Shown here: piece after piece, positions 1 through 64,000 of the stretch
Layout: each line of letters begins with the position of its first letter
Numbering within the stretch: position 1 is the first letter of the stretch
Origin: an uncultured Gemmatimonadales bacterium
GTDB lineage: Bacteria; Gemmatimonadota; Gemmatimonadetes; Longimicrobiales; Gaopeijiaceae
Reading direction: 5' to 3'
NCBI GenBank assembly: GCA_963809895.1
Contig: CAWELD010000003.1
Location: 768,001-832,000 of the forward strand
DNA length: 64,000 bases
Position numbers and translations under genes: made by a program
Notes under the pieces: generated by a model
Databases searched by the model: none
What the model saw: the letters and a program-made list of their open reading frames with translations, nothing else
What the model was told of the DNA's origin: nothing

Positions 1-204
1 CCGGAAGTCCGACAGGTGGACCGAATCACCTCGCGTGTCCGTCAGAGCCAGCCAGGGGGCGGGATAGGGTTGGGCCAGGAAGGGACCCTGACTCTCCGCC
101 CCACGCTCCGGTGGCGGGACCGCGGTGAGCCGGATGAAGACGAGGGCGCCCAGGATGCCGATGGTGGCGCCCAGCGCCACGTTGAGCCAGCGTCGGGGAG
201 TCAT
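1..204 (-). CDS. 5' part of a membrane-anchored SCO/TlpA-type redoxin (runs off the window edge)
   Basis: Translated by hand (not in the ORF track): MTPRRWLNVALGATIGILGALVFIRL...PYPAPWLALTDTRGDSVHLSDFR. This is an N-terminal TM helix followed by the 'AP-x-x-L-T-D-x-x-G-x-x-V-x-L-S-D-F-R' segment typical of SCO/AhpC-TSA/TlpA proteins. Confidence 0.65.
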   Translation of the reverse strand, partial: MTPRRWLNVALGATIGILGALVFIRLTAVPPPERGAESQGPFLAQPYPAPWLALTDTRGDSVHLSDFR

Positions 205-251
205 GATCTGAAGTTCTCCGGTGGCCGGTGGCACGCAACCCCGCGCCGCGC

Positions 252-277
252 GCAACCCTCCATGTCCTGGTCGTGTC
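252..277 (+). promoter_or_regulatory. candidate ECF-type autoregulatory promoter
   Basis: GCAACC (252-257)-N17-GTC (275-277), about 50 bp upstream of the ECF sigma gene; resembles the AAC/GTC ECF promoter consensus. Confidence 0.4.
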
Positions 278-326
278 CCACAGGACGGAAAGGGAGCCGC
301 GCAGGCGATCACGTTGGAGCCCTTGA

Positions 327-872
327 TTGGACGAACGACAACTGGTCGAGAAGGCCCGCGGCGGTGACGAAGCCGCCTTCCGGTGCCTGTACGACGCGAA
401 CGTGGACCGGATCTACCGGCTCGCCTACCGCATGTGCGGGGAGGACGACATGGCCCGGGACTTCACGCAGGAGGCCTTCTTTCGGGCCTACCGGCGCCTG
501 GACCAGTTCCGGGGTGACGCCGCGTTCTCGACGTGGCTCCACTCCATTGCGGTTTCGGTGACCCTGAACGGGCTCCGGAAGGTTGATCGCCATCGCAAGC
601 GTGAACGGACCCTCGAGGACGCGGCACCCCTGGCGGCCCGGCCACGCAGGCGGGCGGATCCCGACCTCAAGAAGCGCTTGTCGGCGGCGGTCGACGAGCT
701 TCCCGAGATCTATCGGACGGTATTCGTGATGCACGACGTGGAAGGCTACAACCACGCAGAGATCGCCTCGGCCCTGGACGTGGCCGAGGGAACGTCGAAG
801 GCGCGTCTCAGCCGTGCGCGTGCTCGGTTGCGGGACGCCCTCGAAGACTTCGCACCGGAGGTGGCGGGATGA
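327..872 (+). CDS. ECF RNA polymerase sigma-70 factor (sigma-24/RpoE family)
   Basis: Motifs GDEAAF..LY, DFTQEAF, FSTWL and region 4 VEGYNHAEIA..LDVAEGTSKARLSRAR; TTG start after GGAG. Confidence 0.93.
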   Translation: MDERQLVEKARGGDEAAFRCLYDANVDRIYRLAYRMCGEDDMARDFTQEAFFRAYRRLDQFRGDAAFSTWLHSIAVSVTLNGLRKVDRHRKRERTLEDAAPLAARPRRRADPDLKKRLSAAVDELPEIYRTVFVMHDVEGYNHAEIASALDVAEGTSKARLSRARARLRDALEDFAPEVAG

Positions 873-1570
873 GCGAGCTCGACGCGCGAGACGAGGCGCT
901 GGCCCGGCTGGCCCGGGAGGCGCACAACCCCCCGCCTCCCACCCCTCGCGAGGAGATGTGGGCGGCGTTGCAGGCGCGCATTCGCGCCGAAGCCGAAGGG
1001 GACGGCCCCGCCCGTGACGGCATACGGTCGTTGCAGGAAGCCCGCCGGCGTCGCGGCTGGAGCGGCATGCGCTGGGCGGGATTGGCGGTGGCCGCTTCCG
1101 CCACTCTCCTGCTGGGCGTGGGGATCGGCCGGATGACGGCGCCCACGCCGGCGGGCACCGACGTGCCGATGCTCGCCTCGACTTCGGCGTCCAACGACGG
1201 CGCGCCGTCGGCGGCCGCCCGGACCGTGGCCGCCCAGCACCTGGCCGCCACCGAGACGCTCCTGAGCTTCGTGCAGGCCGACGCCAGCGCGGGGCGGTTC
1301 GACGAGCAGGTGGGCTCCTGGGGCCGGGGCTTGTTGGTGGAGACCCGGCTCTTGTTGGACTCGGAGGTAGGTCGGGATCCCGCGCTGAGGGAGCTCCTGG
1401 AGGACATGGAGGTCATCCTGGCGCAGGTGGCGATTCTCGCCGATACGAAGGCCCCGGCACGTGGGCGTGAAGAGCTCAAGCTCATCGCCCGGGGCGTCCA
1501 GGAACAGCAGATGATGACCCGCATCCAGACGGCGCTGCCCGCCATGGACGCCGGTCTGTCCGGAACCTGA
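869..1570 (+). CDS. putative transmembrane anti-sigma factor
   Basis: ATGA overlap with the sigma gene; short cytoplasmic N-terminus, one TM helix (WAGLAVAASATLLLGVGIG) and a helical C-terminal domain. Confidence 0.65.
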   Translation: MSELDARDEALARLAREAHNPPPPTPREEMWAALQARIRAEAEGDGPARDGIRSLQEARRRRGWSGMRWAGLAVAASATLLLGVGIGRMTAPTPAGTDVPMLASTSASNDGAPSAAARTVAAQHLAATETLLSFVQADASAGRFDEQVGSWGRGLLVETRLLLDSEVGRDPALRELLEDMEVILAQVAILADTKAPARGREELKLIARGVQEQQMMTRIQTALPAMDAGLSGT

Positions 1571-1578
1571 GGAGGACG

Positions 1579-3189
1579 ATGATGCGTGAGACGAAGAAGA
1601 CCCGGTGGCCGGCGTTGGTTCTGGGCACCTGCGCCCTCGCCGGCATCCTGGCCTGCGTGCCCGGTGGTCTGGCGGCACAGGACCTGGGGCGCATGGAGCG
1701 CGAGCGGGCGCTGGAGGAGCTGCAGCGGGTCGTGGCCCGCACCTCGGATCTCTCCCGGGCCGTGGCCGCCGGCGCTTCGCTCCGGGCCCAGGAGATGGAA
1801 TTGCGTGCCCGCGAGATGGCCATGGCCGACCACGTCGGACACGTGCGGGCGGTGGCAGACCACATGCGTCGGGTGGAGGAAGCGCTCGCCCAGCAGGGGC
1901 TGGGATCGTCGGGGTCCGGGTTCCGCACCCGCGCTCCGGCGCCCTGGCTGAGCCAGGATCCGGCCGACTCCCTCTACCGGGCCGCGCGCGATGCGCTGAA
2001 CGCCCGTCGCTACGCCGAGGCGGTGCGCAATTTCGGGCAGCTCCGCGAGCGTTACCCACGCTCGGGCTACGTGGCCGACGCCTACTACTTCCAGGCCCTG
2101 GCCCTCTATCGGCAGGGTGGCAGCCGGGGATTGGAGCAGGCACGGGAACTCCTCGAGCAGCAGCTCAGGGATCATCCCGATGCGAGCACCAGTGAAGACG
2201 CGCGGGCCCTGGCCGTGCGCATCCAGAGCCGCCTGGCCCGGGAGGGCGACGCCGCCGCGGCCGCGTCCGTGGCCCGGTCGGCGTCGGCGGACTGTGAAGA
2301 CGAGGACCAGAGCGTCCGTGCCACGGCCCTGAGTGCTCTGCTGCAGATGGACTCCGAGCAGGCCATGCCCATCCTGCGCGAGGTCCTCAAGGACCGCGGA
2401 GAGTGCAGTGCGGCCCTGAGAAAGCAGGCCGTCTTCCTGATCTCGCAGAAGATGACGGACGACGACGTCGACATCCTGGTGGATCTGGCCGTGGGCAACC
2501 CGGACCCGGATCCGGAGGTCAGAGAGGCCGCGGTCTTCTGGCTCTCGCAGTCCAGTAGCGAGAAGGCGCTGGACGCCCTCCTGTCGATCCTCGAGTCCGG
2601 CACGGCCGACGCCACGGTCCAGAAGAAGGCCGTGTTCGCCATCGCGCAGCACAGCAGTCCGCGGGCCGCAGAGGCCCTGCGCACCTACGCTCGCAACGCC
2701 TCCGCGCCCACCGACCTGCGCTCCGATGCCATCTTCTGGCTGGGACAGCGGCGTGGCGCCGAGGGCGATTCCTTCCTCCGGGATCTGTACGGCTCGCTGC
2801 AGGATCCGGATCTCAAGGATCGGGTGCTGTTCTCCGTTGCCCAGAATCCGTCCGAGGCGAATCGGGGCTGGCTGCTGGCCCGGGCCCGGGACGCCAACGA
2901 GCCCATCCAGGTCCGCAAGAAGGCGCTCTTCTGGGCCGGTCAGGCGGGGCTGGGGCCCCAGGAGGCTCTGGAGATCTACCGGAGCGCGCAGGATACCGAG
3001 ATGAAGGAGCAGGCGCTCCTCGTCCTCACCCAGGTCAAGGACGATCGGGGGGCGGCGGTGGACGCGCTCATGGAGATCGCGCGCACCGAGCAGGACCCGG
3101 AGCTGAAGAAGCGCGCCGTGTTCTGGCTCGGCCAGAGCAAGGATCCCAGAGTGGCCGACTTCCTTCTCCAACTGATCCGGGGAGGCTGA
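1579..3189 (+). CDS. secreted TPR + HEAT-repeat protein
   Basis: Signal peptide ending ...GLAA-Q; BamD/YbgF-like TPR (LYRAARDALN..YAEA..YPRS.YVADAYYFQA); several HEAT units (VREAAVFWLSQ, VQKKAVFAIAQ, VRKKALFWAGQ, LKKRAVFWLGQ). Confidence 0.82.
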   Translation: MMRETKKTRWPALVLGTCALAGILACVPGGLAAQDLGRMERERALEELQRVVARTSDLSRAVAAGASLRAQEMELRAREMAMADHVGHVRAVADHMRRVEEALAQQGLGSSGSGFRTRAPAPWLSQDPADSLYRAARDALNARRYAEAVRNFGQLRERYPRSGYVADAYYFQALALYRQGGSRGLEQARELLEQQLRDHPDASTSEDARALAVRIQSRLAREGDAAAAASVARSASADCEDEDQSVRATALSALLQMDSEQAMPILREVLKDRGECSAALRKQAVFLISQKMTDDDVDILVDLAVGNPDPDPEVREAAVFWLSQSSSEKALDALLSILESGTADATVQKKAVFAIAQHSSPRAAEALRTYARNASAPTDLRSDAIFWLGQRRGAEGDSFLRDLYGSLQDPDLKDRVLFSVAQNPSEANRGWLLARARDANEPIQVRKKALFWAGQAGLGPQEALEIYRSAQDTEMKEQALLVLTQVKDDRGAAVDALMEIARTEQDPELKKRAVFWLGQSKDPRVADFLLQLIRGG

Positions 3190-3191
3190 AC

Positions 3192-3980
3192 ATGCGGCGG
3201 ACGGTGAGGCGAGGGATGGTACTGGTGGCGGCGGCCGCGTTGGGGATTCCCGGAGGCGTCGCGGGCCAGGATCTGGCACGGAGGATCCGAGACGCGACCG
3301 GGGAGCGCATCGCGTTCTCCTTCGCGGTGCGGGACGATGTCCAGGTGTGCGACCACGGGATCAGGAGCCGGGACGGCAACAGCCGCTGGAGCTGGTCTGG
3401 AGACCGTGACAACGTGTGCGACGACGGGCCCCTGCGGGTGGAGCTTCGCAGGGAAGGGGGCCGGATCACCGACCTGGATCTGGAGCGGGCCGGGGCCGGT
3501 CCGGCGTCAGGCACCGACCTGGGCGAGGTGGACCCTCGCGAGGCTGCGGATTTCCTCCTGGGTCTGGCGCGGAGCGATGCGGCCACCCGGGCGGCCCGCG
3601 ACGGCCTCATGGCCTCGACGCTGGCGAAGGACGTCGACGTGGCACCGGATCTTCTGGCGCTGGCCCGGGACCGTGACCTGGATGCGGACGTGCGCAAGAA
3701 CGCGCTCTTCTGGGTGGCCCAGGTGGCGTCCAGCCGGATCGGGCCGGAGCTGGCGGGAATCGCGGCGGCCGAGGCCGAGGACCAGGAGGTGCGCGATGCC
3801 GCGGTGTTCGCCCTGTCCCAGCGCGACAGCGACGAGTCGGTCCCGGCCCTCATGGATCTGGCCCGTAGCGCGCCCCACGCGAAGACCCGCAAGTCCGCGC
3901 TGTTCTGGCTCGCCCAGTCGGACGACCCGCGCGTGCCCGACTTCTTCGCGGAGCTCATCCTGGGGGATGCGGGCGGCTGA
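3192..3980 (+). CDS. secreted HEAT-repeat protein
   Basis: Signal peptide; N-terminal Cys pair; HEAT units VRKNALFWVAQ, VRDAAVFALSQ, TRKSALFWLAQ; C-terminus paralogous to the upstream gene (DPRV.DF). Confidence 0.8.
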   Translation: MRRTVRRGMVLVAAAALGIPGGVAGQDLARRIRDATGERIAFSFAVRDDVQVCDHGIRSRDGNSRWSWSGDRDNVCDDGPLRVELRREGGRITDLDLERAGAGPASGTDLGEVDPREAADFLLGLARSDAATRAARDGLMASTLAKDVDVAPDLLALARDRDLDADVRKNALFWVAQVASSRIGPELAGIAAAEAEDQEVRDAAVFALSQRDSDESVPALMDLARSAPHAKTRKSALFWLAQSDDPRVPDFFAELILGDAGG

Positions 3981-4135
3981 TCACGCCGCGCCCGACCTGT
4001 TGAACGGCGGCTCTCCGGTCCCAGCTCCGGGGAGCCGCCTTCGGCGTTTCGCAGGCTCCGAGCACGGTAGCGGCCCCTGGCCGGGACGTTTACAATGGTC
4101 CTTGTGACCACCTCCCTCCTCACCCGGCCCCTTCC

Positions 4136-5050
4136 ATGAGCGCCGTGGCCCCCCGTCCCACCGTCGTCCTCCTGGTCGACGGTGACCACCAGCGTGCCCG
4201 AGCCCTGGCCCGGGAGCTGGAGGAGGGGCTCGGCGACCGTGGTCCAGCGCTCCGGCTCGAGCACGCGTCGGAGCTCCAGACCGCCCTGGAGCGTCTCTCT
4301 CGGGGCGGGGTGGACGTGGTCCTCCTCGATATCTTGCTGCCCGACAGCCAGGGGTTGGTTACCTTTGAACAGGCGTACGCCTTCGCGCCGGACGTGCCGT
4401 TCGTCGTGTTCACGGACGTCGACGACGAGACGACCGCCGTGGCGGCCGTGCAGGCCGGTGCGCAGGACTACCTGGTTCGGTCGGAGATCGATGCCCGGGG
4501 TCTGCTACGCTCCATCCGCTATTCGATCGAGCGCCATCGGCTTCTCATGGCGCTCAAGAGCCTCTCTCTCATCGACGATCTGACGGGACTCTACAACCGT
4601 AGGGGGTTCATGGAGCTGGGAACGCAGTTCCTGAAGCTGTTGCGGAGATCCGGGCGGGGCGCCACGCTGCTCTACCTCGATCTGGACCGCTTCAAGCGCA
4701 TCAACGACGCTCACGGGCACCACGTGGGCGACCGCGCGCTCATTCACGTTGCCGAGATTCTGCGCGCCGCGTTCCGGCGCTCGGACCTGATCGCGCGCGT
4801 GGGTGGCGACGAATTCGCCGTGCTGGCGCCGGCGACTTCCAGCGAGCCGGCGGAGATGCTGGACCGCCGGGTCCGCGAGGGCCTGGCTTCATTCAACAAC
4901 TCGGCGGTCGACGCCTACCGACTCGATGCCAGCCTGGGATTGGCGCGCGCCGAGCCCGGTGAGAGATTCCGCCTCGAAGATGTCCTGGCCGCTGCGGATG
5001 CTGCCATGTACGAAGAGAAGCGAACCAAACGCAAGGTGGTGGCTCGGTGA
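4136..5050 (+). CDS. response-regulator diguanylate cyclase (REC-GGDEF)
   Basis: REC domain (VVLLDILLPD, GAQDYL); DDLTGLYNRRGF; DLDRFKRIND..GH..GD; RxxD I-site (RRSD); intact GGDEF. Confidence 0.93.
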   Translation: MSAVAPRPTVVLLVDGDHQRARALARELEEGLGDRGPALRLEHASELQTALERLSRGGVDVVLLDILLPDSQGLVTFEQAYAFAPDVPFVVFTDVDDETTAVAAVQAGAQDYLVRSEIDARGLLRSIRYSIERHRLLMALKSLSLIDDLTGLYNRRGFMELGTQFLKLLRRSGRGATLLYLDLDRFKRINDAHGHHVGDRALIHVAEILRAAFRRSDLIARVGGDEFAVLAPATSSEPAEMLDRRVREGLASFNNSAVDAYRLDASLGLARAEPGERFRLEDVLAAADAAMYEEKRTKRKVVAR

Positions 5051-7179
5051 CGCAGGACGTGACCCAGTCCGGAACGGAGCGGCGTCCGCGGGCGGTCCAC
5101 TGGTTGGTCCGCATCGTCGAGCGCGCCGGCATGGACGGTGGGGCCCGGATCGATCTCCGGCCGGGCACGCCCATCCTCGAGGCGTGGAAGACCGTCACGC
5201 GGGCCTATCAGGTCTCGGAGGCGGACCTCGCCGAGCTGGTGGCCAAGTACTATCGCCTCGAGGTGGCCGACCTGACAGCGGCGCAGACCGGGGCCGCCAA
5301 CCTCATCTCCGAGGCCATGGCCCGGAAGCACCACATCCTTCCGGTGCGGGAGGACGAGCGTCATCTGGTGGTGGCGACGTGCGATCCCACCGACGTGGAG
5401 ACCGAACGCGCCGTGGGTTTCTCCACCGGCAAGAGCGTGGTCTTCCAGGTCGCCTCGCCCTCGGCCATCGGCGATACCATCGACGGCATGTTCGCGCCGG
5501 GTCGCGCCGGCGCCGTGGAGGCCATCCTCGGCTCCCTGGACATGGATGTCGAGGATCTGGACCTGGTGCGTGCGGTAGAGGAGCGCGGGCCGGAGAGCGT
5601 CTCCGAGGACGATGCCGGGGCGACCCCGGTGATCCGTCTGACCAATCTCATCATCACCGAGGCGGTCAATCAGGGAGCCAGCGACATCCACATCGAGCCG
5701 GGGCGCTCCACGGGCACCGTGCGCTACCGGGTGGACGGCGTGCTCCGTAAGCACATGGATCTTCCGATGCCCGCCATGAACCGGGTGGTGTCGCGCATCA
5801 AGATCCTCTCCCGCCTCGACATCGCGGACCGGATTCGGCCCCAGGACGGGAAGGTGCGCGTCAAAGTACGCGACGCGTACTACGACCTCCGGGTGTCGAC
5901 CATCCCGGCGGCGGGCTCCGAGAAGTGCGTGATCCGTATTCTGGACTCCAACACGTCGGTCACGCTCGAGGACCTGGATCTGCCCGAGTTGGAGCTCCAG
6001 CGGATGCGGGAGCTCCTGACGCACCGGTCGGGCGTGGTGGTGGTCACCGGACCCACCGGATCCGGAAAGACCACGACCTTGTACGGAGCGCTACGGGAGA
6101 TCGCGGACGGGAAGGTCAACATCATGACCGTCGAGGATCCCGTGGAGTACGATCTGCCCTCCATCACCCAGACCCAGGTGGAGCCGAAGCAGGGCGTGAC
6201 CTTCGGGTCGGCGTTGCGGGCGATCCTGCGCCAGGACCCCGACGTCATCCTGGTGGGTGAGATCCGGGACAAGGAGACAGCCGAGGTGGCGGCGCAGGCG
6301 GCCATGACGGGCCACCTGGTTCTGGCCACCGTCCACGCCAACGACGCGGTCAGCGCCGTGGGCCGGTTGGCGGACATCGGGCTGGCGTTTCCCCTCATCG
6401 CGCAGACCCTGCGTGGCGCGTTCGCGCAGCGGCTTCTGCGCAAGGTCTGCACGGCGTGCGCCGAGCCCGTGCGGGGTGCTCTGACCCCCGACGAGCAGCG
6501 CCTCATGGACCGCCACGGCGCCGAGCCCATGGTGCGCGCCGTGGGGTGCGCGGAGTGTGGCTTCACCGGCTACCGGGGCCGGCTGCCCGTGGTCGAGGTC
6601 CTGCACGTCGGGCCTCGTTTTCAGACGGCCATCGAGCAGCACAAGGGGTGGGCGACACTCACCCGGGTGGCGATGGAGGCGGGCATGCGTCCCATGCACG
6701 ACGTCGCCCTGGAGTGGGTGCGACTGGGTCGCACCACGCTGGTCGAGGTCGAGCGCATCCTGGGGCAGGTGGTGGACGAGGAGCCCGAAGAGAAGGATTC
6801 CGGGCCGCCCCGAATCCTGGTCATGGAAGACGACGCCGATGCGCGACTCCTGCTCCGCACTGTCCTCACCAAGGAAGGCTACGACGTCGTCGACGCCAAG
6901 AACGGGCAGGAGGGCATGGAGATCCTGCGCGAGGATCCCGATTTCGCCTTGGTGATCCTCGACCTGGTCATGCCCGGCATGTCCGGTCGGGAAGTGCTGG
7001 CCGAGATCCGCTCCATGGTGGACACCATGGCCCTTCCCGTGCTGGTGCGTACCGGTGCGGGGTCGGAAGAGGACGAGGCCGAGCTCCTCGACGCCGGTGC
7101 CGACGAATACGTGACCAAGGCCACCGACCCCACGCGCTTCCTGGCCCGGGTCCGGGCCGTCCTGCGTCGCGCGGTGTAG
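5047..7179 (+). CDS. PilB/GspE-family secretion ATPase with C-terminal receiver domain
   Basis: ASDIHIEP, LDIADRIRPQDG, Walker A GPTGSGKT, TVEDPVEY, LRQDPDVILVGEIRD, TGHLVLATVH, tetracysteine CTAC/CAEC; C-terminal REC (ILVMEDD...VILDLVMPGMSG...GADEYVTK). Confidence 0.9.
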   Translation: MTQDVTQSGTERRPRAVHWLVRIVERAGMDGGARIDLRPGTPILEAWKTVTRAYQVSEADLAELVAKYYRLEVADLTAAQTGAANLISEAMARKHHILPVREDERHLVVATCDPTDVETERAVGFSTGKSVVFQVASPSAIGDTIDGMFAPGRAGAVEAILGSLDMDVEDLDLVRAVEERGPESVSEDDAGATPVIRLTNLIITEAVNQGASDIHIEPGRSTGTVRYRVDGVLRKHMDLPMPAMNRVVSRIKILSRLDIADRIRPQDGKVRVKVRDAYYDLRVSTIPAAGSEKCVIRILDSNTSVTLEDLDLPELELQRMRELLTHRSGVVVVTGPTGSGKTTTLYGALREIADGKVNIMTVEDPVEYDLPSITQTQVEPKQGVTFGSALRAILRQDPDVILVGEIRDKETAEVAAQAAMTGHLVLATVHANDAVSAVGRLADIGLAFPLIAQTLRGAFAQRLLRKVCTACAEPVRGALTPDEQRLMDRHGAEPMVRAVGCAECGFTGYRGRLPVVEVLHVGPRFQTAIEQHKGWATLTRVAMEAGMRPMHDVALEWVRLGRTTLVEVERILGQVVDEEPEEKDSGPPRILVMEDDADARLLLRTVLTKEGYDVVDAKNGQEGMEILREDPDFALVILDLVMPGMSGREVLAEIRSMVDTMALPVLVRTGAGSEEDEAELLDAGADEYVTKATDPTRFLARVRAVLRRAV

Positions 7180-7328
7180 GTACCCCCCGTCGTAAGCCAC
7201 GTCGGCGTAACAGCTCCGTAACGAACAGGGCTCATGTAACGCATGGGCCCTGTTGGTCGTTACACGCTCGACTAGTTTCTTCGCGGTTCGACAGGACGAA
7301 ACGCGGAGAACTCGTTACGGAGACGGTT

Positions 7329-8390
7329 ATGACTCGATGGGGCCTGGCCGCTGTGGCGGCCCTCACCATGTGTTCGGCGAAGCTGAGTGCCCAGGATCTC
7401 ACGGTCATGGGGCGCGCAGCGACCTTCACCTTCGGCGGGCGCCTGCACCTGCAGTACTCCTACAGCTCGCCCGACGGGGCCGAGCCGGCAGACGTCTTCG
7501 TTCGACGGGCTCGCTTCATCACCGAGATCAAGGTGAGCGACTTCCTGGATGCCCGGGTCCAGCCCGATTTCGCGGGAGGCAAGGTCGCGCTGCAGGACGC
7601 CTGGGTCCGCTTCACCGTGAGCCCGGCATTCCGACTGTCCGCGGGGCAGTTCCAGCGTGCGCACGAGATCTTCGAGCGCACGAGCTCCACCGAGCTGTCG
7701 GTCATCGAGCGCGACGGCCGGGTCTCCGGGGTCGACGACTGCGCGGGCACGGGCGGGGTGTGCAGCCTCGGCCGCCTCGTGCACAAGCTGGACTACGCCG
7801 GCCGTGACGTGGGCCTGCGGCTCGAGGGCAAGCTGGGAGGCCGTCTCAGCTACAACGCCACCCTGACGAACGGGACGGGGGTCAACGTGCCGGACGAGAA
7901 CGACGCCAAGTCCGCCTCGGCTCGCGTTACGTACGCCGTGGGCGACGGCGTCGCGCTGTCCGGATACTACGGGGTCCACGACTACGAGCGCACCCGGCCC
8001 GACGACTCCATCGAAACCGACTTCGGCCACGCCGGCGGCGTCGACCTGGAGGTGGGGGACTTCATGGAGGGCTTCCACTTCATGGCCGGCGTGGTCCAGG
8101 GCGACAACTGGAAGGCGGGACCGAGCGCCACCTTCCGTGCCGCCCAGGCCATAGCCACCTGGTACCGGCCCGTGGCGTCGTCGCGCTTCGCGGCCTGGGA
8201 GCCGGTGCTGCGGGTCGGGTGGGCCGATCCCGACACCGACGGCGTGGACGACGAGGCGCTCCTCGTCACACCCGGACTCATGGTCTACGTCCTGGGGCGC
8301 AATCGCGTGGGCGCCAATGTCGACGTCTACAGCCCGGCGGTGGGCGACACCTCCTGGTCCCTCAAGGTCCAGACGTACCTCTACTTCTGA
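7329..8390 (+). CDS. outer-membrane porin, OprO/OprP (phosphate-selective porin)-like
   Basis: Start reassigned to MTRWGLAAVAALTMCSAKLSA-Q (signal peptide); VRRARF, LQDAWV, AGQF, GRDVG, NGTG.N..DENDAK motifs; C-terminal aromatic YF. Confidence 0.75.
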   Translation: MTRWGLAAVAALTMCSAKLSAQDLTVMGRAATFTFGGRLHLQYSYSSPDGAEPADVFVRRARFITEIKVSDFLDARVQPDFAGGKVALQDAWVRFTVSPAFRLSAGQFQRAHEIFERTSSTELSVIERDGRVSGVDDCAGTGGVCSLGRLVHKLDYAGRDVGLRLEGKLGGRLSYNATLTNGTGVNVPDENDAKSASARVTYAVGDGVALSGYYGVHDYERTRPDDSIETDFGHAGGVDLEVGDFMEGFHFMAGVVQGDNWKAGPSATFRAAQAIATWYRPVASSRFAAWEPVLRVGWADPDTDGVDDEALLVTPGLMVYVLGRNRVGANVDVYSPAVGDTSWSLKVQTYLYF

Positions 8391-8453
8391 GCGGGATCGG
8401 ACATCGTCCAGGGGCCCCGGGTCGGCGCCGATCGCCCCGGGGCCCTTCCCGAA

Positions 8454-8482
8454 TTGACACCCCGGGGCCGCTGCCTCAGCTT
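8454..8482 (+). promoter_or_regulatory. sigma70-type promoter for secDF
   Basis: TTGACA-N17-CAGCTT. Confidence 0.5.
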
Positions 8483-8595
8483 AAGGGGCTGTTGTCACGG
8501 GGTCGCGCGGAGCGGCCCGCAAGGCGCCGCAGACGCGACTGCCGCGGGCGGTCGGTCCGGGCGCTTTTGCCATCCAAGGAGCACGTGTTCCGACC

Positions 8596-10251
8596 ATGTT
8601 CAAATCGCTACGAGGACGGCTGATCACGATTCTGATCGTGTCGGTCGTGGCTGGTTGGCAACTCTACGCCAAGGGCCTGAAGCGAGGACTCGACCTCCAG
8701 GGCGGGATGCACCTGGTGCTGGAGGTGAACGACTCGCTGGGGACCATGACGGCGGCGGCGCGGGCCGATGCCATCGATCGGGTCGAGCGGGTGGTACGCA
8801 CCCGCATCGACGAGCTGGGCGTGGAGGAGCCGCTCATCCAGAAGTCGGGATCGGAGCGGCTCATCGTCGAGCTGGCCGGGATCCGGGATCAGGAACAGGC
8901 GCGCAAGGTGGTGCAGCAGGCCGCCTTCCTCGAGTTCCGGCTCGTGCGCACGGGCAACGAGATGGATCAGGCCCTCCCCCGCATCGACCGGGCCATCGTC
9001 GCGGCGCTGGGGCCCGACTCGATCCGCGCCCTGGGACGCGCGGTGGAGGCTCCCCAGACCGATGAGCTGGAGAACCTCCTCTTCGGTGGCGACAGCGCCC
9101 AGGCCGGAGACAGCGCCCAGGGTGCCGACACCACCGGGGCGGGAGCTCAGGGCGGCGCCGACTCGGTGGCGGCCCAGGATACGGCGGCCACCGAGACCAA
9201 CCTGCGGCCCTTCACCTCTCTCCTGTCCGTGGGCGATGGTGACGGCAGCTACCTGGTGGCCGCGGAGGATCAGCCCGTGGCGGACCTCTTCCTGTCCCTG
9301 CCCGAGGTGCAGCGGGCCATTCCCCGGGGCATCAACCTGGCCTGGGGGTCGGAGGTCGTCGGCAGAGGGGCGCGCAACTACAAGCGCCTCTACGTGCTCG
9401 ATTCCGAGCCCATCATGACGGGTGAGTACCTGGAAGACGCGGTGGCCGCCAGAGACCAGCAGTTCAACCAGGCCCAGGTCCGCTTTCGCCTGAACCGGGC
9501 CGGCGGCCGCATCTTCTCGCGCTTCACCGGGCAGCACGTCGGCGACTACATGGCCATCGTGCTCGACGGCGAGGTCATGAGCTCGGCGGTGATCCGCGAC
9601 CGCATCGGGAGCCAGGGGCAGATCGAGCTGCCCGGAGCGCCCATGGAGGAGGCCGCGGATCTGGCGCTGGTGCTCCGAGCCGGCGCCCTGCCGGCGCCGC
9701 TGAAGATCATGGAGGAGCGGACCGTCGGGCCCTCGCTGGGCGCCGATTCCATCGCCCAGGGTGAGCTGGCCGGGATGATCGGTCTCGCCCTGGTCGTGAT
9801 CATCATGGTGGGCTACTACCACGTGGCGGGCCTGCTCGCCATCGGCGCCCTGCTGGTCTACGTGATCCTGGTGTTGGGTGGCCTGGCGGGTGTGGGGGCG
9901 ACCCTGACCCTGCCCGGCATCGCGGGGTTGATCCTCTCGGTGGGCATGGCGGTGGACGCCAACGTCCTGATCTTCGAGCGGATCCGCGAGGAGCTGGCGG
10001 CGGGGCGCGCCACGCGCACGGCCGTGGACGAAGGCTTCGGCAATGCCCTGTCGGCCATCGTCGACGCCAACCTCACGACCCTCATCACCGCCCTGATCCT
10101 GTTCCAGTTCGGCACGGGACCGGTGCGGGGCTTCGCCGTGACGCTCTCCATCGGTATCGTGGCGTCCTTCGTTTCAGCCATCTACGTGACCCGGACCTTC
10201 TTCCTGCTCTATCTGGCAGGCAAGAAGGCCTCGGATCCCATCAGCGTCTGA
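8596..10251 (+). CDS. secD: protein translocase subunit SecD
   Basis: GLDLQGG, RIDELGVEEP, LRAGALPAP, VGPSLG, LTLPGIAG, GMAVDANVLIFERIREE. Confidence 0.97.
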   Translation: MFKSLRGRLITILIVSVVAGWQLYAKGLKRGLDLQGGMHLVLEVNDSLGTMTAAARADAIDRVERVVRTRIDELGVEEPLIQKSGSERLIVELAGIRDQEQARKVVQQAAFLEFRLVRTGNEMDQALPRIDRAIVAALGPDSIRALGRAVEAPQTDELENLLFGGDSAQAGDSAQGADTTGAGAQGGADSVAAQDTAATETNLRPFTSLLSVGDGDGSYLVAAEDQPVADLFLSLPEVQRAIPRGINLAWGSEVVGRGARNYKRLYVLDSEPIMTGEYLEDAVAARDQQFNQAQVRFRLNRAGGRIFSRFTGQHVGDYMAIVLDGEVMSSAVIRDRIGSQGQIELPGAPMEEAADLALVLRAGALPAPLKIMEERTVGPSLGADSIAQGELAGMIGLALVVIIMVGYYHVAGLLAIGALLVYVILVLGGLAGVGATLTLPGIAGLILSVGMAVDANVLIFERIREELAAGRATRTAVDEGFGNALSAIVDANLTTLITALILFQFGTGPVRGFAVTLSIGIVASFVSAIYVTRTFFLLYLAGKKASDPISV

Positions 10252-10258
10252 GCCGGCC

Positions 10259-11212
10259 ATGCGACTTTTCGCGCACGCGAACTACAAGTTCATCGAGAAG
10301 CGGAAGACGGCCTACGTCCTCTCCGCGACGGCCATCCTGTTGGGGATCGGGGCCATGATCTTCAACGTGGTGACCGCCGGCTCCTGGCTGAACTACGGGG
10401 TGGACTTCACCGGCGGCTCGCTGGTGCAGGTGCACTTCCAGCAGGAGGTGACCGTGGGCCAGGTCCGTGACGCCCTGGGCGGGGTGGAAGGGCCCGAGGT
10501 CACGCGCTTCGCCGGCGTGAACGAATACGTCATCCGCGCGCCCCTCGAAGAGGGCGTCAACGTGGACGCCGTGCGTGCCGAGATCGAGGGCGAGCTCGGT
10601 CAGGCCTTCGGTCCCGGAACCTTCGAGATCTCCCGGACCGAGCTGGTGGGTCCCAAGATCGGGAGTGAGCTGCAGCAGAAGGCCGGCCTGGCCATCCTGT
10701 TCAGCTTCCTTCTCACGCTGATCTACCTGGCCATCCGCTTCGAGATGAGGTTCGGGATGGCCGCGGTGGTGGCCACCGTCCACGACATCCTCATCACCCT
10801 GGGCTTTCTGGCGGCATTCCGCGTGGAGATCGCCCTGCCCACGGTGGCCGCGATCCTCACCATCGTCGGCTATTCCCTGAACGACACCATCGTGGTCTTC
10901 GACCGCATCCGTGAGAACATGGGCAAGAAGGGAGCGCGCAAGGCGGATCAGGTGGAGCTCATCGACCGGTCCATCAACGAGACGCTGCCCCGTACGGTGC
11001 TCACCTCCGGGACCACCCTGGTGGTGCTGATCGCGCTGCTTCTGGTGGGCCCGGCGGTGATCCGGGACTTCTCCATGGTTCTGATCCTGGGAATCGTCAT
11101 CGGGACCTACTCGTCCATCTTCGTGGCCTCTCCCGCGTTGGTGGAGATCCAGAATCGCATGGGCGAATCCAAGCGGCGGGAGCGGAAGCGGTCTCGGGTC
11201 ACCACGGCCTGA
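10259..11212 (+). CDS. secF: protein translocase subunit SecF
   Basis: GVDFTGG, VGPKIGSEL, HD, GYSLNDTIVVFDRIRE, GTYSSIFVA. Confidence 0.97.
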   Translation: MRLFAHANYKFIEKRKTAYVLSATAILLGIGAMIFNVVTAGSWLNYGVDFTGGSLVQVHFQQEVTVGQVRDALGGVEGPEVTRFAGVNEYVIRAPLEEGVNVDAVRAEIEGELGQAFGPGTFEISRTELVGPKIGSELQQKAGLAILFSFLLTLIYLAIRFEMRFGMAAVVATVHDILITLGFLAAFRVEIALPTVAAILTIVGYSLNDTIVVFDRIRENMGKKGARKADQVELIDRSINETLPRTVLTSGTTLVVLIALLLVGPAVIRDFSMVLILGIVIGTYSSIFVASPALVEIQNRMGESKRRERKRSRVTTA

Positions 11213-11306
11213 CGGCGAGACACCTGCCAGTGAGCTTTTCGGGGTCCGGCGTGGAGCGCGCCGGACCCCGTCTCATGTGATCGCACCATCCGACAGACGT
11301 CCAGCC

Positions 11307-12074
11307 ATGGCCTTCGACAGTCACTGCCACCTCACCGACGAAGCCTTCGCCTCGGACCAGGTCGACGTGGTGGAGCGGGCGCGCCGCGCCGGCGTCGACC
11401 GGATGGTGGCCATCGCCTCGGACGCCGAGGACGCCGCGCGCGCCCTGGCCCTGGCGCGGAGCATGGAGGGCGTCTGGTGCACGGCGGGCATCCATCCCCA
11501 CGAGGCGGCTGGCGCGACGCCCGAGGCGTTGGGCCGCGTGCGCGCGCTGCTGGGTGAGCCCGAGGTGGTCGCCGTGGGCGAGTGCGGGCTGGACTTCTAC
11601 TACGACAACGCGCCCAGAGAGGCCCAGCTGCGCGCCTTCGAAGCACAGATCGAGCTGGCCGAGGAGACGGGACTCCCGTTGGTGGTCCACACCCGCGAGG
11701 CGGACGAAGACACCATGGCCCTGCTGCGCGCGCTGCCCGGCGGGGTGCGGGGCGTGCTGCACTGCTTCACCGGCGGAGACGCGCTGCTGGAGACGGCCCT
11801 GGCCTCGGACTGGTATGTGTCTTTCTCGGGCCTTGTTACATTCAAGCGCTTCGACGCCGAGCACCGTGTCCGGGCCGTTCCGGACGATCGCCTGCTGGTG
11901 GAGACCGACGCGCCGTACCTGGCGCCGGTTCCGCACCGCGGGCGGCGGAACGAGCCGGCCCTGGTCGTGGAGACCATCCGAACGGTGGCTGGCATGCGCG
12001 GCGTCGACTACGAGGTGCTGGCGAGCCTGACGGCGCGGAACGCCGAGAGGTTCTACGGCCTGGCGGACGTGTGA
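11307..12074 (+). CDS. tatD: TatD family hydrolase/DNase
   Basis: DSHCHL, GIHPH, VGECGLD, HTREA, GVLHCF, ETDAPYLAP, RNEP. Confidence 0.93.
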   Translation: MAFDSHCHLTDEAFASDQVDVVERARRAGVDRMVAIASDAEDAARALALARSMEGVWCTAGIHPHEAAGATPEALGRVRALLGEPEVVAVGECGLDFYYDNAPREAQLRAFEAQIELAEETGLPLVVHTREADEDTMALLRALPGGVRGVLHCFTGGDALLETALASDWYVSFSGLVTFKRFDAEHRVRAVPDDRLLVETDAPYLAPVPHRGRRNEPALVVETIRTVAGMRGVDYEVLASLTARNAERFYGLADV

Positions 12075-12154
12075 TCCGCCCGGAAAGCAGCGGCGCTCGA
12101 ATACAGCGAGACTCTTGCGCCACCACACTTGACGTCTGACGGGAGGGAGTGGCC

Positions 12155-12830
12155 ATGCGCACATTCTTCGAGTTGTTCGCTCGCTCGCCCTTCGCTCCGC
12201 TGGTCAAGCACGGGGAGAAGGTCAACGAGGTTCTGCACGAGCTTACGCCCTCTGTTCGCCGCATTCACCGGCGGCGACGTGGAGGGCGTTGAGGAGTGCC
12301 ATGAGCGTATCTCGCACCTCGAGCACCAGGCCGACGACATCAAGCAGGAGATTCGAGCCAATCTCCCGCGCTCCCTCTTCCTTCCGGTGGATCGTGGCGA
12401 CCTGCTGAAGTTCCTCAAGGAGCAGGATTCCATCGCCGACGCCGTCGAGGATGTGGCGGTCCTCATGAGCATGCGCGCCACGCCCACGCCGGAGGGGATG
12501 CAGGCTCGTGTCGATGCCCTGGTGGATCAGATCCTGGTCGCGGGCCAGACCTGGTTCGAGATCGTTCAGCTCCTGCCGGGGCTTCAGGAGTCCTCCTTCA
12601 CGGGACCGGAGGTGAAGAAGGTCCTCGACCTCATCGATCGCGTGCACTCCGAGGAGTGGGAGGCCGACCTGCGCCAGGCGGCCCTGGGCAAGGCCACCGT
12701 CAGGTACGAGGAGGAGCTGGGCGCCGTGGGAGTCCTGTTCTGGATGAGGATCGGATCGAAGCTGGGCGAGGTGGCGAACCGCGCCGAGAACGCCGGTGAT
12801 CTCCTGCGCCTGATGCTCGCGCGAAGCTGA
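12155..12830 (+). CDS. DUF47 (PhoU-like) phosphate transport regulator; one-base frameshift near 12243
   Basis: ATG 12155 gives MRTFFELFARSPFAPLVKH; the next frame continues LEHQADDIKQEIR..LPRSLFLPVDRGD...QDSIAD...EWEAD; sits directly upstream of a PiT transporter. Confidence 0.85.
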
Positions 12831-12861
12831 CCCTTCTCCTCGACACCTCCGAGCCTGCCTC

Positions 12862-14121
12862 ATGGAGATCCTGGTCGTCCTCGCCATCGGTACAGGCTTC
12901 TACATGGCCTGGAACATCGGTGCCAACGACGTGGCGAACGCCATGGGCACGTCGGTGGGGTCCGGGGCCCTCACCCTCAAGCGCGCGATCCTCGTGGCCG
13001 GCGTCTTCGAATTCGGGGGCGCCGTTCTGGTCGGGGGGCACGTCACGGAGACCATCCGCAAGGGGATTCTGGATCCGTTGGCGTACGCTCCCACCGGCGC
13101 CTTCGGGGCCGATGGCCCGCTGCTGCTGGCGCTGGGGATGGCGTGCGCGCTCCTGGCCGCCGCCCTCTGGCTCCAGGCCTCCACCGCGTTCGGTCTGCCG
13201 GTGTCGACGACCCACTCCATCGTCGGTGCCGTGGTGGGCTTCGGGCTGGTCTCGGTGGGTGCGGGCGGTGTCGACTGGGGCAAGCTCGGGCAGATCGTGG
13301 CCAGCTGGGTGGTATCGCCGGTGCTCGGCGGTGTGCTGGGATTCCTCACCTTCATCGTCGTGCGAAGATTGGTGCTTCACCGCGACGACCCCATCGATGC
13401 CACCGTGAAGATCGCGCCCTACATCGTGGGCGTGGTGGCCTCGATCCTGGCGCTCACCTTCGTCTACAAGGCGCTCAAGAACGTGCTGCCGGATCCCCAT
13501 CCCACCGTGGTGGGGCTCACCGTGCTCGGTGTGGGCGGCGCGAGCATTCTGGTGGCGCGGGCGGTGATCCGGCCCGACGCCGTCGCCCGCACCGGGAATC
13601 CCTTCACCTACGTGGAGTCCGTCTTCGGCAGCCTGCAGATCGTGACCGCGGCATTCGTCGCCTTCGCCCACGGCGCCAATGACGTGGCCAACGCCGTGGG
13701 CCCGCTGGCGGCGGTGGTGGGCATCGCGTCCGTGGGCTTCCGCGAGATTCCCAGCGCGATCCCGGTGCCGGTCTGGATGCTGGCCGCCGGCGGACTGGGC
13801 ATCGTCGTCGGGCTCGCCACCTGGGGCTACCGCGTCATCGCCACCATCGGCCAACACATCACGGAGCTCACGCCCACCCGCGGATTCTCAGCCGAGTTCG
13901 GCGCCGCGTGCACCGTGCTGGTGGCGAGCCGTCTGGGCCTGCCCGTGAGCACCACGCACGTGCTGGTGGGCGCCGTCATCGGTGTCGGGTTCGCCCATGG
14001 ACTCGGCGCGCTCAACCTCCGCACGCTCCGCAATATCGTCGGGTCGTGGCTGGCCACGGTGCCGGCGGCGGCGGCCGTGAGCGCCGGATTGTTCGTGGCG
14101 TTGCGCGCCTTCGTGCTCTGA
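12862..14121 (+). CDS. pit: inorganic phosphate transporter (PiT family)
   Basis: Twin signature motifs GANDVANAMGT and HGANDVANA; two PVSTTH motifs. Confidence 0.95.
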   Translation: MEILVVLAIGTGFYMAWNIGANDVANAMGTSVGSGALTLKRAILVAGVFEFGGAVLVGGHVTETIRKGILDPLAYAPTGAFGADGPLLLALGMACALLAAALWLQASTAFGLPVSTTHSIVGAVVGFGLVSVGAGGVDWGKLGQIVASWVVSPVLGGVLGFLTFIVVRRLVLHRDDPIDATVKIAPYIVGVVASILALTFVYKALKNVLPDPHPTVVGLTVLGVGGASILVARAVIRPDAVARTGNPFTYVESVFGSLQIVTAAFVAFAHGANDVANAVGPLAAVVGIASVGFREIPSAIPVPVWMLAAGGLGIVVGLATWGYRVIATIGQHITELTPTRGFSAEFGAACTVLVASRLGLPVSTTHVLVGAVIGVGFAHGLGALNLRTLRNIVGSWLATVPAAAAVSAGLFVALRAFVL

Positions 14122-14133
14122 CCCCTACGGACC

Positions 14134-15886
14134 ATGCCCCGCAGGATCCGCATCCTCCCCGACATCGTCGCCAACCAGATCGCCGCCGGCGAGGTGGTGG
14201 AACGCCCGGCTTCGGTGGTGAAGGAGCTCGTGGAGAACGCGATGGACGCCCGGGCGACGCAGGTGGACGTCCACGTGGAGAGAGGTGGAAAGCGCAGGAT
14301 CCGCGTTTCCGACGACGGCATCGGCATGAGCAGGGAGGACGCGCTCCTGGCCCTGGATCGGCACGCGACCTCGAAGATCACCGAGGCCGAGGATCTGCGC
14401 AGCGTACGGAGCTTCGGCTTTCGAGGCGAAGCGCTCCCTTCCATCGCGGCGGTGTCGCGACTGGTCCTGGAGACCCGCGAACACGAAGACGACGTGGGCA
14501 CCGTGGTGCGGACGAACGCGGGCCGCATCCTGGGCGTCGACGACGTCGCGAGACGGCGGGGCACCACGGTGGAGGTGCAGGGGCTGTTCTTCAACGCGCC
14601 GGCCCGGGCCAAGTTCCTCCGCTCGGTCAGCACCGAGGCGCGGGCCGTCTCGGAGGTGCTCACCACCCTGGCGCTGGCCCACCCGGGCGTGGCGCTCACG
14701 CTCAGGTCCGACGACCGCACGCTCCTCGAGCTTCCGGCGTCGGGCGACGTGGCCGACAGGGTTGCCCGCATCTGGGGTGACGAGCCCGCGTCGACCTTGC
14801 TTCCGGTGTCGTTCGAGCTGTCGGGCACGGAGGTGCGTGGGCTCGCGCAGCGCCCCGATGCGGCGGCCCCGGGAACGCGGCGAGCACAGCTGTTCGTCAA
14901 CGGACGGCCCTTCCGGGATCCCGCACTGCTCCGTGCCGCCGAGCGCGGGTACCGCACGACGATTCCCGCGGGCGCCCGGCCCTGGCTGTTCATCTACGTC
15001 ACGGTGCCGGAAGGTTACGTGGACGTGAACGTGCACCCGGCCAAGGCCGAAGTGCGCTTCCGGGACCGGGGAGCCGTGGAGGAGGCCGTGGAGGCCGCCG
15101 TGCGCGCCGCCCTGGCCGGCTACGGAAGCGCGGCCACCCTCGACACCCAGCTTGCGCCGCCGAAGCTCGCGGCCCGGGAGCCCCACCTGGCCGTGCGGGA
15201 GCCTCGGGCCGAGGGTCCCTCTCCGGATCAGATGGCGTTCTTCCTGTCGGGACCCTCGTCGGCGGAGACCGGCGGTGAGGATACGGAGCCGGCGCCCATG
15301 CCGGTGGAGCGCCCGCGCCTCTATCAGCTCCACAGGACCTGGATCCTGGCCGAGGCCCGGGACGGGCTGGTGATCATCGATCAGCACTCGGCGCACGAGC
15401 GCGTGCTCTTCGAACGGCTCATGCGGGCCTACGCCGAGGGCGGCGAGAACGCACAGCGCCTCCTCTTTCCCCTCACCCTTCGGCTCACTCCCGAGGAGCT
15501 GGCGGAAGTCACCGAGGTCCGGGGACTCCTGGAAAGGGCGGGCTTCGAGGTGGAGATCTTCGGAAGCGACACGGTCATCGTGCACGCGGTCCCCAATCCC
15601 CACCCCTGGTTCGATGCCGAGCGCTGCCTGCGCGAGATGGTGGCCGAGCTCACCAAGGGTGCGTCGGACCTCATGCGCTCGGCCCGGAACCAGCACGAAC
15701 GCATTGCCATGACCTTTGCCTGCAAGGGCGCCATCAAGGCGGGACAGGCGCTGAGCGACGGAGGAGATGCAGGAGCTCTTCGACGCGCTCTTCGCCACCG
15801 AGCTTCCCTGGCACGACGTGCACGGCCGCCCCACGGTGGTGCGCCTGTCCAAGGCGGAGCTGGAGCGGAAGTTCCGCCGTGGCTGA
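14134..15886 (+). CDS. mutL: DNA mismatch repair protein MutL; one-base frameshift near 15760
   Basis: IAAGEVVERPASVVKELVEN, GFRGEAL, DVNVHPAK, DQHSAHER, ACKGAIKAG; the C-terminus (EMQELF...HGRPT...ELERKFRRG*) lies in the +1 frame. Confidence 0.95.
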
Positions 15887-16874
15887 CGAGCAGCCGGCAC
15901 CGGCCTCGGCTCCCCGGCCCCGCGCGCTGGCTCTCACGGGCCCCACCACCTCGGGCAAGACCGAACTCTCCATCCTGCTGGCGCGTCGGCTGCAGGCGGA
16001 GATCGTCTCCATGGACTCCCGCCAGGTCTATCGGGGCATGGACATCGGCACCGACAAGGTGCCCGCCGACGAGCGCGCCGGGATTCCCCACTTCGGCCTC
16101 GATCTGGTGGATCCGGACGAGCCGTACTCCGCCGGGCGCTTCGCCCGCGACGTTCGACGCTGGATTCCCGACATCGAGGGACGTGGGCACGTGCCGCTGC
16201 TCGTGGGAGGGACCGGGTTCTTCCTGCGGGCCGTTCTGGAGCCCATCTTCCGTGAGCCCCCCATGGACGTCGAGCGCAGACGTCGGTTGCGGGCCGTCCT
16301 GGACGGGATGGATCGGGGGGTGCTGGAGCATTGGGCACGGCGACTGGATCCCCGCCGGGCGGCGGTGGCGGCCCAGGGCGGGCCGCAGCGCCTTTCCCGT
16401 ACCCTCGAGGTGGCGCTCCTCACCGGACGTCCCCTCACGTGGTGGCACCGGGAGGCCCCGGCGGACGGGCCGGCGATTCCCTGTCTGGTGGTGGTGCAGG
16501 AGCTTCCCCGGGAGGAGCTCGACCGCCGCATCGACGCGCGTGTCTCCCGCATGGTGGACCGTGGCCTGGTCGACGAGGTACGCTCCCTGGCGGAGGCCGG
16601 CTACGGGCCCGACGATCCGGGCATGACCGGTACGGGATATCGAGAGGTGCACGCCTACCTGAGGGGGGAGATGACGCTGGACCAGGCCCTGGACGAGATG
16701 CGCCAGCAGACGCGGCGGTACGCCCGTCGCCAGCTCACGTGGTTCCGGAACCAGCTTCCGCCTGACGCCCTGCGGCTCGACGCTCGGCTTCCGGCAGAGG
16801 AGCGGGCCCGGAGGATCACCGACGCCTGGCGCCGGGCACGACACGACAGCGGAGGAGGGGAGGGGAGTCCATGA
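15879..16874 (+). CDS. miaA: tRNA dimethylallyltransferase
   Basis: GPTTSGKT, DSRQVYRGMDIGTDK, VGGTGF, TRRYARRQLTWFR. Confidence 0.96.
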   Translation: MADEQPAPASAPRPRALALTGPTTSGKTELSILLARRLQAEIVSMDSRQVYRGMDIGTDKVPADERAGIPHFGLDLVDPDEPYSAGRFARDVRRWIPDIEGRGHVPLLVGGTGFFLRAVLEPIFREPPMDVERRRRLRAVLDGMDRGVLEHWARRLDPRRAAVAAQGGPQRLSRTLEVALLTGRPLTWWHREAPADGPAIPCLVVVQELPREELDRRIDARVSRMVDRGLVDEVRSLAEAGYGPDDPGMTGTGYREVHAYLRGEMTLDQALDEMRQQTRRYARRQLTWFRNQLPPDALRLDARLPAEERARRITDAWRRARHDSGGGEGSP

Positions 16875-18004
16875 AGATCGGCATCACCTGCTATCCCACG
16901 TACGGTGGCTCGGGCGCCGTGGCCACGGAGCTCGGAATCAACCTGGCTGAGCGGGGCCATGAGGTCCATTTCGTCTCGTACGCCCAACCCTTCCGCCTCG
17001 ATCGCTTCCGGGAGCGGGTGTTCTTCCACGAGGTGGAGATGGAGCAGTACCCCCTCTTCGAGCACCCACCGTATTCGCTGGCGCTCGCCGTGGCCATCCA
17101 CGCTACGGCGCAGAAGGAGGAGCTGGACCTGGTTCACGTCCACTACGCCATCCCCCACGCCACTTCGGCGTGGATCGCCCGGGAGATGCTCGAGGAGCGG
17201 AGTCTCCCGGTGGTGACGACGCTGCACGGGACCGACATCACGCTGCTGGGCGTCCATCCGTCCTTCCATGCCATCACGCGCTTCTCCATCGAGCGCTCTC
17301 AGGGGCTGACGGCCGTGTCGCAGTTTCTCGCCCACGAGACGGAGCGGGATTTCGGGATCGCCCCCGGACGCATCGAGGTGATCCCGAATTTCATCGATCC
17401 CCGGATCTACCACCCGGGCAAGGAGCCCTGCCACCGGGCCACGCTGGCGCCGGAGGGCGACAAGATCCTCATGCACGTCTCCAATTTCCGCAGCGTGAAG
17501 CGGGTGCCCGACTGCGTCGACGTCCTGGCGCGCGTTCGCGAGGAGATGCCGGCCCGGTTGGTGCTGGTGGGAGACGGACCCGAGCGCCCGCGGGTAATGG
17601 AGCGGGCCGACGAGCTGGGCGTGCTGGACCACGTGCTCTTTCTCGGAAAACACGCGTCCGTGGACGAGCTCCTGGCGTGCGCCGACCTGTTCCTGCTGCC
17701 CTCGGAGTCGGAATCGTTCGGCCTGGCCGCGCTGGAGGCCATGGCCTGTGGAGCTCCGGTGGTGGCCTCCCGGGTGGGCGGGCTCTCCGAGGTCGTGCCC
17801 GACGGCGAGGCGGGCTTCCTGTTGCCCCTCGGTGACGTGCAGGGGATGGCCGAAGCCGCGCTTTCGCTCCTCCGCGACGACGCTCGCTGGAAGCGCTTCA
17901 GCGAACGGGGCCGCGCCTGGGCCGTGGAACAGTTCGCCGCGGACAAGGTCGTGCCCCTCTACGAGGCGTATTACCAGCGGGTGCTGGCAGAGGGCGGCCG
18001 GTGA
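16871..18004 (+). CDS. bshA: N-acetyl-alpha-D-glucosaminyl L-malate synthase (GT4)
   Basis: MKIGITCYPTYGGSG.VATELG, HVHYAIPHA, TTLHGTDITL, HVSNFR.VKRV, ESFGLAALEAMACG. Confidence 0.92.
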   Translation: MKIGITCYPTYGGSGAVATELGINLAERGHEVHFVSYAQPFRLDRFRERVFFHEVEMEQYPLFEHPPYSLALAVAIHATAQKEELDLVHVHYAIPHATSAWIAREMLEERSLPVVTTLHGTDITLLGVHPSFHAITRFSIERSQGLTAVSQFLAHETERDFGIAPGRIEVIPNFIDPRIYHPGKEPCHRATLAPEGDKILMHVSNFRSVKRVPDCVDVLARVREEMPARLVLVGDGPERPRVMERADELGVLDHVLFLGKHASVDELLACADLFLLPSESESFGLAALEAMACGAPVVASRVGGLSEVVPDGEAGFLLPLGDVQGMAEAALSLLRDDARWKRFSERGRAWAVEQFAADKVVPLYEAYYQRVLAEGGR

Positions 18005-18789
18005 CCTGGTGGGACGCGCTGATCCTGGGGTTCGTCCAGGGCGCGACCGAGTTCCTGCCCGTCTCGAGCTCGGGGCACCTGGTGGTGGCGCAGGAGCTCC
18101 TGCACGTCTCCGTGCAGGGTGTGCTCTTCGAGGTCACCGTGCACGTGGCGACGCTGATCTCCATCGCCGTGGTGTACCGCGCGCGGATCTTCCGGCTGGC
18201 CGCCGGCGCGCTGCGGGGGGAGGGGAGCGCCTGGCGGGACGTGGGGCTCCTGGTGCTGGCGACCCTTCCGGCCGCCATCCTGGGCGTGGCCTTCGAGGCG
18301 CCGCTGGAGGCCCTTTTCGACAACCCCTGGATCCCCGGAGTGGGCTTTCTCCTGACGGGCGGCCTGCTGTGGTCCTCCCGGGCGGCGCTGCGCCGGGATC
18401 CGCAACGAACGCCGGGCGCCCGCGATGCGCTCCTGATCGGGCTGGCTCAGGCACTGGCGCTGGTGCCGGGGGTGTCGCGCTCGGGTTCCACCGTCGTCAT
18501 GGCGTTGTGGCTGGGCATCGAGGCCCGCGAGGCGGCGGCCTTCTCGTTCCTCATGGCGCTGCCGGCCATCACCGGTGCCGCCGTCCTGCAGATTCCCGCG
18601 CTCCTGTCCGGACCGCCGCCGATTCCCGCCTGGATCCTGCTCCTGGGAGGGCTGGCGGCGGCGGTGACCGGCGTGTTCGCCATCCGTGCTTTTCTCCTCC
18701 TGCTGCGCAAGCGCAGCTTCCATCAGTTCGCGCTGTATGTCTGGATCCTGGGCGTGGGCTACCTTCTATGGCTGGCCCTGACGCTCTGA
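18001..18789 (+). CDS. uppP: undecaprenyl-diphosphatase
   Basis: QGATEFLPVSSSGHL, PGVSRSGST, AAAFSFL. Confidence 0.95.
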   Translation: MTWWDALILGFVQGATEFLPVSSSGHLVVAQELLHVSVQGVLFEVTVHVATLISIAVVYRARIFRLAAGALRGEGSAWRDVGLLVLATLPAAILGVAFEAPLEALFDNPWIPGVGFLLTGGLLWSSRAALRRDPQRTPGARDALLIGLAQALALVPGVSRSGSTVVMALWLGIEAREAAAFSFLMALPAITGAAVLQIPALLSGPPPIPAWILLLGGLAAAVTGVFAIRAFLLLLRKRSFHQFALYVWILGVGYLLWLALTL

Positions 18790-18823
18790 TTCCCGTCCAC
18801 GCCGCATCTCTCCCGAGGCCCTC

Positions 18824-19686
<863 letters not shown>

Positions 19687-19690
<4 letters not shown>

Positions 19691-20466
19691 CGGAGCTGCG
19701 GGGCCACTGGGAGGGGGAGCCGGTCCGGGTGTGGGAGGAGGTCTGGGGGATTCCGCGCCTGGAGGCGTGGGGTCGGCTGGCCTCGACCAACGATCGGGCC
19801 CGGGAGCTGGTCCGGGAGGGCGCCCCGAGCTGGACCGTCGTCGTCGCCGAGGCTCAGACCGCCGGGCGGGGTCGCGCGGGTCGGAGCTGGATCTCGCCGC
19901 CGGAGGTGGGTCTGTTCGTGTCGTTCCTCGTCCGTCCCAGGGGCGCGGGCCAGGCGACCCTGACCCCGTTGCTCGTGGGGATGGCGTTGGCGCGAGCCGT
20001 GGAGGAGGTCGCGGGCGTGGAGGTCCAGGTGAAATGGCCCAACGATGCGCTCATCGAGGGCCGCAAGGTGGCGGGCATCCTCTGTGAGCGCGTGGGTGAC
20101 CGCCTGGTGGTGGGAGTGGGCGTGAACGTGCGTCGCTGGCCCGGCGGTGTGCCCCCCGAGCTCTCCGGCAGCGCCACGACCCTCGAAGACGCGGCCGGAG
20201 AATCCGTGTCACGCTCGGCGCTGGCGGGGGCCCTGCTGCGCGAGGCCAGGAGGCTGCTCGACGCTCCGGTCCTGCGGCTGGAAGGTGCCCTCGCCGACGA
20301 GCTCGCGGCCCGTGACGTACTCCGCGGGCGCCGCCTGGCCGTGGGATCGATGCGAGGCGAGGGCGCCGGGATCGCTCCCGACGGGCGGCTGCGCGTGCGC
20401 ACCGTAGACGGTACCATCAAGCCCGTGCTCGCCGGGCACGTGGAGATGGAGCGCGTCGGAGCCTGA
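19687..20466 (+). CDS. birA: biotin--protein ligase
   Basis: STND, AEAQTAGRGRAGRSW, KWPND, RKVAGIL, GVGVN; no N-terminal HTH. Confidence 0.93.
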
Positions 20467-20506
20467 GCTTCGGCGCTGGGACCGACGCCCCGAACCGGGA
20501 GGCAGG

Positions 20507-21280
20507 ATGCAGCTCGTGCTGGACGTAGGGAACACCGAGACCGTGGTGGGCGTCATGGCGGGTGGCACCGAGCCGGAAGCGCATTGGCGGCTGTCCACGC
20601 AGGTGCCGCGCACCGGTGACGAGTATGCCCATCTGCTCCGGGGACTCCTCCGCGAGGGGGGCTTCGAGCCCGGGGGCTTCCAGCGCGCCGTGGTGGGCTC
20701 GGTGGTGCCCGCCGCCACCGATGTGCTCCGCCAGGTGCTCGGGCGGCTGGTGGGTGGGCCCGTGGTGATCGTCGGACCGGATTCGCCGCTCCCCATCGAG
20801 TTGGACGTGGAGGAGCCTCGCACCGTGGGGGCGGACCGCATCGTCAACACGTTGGCTGCCCGGGAGCTGTTCGGCCGGGATACCATCGCCGTGGACCTCG
20901 GCACCGCCACGACCTTCGACTGCATCTCCGCCGAGGGGGTCTTCCTGGGGGGCGTGATCGCTCCGGGGGTGTCGGCGGGTCTCGAGTGGCTCGGCCGGCG
21001 CACCGCCAAGCTTCCCCGGGTGGAGTTCGCCGAGCCGGAACGGGTCATCGGGCGTCGCACGGAGGCGTGCATCCGGAGCGGGATCTTCTACTCCGTGGTG
21101 GACGGCGTGGACGGTGTGGTGCGGCGGATCCGGCGCGAGTGGGGACGGCCCGACGTGCTGGTCGTGGCCACCGGAGGCTACGCGGGCGTGGTGGGCCCGG
21201 CGGCCGAGACGGTGGAACGGGTCGAGCCCTTCCTGACGCTGTACGGCCTGGCCCTGGCCGGCGATCTGCTGAGCGGTTAG
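20507..21280 (+). CDS. coaX: type III pantothenate kinase
   Basis: DVGNT, SVVP, GADR, VDLGTATTFD, GGVIAPG, ATGG. Confidence 0.95.
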   Translation: MQLVLDVGNTETVVGVMAGGTEPEAHWRLSTQVPRTGDEYAHLLRGLLREGGFEPGGFQRAVVGSVVPAATDVLRQVLGRLVGGPVVIVGPDSPLPIELDVEEPRTVGADRIVNTLAARELFGRDTIAVDLGTATTFDCISAEGVFLGGVIAPGVSAGLEWLGRRTAKLPRVEFAEPERVIGRRTEACIRSGIFYSVVDGVDGVVRRIRREWGRPDVLVVATGGYAGVVGPAAETVERVEPFLTLYGLALAGDLLSG

Positions 21281-22290
21281 GAAGCGCTCGTCCGCCCTCG
21301 GTCCGTCGGCAGGGACCGCAGCCGGCGGCCGTACCAGGCGATCCAGCCGTTGCTCCAGCCCAGGAACCGCGACCAGGCGACGATGCGGCGCACGTCGTCG
21401 CGTCCGATCTTGGTCTCCTCCCGGAAGACGCGGGGGTTCGCGCGGCTGATGGCCAGCGTGCGCTCCGCGAACAGGTAGGGCAGCAGGCAGAAGAGACGGA
21501 TGTCGTGCCGGCGCCGGGGGATGACCGCCAGATAGCGGCGGGCGGCATCGAGATGGCGCTGGGCCTTGTCCACGAGGGCCGCGAGCACGGCGGCTTCGGC
21601 GCCCGGGTCGCGCGCGCCACCCTCGAGGATCTGGCGAGGCTCGGGCGCCTCGGCCGGCACGAAGCTCCTGGGGATGAAGATCCAGCCGCGCTCCCAGTCG
21701 GCGTGCAGCCCGCGGACCACGTTCACCGTCTGGAGGGCGAGGCCGAACTCCCGCCCCAACGCCATCATCTCGTCCTGGCGCCTGGCCACCGCGGGCACGT
21801 CGTGGGCGAAGAGGTCGGTCAGGAGCCACCCTACCCGTCCGGCCACCTCGTGCATGTAGTCGTCCAACGCCGCCTCGTCCGGGATGTCGGGCCCGCGCTG
21901 CGCCCAACGGGCCATTCCCCGGGTCGAGTCGGCCGTATGGCGCGCGATCACGTCCCGACCCGCCGGCCGGAGCCCACGCAGCGCCTCGAGCACCCGGTCA
22001 GCGTGGCGGGCCACCAGCGCGTCCGGGGTGTCGTCGGTCACGGCCCGAAGCGCCGGGGCCAGCCCGGTGATCGCTTCTTCGCCTTCCAGCACCCGGGCCC
22101 ATCGCTCCAGGAGGTCGATCTTGCGCTCGGCCGGCATGGACTCGTTGTCCTCGAGGTAGTCCGAGACGCGCAGCACCAGATAGGCGGTCTCGATCTCGGT
22201 CCGGAGGGGCTCGGACAGGAGGTCGATCCCGAGGGCGAAGGTGCGGCTCGCCGCGTGCAGGAGCTCGTTGAGAGACGGTGTCGTGGCCAT
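21277..22290 (-). CDS. squalene/phytoene synthase family protein
   Basis: Start reassigned to MATTPSLNE; SRTFALGI, YLVLRVSDYLED, YMHEVAGRVG, FGLALQTVN, FCLLP. Confidence 0.85.
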   Translation of the reverse strand: MATTPSLNELLHAASRTFALGIDLLSEPLRTEIETAYLVLRVSDYLEDNESMPAERKIDLLERWARVLEGEEAITGLAPALRAVTDDTPDALVARHADRVLEALRGLRPAGRDVIARHTADSTRGMARWAQRGPDIPDEAALDDYMHEVAGRVGWLLTDLFAHDVPAVARRQDEMMALGREFGLALQTVNVVRGLHADWERGWIFIPRSFVPAEAPEPRQILEGGARDPGAEAAVLAALVDKAQRHLDAARRYLAVIPRRRHDIRLFCLLPYLFAERTLAISRANPRVFREETKIGRDDVRRIVAWSRFLGWSNGWIAWYGRRLRSLPTDRGRTSAS

Positions 22291-22337
22291 GACCGCATAA
22301 GGTAAGAGGCAGCCGCGGGGCAGGGGACCCCGGGGCG

Positions 22338-22365
22338 TTGACACACACCCGCATTGCCTTATCAT
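22338..22365 (+). promoter_or_regulatory. sigma70 promoter of groESL
   Basis: TTGACA-N16-TATCAT immediately upstream of CIRCE. Confidence 0.7.
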
Positions 22366-22377
22366 TCTCCTGTGTTG

Positions 22378-22404
22378 TTAGCACTCGAAGGCCGTGAGTG
22401 CTAA
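22378..22404 (+). promoter_or_regulatory. CIRCE element (HrcA operator)
   Basis: Perfect TTAGCACTC-N9-GAGTGCTAA upstream of groES. Confidence 0.97.
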
Positions 22405-22472
22405 CCGGACGAATCGAAGTGACATCCCTTCCAGAATCCCAATCCAACCACATTCACGAGGAGGCAGGTGCC

Positions 22473-22778
22473 ATGGCTACTTCTGCCGCCACCAAGATCC
22501 AGCCCCTGGCGGATCGAGTCGTCGTCAAGGCGCTCGACGAGGCCGAGCAGATGCGCGGTGGGCTGTACATTCCCGACACCGCCAAGGAGAAGCCCCAGCA
22601 GGGTGAGATCGTGGCCGTCGGCCCGGGCAAGATGTCCGACGAGGGCAACCGCATCGCCCCGGAAGTTCAGGTGGGCAACAAGGTGCTGTACGGGAAGTAC
22701 AGCGGGACCGAGGTGACCGTCGACGGTGAGGAGTTCCTCATCCTCCGCGAGTCCGACGTCCTGGCGGTGATCAAGTAA
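22473..22778 (+). CDS. groES: co-chaperonin GroES
   Basis: [42 protein letters not shown] before ATG 22473. Confidence 0.98.
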
Positions 22779-22845
22779 CCGCCTCCAAGGACCGACGCGT
22801 ACCGCCAAGACCGAAGATCAGCGTAGATCAGAAAGGAGAAAGACG

Positions 22846-24486
22846 ATGGCTGCCAAGGAGCTCGATTTCGATATCGAGGCCCGCACGCGGCTCAAGGCCG
22901 GTGTGGACAAGCTGGCGAGGGCCGTGAAGGTGACGCTCGGGCCCAAGGGCCGGAACGTCGTGCTGGACCGGAAGTTCGGATCCCCCACCGTGACCAAGGA
23001 CGGCGTGTCCGTGGCCAAGGAGGTGGAGCTCGAGGATCCCGTGGAGAACATGGGTGCACAGATGGTCAAGGAGGTCGCCACCAAGACCTCCGACCTGGCC
23101 GGTGACGGGACCACCACCGCCACCGTGCTGGCCCAGGCGATCTTCGCCGAGGGTCTGAAGAACGTCACCGCCGGCGCGAATCCCATGGGGATCAAGCGGG
23201 GCATCGACAAGGCCGTCGAGCAGGTGGTCGAGGAGCTCAAGAAGATCTCCCAGGACACCAAGGGCAAGAAGGAAATCGCCCAGGTCGGGGCCATCTCCGC
23301 CAACAACGATCCGGAGATCGGCGAGCTCATCGCCGACGCCATGGAGAAGGTGGGCAAGGACGGCGTCATCACGGTCGAGGAGGCCCGCGGCCTGGAGACC
23401 ACCCTCGAGACCGTCGAGGGCATGCAGTTCGACCGCGGATATCTGTCGCCGTACTTCGTGACGGACCCGGAGCGCATGGAGGCCGTGCTCGAGGATCCCA
23501 TGATCCTCATCCACGACAAGAAGATCTCCTCCATGAAGGACCTGCTGCCGATCCTCGAGAAGGTCGCGCAGATGGGCAAGCCGCTCCTGATCATCGCCGA
23601 GGACGTGGAGGGCGAGGCCCTGGCCACGCTGGTGGTGAACAAGCTGCGCGGCACGCTCAAGGTGTGCGCCGTGAAGGCCCCGGGCTTCGGCGACCGCCGC
23701 AAGGCCATGCTCCAGGACATCGCCATCCTCACCGGCGGACAGGTCATCTCGGAAGAGGTGGGCTTCAAGCTCGAGAACGCCGTGGTGAGCGATCTGGGCT
23801 CGGCGAAGCGCGTCGTCATCGACAAGGACAACACCACCCTCGTCGACGGCGCCGGTGAGGCCGACAAGATCAAGGGCCGCATCGAAGAGATCCGGGTCTC
23901 CATCGACAAGAGCACCTCGGACTACGACCGGGAGAAGCTCCAGGAGCGCCTGGCCAAGCTTTCCGGTGGCGTGGCCGTCATCAACGTCGGCGCCGCGACC
24001 GAGACCGAGATGAAGGAGAAGAAGGCTCGCGTCGAGGACGCGCTCCACGCGACGCGCGCGGCCGTGGAAGAGGGTATCGTGCCCGGTGGCGGCGTGGCGC
24101 TGCTGCGGGCGCAGGCCGCGCTCGGCGCCTTCAAGCTCGACCGCGCCGACGAGCAGGTGGGCGTCGACATCCTGCGCCGTGCGCTGGAGGCGCCCATCCG
24201 TCAGATCTCCACGAACGCCGGAGCCGAGGGTTCCATCGTGGTGGAGAAGGTGCGTGAGTCGAAGGACGCGAACTTCGGCTACAACGCCCTCACGGATGAG
24301 TACGAGGATCTGGTCGAGGCCGGCGTCATCGATCCCACCAAGGTCGTGCGCACCGCGCTCCAGAACGCCTCGTCCATCGCCGGACTGCTCCTCACCACCG
24401 AGGCGGTGGTGGTGGAGAGGCCGGAAGAGGAGAAGGGTGGCGGCGCCCCCGGCGGCATGCCGGGCGGCATGGGCGGCATGTACTGA
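22846..24486 (+). CDS. groEL: chaperonin GroEL
   Basis: [21 protein letters not shown] tail. Confidence 0.99.
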
Positions 24487-24507
24487 GCCCAGCCACCGAG
24501 AGGTGAA

Positions 24508-24543
24508 GGGAAGGGGTCCGGCCGGGCGGCCGGGCCCCTTTCT
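24508..24543. terminator. intrinsic terminator hairpin between convergent groEL and peptidase
   Basis: AAGGGGTCCGGCC-loop-GGCCGGGCCCCTTT. Confidence 0.65.
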
Positions 24544-24575
24544 CGTTGGCGCACAGGGGGTGCTGGAGAGCCTGC

Positions 24576-26423
24576 CTACCGCCCCTCGAAGGCGTCGCCC
24601 GCGAGCCCGCCCACCACCGGGAGCACCACACGCGTGCCGTCGAGGTCGACGGTGATGCGGGTGCCTGGATCGGGGCGCAGCGTGAAGTCGCGGTCGCTGG
24701 AGAAGATCATGAGCGCGAGGCGCTTGCCCGCCGGTACCACCTGGTCGTCGGGCTGGAGCTCGAAGGTGACGTCGTAGAACCGCCCCGGCACCAGCGGCTC
24801 GCCGTGCTCCAACGACGCGTGGTTCTGCGGATCCGCCCATCCCCGTGTGATGAGGCTCTCGTAGGGATCAGGCGCCCGCGGACTGCCCTCGGTCCAGGGG
24901 AGTATCACCAGCCAGACCGTGAGGTTGGCCGCGGGCCGGTCCGCGGCGAGGCGCACGGTGACGCGAGGCGTGCCGCTGATGCGCACCGGGGACTCCAGGA
25001 CCGGCGTGGCGTACAGCAGGCGGTGCTCGGTCCACTCGGCCCCGGCCAGCGCCGCTCCGGAGAAGGAGAAGTTGTCCACCAGCGTCTCCTGTCCCTGGCC
25101 CTGCGCCGCTTCCAACGCCAGGCCCCCGGTCCGCACGCCTCCGGACGTGGGATGCAGGGTCACCTCCACGGCGTCCGCCGCGGGATAGTCCGCGTACGGC
25201 GTGGGCTGCTCGCGATCGCCGCCGTCGGGCACGATCCAGGCGTGGGGGCCGTTCTCGATACCGTTGTCCACGCCGTAGAGCCAGCGCGTGAACCAGCGGT
25301 TCATGAGCTCCAGGGGCGGCGGGCCGCCGTGCCCTCCCCGGTGCAGATAGAGCGCGGCGGGCACGCCCCGCTCCCGTAGCGCCTCGTAGACCCGGATGCT
25401 GTGCTCCGGCATCACGTTCCAGTCGTTGAGGCCGTGGGCCAGGAAGGTGGCGGCCCGGATGCCGTCCAGCCGCTGCATGAAGTCGCGGCCCTTCCAGAAG
25501 GCGTTGTAGTCGCCGGTCTGGCGGTCCTCGCCGGGGACCAGCTCGCCGTCGCGGATCACGCGGTCACAGTAGGCCCGGCGCTCGGGGCTTCCGCTGTCGA
25601 TGAACGAGTACAGCACGTCGGTGTCCTCGCCCAGATAGCCGCCGGGGCTCCGCACCAGGCCGTTGGAGCGGTAGTACCGATAGTACGAGGTGTTGGGCGA
25701 CACCGGGATGATGGCCTCCAGGCCCTCGACGCCGGTGGTGGCCGCGGCCACCGGGATGGTGCCGTTGTAGGAGGTGCCCGTCATACCCACCTTGCCGGTG
25801 CTCCAGTCCGCCACCACCGGCTCTCCACCCACGGGTGCGGTGAAGCCGCGTGCACGCCCGTTGAGCCAGTCGATCACCGCCTTGGGGGCCAGCGCCTCGG
25901 GATCGCCGCCGATGGTGGGGCAGCCCTGCGAGGCGCCCGTCCCCGGGGCCTCCGAGTGGACCACCGCGAAGCCCCGGGGCACCCAGGTTCCCACGAATTC
26001 GTTGGAGATCCAGTGACGGTCGCCCCGGTAACGGATCGCCGGCATGGGCGTGCGCTCCGGCGGGGGATCCCCCAGCTCCTGCCGCACGTTCCAGAAGTAC
26101 TCGGGGGCCGTGGAGCCGGTCCCGGAGAAGTACGGGCTCGACTCGTAGATGATGGGTACCTTCAGCCCCCCGCTCGCGGTCTGCGCCGGCCGGGTCACGT
26201 CCACGTGCACGCGGTCGGGGTTGCCGTCCCCGTCGGTATCGAACGAGGTCTCCACCCAGAGCTCCTGCCGGATCCACGTACTGGAGTCAGCGAAGGCGGG
26301 CACGACCTGCGCCTGTCCGTCCTGAAACACCGGCCCGACGGTCTGGGCCTTCAGACCGGGGGTGGTGCCGAGCACGAGGGCGGCGGCCAACCCGGCCGCC
26401 CGGGACAGGAAGCGATCACTCAT
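24576..26423 (-). CDS. secreted Xaa-Pro dipeptidyl-peptidase (PepX, CocE/NonD family)
   Basis: Signal peptide MSDRFLSRAAGLAAALVLG...LKA-Q; D.DGDG.PD, SPY, VIDWLNGR, catalytic GTSYNG, HGLNDWNV, ITRGWAD. Confidence 0.88.
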   Translation of the reverse strand: MSDRFLSRAAGLAAALVLGTTPGLKAQTVGPVFQDGQAQVVPAFADSSTWIRQELWVETSFDTDGDGNPDRVHVDVTRPAQTASGGLKVPIIYESSPYFSGTGSTAPEYFWNVRQELGDPPPERTPMPAIRYRGDRHWISNEFVGTWVPRGFAVVHSEAPGTGASQGCPTIGGDPEALAPKAVIDWLNGRARGFTAPVGGEPVVADWSTGKVGMTGTSYNGTIPVAAATTGVEGLEAIIPVSPNTSYYRYYRSNGLVRSPGGYLGEDTDVLYSFIDSGSPERRAYCDRVIRDGELVPGEDRQTGDYNAFWKGRDFMQRLDGIRAATFLAHGLNDWNVMPEHSIRVYEALRERGVPAALYLHRGGHGGPPPLELMNRWFTRWLYGVDNGIENGPHAWIVPDGGDREQPTPYADYPAADAVEVTLHPTSGGVRTGGLALEAAQGQGQETLVDNFSFSGAALAGAEWTEHRLLYATPVLESPVRISGTPRVTVRLAADRPAANLTVWLVILPWTEGSPRAPDPYESLITRGWADPQNHASLEHGEPLVPGRFYDVTFELQPDDQVVPAGKRLALMIFSSDRDFTLRPDPGTRITVDLDGTRVVLPVVGGLAGDAFEGR

Positions 26424-26584
26424 GGTCCACATGGATGGATTCCTCGCGATTGAATCGGGCTGAGGGTCCGGGAGAGATACCGGGCCGTGCTCGCCATCGT
26501 CAAGCCGACGCCGCCCACCGGTTGGGTACGGCCGCGCATCGTGTATCTTCCACGGGTGGCTCACTTCCACCCGGCGGAGACGAC

Positions 26585-27613
26585 ATGCGACGACCGACGC
26601 TCCTGCTTCGATCCTCCCTGGTGCTCGCCCTCCTGCTCGTGCTACCGGCCGCGGCCGCCCCGCAGCAAGCGGACGCGGGTGCGACGGTGCGCGCGGTGCT
26701 CTTCTATTCGCCCCTGTGCCCGCACTGCCACGATGTGATGACCAACGACATCCCGCCCCTGCTGGCGCGGTACGGAGATCGTCTCGAGATCGTGGAGGTG
26801 GACGTCACCCGAGTGGACGGCGCCGAGGCGTATCGCGCGGCCATGCAGGTCCTGCGGATCCCCGCCGACCGGGAAGGCGTGCCGACCCTGGTCATCGGCG
26901 ACACCTATCTGGTCGGCGCGGACGAGATTCCGGCCCGGTTGCCGGGCCTGATCGAGGCGGGGCTGGCCGGTGGAGGCGTGCCGCTCCCGGACATCCCCGG
27001 CATCGCAGAGGCGGCCCGTCCGTTCGCGGTGCCGCTGGGGGGCGTCGGAGACATCCCGACGGGGGACGCCGTGCTGGGCTATGCGACGCTGATCCTGGTG
27101 CTCGGCGGGCTGGTCTACGGGATCCGCACGCTGCTGCGGTCCGGCGCCCCGCGAGGCACGCCGTCAGTGGCGATTCCGGTGCTGGCGTTGGTGGGATTGG
27201 TCATCGCGGGCTACCTGAGCTGGGTGAAGCTGGGCGACACGGCGGCGGTCTGCGGGCCCTTCGGCGATTGCGGCCGCGTCCAGTCCAGCCCGTACTCGGA
27301 GGTCCTGGGGGTGCCGGTGGCGTTCCTGGGCGTGCTGCACTATCTGGCCGTGGGCTTCCTGGCCACGGCGTTGCGCAAGGACGGACGGCCTCCGCGCTGG
27401 TACCGGGAAGCCCTCGTCGGTCTGGCGCTGCTCGGGGCGTTCTTCTCGTTCTACCTCACCGGTCTCGAGCTCTTCACCATCTTCGCCGTGTGCACCTGGT
27501 GCCTGGGTTCGGCCCTGGTGGCCACGGCCATCCTGGTGCTGGTGGCGCGGCCCGGCGAAGCCACGGAGCCGCGCACACGGGCGGAGCGGCGCAGGGCGGC
27601 GCGTAAGGGATAG
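26585..27613 (+). CDS. thioredoxin-like domain fused to vitamin K epoxide reductase (VKOR) family domain
   Basis: Signal peptide; FYSPLCPHC...GVPT thioredoxin fold; VKOR motifs VCGPFGDCGRVQSSPYS, GVPVA.LG, VCTWC. Confidence 0.88.
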   Translation: MRRPTLLLRSSLVLALLLVLPAAAAPQQADAGATVRAVLFYSPLCPHCHDVMTNDIPPLLARYGDRLEIVEVDVTRVDGAEAYRAAMQVLRIPADREGVPTLVIGDTYLVGADEIPARLPGLIEAGLAGGGVPLPDIPGIAEAARPFAVPLGGVGDIPTGDAVLGYATLILVLGGLVYGIRTLLRSGAPRGTPSVAIPVLALVGLVIAGYLSWVKLGDTAAVCGPFGDCGRVQSSPYSEVLGVPVAFLGVLHYLAVGFLATALRKDGRPPRWYREALVGLALLGAFFSFYLTGLELFTIFAVCTWCLGSALVATAILVLVARPGEATEPRTRAERRRAARKG

Positions 27614-27751
27614 ACGCCGCAGGTGGCGCGGGCGGGTCTCGTGGCGCGCGGGCCCGTGGTAGCCTTTATCCAGAATCGGGGCGTGGGTAACTTCCTCGAC
27701 GGACCGGTCCACAGGTAGGTGGGGCGGCATCCCTCGAGGGAAGGACAGACC

Positions 27752-29694
<1,943 letters not shown>

Positions 29695-29961
29695 CGAGGC
29701 CGCCTCCGGCGGGGCGATGGGCGGCGGGAGGCTGGCAGGGCCCGGCCCGGTGGGCCGGCTCGGCCGCGCGGGCCCGGCGGCGCGATCGGGGGTGTGGGGA
29801 AGCACATGGCGAGTGCGAACCGTCCACAGGTGGGATCTGGTGAGACGCTTGGACGATTCGGCCCGGTGGGGGAGCCCAGTCGGGGAAGGCGCGAAGACGG
29901 GTCCGTCGCGAGAGCCCGTTCGACGCACCTGGTGAGCTCAAAGGGGCCAAACGCCCCCTTC

Positions 29962-30105
29962 GGCCCGCCCGAGGGGCTCCTTCGCACCCCGCCGTTGCGC
30001 GGGGGGCGCCCGATCGCACCATGCCGTCACGCGGGGTGCGCCTGATCGCACTATCCACTCACGCGCCGGGCGCCCGATCGCACGGTGCAGTCACGCGGGG
30101 GGCGC
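29962..30105. repeat. about 4.5 tandem copies of a 32-bp imperfect unit
   Basis: Units start at 29962, 29994, 30026, 30058 and 30090; consensus GTCACGCGGGGGGCGCCCGATCGCAC-N6. Confidence 0.8.
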
Positions 30106-30189
30106 TCGCCCGACCCGACCCGCCATCACCACGCCCCATCGCGCCCCATCGACAGGAGGCTTCCCGCCTTGCGGCGGGCGCCGAGACGG

Positions 30190-30218
30190 TTGACGACGGC
30201 GCCTGTGCGCGCCATCTT
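30190..30218 (+). promoter_or_regulatory. sigma70-type promoter for infC-rpmI-rplT
   Basis: TTGACG-N17-CATCTT. Confidence 0.5.
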
Positions 30219-30259
30219 TTCCGATCCCGGCGCCTGCGCGCCCGGAGGTCGACAGAAAA

Positions 30260-30412
30260 CGTGAAGTGAGCCGCCCGGCGTGCGGCTCCACCCCACGGCC
30301 CGCCCCGAGCGGCGCCACCGGGTCCTGAACGCCACCGGAGACGCTCTCTTCTACGAAGGCGACTCCGGTGCCGCCATCGGGCCCGGATCGACTCCGGGCC
30401 CGTCGTCGTTTC
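30260..30412 (+). promoter_or_regulatory. structured 5' leader of infC, probable L20-leader
   Basis: AAG-t-GAGCCGC...GCGGCTC-CACC stem, CACCGGAG/CTCCGGTG stem and a GGGCCCGGA/TCCGGGCCC terminator-like hairpin upstream of infC-rpmI-rplT. Confidence 0.45.
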
Positions 30413-30448
30413 CGGGGTTCGAGACCATCCCCTGCGGAGGTAGGAGTC

Positions 30449-30967
30449 ATCAGCGAGAAAAGGGTCCGGGTGAACGACCAGATCCGGATCAGCCCCATTC
30501 GTCTCATCGACGACGAGGGCGGCCAGGTCGGAATCGTTTCGCTGGAAGACGCTCGCGAGCGGGCTGCTGAGACCGGCCTCGATCTGGTGGAGGTGGCTCC
30601 AGACGCTCGCCCGCCCGTGGTCAAGCTCATGGACTACGGAAAGTTCAAGTACGAGGCGGCCCGAGCGGCGCGGGAGGCCAGGAAGAAACAGCACACGATC
30701 CAGGTCAAGGAAGTGAAGTTCCGGCCGGGGATCGAGGACCACGACTACGAGTTCAAGCTCAGGCACGCCAAGCGGTTCCTGGAAGAAGGCAACAAGGTCA
30801 AGCTGACCATGATGTTCCGGGGCCGGCAGGTGACGCATCCGGAGCTGGGTCTGGAGGTCTTGCAGCGGGCGACCGCGGATCTCGTGGATCTGGCAAAGGT
30901 CGAGAGCAACGCCAGCTTCGAGGGGCGCACGATGTCCATGGTGCTGGTGCCTTTGAAGTCCAGGTGA
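30449..30967 (+). CDS. infC: translation initiation factor IF-3 (probable ATC start)
   Basis: [50 protein letters not shown] 7 nt before an in-frame ATC. Confidence 0.95.
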
Positions 30968-30998
30968 GCGGCGAGGCCGGTCACACGGGAGATACGAC

Positions 30999-31199
30999 AT
31001 GCCGAAGATGAAGACGAACCGGGGTGCGGCGAAGCGCTTCAAGCGCACGGCCAAAGGGAAGCTGAAGCGCTTCAAGGCCAATCACAGCCACATCCTCACC
31101 AAGAAGTCCAAGAAGCGTAAGCGGCGCCTGCGGTCCGCCGAGCTCGTGGACAAGGCGGACAAGAAGCGCATGGACCGCCTCATGCCTTACGGACAGTAA
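30999..31199 (+). CDS. rpmI: 50S ribosomal protein L35
   Basis: [15 protein letters not shown]...[12 protein letters not shown]. Confidence 0.98.
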
Positions 31200-31211
31200 A
31201 GGAGGGGACCC

Positions 31212-31577
31212 ATGCCTCGTTCAACGGCATCCGGCGCCCGCAACAAGCGCAAGAAGAAGATCTTCAAGGCCGCCAAGGGCTACTTCGGCGGTCGCAAGAA
31301 CCTGTACCGTGTCGCCAAGGACGCGGTGGAGAAGGGATGGGAGCACGCCTATCGGGACCGCAAGAAGAAGAAGCGGAACTTCCGGCGTCTCTGGATCACG
31401 CGCATCAACGCGGCCGCGCGCGAGCACGATCTGTCGTATTCCCGATTTATCAACGGCCTGGGCCTGGCCGGCGTCGAGTTGGACCGGAAGGCCCTGGCCG
31501 ATCTGGCCGTGCGGAGCCCCGAGGCCTTCGCCGCGCTGGTGGATCGGGCCAAGGAGAGCCTGGCCAAGGCCTCCTGA
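31212..31577 (+). CDS. rplT: 50S ribosomal protein L20
   Basis: [38 protein letters not shown]. Confidence 0.98.
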
Positions 31578-31600
31578 GCCGCCCGCATTCCGGCGGTAGC

Positions 31601-31642
31601 GCGAAGGGCCCCGCGGGCGACCACCCCGCGGGGCCCTTTCGC
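31601..31642 (+). terminator. intrinsic terminator after rplT
   Basis: GAAGGGCCCCGCGGG-loop-CCCGCGGGGCCCTTTC. Confidence 0.7.
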
Positions 31643-31758
31643 ATGTGCGCCAGGGAACCCCGAAGCACCCCGCGGTGCCGCACCCTACCCGATTCCTCCC
31701 GGGCGCGTGTAGCTTTTGGCCCTCGGGGACCTGTCAATGTGAGGGATGAAGGACTCAG

Positions 31759-32793
31759 ATGAGCGACGAAAGCACGCTGGTGGAGGAGTTGCGGGGGCTG
31801 GAGAAGGGGGCGCTGGAGGCCCTCTCCGAGGCGTCCGATACGGAGGCGGTGGAGGCGGTCCGCATCGAGTATCTGGGCCGCAAGGACGGGCGTATCTCGT
31901 CGGTCCTGCGCAAGCTGGGATCCCTGGACCCCGAAGCCCGACCCACGGTGGGTGCGGAGGCCAACCGGGTGAAGGGTGCGCTGACCACCGCGCTCGAGGA
32001 GAGACTCGCGGCCCTGGCCGACGGAGGTCGCGCGGGAGGACCGACCGTGGACCTCACGCTCCCGGGCCGGCGTCCGTGGACCGGCGGGCTCCATCCCGTC
32101 ACCCGGGTCATGGACGAGATCTGGGAGATCTTCCGCGACCTGGGCTTCAGCAGGGCACGAGGTCCCGAGGCCGAGACCGAATGGTACAACTTCGAGGCGC
32201 TCAACACGCCGCTGGACCATCCGGCTGCCGATGAGCAGGACACGCTCTACCTGAAGGATTCGGTCCTGCTCCGCAGCCACACGTCGCCGGTGCAGATCCG
32301 CACGCTGGAGGCCTACGAGCCCCCCGTGCGCATCTTGGCGCCGGGCTGGGTCTATCGCCGCGACACCTACGACGCCACGCACACGCCGGCCTTCCTGCAG
32401 ATCGAGGGCCTGGTGGTGGACGAGGGCATCAGCTTCGTCGATTTCAAGGCGACCCTGGCCGAGTTCGCCCGCCGCCTCTGGGGTCCGGGCACCGAGGTCC
32501 GCTTCCGGCCCTCGTTCTTCCCGTTCACCGAGCCCAGCGCCGAAGTGGACGTCAAACGCCACATTCCACAGCCCGACGGCACCAGCCGCGAGACCGACTG
32601 GCTCGAGATCATGGGGTGCGGCATGGTGGATCCGGCGGTGCTGGAGAACGCGGGGCTGGATCCGGAGCGCTACACCGGCTTCGCCTTCGGCATGGGACCG
32701 GGACGCATCGCCAAGCTCAAGTACGACGTGGACGACCTGAGGACCTTCTTCGAAAACGACATGCGCTTCCTGGCGCAGTTCGCGGAGCGCTGA
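31759..32793 (+). CDS. pheS: phenylalanine--tRNA ligase alpha subunit
   Basis: NFEALN..HPA, LRSHTSPVQ, FRPSFFPFTEPSAE, GFAFGMG. Confidence 0.98.
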   Translation: MSDESTLVEELRGLEKGALEALSEASDTEAVEAVRIEYLGRKDGRISSVLRKLGSLDPEARPTVGAEANRVKGALTTALEERLAALADGGRAGGPTVDLTLPGRRPWTGGLHPVTRVMDEIWEIFRDLGFSRARGPEAETEWYNFEALNTPLDHPAADEQDTLYLKDSVLLRSHTSPVQIRTLEAYEPPVRILAPGWVYRRDTYDATHTPAFLQIEGLVVDEGISFVDFKATLAEFARRLWGPGTEVRFRPSFFPFTEPSAEVDVKRHIPQPDGTSRETDWLEIMGCGMVDPAVLENAGLDPERYTGFAFGMGPGRIAKLKYDVDDLRTFFENDMRFLAQFAER

Positions 32794-32794
32794 C

Positions 32795-35200
32795 ATGAAC
32801 ATCTCGTATGCGTGGCTCCGGGCCATGGCTCCGGGGCTCACCGACGACCCCGAATCCCTCGCCGAACGCCTTGCGCTGCTGGGCGCGCCGGTGGAAGGGA
32901 CCGACTCGCTGGGCGAGGATCTGGCCGAGATCGTGGTGGCCCGCGTGGTGGAGGCCGGACCCCACCCCAACGCCGACCGCCTGTCTCTGTGCCAGGTCGA
33001 CGCCGGGGGCGGTGAGATCCTGTCCGTGGTGTGCGGTGCTCCCAACGTACGGAGCGGCGGGTTCTATCCCTTCGTGCCGGTGGGGGCCACGCTCCCCGGC
33101 GGTATGAAGATTCGCAAGGCCAAGATCCGGGGTGAGGTGTCGAACGGTATGCTCTGCTCGCCCAAGGAGTTGGGGCTGGGCGTAGACCACAGCGGCATCC
33201 TGGAGCTCCACGGCGAGTACGAGCCGGGCGAGTCGTTCGTGGAGGCGTTGGGACTGGCAGACGTGCGCATGGAGGTCGAGGTCACGGCGAACCGGGGCGA
33301 CCTGCTTTCGCACGTGGGTGTGGCCCGCGAGGTGGCGCCCGACGGCGTCGCAGGGGTGGAGCTTCCGCCCATTCCCGGGGCTCCGGCCGTCGAGCTGACG
33401 CTGGAGAGCCATCCCGAGCAGGTGGAGGTGGACGGCGTCACCGTGCGCATCGACGAGCCCGCCCGCTGCCGGCGCTTCCTGGGTGCCGTGATCCGGGGCG
33501 TGACGGTGGGGCCCTCGCCCGACTGGCTGCAGGCGCGCCTGCGGTCGGTGGGCGCCCGGCCCATCAACAACGTGGTGGACGCCACCAACTACGTGCTCTT
33601 CGAGCTGGGCCAGCCCACGCACGCCTACGACCTGAAGGAGCTGCGTGGCGGCTCGGTCATCACGCGCATGGCCCGGTCCGGCGAGCCGGTGCTCACCCTG
33701 GACGGCGTGGAGCGCACCCTGAGCGACGACATGCTGGTCATCGCCGACGCCGAGCGCACGGTGGACGTCGCGGGAATCATGGGCGAGGAGACCTCGTCGG
33801 TGACCGCCGCCACCGCCGATGTCTTCCTGGAGTGCGCGCACTTCGAGCCTCGGGGGATCCGCAACACCAAGAAGGCGCTGGGCATCCAGTCCGACGCCGG
33901 CTACCGCTTCGAGCGTTTCGTGGACCCCACCGGCCAGGAGCGGGCACTCAAGCGGGTGTTGGAGATCATCCTGGCCACCGCCGGTGGCACGCTCCATCCG
34001 GTGGCGGCCGACGTGCACCCCGAGCCGTGGACGCTGCAGCGGGTGGAGCTGCGCCTGGCGCGTGTCGAACGGCTGCTGGGCGTGCCGTTCACCGTGCCCG
34101 AGGTGAAGACGCTGCTGACGCCCCTGGGCTTCGAGATCGTGGCCGAGGACGGCGACGTCCTGACCGTGGAGGTGCCCGGTTGGCGGGGCTACGACGTGAC
34201 CCGCGAGGTGGACCTCATCGAGGAGATCGCCCGCCGGCACGGATTCGACAACTTCCCCTCCGACCTGGGGCCGTTCCGCCCCAACCGCGTTCCGGACCAT
34301 CCTCTCTTCCAGTTGGAGGACGGCCTGCGTGCGCTGCTGGTCGGCCACGGCCTGTTCGAGGCCCAGACGCCCGCCTTCGTGCCCGCTTCGGAGGGCGAGG
34401 TGGAGCTGTCCAACCCGCTGTCGCGCGAGGAGCCCGTGCTGCGCCGGGTGCTGCTGCCGTCGCTGGCGCGACGCCTGGAGCGAAATCTCGCCCGGGGCGT
34501 GCGTGACGTGCGGCTCTTCGAGCTGGGGACCGCCTTCCACGCCGCCGGCGCCGGCGAGCCTCCGGCGGAGGACGCGCGCCTTTCCGCCGTGCTCACCGGC
34601 CGTCGGGAGCCGCTCCACTGGTCGGGGTCCGAGGCGCCGTTGGACGTCTGGGATCTCAAGGGACTCCTGGAGGCGGTGGTGTCGCACGCGCGGCCCGAAG
34701 CCCGGCTGGTCGCCGGCGCGCCCGAGGGCCGGGGGATCGTGCCCGGCGAGGGCTGGACGGTGCTCGACGACGAGGACCGGGTGATGGGGTGGGGTGGGCG
34801 CCTGGAGCCCGGCGGGCTGGACCTCCCGCCGTGGGCAGGCGACGTGCTGGGCCTCGAGTTGACGCTGCCGGCGGTGCCGTCGCCGCGTCCGGACCCCCAC
34901 TTCCAGCCGTTGCCCGCCTTCCCGGCGGTGGAGCGCGACGTGGCACTGCTCGTGCCCGACCAGGTGCCCCAGGCGCGGGTGGACGAGGTGGCGCGGGAGG
35001 CGGGTGGCGCGCTGCTCGCGGACCTGGAGGTGTTCGATCTCTTCCGCGGCGAAGGCGTGCCCGCGGGCGTGCGTTCTCTGGCCCACCGCTTCCGCTTCCG
35101 CTCGCAGGAACGTACCCTCACGGATGAGGAGGTGGAGCGGGCGATCCGCGCCATCCTGGACCGACTCGGGGAGGAGCTGGGTGTCCACGTCCGAGGATAG
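32795..35200 (+). CDS. pheT: phenylalanine--tRNA ligase beta subunit
   Basis: HPNADRL, VCGAPN, NRGDLLSH, NNVVDATNYV, REVDLIEE, RDVA, RTLTD. Confidence 0.98.
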   Translation: MNISYAWLRAMAPGLTDDPESLAERLALLGAPVEGTDSLGEDLAEIVVARVVEAGPHPNADRLSLCQVDAGGGEILSVVCGAPNVRSGGFYPFVPVGATLPGGMKIRKAKIRGEVSNGMLCSPKELGLGVDHSGILELHGEYEPGESFVEALGLADVRMEVEVTANRGDLLSHVGVAREVAPDGVAGVELPPIPGAPAVELTLESHPEQVEVDGVTVRIDEPARCRRFLGAVIRGVTVGPSPDWLQARLRSVGARPINNVVDATNYVLFELGQPTHAYDLKELRGGSVITRMARSGEPVLTLDGVERTLSDDMLVIADAERTVDVAGIMGEETSSVTAATADVFLECAHFEPRGIRNTKKALGIQSDAGYRFERFVDPTGQERALKRVLEIILATAGGTLHPVAADVHPEPWTLQRVELRLARVERLLGVPFTVPEVKTLLTPLGFEIVAEDGDVLTVEVPGWRGYDVTREVDLIEEIARRHGFDNFPSDLGPFRPNRVPDHPLFQLEDGLRALLVGHGLFEAQTPAFVPASEGEVELSNPLSREEPVLRRVLLPSLARRLERNLARGVRDVRLFELGTAFHAAGAGEPPAEDARLSAVLTGRREPLHWSGSEAPLDVWDLKGLLEAVVSHARPEARLVAGAPEGRGIVPGEGWTVLDDEDRVMGWGGRLEPGGLDLPPWAGDVLGLELTLPAVPSPRPDPHFQPLPAFPAVERDVALLVPDQVPQARVDEVAREAGGALLADLEVFDLFRGEGVPAGVRSLAHRFRFRSQERTLTDEEVERAIRAILDRLGEELGVHVRG

Positions 35201-35495
35201 GAGCGAGAACGGCGCCGAGCGCGCCGCGTTGCAGGCCCTGGAAGGAGCGGTGGGGAAGCTCCTGGATCAGGTACGCGCCCTGAGCACGCGCGTCGAGAAG
35301 GCAGACGCGCGCCGGGACGAGGTGGAGGACCTGCTCCGGCGCATCACCGCCGGCGACGAGAACCCGGCCCAGCTCCATGGGCGGGTCCGGGACCTGGAGA
35401 ACGAGAACGCGGATCTGCGCGAGCGGCTCGACGAGGGCCGGGAGGGCGTAGAGCGCCTCCTGGCGAAGATCCGCTTCCTGGAGGACCAACGGTGA
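35181..35495 (+). CDS. coiled-coil cell division protein, ZapB-like
   Basis: GTG start after GAGGAG; all-helical heptad pattern; located between pheT and zapA. Confidence 0.65.
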   Translation: MSTSEDRSENGAERAALQALEGAVGKLLDQVRALSTRVEKADARRDEVEDLLRRITAGDENPAQLHGRVRDLENENADLRERLDEGREGVERLLAKIRFLEDQR

Positions 35496-35505
35496 GAGGC
35501 CCGTC

Positions 35506-35793
35506 ATGACCGACAAGCACTCCGTCACCGTGCGTATCGCGGGCGAGGAGTACGCCATCCGCGCCAGCGCCGAGGCGGACTACACCAGGTCGTGCGCACG
35601 CTACGTCGACGACCGCATCGCCGAGATCCGCAACCGCTCCGGTCTCGTGGAGACCCACAAGGCGGCAATCCTGGCCGCGCTCTCCATCACCGACGAGTAC
35701 TACCAGGCCCGCGAGGAGCTGGACAAGCTGCGCAAGGAAGTGGCGTCCAGGGCCACGAACCTGGTGAAGCGCATCGAGGCCGAGGTGGGCTGA
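35506..35793 (+). CDS. zapA: cell division protein ZapA
   Basis: VTVRIAGEEY.I, A.YVDDRI, AILAALSI.DE; pheT-zapA-rny synteny. Confidence 0.92.
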   Translation: MTDKHSVTVRIAGEEYAIRASAEADYTRSCARYVDDRIAEIRNRSGLVETHKAAILAALSITDEYYQAREELDKLRKEVASRATNLVKRIEAEVG

Positions 35794-35799
35794 GCCCGT

Positions 35800-35945
35800 T
35801 CCCCCCGCCCCCGCGGCTTGCGAAGCGGCGCCCGCGAAACCTATCCTGAGCCATACTTTACGGTGTCCTCTGGAGGACGGGTCCTCCGGATCGGCACATA
35901 TCGACACCCACCCTCGGGCGCTCAGCGTCCGATTCAGGGAGTGAA
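35800..35945 (+). ncRNA. candidate 6S RNA (ssrS-like)
   Basis: Located between zapA and rny; CTGAGC/GCTCAG stem, AU-rich bubble CATACTTTAC, GGTGTC/GACACC stem followed by CACC, inner GGAGGA/TCCTCC hairpin. Ends uncertain. Confidence 0.5.
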
Positions 35946-35948
35946 TAC

Positions 35949-37526
35949 ATGGGATCCCCGCTGCTGATTGGGCTGGCGGCGGTCCTCGGTGTGCTCGTGG
36001 GCGGGTCGATCGGATTCGCCCTCGCCCGTAGTCGGGACAAGGCCCGCCGGGAACGAGAGAAGGCCGCGGCGGAGGACGACGCTTCACGCATCCTCCAGCG
36101 AGCTCAGGAAGAAGCCGACAATCTGCGCCGGACGGGTGAGCTGGCCGGGAAGGACCAGGCCATTCAGCTCCGGGAGGCGTGGGAGCGGGAGGAATCCCGC
36201 CGTCGCGAGGACCTGGAGCGCCTGGAGCGGCGTCTCGAAGAGCGAGCCGACAGCCTGGACCGCAAGTTCGATGTCCTGGACGAGCGGGAGCAGGGCCAGG
36301 AGGCCCGCTTCCGCGAGATCGAGGAACGCGACGATCAGCTCCGCGGCCGCGAAACCGAGGTGGAGCGCGTCGCCGAGGAAGCTCGTCGCAAGCTGGAATC
36401 CCTCGCCGGCATGTCGTCGCAGGAGGCCAGGAAGAAGCTCATGGACGACCTGGTCGACGAGGCCAGGGCCGAGGCGTCCAACACCCTGCGCGAGGTCAAG
36501 GAAGAGGCCCAGCGCACGGCCGATCGCGAGGCCAAGAAGATCCTGGGCCTCGCCATTCAGCGCATGGCCGCCGAGACCACCGCCGAGATGACCGTCTCCG
36601 TGGTCCAGCTCCCGTCCGACGAGATGAAGGGCCGCATCATCGGCCGCGAAGGCCGTAATATCCGCGCCTTCGAGCAGGCCACCGGCATCGACGTCATCAT
36701 CGACGACACCCCGGAGGCCGTGGTCCTGTCCGGCTTCGACCCCGTGCGGCGCGAGGTGGCCCGCATCGCCCTGGAGCATCTGATCGAGGACGGGCGCATC
36801 CATCCGGGCCGCATCGAGGAAATGGTCGACAAGGCGTCGAAGCAGGTCGAAGAGACCATGGTCGAGGCCGCCGAGGAGATCCTCTACGAGCTGGGCATCC
36901 ACAACGTGCACCCGGAGATCGTCAAGGTCCTGGGACGACTCAAGTTCCGCACCTCGTACGGGCAGAATCAGCTCCAGCACGCCCGCGAGGTAGCACTGCT
37001 GGCTGGCAGCATGGCCGCCGAGATGAACCTCGACGTCCAGGCGACCAAGCGCGCAGCCATCCTGCACGACGTGGGCAAAGGGCTCACGCACGAGCAGGAG
37101 GGCACCCACGTCGAGCTCGGTTGGCGGCTGTGCAAGAAGCACAACGAGAGCGAGATCGTGCTCAACGCCATCAAGGCCCACCACGACGAGGAGCCCCACC
37201 GCTTTCCCGAGACCTTCCTGGTCACGGCGGCGGATGCCATCAGCGGCTCCCGACCCGGAGCGCGGCGCGAGATGTTCGAGGGCTACGTCAAGCGCCTGGA
37301 GAAGCTGGAGGAGCTGGCCATGGACCAGCCGGGCGTGGAGCGCTGCTACGCCATCCAGGCCGGGCGTGAGCTCCGGGTCATGGTGGAGCCCGAGAAGGTG
37401 AGCGATGCCGAGATGGCCCAGATCTCCGAGCGGGTGGCGCGCAAGATCGAGGAGGAGCTGCAATACCCGGGGCAGATCAAGATCGTGGTCATCCGGGAGA
37501 CCCGGGCGGTGGACTTCGCACGTTGA
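35949..37526 (+). CDS. rny: ribonuclease Y
   Basis: N-terminal TM, coiled coil, KH domain ([14 protein letters not shown]), HD domain (LHDVGK), [19 protein letters not shown]. Confidence 0.98.
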
Positions 37527-37747
37527 AGCCCGCCCCCGGTGACCCGACGTCGCCTCCGCGGCGGCGTCCCCTGGATCCCTTCGAAGCGGTGCCGGAGCAC
37601 GTGGACGCCCGGGGCCGCCGCTTCCGCTCGGGGATCAACTTCGTTCCTCAGGACGAACCGTTATATTCGCCCGAGGTCGCCCCGGGAGGGGCACCTCGCC
37701 CTCCCACCGATTCCAATACCGAAATCAACGAAGATCGAGGAACGCGG

Positions 37748-38644
37748 ATGTCCGCCAAACTCATATCAGGACGAGAGATCGCCGCCGATATCCGGGCCGA
37801 GGTGAAGGAGCGGGTGGCCGAGCTCAAGGCTTCCCAGGACCTGGTCCCCGGCCTGGCCACCGTGCTCGTGGGAGAGGATCCCGCCAGCCAGCTCTACGTG
37901 GGGATGAAGAACAAGGCCGCCAAAGAGGCGGGCATACACTCGAAGCAGATCACGCTGCCCGCCGACACGTCGGAGGAGGAGCTGCTGGGCCTGATCGCCG
38001 GGCTCAACGCCGATCCCGAGATCCACGGGATCCTCGTGCAGCTCCCGTTGCCGGAGCAGATCGACGAGCAGAAGGTCCTGCTGGCCGTGGATCCGGACAA
38101 GGACGTGGACGGCTTCCACCCCGTGAACGTCGGACGCCTGGCCACCGGTGATCCCCACGTGCTGGCACCCTGCACGCCCCGCGGCGTCGTGGAGATGCTC
38201 CTGCGCACGGGCAACGACCCCAGGGGCAAGCACGTGGTGGTGGTGGGCCGCTCGAACATCGTCGGACGGCCCATGGCCTCGCTGCTGCTGCGCCGCGGCC
38301 GGGGTGGCGATGCCACGGTCACGGTGGCGCACTCGCGCACCGCGGATCTCGGCGCCATGACGCGCCTCGCCGACATCATCATCGTGGCGGTGGGCCGGCC
38401 GGCGACCATCACCCGGGACATGGTGAAGCCGGGCGCCGTGGTCATCGACGTGGGCACGAACCGCGTGGATGCGCCGGATACGGAGCGTGGCTACCGCGTC
38501 GTGGGTGACGTGGACTTCGACGCGGTGAGCGAGGTGGCGTCGTGGATCACGCCGGTGCCCGGCGGCGTGGGCCCCATGACCATCGCCATGCTGCTGTCCA
38601 ACACCGTGGACGCCGCCGAGGCGCTCCGGGCCCAGGGGCGGTGA
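37748..38644 (+). CDS. folD: methylenetetrahydrofolate dehydrogenase/cyclohydrolase
   Basis: Start [54 protein letters not shown]. Confidence 0.97.
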
Positions 38645-40098
38645 GCGACGACACGCTGAACCTGGACCTCTTCGGCGAAGAGGCCGACGGCGATTCCCAG
38701 GACGACGCCGGGGCAGGGGAGTCCGAGGACGCCGGAGCGCAGGTGGAGTCGGCGCCGGCGGCGGAGCCGGTAGCCACCGCGGACGTGGCGCCCGAGCCCG
38801 CGGAGGAAGCCGAGGCGGGAACGGCACCGGACGTGTGGACGGTCTCGCAGGTGAACCGAGCGGTGCGCAACCTCCTGGAGAGCCAGCTCCCGGCGCTCTG
38901 GGTCTCGGGAGAGGTCGCCAACTGGAAGCGCGCCCGCTCGGGCCACTGCTACTTCACGTTGAAGGACGAGAACGCCCAGCTCCGCTGCGTCATGTGGCGG
39001 AGCGACGCGTCCCGTCTGCCCATGGATCCCGAAGACGGCATGGAGATCCGTGCCTTCGGCTCGCTCACGCTCTACGAGGTCCGCGGCGAATATCAGCTGG
39101 CCGTGCGGCGGCTGGAGGCCGAGGGTGCCGAGGGGCTGTGGCGTCTGGCCTTCGAGAAGCTACGCGCCAAGCTCGATGCCGAGGGCCTGCTGGCGGTGGA
39201 GCGCAAGCGGCCGGTGCCCCGTTTTCCGGCCAGCGTCGGCGTGGTGACCTCCACGACGGGGGCGGCCATCCGCGACATCCTCACGGTGCTGCGGCGGCGG
39301 GCTCCCTGGACCCGGGTCCTGATCCACGGCACCCGGGTCCAGGGCGAAGGGGCGGCGCTGGACGTGGCCCACGGCATCCGCACGCTGGCCGCCACCGGAC
39401 GGGTCGACGTCATCATCGTGGGCCGGGGCGGCGGGTCCATCGAGGATCTGTGGGCCTTCAACGAAGAGCCCGTGGCCCGGGCCATCGCGGTCTGTCCCGT
39501 GCCGGTGATATCCGCGGTGGGACACGAGGTGGACATCACCATCTCCGACCTGGTCGCGGACTTGCGAGCGCCGACGCCGTCGGCGGCCGCGGAGGCGGCG
39601 GTGGCCGACGGAGAATCCATCCTGGAGGCTCTGGGCCGGGTCGCGCCTCGGTTGCGCCGCGCCCTGCGTGCCTCGGTGGAGCGCCGCCGTCGGGCGGTGC
39701 GCGACGGGGTGCCCCGCCTGCGACGCTCGCTACGCGTGATGCTGGAACCGCGCCGGGCCGGTCTCGCGCGGGTACGCGCCAGCCTCGGCCGGGCCGTGGA
39801 GACCATGCTGGAGCGCCGCCGCCGGCGGGTGGCCGTCGAGGACCGCCTCGCCCGCGCCATGCGTGTGGCCGTGGAGGGCGAGCGCCGCCGCCTGGCCGGT
39901 CTGGCCGGACGGCTCGAGGCGCTCTCGCCGCTGTCCACCCTGCGACGAGGCTATGCGGTGCCCCTCACCCGCGATGGACACGTCCTGCGAGGCGTGGACG
40001 AATTCACCCCGGGCCGACAGTTCCTGCTGCGGGTGGTGGACGGTCGGGTGAGCTGTGAAGCCGGAACCATTCTGCACGACGACGAGAGGACCCCGTGA
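38641..40098 (+). CDS. xseA: exodeoxyribonuclease VII large subunit
   Basis: [50 protein letters not shown]; acidic low-complexity N-terminal extension. Confidence 0.96.
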
Positions 40099-40355
40099 GC
40101 GACGACGTGGACAAGGGAACGTCAGACGGTGCCGCCGAGGCGCCTTCGCTGGAAGCACGCCTGAAGCGGCTGGAGGAGATCCTCGCCGCGCTGGAGGCCG
40201 ACGAGCTGGAGTTGGAGAAGGCGCTGGAGCTCTTCGAGGAGGGGGTGACCCACGTGCGCGCCGCCGAGCGCATCCTGGCCGAGACCGAGCTGCGTGTCGA
40301 GGAGCTCCTGGGTGAGGATGGCGAGACCCGGTCCTTTCACGAGGCCGAGGGGTGA
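40095..40355 (+). CDS. xseB: exodeoxyribonuclease VII small subunit
   Basis: LEEIL..LE....LEKALELFEEG; follows xseA. Confidence 0.93.
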   Translation: MSDDVDKGTSDGAAEAPSLEARLKRLEEILAALEADELELEKALELFEEGVTHVRAAERILAETELRVEELLGEDGETRSFHEAEG

Positions 40356-41266
40356 CCGCCACCGCAGACGTGGACCTGCAGGTGTACCTGCGCGCTCAGC
40401 GCGAACGTGTCGAGGCCGCCCTGGCCCGGGCCGCGAATGGCCACAGCCAGGCGCTGCCGGCACCGCTTGCCGAGGCCATGACCCACGGCCTCCTGTCCGG
40501 CGGAAAGCGCCTGCGCCCGATCCTGTGCATGGCGGCGTTCCAGGCCTGCAGCGACCGCGATCCCGGCGACGCGCTGGACGACCTCGCCGTCTCGCTGGAG
40601 ATCATTCACGCGTACTCGCTCATGCACGACGACCTGCCGTGCATGGACGACGCCGCGCTCCGGCGTGGGGTGCCCACTACGCACCGCGTTCACGGCGTGG
40701 CGCCCACCACCCTGGCCGGCGCCGTCATGATCCCTCTGGCCGCGGAGCAGGCGCTGCGCGGCGCCCGGGGACTGGGGCTCCCGGAGACCACGGCACGGAC
40801 CCTCGCACGGACCCTGATGGAGGCCTCCGGGGCCGGGGGGATGGTGGGTGGTCAGGCGCTGGACCTGCTGGGCGAGGGCCGCGCGCTGTCGGCCGAGGAG
40901 CTCGACGAGCTCCACCGCCTCAAGACCGGCGCCTTGCTGTCCGCCGCACCGCGCATGGGGGGAATCGCCGCCGGGGCGCCCGCACCGGTCGAGGAAGCGC
41001 TGGGCCGGTACGGGCGGCGCATCGGGCTGGCCTTCCAGATCGCCGACGATCTGCTGGATGCCACGGCATCGGTGGAGGAGCTGGGCAAGAATCCCAGCGA
41101 CACCCAGCTCGGCAAATCCACGTACGTGGCGCTGTACGGTCTGACGGAGGCGCGCCGGCGTGGAGACGAGCAGGTACGTGAGGCCCTCGAGGCGCTGGAT
41201 GCGGTGGCGCTGGCCGCGCCGCCCCTCCGCGCCCTGGCGGGCTACATCATGGAGCGGACCCATTGA
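40352..41266 (+). CDS. ispA: farnesyl/geranylgeranyl diphosphate synthase
   Basis: GGKRLRP, SLMHDDLPCMDD..LRRG, GMVGGQ, KTGAL, FQIADDLLD. Confidence 0.93.
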   Translation: MTATADVDLQVYLRAQRERVEAALARAANGHSQALPAPLAEAMTHGLLSGGKRLRPILCMAAFQACSDRDPGDALDDLAVSLEIIHAYSLMHDDLPCMDDAALRRGVPTTHRVHGVAPTTLAGAVMIPLAAEQALRGARGLGLPETTARTLARTLMEASGAGGMVGGQALDLLGEGRALSAEELDELHRLKTGALLSAAPRMGGIAAGAPAPVEEALGRYGRRIGLAFQIADDLLDATASVEELGKNPSDTQLGKSTYVALYGLTEARRRGDEQVREALEALDAVALAAPPLRALAGYIMERTH

Positions 41267-41384
41267 GCCCGGCTTCGCGGTGGGCGCACGGAGGCCGCTG
41301 GATTACCTTTGATTGCTGGACCGCGCCCCTGGCGACGGGGTAGCCGGTTCCGTTCCGCCGCGACGGCGGTGACCGAAAACGCAC

Positions 41385-43316
41385 ATGGAGTCGGACGTGT
41401 CACTCCTCGAGCAGATCAAGAACCCCTACGACCTGCGCGCCCTGCCGCGGGAGAAGCTTCAGCAGGTCGCAGACGAGGCCCGGGAGCGCCACATCGACGT
41501 GGTGGCGGAGAAGGGCGGCCATTTCGGCGCGAGCTTGGGGGTCGTGGAGCTCACCGTGGCGCTGCACTACGTCTACGACACGCCGCGTGACCTGCTGGTT
41601 TGGGACACGGGCCACCAGGGCTACATCCACAAGATCCTCACGGGGCGCAACGAGCGGCTGCCCACCATCCGCACGCATCACGGCCTCGCGCCCTTCCTGC
41701 GTCGCGACGAGTCCGAATACGACACCTTCGGCGCCGGGCACGCCGCGACCTCGATCTCCGCGGCCTGGGGCATGGCGGTGGGTCGGGACCTCACCGGCGG
41801 CGACTATCAGGTCGTGGGGATCATCGGCGACGGTGCCATGGGGTGTGGGCTGGCCTACGAGGCGCTGAACAACGCCGGGCACACCGAGCGCAACTTCACC
41901 GTCATCCTCAACGACAACGACATGTCCATCGCGCCGGCCGTGGGCGCGCTGAACAAGTACCTCACCGGCGTGATCACGAATCCGGCCTACAACCGGATCC
42001 GCGACGCGGTGAAGGAAGTGCTCCATCGGGCGCCGCGCTCCCTGGGCGGGCTCATGGAGGAGATGGCGGGCAAGTTCGAGGACGGGGTCAAGCACATGCT
42101 GACCCCCGGGATGCTCTTCGAGGCCCTGGGATTTCGCTACGTCGGGCCGGTGGACGGCCACGACGTGGACGAACTGGTGGACACGCTGTCCCGGGTGCGG
42201 CGCATGCACGGGCCCATCCTGGTGCACGTGCTGACCCAGAAGGGCAAGGGATTCCATCTGGCCGAAGAAGATCCCTGGACGTGGCACGCCGCCTCGCCCT
42301 TCGACAAGATCAGCGGGCACGCCACCAAGAAGAAGGCCGGCCTGCCGCGCTACCAGAAGGTCTTCGGCAAGGGGCTGGTGGAGCTGGCCGACGAGGACGA
42401 CCGCGTCGTGGCCATCACGGCCGCCATGCCCGACGGCACGTCCACCGACCTGTTCTCCAAGGCCCACCCGGACCGCTACTTCGACGTGGGCATCGCCGAG
42501 GGCCACGGCGTGACCTTCGCCGCCGGCCTGGCGACCCGGGGCGTGCGCCCGGTGGTGGCCATCTACTCCACCTTCCTGCAGCGGGGCTTCGACAACATCG
42601 TCCATGACGTGGCGCTGCAGGACCTGCCCGTGGTCTTCTGCATGGACCGGGCGGGGATCGCCGGCGCCGACGGCCCCACGCATCACGGGATCTTCGACAT
42701 CGCCTACATGCTGGCGGTGCCGGGCATGACCGTGACCGCGGGCAAGGACGGTCGCGAGATGCTCGGGCTTCTGCGCACGGGCGTGAGCCACGAGAGCGGC
42801 CCGTTCTCGCTGCGTTGGCCGCGCGACAACGTGCCCGCCGAGGTGCCGAGCATCGCCGAGATCGAGCCCGTGGCGTACGGAAGCTGGGAGGTGCTCAGGC
42901 GCGGGGGCCGGTTGGCCATCCTGGCCGCCGGGACCATGGTGCTGCCCGCCATGGACGCTGCCCAGGAGCTGGCGGCGCGGGGGATCGAGGCCACCGTGGT
43001 GAACTGCCGTTTCCTCAAGCCCTACGACCGAGCCGTCTTCGAAGAGGTGGTGCGGGGGCACGATGCCGTCCTCACCGTCGAAGAGGGCACGATCGTGAAC
43101 GGCTTCGGGGCCTTCATGGCCCGGGAGATCGACGCCTTCCGGCCCGATGGGGGCATCCGGGTGGGCTCCATGGGGATTCCCGATCGCTTCATCGAGCACG
43201 GTGGCCGCGGGGAGCTCCTGGCCGAGATCGGCCTGGACGTGCCCGGTATCGTGGATCGAGCTCGCACGCTGGCCGAGGCCGCCGGCATCACCGGCAACGC
43301 GCGGGAATCGGCGTGA
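41385..43316 (+). CDS. dxs: 1-deoxy-D-xylulose-5-phosphate synthase
   Basis: GGHFGASLG, WDTGHQ.Y.HKILTGR, GDGA, LNDNDMSI, DVGIAE, IYSTFLQR, DGPTHHG. Confidence 0.98.
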   Translation: MESDVSLLEQIKNPYDLRALPREKLQQVADEARERHIDVVAEKGGHFGASLGVVELTVALHYVYDTPRDLLVWDTGHQGYIHKILTGRNERLPTIRTHHGLAPFLRRDESEYDTFGAGHAATSISAAWGMAVGRDLTGGDYQVVGIIGDGAMGCGLAYEALNNAGHTERNFTVILNDNDMSIAPAVGALNKYLTGVITNPAYNRIRDAVKEVLHRAPRSLGGLMEEMAGKFEDGVKHMLTPGMLFEALGFRYVGPVDGHDVDELVDTLSRVRRMHGPILVHVLTQKGKGFHLAEEDPWTWHAASPFDKISGHATKKKAGLPRYQKVFGKGLVELADEDDRVVAITAAMPDGTSTDLFSKAHPDRYFDVGIAEGHGVTFAAGLATRGVRPVVAIYSTFLQRGFDNIVHDVALQDLPVVFCMDRAGIAGADGPTHHGIFDIAYMLAVPGMTVTAGKDGREMLGLLRTGVSHESGPFSLRWPRDNVPAEVPSIAEIEPVAYGSWEVLRRGGRLAILAAGTMVLPAMDAAQELAARGIEATVVNCRFLKPYDRAVFEEVVRGHDAVLTVEEGTIVNGFGAFMAREIDAFRPDGGIRVGSMGIPDRFIEHGGRGELLAEIGLDVPGIVDRARTLAEAAGITGNARESA

Positions 43317-44242
43317 GCCCCGGGGAGCGGCCCATCCGCTCCCTGGGCGTGGTACTGCGCCAGGGGGCGTTGGAATCCCCTCGGATCCTCTCCCGTCTGG
43401 GAACGGCGACGCGCGCGCTGGGCCTGGAGCTGCGCATCGAAGCGGACCGGATGGACGTGGCGCCTTCCGGCGCGACGCCCTTTCAGCCCGACGGCGAGGA
43501 CCTTCCCGATCTGGTCATGTCGCTGGGGGGCGACGGCACCATGCTGCGGGCGGCGCGCATGATCCTGGGCAGCGGGGTTCCTCTTCTGGGCGTGAATCTC
43601 GGCCACCTGGGCTTCCTGACGGCTGCCGGCGCCGGAGAGATGGAGGCCGCGCTGGACCGCATGGTGGCCGGCGACTACGTCCTGGAGCGCCGCTTCACCC
43701 TACGGGCCGATGTGCTGGCGGGCGACGGCTCTCACGTGGTCAGCTTCAACTCGCTGAACGACATGGTGGTCCACAAGGCCGGCGCCGCGCGGGTGGCCCG
43801 CCTCGAGATCCGCGTGGGTCAGGCGGGAGACGAGGAGGAGCTCGGAAGCTTCTCCGGCGACGGCGTGATCGTGGCCACCCCCACCGGATCGACGGCGTAC
43901 AACCTGTCCGCCGGAGGTCCCATTGTTGTGCCCACCATGGAATGCCTCACCGTCACGCCCGTGTGTCCGCACACGCTGGCCGTCCGCCCGCTGGTGGTGC
44001 CCTCGGCGGAGGCGGTGGTGATCCGCGCGTTGGAGCCCGACCCCAGCCTGGTGCTGACCGTCGACGGCCAGGACGGGCGCGGCTTCGAGGACGGCCGCGG
44101 CCTCCAGGACGGGGAGTGGGTACGGGTGCAGCGCGGAGAGAATCCCCTGGAGCTGGTCCGGTTCCCCGAAAACACCTTCGTCACGACCCTGCGCCGCAAG
44201 CTGAAATGGGCCGCCCGCCCGGGGACGGACGACGACGGCTGA
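43313..44242 (+). CDS. nadK: NAD(+) kinase
   Basis: GTG start; LGGDGTML, GVNLGHLGFL, LND, DGVIVATPTGSTAYNLSAGGP. Confidence 0.95.
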   Translation: MSPGERPIRSLGVVLRQGALESPRILSRLGTATRALGLELRIEADRMDVAPSGATPFQPDGEDLPDLVMSLGGDGTMLRAARMILGSGVPLLGVNLGHLGFLTAAGAGEMEAALDRMVAGDYVLERRFTLRADVLAGDGSHVVSFNSLNDMVVHKAGAARVARLEIRVGQAGDEEELGSFSGDGVIVATPTGSTAYNLSAGGPIVVPTMECLTVTPVCPHTLAVRPLVVPSAEAVVIRALEPDPSLVLTVDGQDGRGFEDGRGLQDGEWVRVQRGENPLELVRFPENTFVTTLRRKLKWAARPGTDDDG

Positions 44243-44300
44243 TTTCACGCGTCCCTCAAGAGCATTGAGTCGTCTCGACCCGCGTGGGTATCGTTGAAGC

Positions 44301-45963
44301 ATGCTCATCGAACTGCGCATCCGAGACTACGCCGTCCTGGACGACCTGACGCTCCAGCTGGGCGCCGGCCTCAACGCCCTCACCGGAGAGACGGGCGCGG
44401 GGAAGTCCATCATCGTGGGAGCCCTCTCTCTTCTCCTGGGCGAGCGTGCGGCGTCCGAAGACGTCCGCACCGGCGCCGAGCGGGCGGTGGTGGAGGGCGT
44501 CTTCGACGTGGCCGAGCGTCCCGACGTGGTCGCACGGCTGGAAAGCATGGGGCTGGAGCCGGAAGACGGACTGCTCATTCTGCGGCGCGAAGTCCAGGCC
44601 CAGGGCCGCAACCGTGCCTGGGTGAACGGCTCGCCGGCCACGGCCACCACCGTGGGCGATCTGGGCTCCATGCTCGTGGACCTGCATGGCCAGCACGAGC
44701 ACCAGACGCTGCTCCGCCGGGCCGAGCAGCGCGCTATTCTGGACGCCTACGCCGGCTCGGAAGGCCAGGTGGAGGAGGTGGCGCGACGCCACGCTGCCTG
44801 GCTAGGCACGCGACGCGCCATCGAGGAGCACGAGACGCGGGCCCGGGAGCTGGCCAATCGCGCCGACTTCCTGAGCTTCCAGCTCAAGGAGATCGAAGGC
44901 GCCCGGGTGGAGGACGGGGAAGAGGACGCGCTGGAGGCCGAAGGACGGCGCCTGGAGCATGCGCAGGAGCTGGCCGAGGAGACCACGCGGCTGCACGAGC
45001 TCCTGTACGGGTCCGACGACGCCGTCTCGGATCATCTGGCCGATGCCCGGGCCACGCTCAAACGGCTGGCGGAGGTGGACGAGGAGCTGGCGCCGCTGGC
45101 CCAGATGGCGGAAGACGCCTTCCACGCCGTCGTCGAGGCGGGCCGCGCCGCCGGTGACTACGCGGCCGGTGTCGAGCACGACCCCGGTCGCCTGGAGCAG
45201 ATCCGTCAGCGTCTGGACGTGCTCTTCCGCCTCAAGCGCAAGTACGGGCCCGAGCTCTCGGACGTCATCGCCACGCGCACCCGACTGCGGGCGGAGCTGG
45301 ACGAGCTGGAGGCCTCACGGCCTGGACATCCAGGAGCTCCAGAAGCAGGAGACCTCGGCTCGGGACGCCCTTGCCGAGGCCGCCGATGCCCTCACCCGGA
45401 CGCGACGCGAGGCCTCGGAGCGCTTGGCCGGCGAGGTGGCGTCGCTGCTGCCCGAGCTGGGCATGCGTGACGCCGTGGTGCAGATCGCGCTCATCCCCCA
45501 GGACGAGCCGGGACCCAGCGGCGCAGAGCAGGTGGAATACCGGGTGTCGCTGAACCCGGGCTTCGAGCCGCGCTCCCTGGCCCGCATCGCCAGCGGGGGC
45601 GAGCTGTCTCGAGTCATGCTCGCTCTCAAGGCGATTCTGGCCCGCGAGGACCGGGTGCCGACACTGGTGTTCGACGAGATCGACGCGGGCATCGGCGGGA
45701 CCGTGGCCACGGCCGTCGCGCGCACGCTGCTCCGGGTCGCCGAGCACCATCAGGTGTTCGTCATCACCCACCTGCCGCAGCTCGCGGCACGAGCCGGGGC
45801 GCACCTCCTGGTGCAGAAGGAGGCCCGGGGCGGCATGGCCGCGACCTCGGTGGAATCCCTCGAAGGCGAAGGCCGAGTGCGGGAGATCGCCCGCATGCTA
45901 GGGGGGGATCCCGAATCCGAGACCTCCCGGGACCACGCGCGGGAGCTCATGACCGCGAGCTGA
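44301..45963 (+). CDS. recN: DNA repair protein RecN; one-base frameshift near 45316
   Basis: LTGETGAGKS, HGQHEHQ, LKRKYG; the next frame has ASGGELSRVML, FDEIDAG, ITHLPQ, EIARML. Confidence 0.96.
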
Positions 45964-45994
45964 GCTCGCAGCCGAGCGGGACGCCCGAAGGCCG

Positions 45995-47623
45995 TCAGCG
46001 CCCCCAGAGCCTCCGGAGCAGCCGTCCCCCGAACACCAGTCGGGTGCCTGCCGGCGTGCGCCCGCCGCTGCCCGATACCGTCGTGCGCACGTCGATGAAG
46101 ACCTCGACGCCCTGACCCGCGGCGCCCGGTGTCATGGTGGTCTGATAGGTGAGGCTCCCTCCCACTTCCTGGAAGGTCTGCTCTGTCTCCGCGTCCATGA
46201 CCGAGGCGTCGGGGTAGACCGCGCCCGACGGCACGAACGGCTCGGCGGGCATGAGCGGCAAGGGCGTGGCGAGGCGTGTGTAGCGATCGGAGCCCTGGTG
46301 CAGGTAGTGCCAGGTGAGGCCCAACGACAGGGCGGGGGCCAGGCGGAAGGCAGGCTGGATCTCGAGCTGCATGCGATCGCCGGGGTCCCAGTCCAGCGTG
46401 GCGATGTTGACGCGCGGAACGAGCACCACGTCGGCGGGGGCCACGCGGTCCCTCACGGTGGCCGGCTGCTGGCGGGTGTAGAGCCCCTGGGCGCGGACGG
46501 CGAAGTGGCGGCTCATGAAGGCCGCGTACAGACCGCCCTCCAGGTCGAGCTGGCCATCGGAGGTGCGGGGCAGGAGGATGGCGTCGACCTGGCGCGCGGC
46601 GCCCGTGGGCAAGCGGACCGTGCCCAGTGCCGCCACTTTCCACGCCCGATCGATGCGATTCAGGCTGTCGCGGACCTCACCGGCGAGCAGGCGCACGGCG
46701 ACCCGGGCTTCGACGTCGCCCAGCTCCCAGGGGCCCTGGAGCGTGCCCGGCGGTGCCAGGTAGCCGAAGGGCCCTCCCAGGTCGGTGAGGAACTCGTCCA
46801 GGGTCGGTCCCTGCAGCGGCTCCGAGGCCAGGGGGAGCCCCTCGAGGGCGGTGAGCCCCTGGTCGGTGAGGCGTGTGTTGAGCGCGTCGACCCGGGCGGT
46901 CAGGGCGTCACCCGCCGCGGTGCCCGCCGCCGGAAAGAGCAGCGAAGTGCCGAAGAGCGCCGTGAAGGCGTCGCCGGCGCTCGCCAGATCCGCCGCCAGC
47001 GCCTGGGCGTCGAGGCACGCCTGGCTCGAGGGATCGGTGCCGCACGCGTCGGAGGCCAGCGTCGCGGCCGCACCGGCTCGGTCGGCCAGCGACTCCACGA
47101 ATCCCCGGACCAGCGCCTGATTGACGACCCCGGGATTCACGCCCAGATCCGCCAGGGTGTCGGGAGCGATCTCGAAGGTGCCTTCGAAGCGCGTCTTCAC
47201 CAGCGGGACCGTGACCCCCACGGTGAGCCAGTCGAGGACGCCCACGTCGGCGGAGAAGGGCACCTCGACCCGATTGGCCGTCACCAGCGCCTGGCTGGCC
47301 CCCAGGCGCAGCGGGAAGCCCGAGGCGTCGTCGTCCAGGGCCGCGGCCAGACGCTCACGCAGGTCGGCCGCACCCGGAAAGAAATCCGCCGCCGACGGCT
47401 TGGTGAGGTCGAACCCCAGCGGCTCGAGCTCCTCCACGGTCGAGCCGCCCTCGGTGCGGAGACCATAGCGCTCGGTGGCGTAGTCGAAGATGCCCGAGGT
47501 AGCGATGCGCAGCCGGCCCGCCGGGAGCACCGGATCCGCCATGGACTGGGCCGCCAGGGGAGCCGCCCACAAGGGCAGCAGGCAGCTCACGGCGAGCAGG
47601 GCGTTGCGGCGATGTCGCGGCAT
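45995..47623 (-). CDS. secreted hypothetical protein, probable outer-membrane beta-barrel with a helical insertion
   Basis: Signal peptide MPRHRRNALLAVSCLLPLWAAPLAA-Q; amphipathic strands (VGVLDWLTVGVTVP, LGDVE, RLPTG); C-x8-C helical insert. Confidence 0.6.
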   Translation of the reverse strand: MPRHRRNALLAVSCLLPLWAAPLAAQSMADPVLPAGRLRIATSGIFDYATERYGLRTEGGSTVEELEPLGFDLTKPSAADFFPGAADLRERLAAALDDDASGFPLRLGASQALVTANRVEVPFSADVGVLDWLTVGVTVPLVKTRFEGTFEIAPDTLADLGVNPGVVNQALVRGFVESLADRAGAAATLASDACGTDPSSQACLDAQALAADLASAGDAFTALFGTSLLFPAAGTAAGDALTARVDALNTRLTDQGLTALEGLPLASEPLQGPTLDEFLTDLGGPFGYLAPPGTLQGPWELGDVEARVAVRLLAGEVRDSLNRIDRAWKVAALGTVRLPTGAARQVDAILLPRTSDGQLDLEGGLYAAFMSRHFAVRAQGLYTRQQPATVRDRVAPADVVLVPRVNIATLDWDPGDRMQLEIQPAFRLAPALSLGLTWHYLHQGSDRYTRLATPLPLMPAEPFVPSGAVYPDASVMDAETEQTFQEVGGSLTYQTTMTPGAAGQGVEVFIDVRTTVSGSGGRTPAGTRLVFGGRLLRRLWGR

Positions 47624-47690
47624 CGGGTGTCGGGTGAAATGGACGGTCCGGGGGAGTCGCACAAGATAACAGACAACCCCCCTGGTTGTC

Positions 47691-47719
47691 TTGACACCGT
47701 AAACGTCCTTTTCTACAAT
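47691..47719 (+). promoter_or_regulatory. sigma70 promoter of the tRNA operon
   Basis: TTGACA-N17-TACAAT. Confidence 0.85.
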
Positions 47720-47735
47720 CCGGGCTCACAACCAC

Positions 47736-47808
<73 letters not shown>

Positions 47809-47858
47809 CTCGCAAGGGGGAGCGAAGCGGTCGCCCGCGGAGCTCCCCTTCGCGCATC

Positions 47859-47929
47859 GGCGCCGTAGCCAAGCGGTAAGGCAGAGGACTGCAAATCCTT
47901 TATCCCCGGTTCGAATCCGGGCGGCGCCT
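47859..47929 (+). tRNA. tRNA-Cys(GCA)
   Basis: GGCGCCG/CGGCGCC acceptor stem, GAGGA-CTGCAAA-TCCTT anticodon arm, GTTCGAATC; CCA not encoded. Confidence 0.97.
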
Positions 47930-48120
47930 CTTGGGGCTTCGGGGTTTCCGCGTGTGATGCGCGGAGGCCCCGTTTCGCATTGGGGCATGGGCTCCGGCGG
48001 CGGCCCTCGCGGGTGGCCACCCACCAACGCGGCCCTCGCCGGCGGCCTCGCTCCATGCGGCTCCAGGTCGGCGCACACAAGGCGGGCCACTCGGACCGGC
48101 GCACCGCCGGCGGCCTCGCG

Positions 48121-48289
48121 GTCAATCGCGCAACGGCCTGCTTCCCGGCGATGGATGCGGGATTGGCGGTAATAGATCCGGTCCGGCGCTCGAGCGTTGG
48201 ATCTTGCTTCGCCGCACGCAGGGTTCGCGGCGATTATTGACGCCGCCGGCGCACCGATCGCTGCCCGGACGACGGTCTGCGCGGGTCGT
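48121..48289. repeat. 169-bp tripartite element, copy A (right end degenerate)
   Basis: GTCAATCGCGCAACGGCC...GATGGATGCGGGATT...GCAGGGTTCGCGGCGAT; homologous to 54294 and 55992. Confidence 0.75.
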
Positions 48290-48367
48290 TGGCGTTTGCG
48301 CGTGAGCTGCGCAGCGTGTATGGTGGTGTTTGCTAGTCTCCCCGTCACCCTCTCACGGAGGTGGAAC

Positions 48368-48862
48368 ATGCGGCACCGTATTCTGTTCCCACTCATGGCT
48401 GGTCTCTTCTTGGCGTCAGCACCTGCGCTCCAAGCGCAAGGGTCATGCGGAACCTGCTGGGATGCCACAGACCACTTGGGGAATTGGATGCATGCGTTCT
48501 CCTCGGGGCCCCCAACCCCGCCGCCGAATTATGACCTCGACGACCACATGAGCTATTTCTTCGAGGCAAACGATCCCGAGGACCCTTCTGACCAGGGTCA
48601 TACCTACTGGCTTGGCGGCAAGTGCGTGAGTGCGCATGCCCTCTGTCAGCCGGGAGAGTTCGCTCAACGGTTGGCGAGTAGCACGACAGAGGCAATCGCG
48701 GGGTGGTTGGTGGAGGACGCCAATGTGAGAATCGACCCAGAGAGACCCATCGTTTGGGCGCACTGCAGTGGCCACTTGATCCACCGCGACCTTCCATTCG
48801 CGGTATGGGTCGCTGCGCGGACGGCGCAGGTTGCGGCTGACCTAGGGCTGTCTGCACAATAG
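48368..48862 (+). CDS. secreted Cys/His-rich hypothetical protein
   Basis: GGAGG SD; signal peptide MRHRILFPLMAGLFLASAPALQA-Q; CGTC, MHAF, GH..W.GGKC...H..C, HCSGH. Confidence 0.7.
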   Translation: MRHRILFPLMAGLFLASAPALQAQGSCGTCWDATDHLGNWMHAFSSGPPTPPPNYDLDDHMSYFFEANDPEDPSDQGHTYWLGGKCVSAHALCQPGEFAQRLASSTTEAIAGWLVEDANVRIDPERPIVWAHCSGHLIHRDLPFAVWVAARTAQVAADLGLSAQ

Positions 48863-48981
48863 CGCCCCACTGGGTAGGAACCACTGGCCAACGGAAGAGT
48901 TCGCCCGTGGCCCGGTTGGTTTGACTGGGCCGCGGGCAGCTTCGGCTGATCCACTGAGAGAGATGGGAGGGATAGAAACGG

Positions 48982-51900
48982 ATGCATGTCCGCCGGTACC
49001 TCGGACTCTTCTCGATTCTCGGCATCGCGGCCCTCGGCCTCCTTCCAATCGCCGCCCGCGCCCAATCCCGCACGAGCTCCGCAATCCGGGGCACGGTGGT
49101 CCAGGAAGACGGCACGCCGGTGTCGGGCGCCGAGGTCGTAGTGCGGCACCAGGCCACCGGCGCGGAACGGGCGACGCTCACCAACGCCAACGGGGCCTTC
49201 CTGGTGCTGCTACTCCAGCCCGGCGGGCCGTACTCCGTCACGGTTTCGAATCTGGGCTTCGCCGACTTCCAGCGTGACGACCTGACGCTGCCGGTGGGCG
49301 AGACCACGGTCGTGGACGTGGTGCTGCGCACCGAGGCACTGGAGCTGGAGGGATTGGATGTCGAGGTCGAGCGCCGGGCGCGGGTGTTCGATCGAGACCT
49401 GGTGGGTCCCACCACCCGGCTCAGCGAGCGCGCGGTGGAATCGACCCCGCTCATGTCCCGCGACGTCATGCAGCTCTCGCTCCTGTCGCCCCTTGTGAAG
49501 CGCACCGAGAGCGGGGGATTCTCCATCGCCGGCCAGAACGACCGCTACAACGCCATCCTCATCGACGGGGTGCTGAACAAGGACCTGTTCGGGCTCACCT
49601 CCGGCGGTGTGCCCGGCGGGCAGGCGGGCGCCAAGCTGATCCCGCTGGACGCCATCAGCCAGTACGAGGTGCTGGTGGCGCCCTTCGACGTGCGCCTGTC
49701 GGGCTTCACCGGCGGGGTCATGAACGCCGTCACACGGTCCGGGACCAACGACTGGCGGGTGCGTGCGTCGGCAGTGCACCGGGCCGAGGCGCTCATGGGC
49801 GACCTCCAGCTCGTGACGGGTCCCGTGGATGCCTCGGGCGTGGACCGCTCGCTCCTGGCGCTGTCCGTGGGCGGGCCCATCGTCCGGGACCGGGCCCACG
49901 TCTTCGTGGCCGGGGAGTTCGAAGACCGCAATCACGTGCCGGTGGGCTACAACCTGTTCCGGGACGACGGCAGCCTGATCCGCATCTCCACGGACAAGAT
50001 CACCGAGCTGCAGGACGACTTCGAGAGCACCTACGGCCTGGCCACCGGCAAGGCAGAGGCGTATCCCCTGGGGCAGCGGCTCTCCAACGTGTTCGCGCGC
50101 GTGGACTGGAACATCGCCCGCGGACACCGGCTCACGGCCCGCAACGTGTTCGCGCGGGCCGAGAACGACGAGACGCCCAACCGGACGGGCTTCGATCCCT
50201 ACGAGCTGTCGTCCAACGCCGTGTTCCGGACCTCGACCTCGAACACGACCTCGGTGCAGCTCTTCAGCGACCTCGCAGGGCTGGGCTCCAACGAGCTCGA
50301 GCTCAGCGTGGCCCGGAGCACCGACGAGACGCGCCCGGCGTCCGACTGGCCCCAGGTGGAAGTGGAGCTCATCAGTAGCATCGACGGCTCCTCGTATCAG
50401 CGCTCGACACGGCTGGGCGGCAACTTCTTCGGCCAGGAGAACCATCTCGCGCAGACGGCCTATCGGCTGACCAACTCGCTGGACATCCCCCGGGGCGACG
50501 ACGGCGTGCTCACGGTGGGCGTGACCGGCTCGTACATCGACATCCAGCACTCCTATCTGCCCGGCGCCCGCGGCGAGTACTTCTTCCCGAGCCTGCAGGC
50601 GCTGGAAGAGGACACCCCGTCCCGATACCAGCGCGCCGTGCTGGCGGAGGGCGAGAGTCCGGAGGTGAGTCTCCAGGCCGCGGAGTGGGGATTCTTCGCC
50701 CAGAACCAGATGCGGCCCGGCAAGGGGCTCAGCCTGCGCCTGGGGATCCGCGTGGACGTGCCCTACCTGCTCTCCAATCCCCCGGAGAACCTGGACGTGC
50801 TGGACTACTTCGGCTATTCGACGGCCGACGTGCCCAGCGGCAACTTCATGATCTCGCCGCGCTGGGGCATCAACTGGCAGAGCAGCGGGGAGCACCGCAC
50901 GCAGGTCCGGGCCGGCGGTGGCATGTTCACCGGCCAGATCCCGTACGTGTGGGTGGCCGATGCTTTCCACAACGACGGTCTCCGCTCCTACACCCAGGTG
51001 TGCCGTGGCGACGACACGCCGGGATTCTCGACTTCAGCGGTGCCCCAGGGCTGCGAGACGCACCACAACGTGGTGGTGTTCGAGGACGGCTTCCGGTTTC
51101 CGCAGGACCTGAAATTCTCGGTGGGGGTGGATCACGAGTTCGCCGACTGGATCAGCGGCTCGCTGGGCGCGCTCTTCAGCAAGGCGCTCAACCAGGTGGC
51201 CATCCACGAGCTCAACTACGAGCAGGGCGGGAACCCGGCCCCGGGCTACACGGACTTGGGGAATCGACGCTTCTACGGCAATCGGGGCGCGCCCTTCGAT
51301 CATGTGCTCCTGGTGACCAACGAAGGCGAGGACTGGGGCGCTTCGATCACCGCCGAAGTCCGGGGCACGCTGGCCCGGCGGCTCCAGTTCCAACTCGCCT
51401 ACGCGCTGGCGCGCTCCTGGGACCGCACCAGCCTCGTCTTCGCCGACATGCTGTCCAACATCGGTCTGAACCCGGTGACAGAGAATCTCAACAAACCCCC
51501 ACTGACGACATCCAACTTCGATCGGCCCCACAAGATCGTGGCGAGCGTGTCGGGGCCACCGATCCCAGGTCTCCCGGACACCCAGGTCTCCCTGCTCTAC
51601 ACCGGGCAGTCGGGCCTTCCCTTCACCTACGTCTACGACTTCGATCTGAACGGGGACAGCCTGCCGGGACCCGGTGGCGCGCTCGACCGTTACAATGACC
51701 CCGTCTGGGTGCCCGCCCAGGCGGAGGACCTGCCTGGCACGATCGCCACCCAGATCCTAACGGCCCGGGCCTTGACGAACGACGCGTGCTTGCGAGAGAA
51801 CCGGGGGCAGATCCTGGGGCGCAACGCCTGCCGCGCGCCGTGGGAGAATCGGCTGGATCTGCGCGTCACCCAGACACTCCGGCTGGGCGCGGCCGACGTC

Positions 51901-52158
51901 CGATTCGAGGGCGACCTGGTGAACGTGCTCAACCTGCTCAACGGAAGCTGGGGTACGATCCAGCAGGTTCGCCCTCAGGTGCCGCTCTACGAGCTGTGCA
52001 ACTGCGGTGCGCTGCTACGGTGGGGAGGCGGTGTCCTGCCTCGGAGAGACAAACAGGACCGGGTCGAACCTTCGAACCCTTGGGCGCCGGTCTCCCCCGA
52101 CTCACAGTGGCAGATCCAGCTCGGGGCACGGGTGACTTTCGATCGCGGGAGGCGCTGA
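48982..52158 (+). CDS. TonB-dependent receptor, Oar type with N-terminal carboxypeptidase regulatory-like domain
   Basis: Signal peptide; IRGTV..EDG.PV.GA.V, TNANG.F, PGGPY.V; plug SIAGQNDRYN.I.IDG, FTGGVMNAVTRSGTN; ISPRWG.NW; C-terminal strand WQIQLGARVTF. Confidence 0.92.
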   Translation: MHVRRYLGLFSILGIAALGLLPIAARAQSRTSSAIRGTVVQEDGTPVSGAEVVVRHQATGAERATLTNANGAFLVLLLQPGGPYSVTVSNLGFADFQRDDLTLPVGETTVVDVVLRTEALELEGLDVEVERRARVFDRDLVGPTTRLSERAVESTPLMSRDVMQLSLLSPLVKRTESGGFSIAGQNDRYNAILIDGVLNKDLFGLTSGGVPGGQAGAKLIPLDAISQYEVLVAPFDVRLSGFTGGVMNAVTRSGTNDWRVRASAVHRAEALMGDLQLVTGPVDASGVDRSLLALSVGGPIVRDRAHVFVAGEFEDRNHVPVGYNLFRDDGSLIRISTDKITELQDDFESTYGLATGKAEAYPLGQRLSNVFARVDWNIARGHRLTARNVFARAENDETPNRTGFDPYELSSNAVFRTSTSNTTSVQLFSDLAGLGSNELELSVARSTDETRPASDWPQVEVELISSIDGSSYQRSTRLGGNFFGQENHLAQTAYRLTNSLDIPRGDDGVLTVGVTGSYIDIQHSYLPGARGEYFFPSLQALEEDTPSRYQRAVLAEGESPEVSLQAAEWGFFAQNQMRPGKGLSLRLGIRVDVPYLLSNPPENLDVLDYFGYSTADVPSGNFMISPRWGINWQSSGEHRTQVRAGGGMFTGQIPYVWVADAFHNDGLRSYTQVCRGDDTPGFSTSAVPQGCETHHNVVVFEDGFRFPQDLKFSVGVDHEFADWISGSLGALFSKALNQVAIHELNYEQGGNPAPGYTDLGNRRFYGNRGAPFDHVLLVTNEGEDWGASITAEVRGTLARRLQFQLAYALARSWDRTSLVFADMLSNIGLNPVTENLNKPPLTTSNFDRPHKIVASVSGPPIPGLPDTQVSLLYTGQSGLPFTYVYDFDLNGDSLPGPGGALDRYNDPVWVPAQAEDLPGTIATQILTARALTNDACLRENRGQILGRNACRAPWENRLDLRVTQTLRLGAADVRFEGDLVNVLNLLNGSWGTIQQVRPQVPLYELCNCGALLRWGGGVLPRRDKQDRVEPSNPWAPVSPDSQWQIQLGARVTFDRGRR

Positions 52159-52159
52159 C

Positions 52160-52810
52160 ATGCGTAAGCGACAATGGAGGGTTGCGTGCGCCGCGATCTT
52201 TCTCACCACAACGGTCGGCGCCTGGCTGACCGCCTGCCAGGACGGCACCGGCCCAAGCTACGTGAGAAATATCCAACTGATACCGGATTCGGCCTACGTG
52301 CCCGTGGGCGAGAGCTACGATTTCCGTCTGGTTGTCTTCGATCAACGCGGCGACTCCATGCCGGACCGGGTGTCCCGCGTCGACCTCCGCAATCGCAATC
52401 CTGAATTGGTGACGGCCGAGCTGGACGGTGCACGCCTGCACGTGACCACGCTCCAGACCGGGAGCGCCGTCCTTGAAATGAACCTGGGATTCGGCTCTGG
52501 CCTAGCCAAGGTCCTCGTCACTCCGGAGCACGTGGATCACATCGAGATCGATCCGACGCCGATCATTATGGAGAATGGCGGCCAGTTCCATGTTCAAGCT
52601 CGGCTGTTCGACGAGGCCGGCAACGAGTTGTCCCCGGAGGGCCACCACATCTCGTGGAAGAGCCTCGACTCTGGGAACGGGATCTTCGTGACCGATCTGG
52701 GCTTCCTTTGCACCGTCACGGCATCATTCTACGAGCGCCTTCCCCATTACGACGAACTCACGCTCATCGTCGACAATCTGAGCGTATCAACCCAGATCAC
52801 CGTCCAGTAA
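52160..52810 (+). CDS. lipoprotein with tandem Ig-like domains
   Basis: Lipobox LTAC; I.PDSAYV.VGES, IEIDP, A.LFDEAGN.L, ISWKS, as in Big_2-like repeats. Confidence 0.7.
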   Translation: MRKRQWRVACAAIFLTTTVGAWLTACQDGTGPSYVRNIQLIPDSAYVPVGESYDFRLVVFDQRGDSMPDRVSRVDLRNRNPELVTAELDGARLHVTTLQTGSAVLEMNLGFGSGLAKVLVTPEHVDHIEIDPTPIIMENGGQFHVQARLFDEAGNELSPEGHHISWKSLDSGNGIFVTDLGFLCTVTASFYERLPHYDELTLIVDNLSVSTQITVQ

Positions 52811-52812
52811 GA

Positions 52813-53925
52813 ATGGGAGGCGCATGCCGACGAGTCGGCATCCTGATCTGCATGCTGGCGGCTTGCAGAGGTGATCCAGCCCCACGGCGGACCTCAGGTA
52901 GCGAAGGCGGTGAGAAGACTCGCGAGGGGACGTCTCAGAGAGAAGTCACACTAGACATCGCCCTTGAGGAGCCGAGGCTGGTCGTGGGGGACTCCGCAAG
53001 GCCCTTGTATTCGGTAACCTACGCGAAGATTTCCCAGGTTGGGAACCTCTTGGTGGCGAACGGCCGTCACGAGATTATCCAGTTTGACGCTGCTGGCTCA
53101 TGGATGGCGACCTTCGGACGTTCCGGAGACGGTCCCGGCGAATTCCAGGCCCTCTGGGACATTTTTCCACGTGATGACGGCAGTATCCTGGCATATGACC
53201 CCTCGGCGTCGCGGATTACCCGATTTCAGCCCGACGCCGATCCTGAGATCGCGCTTCTTCCCGTTTCGTTCGCTCTACCCAGTGGACCTTCGGTGCTTGA
53301 CTCCGACGAAATCGTCGGGATACTAGCCGAGCTTACCCAGTCCACCCTTCCCCCCGGAGCACAAGCACGGGGCTCAGCTCATCTGGTTTGGTCGGACGCC
53401 AACTGGCGAGCCTTCGATACGGTGATGACTTTGCCAGGTCGCATGTATACATCGAATTCGCGCGGCTTGACGGTCTCTGCCCGGAGCCCCGACGTGTTAT
53501 CAGTCGCTTCCGCAAACCGCGTCTATGTGGCCTCCACCGACGTCCCCGATATCCAGGTCTTGGACTCCGCCCGCCATCCGAGCCTAGTTCTAGTGCTCCA
53601 TCTTCCGACCGCCGAGGTCGAGGCCCGTCGTGAAGCCGATGGAGGCATCCAAGGTTCACTCTTCGACAAGCTCGCAGTGACCAGAGGGAATACGCTTTGG
53701 GTCCGACTTCCTGGCCCCCAGGATGCGGCCGTGTGGGAATGGCAGTTGTTTGATGCAAGTGGAAACGCGGAGGCTCGCGTGCGGACTCCCCGACAGTTGA
53801 GGATCACCCAGGTTTCGGAAGATCGTGTCCTTGGCGTGTGGACTGACGACCTGGGCGTGCAAACGGTTCGTTCGTTCCGGCTGGGGAAGAGGGTAACGGA
53901 CTCCATCCCTCAGATGGGCGGTTAG
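52813..53925 (+). CDS. 6-bladed beta-propeller lipoprotein
   Basis: Lipobox LAAC; FDAAG.W..TFGRSGDGPGEF, YD....RITRF, G.LWV, W.LFDASG, GVWTDDLGV..V. Confidence 0.78.
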   Translation: MGGACRRVGILICMLAACRGDPAPRRTSGSEGGEKTREGTSQREVTLDIALEEPRLVVGDSARPLYSVTYAKISQVGNLLVANGRHEIIQFDAAGSWMATFGRSGDGPGEFQALWDIFPRDDGSILAYDPSASRITRFQPDADPEIALLPVSFALPSGPSVLDSDEIVGILAELTQSTLPPGAQARGSAHLVWSDANWRAFDTVMTLPGRMYTSNSRGLTVSARSPDVLSVASANRVYVASTDVPDIQVLDSARHPSLVLVLHLPTAEVEARREADGGIQGSLFDKLAVTRGNTLWVRLPGPQDAAVWEWQLFDASGNAEARVRTPRQLRITQVSEDRVLGVWTDDLGVQTVRSFRLGKRVTDSIPQMGG

Positions 53926-54149
53926 GCCCCGTATCAGGAGAACCCGAACCGCTCCGACCCCTTAGCTCCTCGCTCTGCAGGTGGGGACCGACGTGGGCCT
54001 CAAGGCTCTGTCGCCCGCAGACTGTCCTGGGCTTACGCATGCGGCCTCACGTCACTAGTCAGGAGGTGCCCCTGAGGGCCCGCAGTTCGGCCGGTCTCGG
54101 CTCGTCAACCAACTCGAGCAGGTCATCGGCTTGGACTGGCCGGAGATTC

Positions 54150-54190
54150 CTGCAAATCCTTTATCTCCGGTTCGAATCCGGGCGGCGCCT
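54150..54190 (+). repeat. displaced 3' fragment of tRNA-Cys (att site)
   Basis: 40/41 identical to 47889-47929; no 5' tRNA half upstream. Confidence 0.9.
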
Positions 54191-54293
54191 CTTGGGGCTT
54201 CGGCGTTTTCGCGTCTCCTTCGCGGAAGCCCCGTTTCGCATTGGGGGGTCCGGTGCGCGTCCAAACCGATAGGCGGTGCGCCCGCGGCCCACC

Positions 54294-54462
54294 GTCAATC
54301 GCGCAACGGCCGCCTCTGTGGCGATGGATGCGGGATTCGCCGCAATGGCTCCGGTCGGGTGCACAACGGATGCCGCGTCCGGCGGGGCGTGCAGGGTTCC
54401 CGGAGATCGTTCACGTCACAAACGCAGCGACCGCTGGGGGAGGGCGTGGTTGCGGGATTGAC
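54294..54462. repeat. 169-bp tripartite element, copy B
   Basis: Terminal inverted repeat GTCAATCGCGCAAC/GTTGCGGGATTGAC (13/14); internal 60-61-bp subunits. Confidence 0.8.
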
Positions 54463-54693
54463 CCGGCGGGCTGGGTCTCCCCGAAGGCGCCGCATCGTCC
54501 GGCGTCAGTCCGGGCTCCGCGTTGTGCTGTCGGCCGGCGGCCGCTGTCGCCGCCCTCGACGGAAGGGGTCGTGGAGCGACGTCCGGAGCAGTATCGTCGA
54601 ACGTCACCTGGGGAAGGACCCCGTGGCCTCACGACCGAACCTGTCAGACTACTCCTACGGGCGGACGAACCCACCCGGCTGCGGAGACGTTCC

Positions 54694-55125
54694 GTGGATC
54701 AGAGCATCATGTTCTGCCGTGCCAGAGACGACGTGACCCTCGCCTGGGCCCGATCCGGTCGGGGGCCGCCGCTCGTGAAGGCCGCGAACTGGTTGAGCCA
54801 TCTCGAACACGATTGGTCGAGCCCCGTGTGGCGACCCCTGCTGGAGCGCCTGGGGCCAGCAACATACGGTTGTGCGGTACGACGAGCGCGGCTGCGGGCT
54901 GTCGGACCGAGAGGTCGAGGATCTCACCTTCGAGGCATGGGTGCGCGATATGGAGGCGGTCGTGGACGCCGCGGGCCTGGAGCGCTTTCCCTTGCTCGGG
55001 ATTTCCCAGGGAGGCCCCATCGCCATCGCCTACGCCGTCCGCCATCCGGAGCGGGTGAGTCGGCTGATCCTCTACGGCACCTACACCCGGGGACGACTGC
55101 AGCGCGATCCCTCTCGCCAGGCGCA
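54694..55125 (+). pseudogene. truncated alpha/beta hydrolase (N-terminal half only; frameshift near 54865)
   Basis: I.FC.A.D.V.LA.A.SG.GPPLVKAANWLSHLE.DW.SPVW, then RYDERGCGLSD, LLGISQGG, HPERVSRLILYG; similarity stops near 55120. Confidence 0.75.
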
Positions 55126-55215
55126 GCAAGATTGCGCGGAGCGCCGCGGATGCTCGCCGAACCTGAGGCCCTTCACGACCTCCGTTCACAGTCCCTCGTC
55201 GTGCGTCATTTTGCG

Positions 55216-55431
55216 TCATTGGACCCCGCAATCGGTGTTCTTGCAGTGCGTGGAATCGCAGTTCGTGAAGCTGCTGCTGTCGTGCTTGCACTTACCGTCC
55301 ACGCACTTGTCGTGTTCACAATCCAACGCCGCCAGCGGCGTTGGCGCGACGATGGAACCAAACGCGGCACCCGCGCCGGCGGCGGAGCTCATTCCGGCGA
55401 GAGCAAACAGGAAACGGCGGAGCGTCCTCAT
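55216..55431 (-). CDS. secreted six-cysteine miniprotein 1 (71 aa)
   Basis: GAGGGAG SD; signal-like leader MRTLRRFLFALAG...PTPLAA; core LDCEHDKCVDGKCKHDSSSFTNCDSTHCKNTDCGVQ; paralog adjacent. Confidence 0.82.
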   Translation of the reverse strand: MRTLRRFLFALAGMSSAAGAGAAFGSIVAPTPLAALDCEHDKCVDGKCKHDSSSFTNCDSTHCKNTDCGVQ

Positions 55432-55490
55432 GGTGGTTCTCCCTCGGTTGAAGGCGGTTGAAGATCGGGTCGAGACGGCGTCCGCTCTGA

Positions 55491-55718
55491 CTATTGGACC
55501 CCGCAGTCCGTGACGTCGCATCCGACGTTGCCGGGTCGCATGTCGCAGTTCTGTGGCTGCGGGTTGTCGGACTCACACTGACCCAGGAGACAACGGTCGA
55601 ACTCGCATCCCGATGCGGACAGGGCTGCCGGTTGTAGGCTCAGGCCGGCGGTTGCGCCACTGATCACCACGGCACCGAGGAAGGCGATGCGCTTGAAGGC
55701 GCTCTTCGGAAGACTCAT
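55491..55718 (-). CDS. secreted six-cysteine miniprotein 2 (75 aa)
   Basis: AAGGGAG SD; leader MSLPKSAFKRIAFLGAVVISG...PAALSA; core SGCEFDRCLLGQCESDNPQPQNCDMRPGNVGCDVTDCGVQ. Confidence 0.82.
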   Translation of the reverse strand: MSLPKSAFKRIAFLGAVVISGATAGLSLQPAALSASGCEFDRCLLGQCESDNPQPQNCDMRPGNVGCDVTDCGVQ

Positions 55719-55991
55719 TGCTTCAACTCCCTTGAGCTGTGACCGGGCCGGAGGTGACGAGGATCGAACACCTGTCCCGCGCGGCCGTTTCCAAATAAGT
55801 GCGTAAGCGCTATGGGAGGTTGACACCCGGCTCTCTTGCTCGAGGCGTTGCGAGACCCGGTCTGGATCAGCGCGTGGTCCGGCGGACCTGACAGGAAAGA
55901 CGCCGCACGTGTACGGGCGGCCGGCGGCGGCGCCCCATGCCGGGTGCGCCCAAGTTAGATATTCCGGGTCGGCGCCGCCGGCGACCTTGCC

Positions 55992-56160
55992 GTCAATCTC
56001 ACAATCGCCGGCTCGTGGCGGACGCATGCGGGACTCGGGGCGATAGTTGCCCCTAGACGCGCAAGGGCCGCTCCGTCGCGCGGCGCTTGCAGGGTTCCCG
56101 GCGATAGTTCGCGCCGGGAGCGCAACGGTCTGGCGCGCGGGGTCTGCATGCAGGATTGAC
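55992..56160. repeat. 169-bp tripartite element, copy C
   Basis: GTCAATCTCACA...TGCAGGATTGAC; the inverted repeat extends outward to 55976/56174. Confidence 0.78.
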
Positions 56161-56211
56161 GGCGATCGCCGGCGTACCGCCCGGGCGGGTCACCTGGGCT
56201 GGCACCCCCCG

Positions 56212-58981
56212 CTACCCGTCCGCCGCCAGCGCCTCTGCGGGCTCGATCTTCAGCGCCCGCCGGGTGGGGACCACGCAGGCGAGGAGGCACACCAGCGTCA
56301 TGACCAGCGTGTGGGCGAGGAGGAGGGCGCCCCGGGTCGGTGTGGGCTCGAGGGTGCCCTCCGAGGCAGCGAAGACCACGAGGGCGAGAAGCATGGACCC
56401 GACCAGCACGCCCGTCGCCACGAGACGGGCCATACGGCCTGCGACAGCCGTCACTACCTGCCGGCGGTCCGCGCCCAGGGCGACCCGCACGCCGATCTCG
56501 CGGGTCCGGCGGGCGACCGTGTACGAGATGATGCTGAAGATGCCGGCGTTGGTGAGGAGCATGGCCAGGACGCCGGCCACCACCACCACCCGGAACCAGG
56601 CGTCGTAGGCGGCCAGGGTCGCACGATCCGCCTGATCCAGCGAGATGGGATCGTCGACGCGGAGCTCCGGGTCCACGGCGCTGGCCAGCGTCCGCAGACG
56701 ACCCGCGAAGGCCGTGGGATCCCCCGAGAGATGCACGGCCACCTTGAGGGAGTAGGCCTCACGGGGCGACAGGTGGTGGTAGATGCCCGCGTTGTGCGGG
56801 AGGTCGGGGTCGATGGTCATGACCACGTCCCGCACGACGCCGACGATGCGGTACCAGTCGCCGGCCTCTTCGGGATCCGGTCCGGCACCGCTCGCGGCGC
56901 CGGGGCCGGTGTAGCGGAGCCTGGCACCGACGGCGTTTCGCCCTCCCAGGAACTCCCGCACGAACGACTCGTTGACCACGACGACACGCTCGCCGCTTCC
57001 GGCGTCGCCCTCGTCGAAGCCGCGTCCGGCCACCACGTCCATCCCGAGCACGCGAAAGAACCCCGGGGCCACGCTCACGAGCTGCGCCCGGTTGCCCCAC
57101 TCGTCGGGATAGGACGCGTTGGGCGCATCCACCTCCACGGGCCGGCGCTCGTGCCACGCGCCCGGGAGCTGTGTGGCCACAGCCACCCCGAGGACGCCAG
57201 GCTCAGCGGCCAGGCGACGCTCGAGCTCCTGCACGTCGCCTCGAAAGCGCCCACCGAACACCGGGTCGGCAGCGGCCTCCTCCCCCGAGCCGAAGGCCTC
57301 GCCACCGTCCAGGGCGAGCTCCGCCGACAGGAACTCCGTGGCAGCGAACCCGGGGTCCGCCGTGCGGATCTTCCAGGTCTCGGCCCCGAGCCAGAGGACC
57401 ACGGGGACGAACATCACCGTGAGGGCCACCTGGGTGACGATGATGCCGCTCCACAGGCGTCCGAGGCGAGACCCGGAGCCGCGCCCGGCCAACCGTTGCA
57501 GGCTACCCTGGGCGTGGCCGCCTGTGATCTTGAGGCCCGGGAGCACGCCCGCGATCGAGGCGCCGACCAAGGCCAGCAGCACGGCGTATCCCACGGTCGC
57601 CGGATCGAGTCGCTGATGGAACCAGAAGGGGAAGGGCTCGCCCGACGACGAAGCGATCCCGAGCACCCACCCCAGGGCCGCCGAGCCCGCGGGCAGCCCG
57701 ATCACGAGCGCCACGGCGGCCAGGGCGAGAGCTTCCGCGAAGAGCTGCCCGACGATCCGTCCACGGCTCGCACCCAGGGCGCTCCGTACCGCGATCTCGC
57801 CCTCGCGGGCGGCGGCCCGGGCGAAGAGCAGCAACGCCACGTTTGCGCACACCAGCGCCATGAGCGCCATGAGGAAGAGGGCGCCCAGGGCGAGGATCCC
57901 TCCCATGCTCATCACGCCTCCGGTCTGGACCGCGGTGGGCGGGAACCGGTTCACGCGCGCCACCAGCTCGCCGTGGCTCTCGGGCCAGACCTCGGCGAGG
58001 CGCTCGCCCATGGTCGCCACCTCGGCCTGGGCTCGCTCCAGCGTCGCTCCGGGCGCCAGCCGACCCAGCACGGCGAGCGCCGGCCCGCTGCCGGGCTCGT
58101 ACGCCGTCGCATCGAGGTGCAGCGGCGTCCACAGGGTGAAGGAGGCCGGGAACTCGAATCCTCTGGGCATGACGCCCACGATGGTGGTGGCCTCGTCGCC
58201 CAGATGCACGATGCGTCCGACGATGTCGGCGTCTCCGCCGAATCGGCCCTGCCACAGGTCGTAACCGATCACCGCGACCGGGGGCGCGCGGGGCCCATCG
58301 TCGGTTGGAAGGAGCGGGCGCCCCAGCAGGGGAGGGACCTTCACCAGGCCGAAGGCCGACGCAGTAATCGCGACGGCTCGCACCGGGGCGGTGTCGTCCT
58401 GGCCCAGAGACAGATTGCGAGGCCCGGCCGAGAACGCACCCAGGTCGGTCACGGAGCGCAACCTGCTGCGCCATACCTCCAGATCGCGGGCGGTGCGTGC
58501 GTCGGGCAGCGACGTGCGCGTGTTCATGTTGAAGACGCGCACCAGGTTGTCGCCGCCCTCGTACGGAAGCCGCGGATACGCCGCGTCGCGGAAGAACTGA
58601 AAGGCGCCCGCGCCCATGGCGATGCCGAAGGCCATGGCGACGCCGCCGATGACGGTGATGCCGGGATAGCGCGCCAGCATGCGCAGGCCGAGCTTGAAGT
58701 CCAGCCACGAAACGCCCATGGCGAAGCGGCGGCGCGCTGCCCGCGTGGCGGGGGTCCGCGCTCGACCGGCGCGCCGGTCCCGTCTCCGCTCCCTGAGCAG
58801 CGCCACACCCATGTCCAGGGCCTCCAGTGCGCGTCCCGAGCCAGGCCCGGATCCGTCCGTGGCGCTGCAGCCGCCTCCGGTGGGACTCTTCCAGGTCGCC
58901 CAGTACCTCTTCGGAACGGTCCGGTGGGGCCAGGCGGGTGAGAAGCGACCGGGCCCAGCGGGGGATGCTCAGACGGTCCAT
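56212..58981 (-). CDS. ADOP-type duplicated MacB/FtsX ABC permease; one-base frameshift near 58826
   Basis: Prefix domain PRWARSLL...EEVLGDLEE; D.KLGLRML.RYPG, CANVA.LL.AR...REGEIAVRSALGASRGRI, QVAL, V.RRTREIGVRVALGA, PTRRAL.IEP.EAL. Confidence 0.9.
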
Positions 58982-59227
58982 GAGCTCCTGCGGGCAGGGC
59001 CGCAGATCCTGGCAAGACGGCACATCGGGTCTCCTTTAGTTGGTCTGTGACTATATTAGGGACGCGAGGTGCCAGCGCAAGCTCCGGCTCGGAGGAGGCC
59101 AGGGAAGCGGTGGCCCGCCCGTGCCCCGGTCGCAGGGCACCCGACTGGTGGCGAGCGCCCCCGAGCCTCACATTGGGCCGCCAGAGACGACCCGCCCAGC
59201 GCATGACCCGAAGCCCCCTGCACGTCC

Positions 59228-60883
59228 ATGAAGACACGACACGCCCTCGCCATCCTCCTGTCCGCCTTCCTGCTCGTCCTGGTGCCGCCGCCGTCGCTGC
59301 GTGCCCAGGGCCGCGAAGTTCCTCACGCGCCTCCCCGCGGCGACGAAGGGGATGGCCCCTTTCAGCGCCTGATCATCCGCGGTGCCACCCTGGTCGACGG
59401 AACCGGAGCGCCGCCGGTGGGCCCGGTGGACATCGTCATCGAGGGCGATCGCATCGTCGAGGTGCGGAGCGTGGGAGCTCCGGGCGTTCCGATTCGTGAG
59501 GGGCGGCGGCCGCAGGGAGCCACCCGGGAGCTGGATGCGTCGGGCATGTACGTGCTTCCGGGGTTCGTGGACGCCCACGCCCACATCGGCGGGCTCGCCC
59601 AGGGCACGCCTGCCGAGTACGTGTACAAGCTCTGGCTCGCCCACGGCGTGACCACGATCCGAGATCCGGGCTCGGGCAACGGCGTGGACTGGACCCTGCA
59701 GGCGCGGGCCCGCTCCGCCGCCAACGAGATCGTGGCGCCTCACATCGTGGCCTACGCCTTCGTGGGCTCGGACTGGGACGGCGGGCCCGTGACGACCCCC
59801 GAAAAGGCCCGCGAATACGTTCGCTGGGCGGCGGACAAGGGTGTGGACGGCTTCAAGATGATCCCCGGCTCCAGGCCGATCTCCAACGACCCGGCGGTAT
59901 TCGGCGCGGTCATCGACGAGGCCCGGAAGCTCCACCTGGGGACCATGTCGCACCTGAGCCAGCAGGGCGTGTCACGCATCAACGCCCTGGACGCGGCCCG
60001 CATGGGGCTGGGCTCCATGGAGCACTACTACGGCCTTCCGGAATCCCTCTTCGACGATCGCACGGTCCAGGACTTTCCCACCGACTACAACTACAACAAC
60101 GAGTACGACCGCTTCGGCCAGGCCGGGCGGTTGTGGAAGCAGGCGGCGCCGCAGGGGAGCGAGCGCTGGAACGCCGTCATGGACGAGATGCTGGACCTGG
60201 GGTTCACCATCGACCCCACCATGACCATCTACGAGGCCAGCCGCGACGTCATGCGGGCGCGCCGCGCCGAATGGCACGACCGCTACACGCTGCCTTCGCT
60301 GTGGCAGTTCTATCAGCCGAACCGCGAGAGCCACGGCTCGTACTGGTACCACTGGACCACCCAGGACGAGATCGAGTGGAAGCAGGACTTCAAGCTGTGG
60401 ATGAAGTTCCTGAACGAATACAAGAACCGAGGTGGCCGGGTGACCACCGGCTCCGACTCGGGCTTCATCTACAAGCTCTACGGCTTCGGCTACATCCGGG
60501 AGCTGGAGCTCCTGCAGGAAGCCGGCTTTCACCCCCTCGAGGTGGTGCGGGCGGCCACCATGGACGGCGCCAACCTGCTGGCGGAACAGCAGGACACGGT
60601 GGCGGACTTCGGGATCGTGGAGCCCGGTAAGCGGGCCGACCTGGTCATCACCGAGTACAATCCCATCGAGGACTTCAAGGTGCTCTACGGCACGGGCACC
60701 CTGCGGCTGAACGACGAGACCGGCGCCGTGGAGCGCGTGGGCGGCGTCCGCTACACCGTCAAGGACGGCATCATCTACGACGCCCGCCAGCTCCTGGACG
60801 ACGTGGCGCGCCTGGTGTCCGACGCCAAGGTCCAGGCCGGGATGGCGGCGGATCAGCCGCTGACGGTGTTGGGGGGGCGGTAG
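59228..60883 (+). CDS. secreted amidohydrolase family protein
   Basis: Signal peptide; LVDGTG, PGFVDAHAH, GVTTIRD, GSDSG, ELELL.EAG, G.VEPGKRADLV...NP. Confidence 0.9.
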   Translation: MKTRHALAILLSAFLLVLVPPPSLRAQGREVPHAPPRGDEGDGPFQRLIIRGATLVDGTGAPPVGPVDIVIEGDRIVEVRSVGAPGVPIREGRRPQGATRELDASGMYVLPGFVDAHAHIGGLAQGTPAEYVYKLWLAHGVTTIRDPGSGNGVDWTLQARARSAANEIVAPHIVAYAFVGSDWDGGPVTTPEKAREYVRWAADKGVDGFKMIPGSRPISNDPAVFGAVIDEARKLHLGTMSHLSQQGVSRINALDAARMGLGSMEHYYGLPESLFDDRTVQDFPTDYNYNNEYDRFGQAGRLWKQAAPQGSERWNAVMDEMLDLGFTIDPTMTIYEASRDVMRARRAEWHDRYTLPSLWQFYQPNRESHGSYWYHWTTQDEIEWKQDFKLWMKFLNEYKNRGGRVTTGSDSGFIYKLYGFGYIRELELLQEAGFHPLEVVRAATMDGANLLAEQQDTVADFGIVEPGKRADLVITEYNPIEDFKVLYGTGTLRLNDETGAVERVGGVRYTVKDGIIYDARQLLDDVARLVSDAKVQAGMAADQPLTVLGGR

Positions 60884-61313
60884 CCGCCTCACCGCCTCCA
60901 GCCACCACGAAGATCTTCGCCACGTCGGCGCCGTAGCCCAGCGTGGCGACGATGCGGGTCTTGCCCAGGCCGACGGCCACGATGGTGGCGTCGGGATCCC
61001 GGGCATCGACCCGGGCCACGGAGGGATCCTCGCTGTAGACCTCCACGCGCTCGGCCCGGTCGGGAAAGGAGTCGCCCATCTGCGAGAACACCCGGATGTG
61101 GAGCTTGATGGACTCGCCGGGCGCCAGGTACACGGAGTCGGGCACGACGCGCACGTTGAAGACGAAGGGCGGCGTGAAGGCGTCCTGGGTGCAGGCGGAG
61201 GCGAGCCCCGCCAGGGCGAGCCCGCACAGCGCGAGCCGTCCGAGCCCGCGCAGCCGCCCTCGAAAGACATCCCCCGAACCCACGGACCGGGACCACGCCG
61301 TCCGGCTCTTCAT
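60771..61313 (-). CDS. lipoprotein with a single Ig-like domain, paralog of 52160-52810 (3' end uncertain)
   Basis: ATGA-coupled to the upstream receptor; lipobox ASAC; NVRVVPDSVYLAPGES, VFSQMGDSFPDR, LGYG...AKIFV; its tail overlaps the amidohydrolase 3' end by 113 bp. Confidence 0.65.
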   Translation of the reverse strand: MKSRTAWSRSVGSGDVFRGRLRGLGRLALCGLALAGLASACTQDAFTPPFVFNVRVVPDSVYLAPGESIKLHIRVFSQMGDSFPDRAERVEVYSEDPSVARVDARDPDATIVAVGLGKTRIVATLGYGADVAKIFVVAGGGEAATAPPTPSAADPPPSRPGPWRRTPGAPRRPGAGGRRR

Positions 61314-64000
61314 CGGCTGCCCTCCTGGAACGTGACCCGGGCGCCGAGCTGGATCTGCCACTGGGAGTCCGGGGACCGGGGATTCCAGGGGGGCGAGACT
61401 CCGCCCTCGCCGTTGGGGCGCGAGAGGATGCCTCCGCCCCACTGCAGGAGCTCGCCGCAGTCGCACTCCTCGTACATGGGGATGATGGGCGGCGCGGTCT
61501 CGATGCGGCCCCAGGTCCCGTGCAGGAGGTTGAGGACGTTGATGAGATCCGCCTCGAAACGCAGGTCCGCGGCTCCGAGACGAAGGCGCTGCGCCAGCCG
61601 CAGATCCAGCCGGTTCTCCCAGGGCGTGCGGCAGCCGTTCCGCTCCAGGATCTGTCCGCGGTGGCTGGCGAGACAGGCGTCGCTGCCGAGCGCTGCCTGG
61701 GTGAGGATCTTGGTCGCCAGCGTCGCGGGCAGCTCGTCGCCGGAGCGAGGCACGTAGATGGGATCGTTCCAGCGGTCCTGGGTGCCGCCGAGGCCGGGGA
61801 AGCCGTCGCCGTTGAGGTCGAAGTCGTAGACGTAGGTGAAGGGTGTGCCGGACTGGCCGGTGAAGAGGAGCGAGATCTCGGTATCCTCGAACCCCGGGGG
61901 CGCACCGAAGAGCGCCACCACGAACTTGTGCGGGCGATCGAAAGCCGAGGTCACCAGCAGCGGCTTGTTGATGCTCACGGTGCTCGGATTCAGACCGAAA
62001 TTGGACAGCATGTCACCGAAGATCAGGCTCATGCGGTCCCAGGAGCGCGCCAGGGAGTAGCCGGCCTGCACGCGGAGCCCCTCGGCGATCTGCCCCCGCA
62101 CCTCGGCGGTGATGGAGACGCCCCAGTCCTCGCCGTCGTTCTGCACGACCAGCACGTGATCGAAGGGCGAGATCACGCTGCCGAAGCCAGGGATGTCGTG
62201 CTTGCGCGGCTCGTAGAAGTTGCGTTGGTCACCCAGACGGAGCTCGGCGGGCGTGGGATTGCCGCCGAACTGCGAGCTCGCCAACGCCGGCTTCACCTGG
62301 TGGATCGCCTTGCTGAAGAGGGTTCCCAGAGACGCGCTCCAGTGGTCGGTGAGCTCGCGGTCCACCGCCATGGAGAACTTGATGTCCTGCGGGAACTTGA
62401 AGTCGTCGCGGAAGACCACCACGTCGCCCAGGCCGCCACAACCCCCGGGCGTCGCGCCCGGATCGAAGGCGGGCGTGTCCTCACCCTCGCACGCCACCGT
62501 GCGGGTGCGCACGCCGTCGTTATGGAGCGCGTCGGCGAGCCAGATGTAGGGGAGCTGGCCCGTGAACATCCCGCCCCCGACGCGGAGCTGTGTCCTGTGC
62601 TCACCGCTGCTCTGCCAGTTGAATCCCCACCTGGGCGAGATCAGGAGATTGCCGCTGGGCACGTTCGACGTGTGGTACCCGAAGAAGTCCAGCACGCCGA
62701 CGTTCTCGCCCGCCGTGGCGAGGAAGTGGGGCACGTCCAGGCGGATCCCCAGCATGAGGGAGAGGCCCTCGCGGAGCGTGAGGTGGTTCTGCGCGAACAG
62801 GCCCCACTCCAGCACGTCGAAGTTGACGTCGGGCGGCTCGCCATCGGTGACCACGCCACGCTGGAAGCGCGTGGGCGTGTTGGCCTCCAGATGGGCGAGA
62901 CTCGGGAAGTAGTACTCGCCCGAGGCGCCCGGCAGATAGCCGTGGGAGAGATCGTACCAGGCGGCGGTCGCGCCCACGGTGAGCACCCGCTCGGCGTTCA
63001 CGAAGCTGAGCGCCTCCGACAGGCGGACCGCGGTCTGCGAAAGCGCGTTCTGCTGTCCGAACAGGTTGCCGCCGAGCCGCACCTCACGCTGGTACGGCAC
63101 ACCGTCGATGTCGCTGCGGAGGTCCACCACCAACTGCGGCCAGTCGGCGGCGGCGCGGGTGTCGTCGGTGCTCCTCACTACCGACAGCTCCAGCTCGTTG
63201 GATCCCACGCCCTCGATGTCGCTGAAGAGCTGGAGCGAAGTGGTGTTGGAGGTCGAGGTGTGGAAGAGGGCGTTGGAGGAGAGCTCGTAGGGCCCGAAGC
63301 CGGTCCGGTTGGGCTCCTCGTCGTTGGAGGCCCGCACGAAGACGTTCCGGAGCGTCATCCGCTGTCCCTGGGCCAGGTTCCAGTCCACGCGCGCGAACAC
63401 GTTGGACAGGTGCTGTGCCAGGGAATAGGTGCCGGCGGTGCCGGCGTCCAGGCCGAACTGGGCCTCGACGGCGTCCTGGAGCTCGGTCATGGCTTCGGGG
63501 GAGATGCGCACCAGCGCCGGATCGTCCCGGAAGAGGTTGTAGCCCACGGGGACACGGTGGCGCTCCTCGAACTCGCCGGCCACGAAGAAGTGGGCCCGGT
63601 CGCGCACGATGGGCCCACCCACGGACAGCGCCGCCAACGAACGATCCACCCCCGAGGCGTCGACGGGCCCCGTGGCCAGATTGAGGTCGCCCATGAGGGC
63701 CTCGTTCCTGTGCACGGCCGAGGCGCGCACCCGCCAGTCGTTGGTGCCGGAACGGGTCACCGCGTTCATGACGCCACCGGTGAATCCCGACAGGCGCACG
63801 TCGAAGGGCGCGATCAGGACCTCGTACTGGGAGATCGCATCCAGGGGGATGAGCTTGGCGCCGGACTGTCCCCCGGGCACGCCGCCCGAGGTGAGCCCGA
63901 ACATGTCCTTGTTGAGCACGCCGTCGACCAGGATGGCGTTGTAGCGGTCGTTCTGGCCCGCCACCGAGAAGCCCCCGCTCTCGGTGGGCTTCACGAGAGG
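61310..64000 (-). CDS. TonB-dependent receptor, Oar type, paralog of 48982-52158 (5' end outside the window)
   Basis: TESGGFSVAGQNDRYNAIL.DGVLNKD, AKLIPLDAISQYEV, SPDSQWQIQLGARVTF. Confidence 0.92.
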   Translation of the reverse strand, partial: PLVKPTESGGFSVAGQNDRYNAILVDGVLNKDMFGLTSGGVPGGQSGAKLIPLDAISQYEVLIAPFDVRLSGFTGGVMNAVTRSGTNDWRVRASAVHRNEALMGDLNLATGPVDASGVDRSLAALSVGGPIVRDRAHFFVAGEFEERHRVPVGYNLFRDDPALVRISPEAMTELQDAVEAQFGLDAGTAGTYSLAQHLSNVFARVDWNLAQGQRMTLRNVFVRASNDEEPNRTGFGPYELSSNALFHTSTSNTTSLQLFSDIEGVGSNELELSVVRSTDDTRAAADWPQLVVDLRSDIDGVPYQREVRLGGNLFGQQNALSQTAVRLSEALSFVNAERVLTVGATAAWYDLSHGYLPGASGEYYFPSLAHLEANTPTRFQRGVVTDGEPPDVNFDVLEWGLFAQNHLTLREGLSLMLGIRLDVPHFLATAGENVGVLDFFGYHTSNVPSGNLLISPRWGFNWQSSGEHRTQLRVGGGMFTGQLPYIWLADALHNDGVRTRTVACEGEDTPAFDPGATPGGCGGLGDVVVFRDDFKFPQDIKFSMAVDRELTDHWSASLGTLFSKAIHQVKPALASSQFGGNPTPAELRLGDQRNFYEPRKHDIPGFGSVISPFDHVLVVQNDGEDWGVSITAEVRGQIAEGLRVQAGYSLARSWDRMSLIFGDMLSNFGLNPSTVSINKPLLVTSAFDRPHKFVVALFGAPPGFEDTEISLLFTGQSGTPFTYVYDFDLNGDGFPGLGGTQDRWNDPIYVPRSGDELPATLATKILTQAALGSDACLASHRGQILERNGCRTPWENRLDLRLAQRLRLGAADLRFEADLINVLNLLHGTWGRIETAPPIIPMYEECDCGELLQWGGGILSRPNGEGGVSPPWNPRSPDSQWQIQLGARVTFQEGSR

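What the first reader, a model, noticed from the sequence alone, without database searches (positions are those of the whole stretch)
55216..55718. Tandem pair of secreted six-cysteine miniproteins with a shared motif ending TDCGVQ
Seen: two adjacent small ORFs (71 and 75 aa), each with an SD, a Sec-like leader ending in P-x-x-L-x-A, and a 36-40 aa core. The cores match C-E-x-D-[KR]-C-x2-G-x-C-x2-D-x5-N-C-D-x(3,7)-C-x2-T-D-C-G-V-Q-stop. The leaders and inter-Cys loops have diverged while the framework is fixed, which indicates selection on a three-disulfide (or metal-binding) scaffold with variable loops. No modifying enzyme is adjacent. Known: such compact three-disulfide scaffolds (knottin or defensin-like) are common in eukaryotes and poorly described in bacteria. 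Inference: a new family of bacterial disulfide-rich peptides acting as signals, toxins, inhibitors or metal ligands. I do not recognise the family.
Basis: partly seen in the sequence, partly recalled or inferred. Interest (0 to 1): 0.8.

Follow-up and report, generated by a model that had tools for sequence, protein, structure and literature searches.

The report
Orphaned six-cysteine secreted miniprotein pair
These two small genes encode members of a large uncatalogued family of six-cysteine bacterial miniproteins, predicted to be exported and disulfide-stapled, whose relatives usually sit beside a likely dedicated folding enzyme and a propeller-shaped lipoprotein that likely binds them, whereas this genome keeps the miniproteins without those two partners.

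Summary
Both ORFs, their SDs, leaders and the motif are exactly as described. They belong to an uncatalogued family: 512 clusters at 50% identity and 51 of 401 Longimicrobiales genomes, with no Pfam, NCBIfam or PDB match. The family signature is C-E-x-D-x-C…C…T-x-C…C-x-T-x-x-C, and cores are acidic (141 of 148). TDCGVQ belongs to this pair only. Of 99 peptide hits, 81 lie within 6 kb of the thioredoxin, and one peptide–propeller fusion exists. Neither partner was found in this 95%-complete genome, and the next gene is a truncated, frameshifted hydrolase-LuxR remnant, so the pair is probably an orphan left by a deletion. Best model (about 0.5): Sec export, disulfide shuffling by the CxxS protein, then docking on a cognate propeller. 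Binding and physiological role are untested. Knottin, defensin and bacteriocin features were not met. This scan noted the same kind of cassette before on other genomes (e.g. e1-9592323); my paper searches found no description.

The parts
55491..55718 (-). Miniprotein gene 1, 75 aa: about 35-aa Sec-like leader plus 40-aa six-Cys acidic core (core 55494-55613)
   Evidence: family profile E 2.4e-14
55216..55431 (-). Miniprotein gene 2, 71 aa: about 35-aa Sec-like leader plus 36-aa six-Cys core (core 55219-55326); AF2 core of four short strands, pLDDT 87-95
   Evidence: family profile E 4.4e-14
55727..55733 (-). Shine-Dalgarno-like site of gene 1
   Evidence: sequence
55439..55445 (-). Shine-Dalgarno-like site of gene 2
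   Evidence: sequence
55094..55215 (.). Junction where relatives carry the propeller and thioredoxin genes; no remnant of either detected; probable deletion or recombination point (inferred)
54700..55093 (+). Broken alpha/beta-hydrolase-LuxR gene: frameshift near 54850, homology ends at about residue 145 of a 369-aa relative (context for the proposed deletion)
56212..58812 (-). Upstream neighbour: ADOP-like duplicated MacB/FtsX permease (545 bits, cut-off 622). Context only; the ADOP profile hit no other peptide locus

Best explanation
The two ORFs encode members of an uncatalogued family of six-cysteine miniproteins that are predicted to be Sec-exported and likely fold with three disulfides; in relatives the gene sits beside a membrane-anchored one-cysteine thioredoxin-fold protein that likely shuffles those disulfides and a six-bladed propeller lipoprotein that likely binds the folded miniprotein, and neither partner was found in this genome. 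Shown: the family, the gene linkage, the thioredoxin fold and motif (model plus fold search), and the absence of both partners from this assembly. Inferred steps: (1) Sec export and signal peptidase I cleavage after the Ala-x-Ala site; (2) oxidation by generic DsbA/VKOR; (3) proofreading through a mixed disulfide with the CxxS protein; (4) docking on the cognate propeller, with the conserved acidic C-E-x-D-x-C patch as the common grip and the variable loops giving specificity, as a cell-envelope ligand and partner pair. Here a deletion likely removed the partners and truncated the neighbouring hydrolase-LuxR gene. The two intact peptide genes would then fold with generic oxidases and either meet one of the genome's non-cognate propellers or be early-stage remnants.
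For: Family: 512 clusters at E<=1e-3; 149 of the 150 listed fit the six-Cys spacing. Linkage: 81 of 99 peptide hits lie within 6 kb of the thioredoxin gene, 80 on the same strand (98 of 142 thioredoxin rows supplied, the omitted ones being from genomes without a peptide hit plus two split halves). 45 of 51 peptide genomes carry it against 39 of 350 others (hand count). In fetched loci 82 of 104 distinct peptides have both partners, and the propeller is the next gene in 44 of 104. Reverse test: 13 of 20 thioredoxin loci picked without a peptide hit have a small Cys-rich secreted ORF nearby. The thioredoxin model (pLDDT 90) matches TlpA/CcmG/ResA folds at E 4.5e-4 and Z 8.8, rmsd 2.8, 112 aligned. 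Its motif is CxxS in 36 of 40 and CxxC in 4 of 40, with T-P at the expected cis-Pro position in 39 of 40. CXXS PDIs isomerise or hold clients but do not oxidise (PMC12384036, passages). A natural peptide-propeller fusion lacking the propeller's own leader exists in L113. Core identity tracks the propeller more than the thioredoxin: partial rho 0.46 vs 0.05 over 30 loci. A S26 signal peptidase lies in 7 of 61 cassette loci. Orphan state: no thioredoxin ortholog (best E 1.4) and no full-length cognate propeller among 82 partial hits, but 3 DsbA-like and 2 VKOR genes and a broken neighbour.
Against: The profiles were built from neighbouring genes of the same loci, so the linkage counts are partly circular, and related genomes are not independent. 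The co-divergence signal shrinks with equal-length halves: 0.42 vs 0.11 for the N-half, but only 0.27 vs 0.20 for the C-half. The leader control was uninformative, and the propeller gene lies closer to the peptide gene. Stoichiometry is not 1:1: four peptides to one propeller in L120, three in L114. 7 of 20 thioredoxin loci showed no small Cys ORF. 16 of 104 peptide hits have neither partner, though several are contig ends or other peptide types. The genome is 95% complete in 11 contigs, so partners could lie in a gap. Disulfide connectivity, cleavage site and expression were not determined. The acidic bias may partly reflect the search profile.
Confidence: 0.5

Rival explanations
1. Polymorphic toxin and immunity: the miniprotein is an antibacterial peptide and the propeller is its cognate immunity protein.
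For: Patchy distribution (2 of 20 genomes of the genus), up to 13 hits in one genome, and co-divergence with the propeller. This genome has 82 propeller hits, many clustered, like orphan-immunity arrays. Bacteroidetocin loci pair a Cys peptide with a thiol oxidoreductase (PMC6671954, passages).
Against: Cores are acidic in 141 of 148. Leaders are long and Sec-like, not the 15-aa double-glycine type. This genome keeps two intact peptide genes with no cognate propeller detected, the reverse of the usual orphan pattern (established knowledge). Among close relatives the core is often as conserved as the partners.
Confidence: 0.15
2. The propeller is an enzyme: either the miniprotein is its small subunit (as in methylamine dehydrogenase with MauB and MauD), donating conserved Glu/Asp to a shared metal site, or the peptide is its substrate (RiPP-like modification).
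For: The propeller has invariant His, Asp, Tyr, Trp and two Cys and a weak sequence match to the PAL propeller of PAM (3fvz, E 5.5e-5). Glu and Asp are each 86% conserved next to Cys1. The fusion in L113. Several peptides per propeller suits a shared enzyme.
Against: No conserved Trp for a quinone cofactor: neither window peptide has one, and 84 of 148 cores have any. 0 of 38 scanned neighbour proteins matched a known peptide-modifying enzyme. The PAL match covers only generic NHL blades.
Confidence: 0.17
3. Secreted acidic metal-scavenging peptide that is retrieved through a TonB-dependent receptor and handed to the propeller.
For: A TonB-plug receptor gene lies in 13 of 61 cassette loci, usually between peptide and propeller. 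Cores are acidic, and gene 2 has three His.
Against: 48 of 61 loci lack that receptor, the 13 include close kin, and this genome has no match to it at E 1e-30. A dedicated disulfide catalyst implies the cysteines are not free ligands.
Confidence: 0.1
4. For this pair specifically: non-functional remnants that have not yet decayed after loss of the cassette.
For: Partners not found. The adjacent gene is frameshifted and truncated. Broken family members occur elsewhere (L050, L115). GC3 of 0.76-0.78 is below the housekeeping neighbours at 0.89-0.91.
Against: Both ORFs, SDs, leaders and all 12 Cys are intact while the neighbour has decayed. Of the two listed differences in a near-identical contig, one is silent at a Cys codon and one changes a leader residue (my reading, depth under 5). 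Generic oxidases are present.
Confidence: 0.3

Closest known systems
NHLRC2 (animals, some bacteria) and SOQ1 (plant thylakoid lumen): thioredoxin-like domain plus six-bladed NHL propeller (PMC6107167, passages read)
   Same: The same two domain types work side by side. A SOQ1 'quenching protein' chain (7djk) appears in the fold search of the cassette thioredoxin at Z 7.8, and the propeller profile hits NHL-repeat structures.
   Different: Here the two are separate envelope proteins with a C-x-W-S motif instead of CCINC, and they come with a small Cys-rich gene. The paper found no conserved neighbours for bacterial NHLRC2 homologs.
Bacteroidetocin (class IIf bacteriocin) loci (PMC6671954, passages read)
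   Same: A small Cys-containing secreted peptide with a dedicated thiol oxidoreductase gene.
   Different: Those have 15-aa double-glycine leaders, an ABC peptidase-transporter, four Cys and no propeller (0 occurrences of the word). Here there is a long Sec-like leader, six Cys, acidic cores and a propeller lipoprotein.
Methylamine dehydrogenase mauA/mauB/mauD/mauE (recalled; lead from earlier scan notes)
   Same: A disulfide-rich small protein, a propeller and a TlpA-like thioredoxin.
   Different: No conserved Trp, a much smaller peptide, and a mostly monothiol thioredoxin. MauE/MauG were not seen among scanned neighbours and not searched genome-wide.
Bacteroidota NVEALA (PF14055) small proteins beside DUF5128 propellers (recalled and earlier scan note)
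   Same: A small secreted ORF directly upstream of a DUF5128-type propeller lipoprotein.
   Different: 0 of 57 members hit any Pfam family. The Cys framework differs, and a CxxS thioredoxin is part of this cassette.
Knottins and CS-alpha-beta defensins (definitions recalled)
   Same: 30-40 residue cores with six Cys behind a signal peptide.
   Different: Cys3-Cys4 are 9 apart and Cys5-Cys6 4 apart, no helix in the model, and the net charge is negative.

Membership tests
Knottin (inhibitor cystine knot) | Cys3 and Cys4 adjacent or nearly so (recalled consensus) | tested here: not met
   Cys3-Cys4 gap is 8-10 in 137 of 149, 9 in both window peptides
Knottin (inhibitor cystine knot) | I-IV, II-V, III-VI connectivity and knot fold | tested here: inconclusive
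CS-alpha-beta defensin | C-x3-C in a helix plus terminal C-x-C (recalled) | tested here: not met
   Spacing C-x4-C and C-x4-C; no helix in the modelled core
CS-alpha-beta defensin | Cationic mature peptide (recalled) | tested here: not met
   141 of 148 cores net negative; window cores -3 and -5
Bacteroidetocin / class II bacteriocin | Short double-glycine leader | tested here: not met
   Median 40 residues before Cys1, with a hydrophobic stretch and small-x-Ala site in 94 of 102 versus a 15-aa GG leader
Bacteroidetocin / class II bacteriocin | Neighbouring thiol oxidoreductase | tested here: met
   Met for the family (81 of 99), not for the window pair
Bacteroidetocin / class II bacteriocin | ABC transporter with peptidase domain in the locus | tested here: inconclusive
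   None among 38 scanned neighbours; loci not searched with that family
Bacteroidetocin / class II bacteriocin | Antibacterial activity | not testable with these tools
   needs an assay
NHLRC2/SOQ1 | Thioredoxin-like and NHL six-bladed domains together | tested here: met
   As separate adjacent genes
NHLRC2/SOQ1 | Single fused chain with CCINC motif | tested here: not met
   Separate ORFs; CxxS in 36 of 40, CxxC in 4 of 40
Methylamine dehydrogenase small subunit (MauA) | Two conserved Trp forming TTQ (recalled) | tested here: not met
   No Trp in either window peptide; no conserved Trp column
Methylamine dehydrogenase small subunit (MauA) | MauG/MauE maturation genes | not tested
   Only absent from the 38 neighbours scanned
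NVEALA PF14055 | Pfam match | tested here: not met
   0 of 57 members match any Pfam family at E<=0.01
Enzyme-modified secreted RiPPs (e.g. MNIO/bufferin type, recalled) | Known modifying enzyme in the locus | tested here: inconclusive
   0 of 38 neighbours; not all neighbours scanned
TlpA/ResA/CcmG thioredoxin-fold (cassette partner) | Thioredoxin fold with active-site Cys before helix 1 and cis-Pro loop | tested here: met
   Cys65 precedes helix 66-69 in the model; T-P in 39 of 40; top fold hits CcmG/ResA/DsbE

The most novel reading that the evidence does not exclude
Gemmatimonadota and Balneolota run a diversified ligand-receptor code of cystine-stapled miniproteins and cognate six-bladed propeller lipoproteins, quality-controlled by a dedicated monothiol thioredoxin: a bacterial counterpart of animal propeller receptors that grip small disulfide-rich ligands, and a split NHLRC2/SOQ1 that carries its own client gene. 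The orphan pair here would be partner-less ligands acting on neighbours' or non-cognate propellers.
Probability: 0.3. Interest if true: 0.85.

Novelty: new variant of a known kind. Interest (0 to 1): 0.6.

Why it matters
Three-disulfide miniproteins with a dedicated folding catalyst are mostly known from eukaryotes. Here are at least 512 divergent bacterial clusters on one scaffold, with a hairpin loop that tolerates 3-17 residues, which makes a natural display library. The cassette suggests a ligand for the abundant, functionless DUF5128-type propellers (82 hits in this genome) and a tractable client for a thioredoxin-plus-NHL pair, whose human and plant counterparts have poorly defined substrates. 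This particular locus is an incomplete example, useful as a natural test of whether the peptides work without their partners.

Tried and rejected
Single-sequence searches found only self (1 of 6 candidates), and Atlas hits were all under 0.8; profiles were needed. Pfam and NCBIfam: no family for the pair or for 57 members, apart from one chance NCBIfam hit. PDB sequence search was blank. Fold searches of the peptide model found nothing; the core is too small for that to be informative. TDCGVQ pattern: 5 of 5 metagenome hits were chance and 0 viral hits. No propeller or thioredoxin remnant between the pair and the hydrolase. The search for longer fused forms scored none of 8000 candidates (weak, since fusions are visible in loci). 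The thioredoxin had no plasmid match, and the search for related loci returned only its own locus. Sequencing runs: no RNA holder listed. No contig bridges the hydrolase junction by 31 letters. ADOP permease as exporter: rejected, as it was not found at other peptide loci. The window's propeller at 52654-53925 as partner: rejected, as it is on the other strand, inside a tRNA-bounded island and not the cognate type. ECF sigma in 12 of 61 loci is inconclusive, since this genome alone has 29 hits. Tat export: rejected, 0 of 150 fit my twin-arginine pattern. Paper searches, listings only: DUF5128 0 papers; '6-bladed beta-propeller' plus 'precursor peptide' 0; NVEALA 0; searches listed nothing on this system. 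Most subscription journals are not in the library, and no supplements were read.

Full report
Observation. Both ORFs, SDs, leaders and the stated motif are present at the given coordinates on the minus strand. The two peptides match at BLASTP E 1e-12. 12 of 24 shared non-Met residues use different codons. Contigs from public runs of 2 studies cover parts of both genes almost identically (low depth, and a shared origin with the assembly cannot be excluded). The window lies in an 11-contig, 95%-complete genome. A same-family relative's record is titled Longimicrobiales, and family proteins are named from Gemmatimonadetes, Candidatus Palauibacter and Fodinibius roseus.

Family. Single-sequence searches found nothing. 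A two-sequence profile over 401 genomes of the order gave 31 genomes at a loose cut-off, whose top loci held clear homologs. Iteration gave 26 of 401 phylum genomes, 57 aligned members with six invariant Cys, and 512 clusters among 1.84 billion representatives. 149 of the 150 listed fit C-x4-C-x(3-17)-C-x(mostly 9)-C-x(mostly 6-8)-C-x(mostly 4)-C. Conserved non-Cys positions among 148 cores are Glu at Cys1+1 (86%), Asp at Cys1+3 (86%), Thr at Cys4-2 (72%) and Thr at Cys5+2 (77%). 141 of 148 cores are acidic, and only the window's two proteins end in CGVQ. All 102 leaders examined have a hydrophobic stretch, 94 of 102 a positive N-region and 94 of 102 a small-x-Ala site (heuristic). 0 of 57 members match Pfam and 1 of 57 has a chance NCBIfam hit. 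The AF2 core is confident (pLDDT 87-95, two hairpins) but has no fold match. Connectivity was not obtained.

Cassette. Mapping fetched loci showed a recurring order: peptide, propeller lipoprotein, thioredoxin-like protein. The propeller hits DUF5128/NHL, carries a lipobox-like Cys and an invariant His-Pro near its N-terminus. The third protein has no Pfam match, but its model matches CcmG/ResA/DsbE folds. It has an N-terminal helix, CxxS in 36 of 40 and CxxC in 4 of 40. In one sample of 401 genomes, 51 have the peptide and 84 the thioredoxin; 45 of 51 versus 39 of 350 by hand count. 81 of 99 peptide hits are within 6 kb of one (98 of 142 thioredoxin rows supplied). In fetched loci, of 104 distinct peptide hits, 87 have the propeller, 83 the thioredoxin, 82 both and 16 neither. 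The 16 include the window pair, contig ends, fragments and unrelated defensin-like or longer peptides. These counts are partly circular and kin are not independent. The reverse test is less circular: 13 of 20 thioredoxin loci chosen without a peptide hit had a small Cys-rich secreted ORF (12 on the same strand), and 7 had none detected. Optional members of 61 cassette loci are a TonB-plug receptor (13), a S26 peptidase (7, plus two at a looser cut) and an ECF sigma (12). One locus fuses the peptide, lacking Cys3 and Cys4, directly to the propeller, and eight fuse it to a helical domain with HEAT-like Atlas neighbours. Over 30 non-redundant single-copy loci (36 before dropping near-duplicates) core identity tracks the propeller more than the thioredoxin: partial rho 0.46 vs 0.05, falling to 0.27 vs 0.20 with the C-half only. 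This is suggestive only.

This locus. The genome has no thioredoxin ortholog and no full-length cognate propeller among 82 partial hits. It does have 3 DsbA-like and 2 VKOR genes. Where the partners would lie there is no remnant. About 120 nt past the stop begins the broken end of a hydrolase-LuxR gene, frameshifted and cut at about residue 145 of 369. A deletion that removed the partners is the simplest reading; insertion of the pair alone is also possible. Only 2 of 20 genomes of the genus have the family, and the other one has the full cassette in a different context.

Mechanism. I commit at about 0.5 to export, generic oxidation, proofreading by the CxxS protein, and docking on a cognate propeller. 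CXXS enzymes isomerise and hold clients rather than oxidise (PMC12384036, passages). Binding could not be modelled. Toxin-immunity (0.15), enzyme subunit or substrate (0.17) and metal scavenging (0.10) remain open for the family. Independently, this pair may be an inactive remnant (0.3).

Comparison and novelty. The closest described systems share only parts: NHLRC2/SOQ1 (PMC6107167, passages), bacteroidetocin loci (PMC6671954, passages), and the mau cluster, NVEALA, knottins and defensins (recalled). Defining features were not met for any of them. Nine paper searches were run. The seven aimed at this system (listings and abstract starts only) showed no description of it, and two served the comparisons. 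Earlier notes of this scan describe the same kind of cassette in other genomes. They are unchecked AI notes and not independent support. My reading was recorded before I saw them, and the NHLRC2/SOQ1, bacteroidetocin and mau comparisons were taken from them. Verdict: real, uncatalogued family and cassette; this locus is an orphan example; function untested; interest 0.6.

Noticed in passing
window 47736-54250: tRNA-Gly and tRNA-Cys followed by a lower-GC island (TonB-type outer-membrane protein, Ig-like protein, weak DUF5128 propeller) ending in a partial tRNA-Cys duplicate near 54150-54246; a paralogous receptor module lies on the minus strand at 61310-63994.
   Followed up: partly
window 55984-56159: A 176-nt element upstream of the pair is skipped in one contig of run X1 (21 letters on the short side) and has about 70%-identical relatives at window 54292-54415 and 48105-48263 and at three other genome places; possibly a small mobile or structured repeat.
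   Followed up: partly
G000 C3 about 3.16-3.36 Mb and elsewhere: 82 DUF5128-like propeller hits, many clustered; five have other types of Cys-rich secreted ORFs directly upstream (C10:516528, C10:521146, C10:1009723, C3:661338, C3:1032926).
   Followed up: partly
L167:6417-6776 and L168:4076-4288: Secreted peptides with defensin-like CS-alpha-beta spacing (C-x3-C and terminal C-x-C; consensus recalled) in two genomes of the order; a different family from the finding.
   Followed up: no
L047, L048, L052, L056, L057, L097, L112, L117: The six-Cys module is fused to a roughly 150-aa helical domain with HEAT-like Atlas neighbours (0.91-0.92), inside the same cassettes.
   Followed up: partly
L047:17221-17862, L060:5498-5860, L153:6815-7015: A second small secreted peptide type with several CC pairs, beside another thioredoxin-like protein and a membrane protein.
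   Followed up: no
L050, L115, L107: Broken or altered family members: frameshifts in L050 and L115, and Cys3 replaced in L107.
   Followed up: no
window about 27173-27544: One of the genome's two VKOR-domain genes lies in this window.
   Followed up: no
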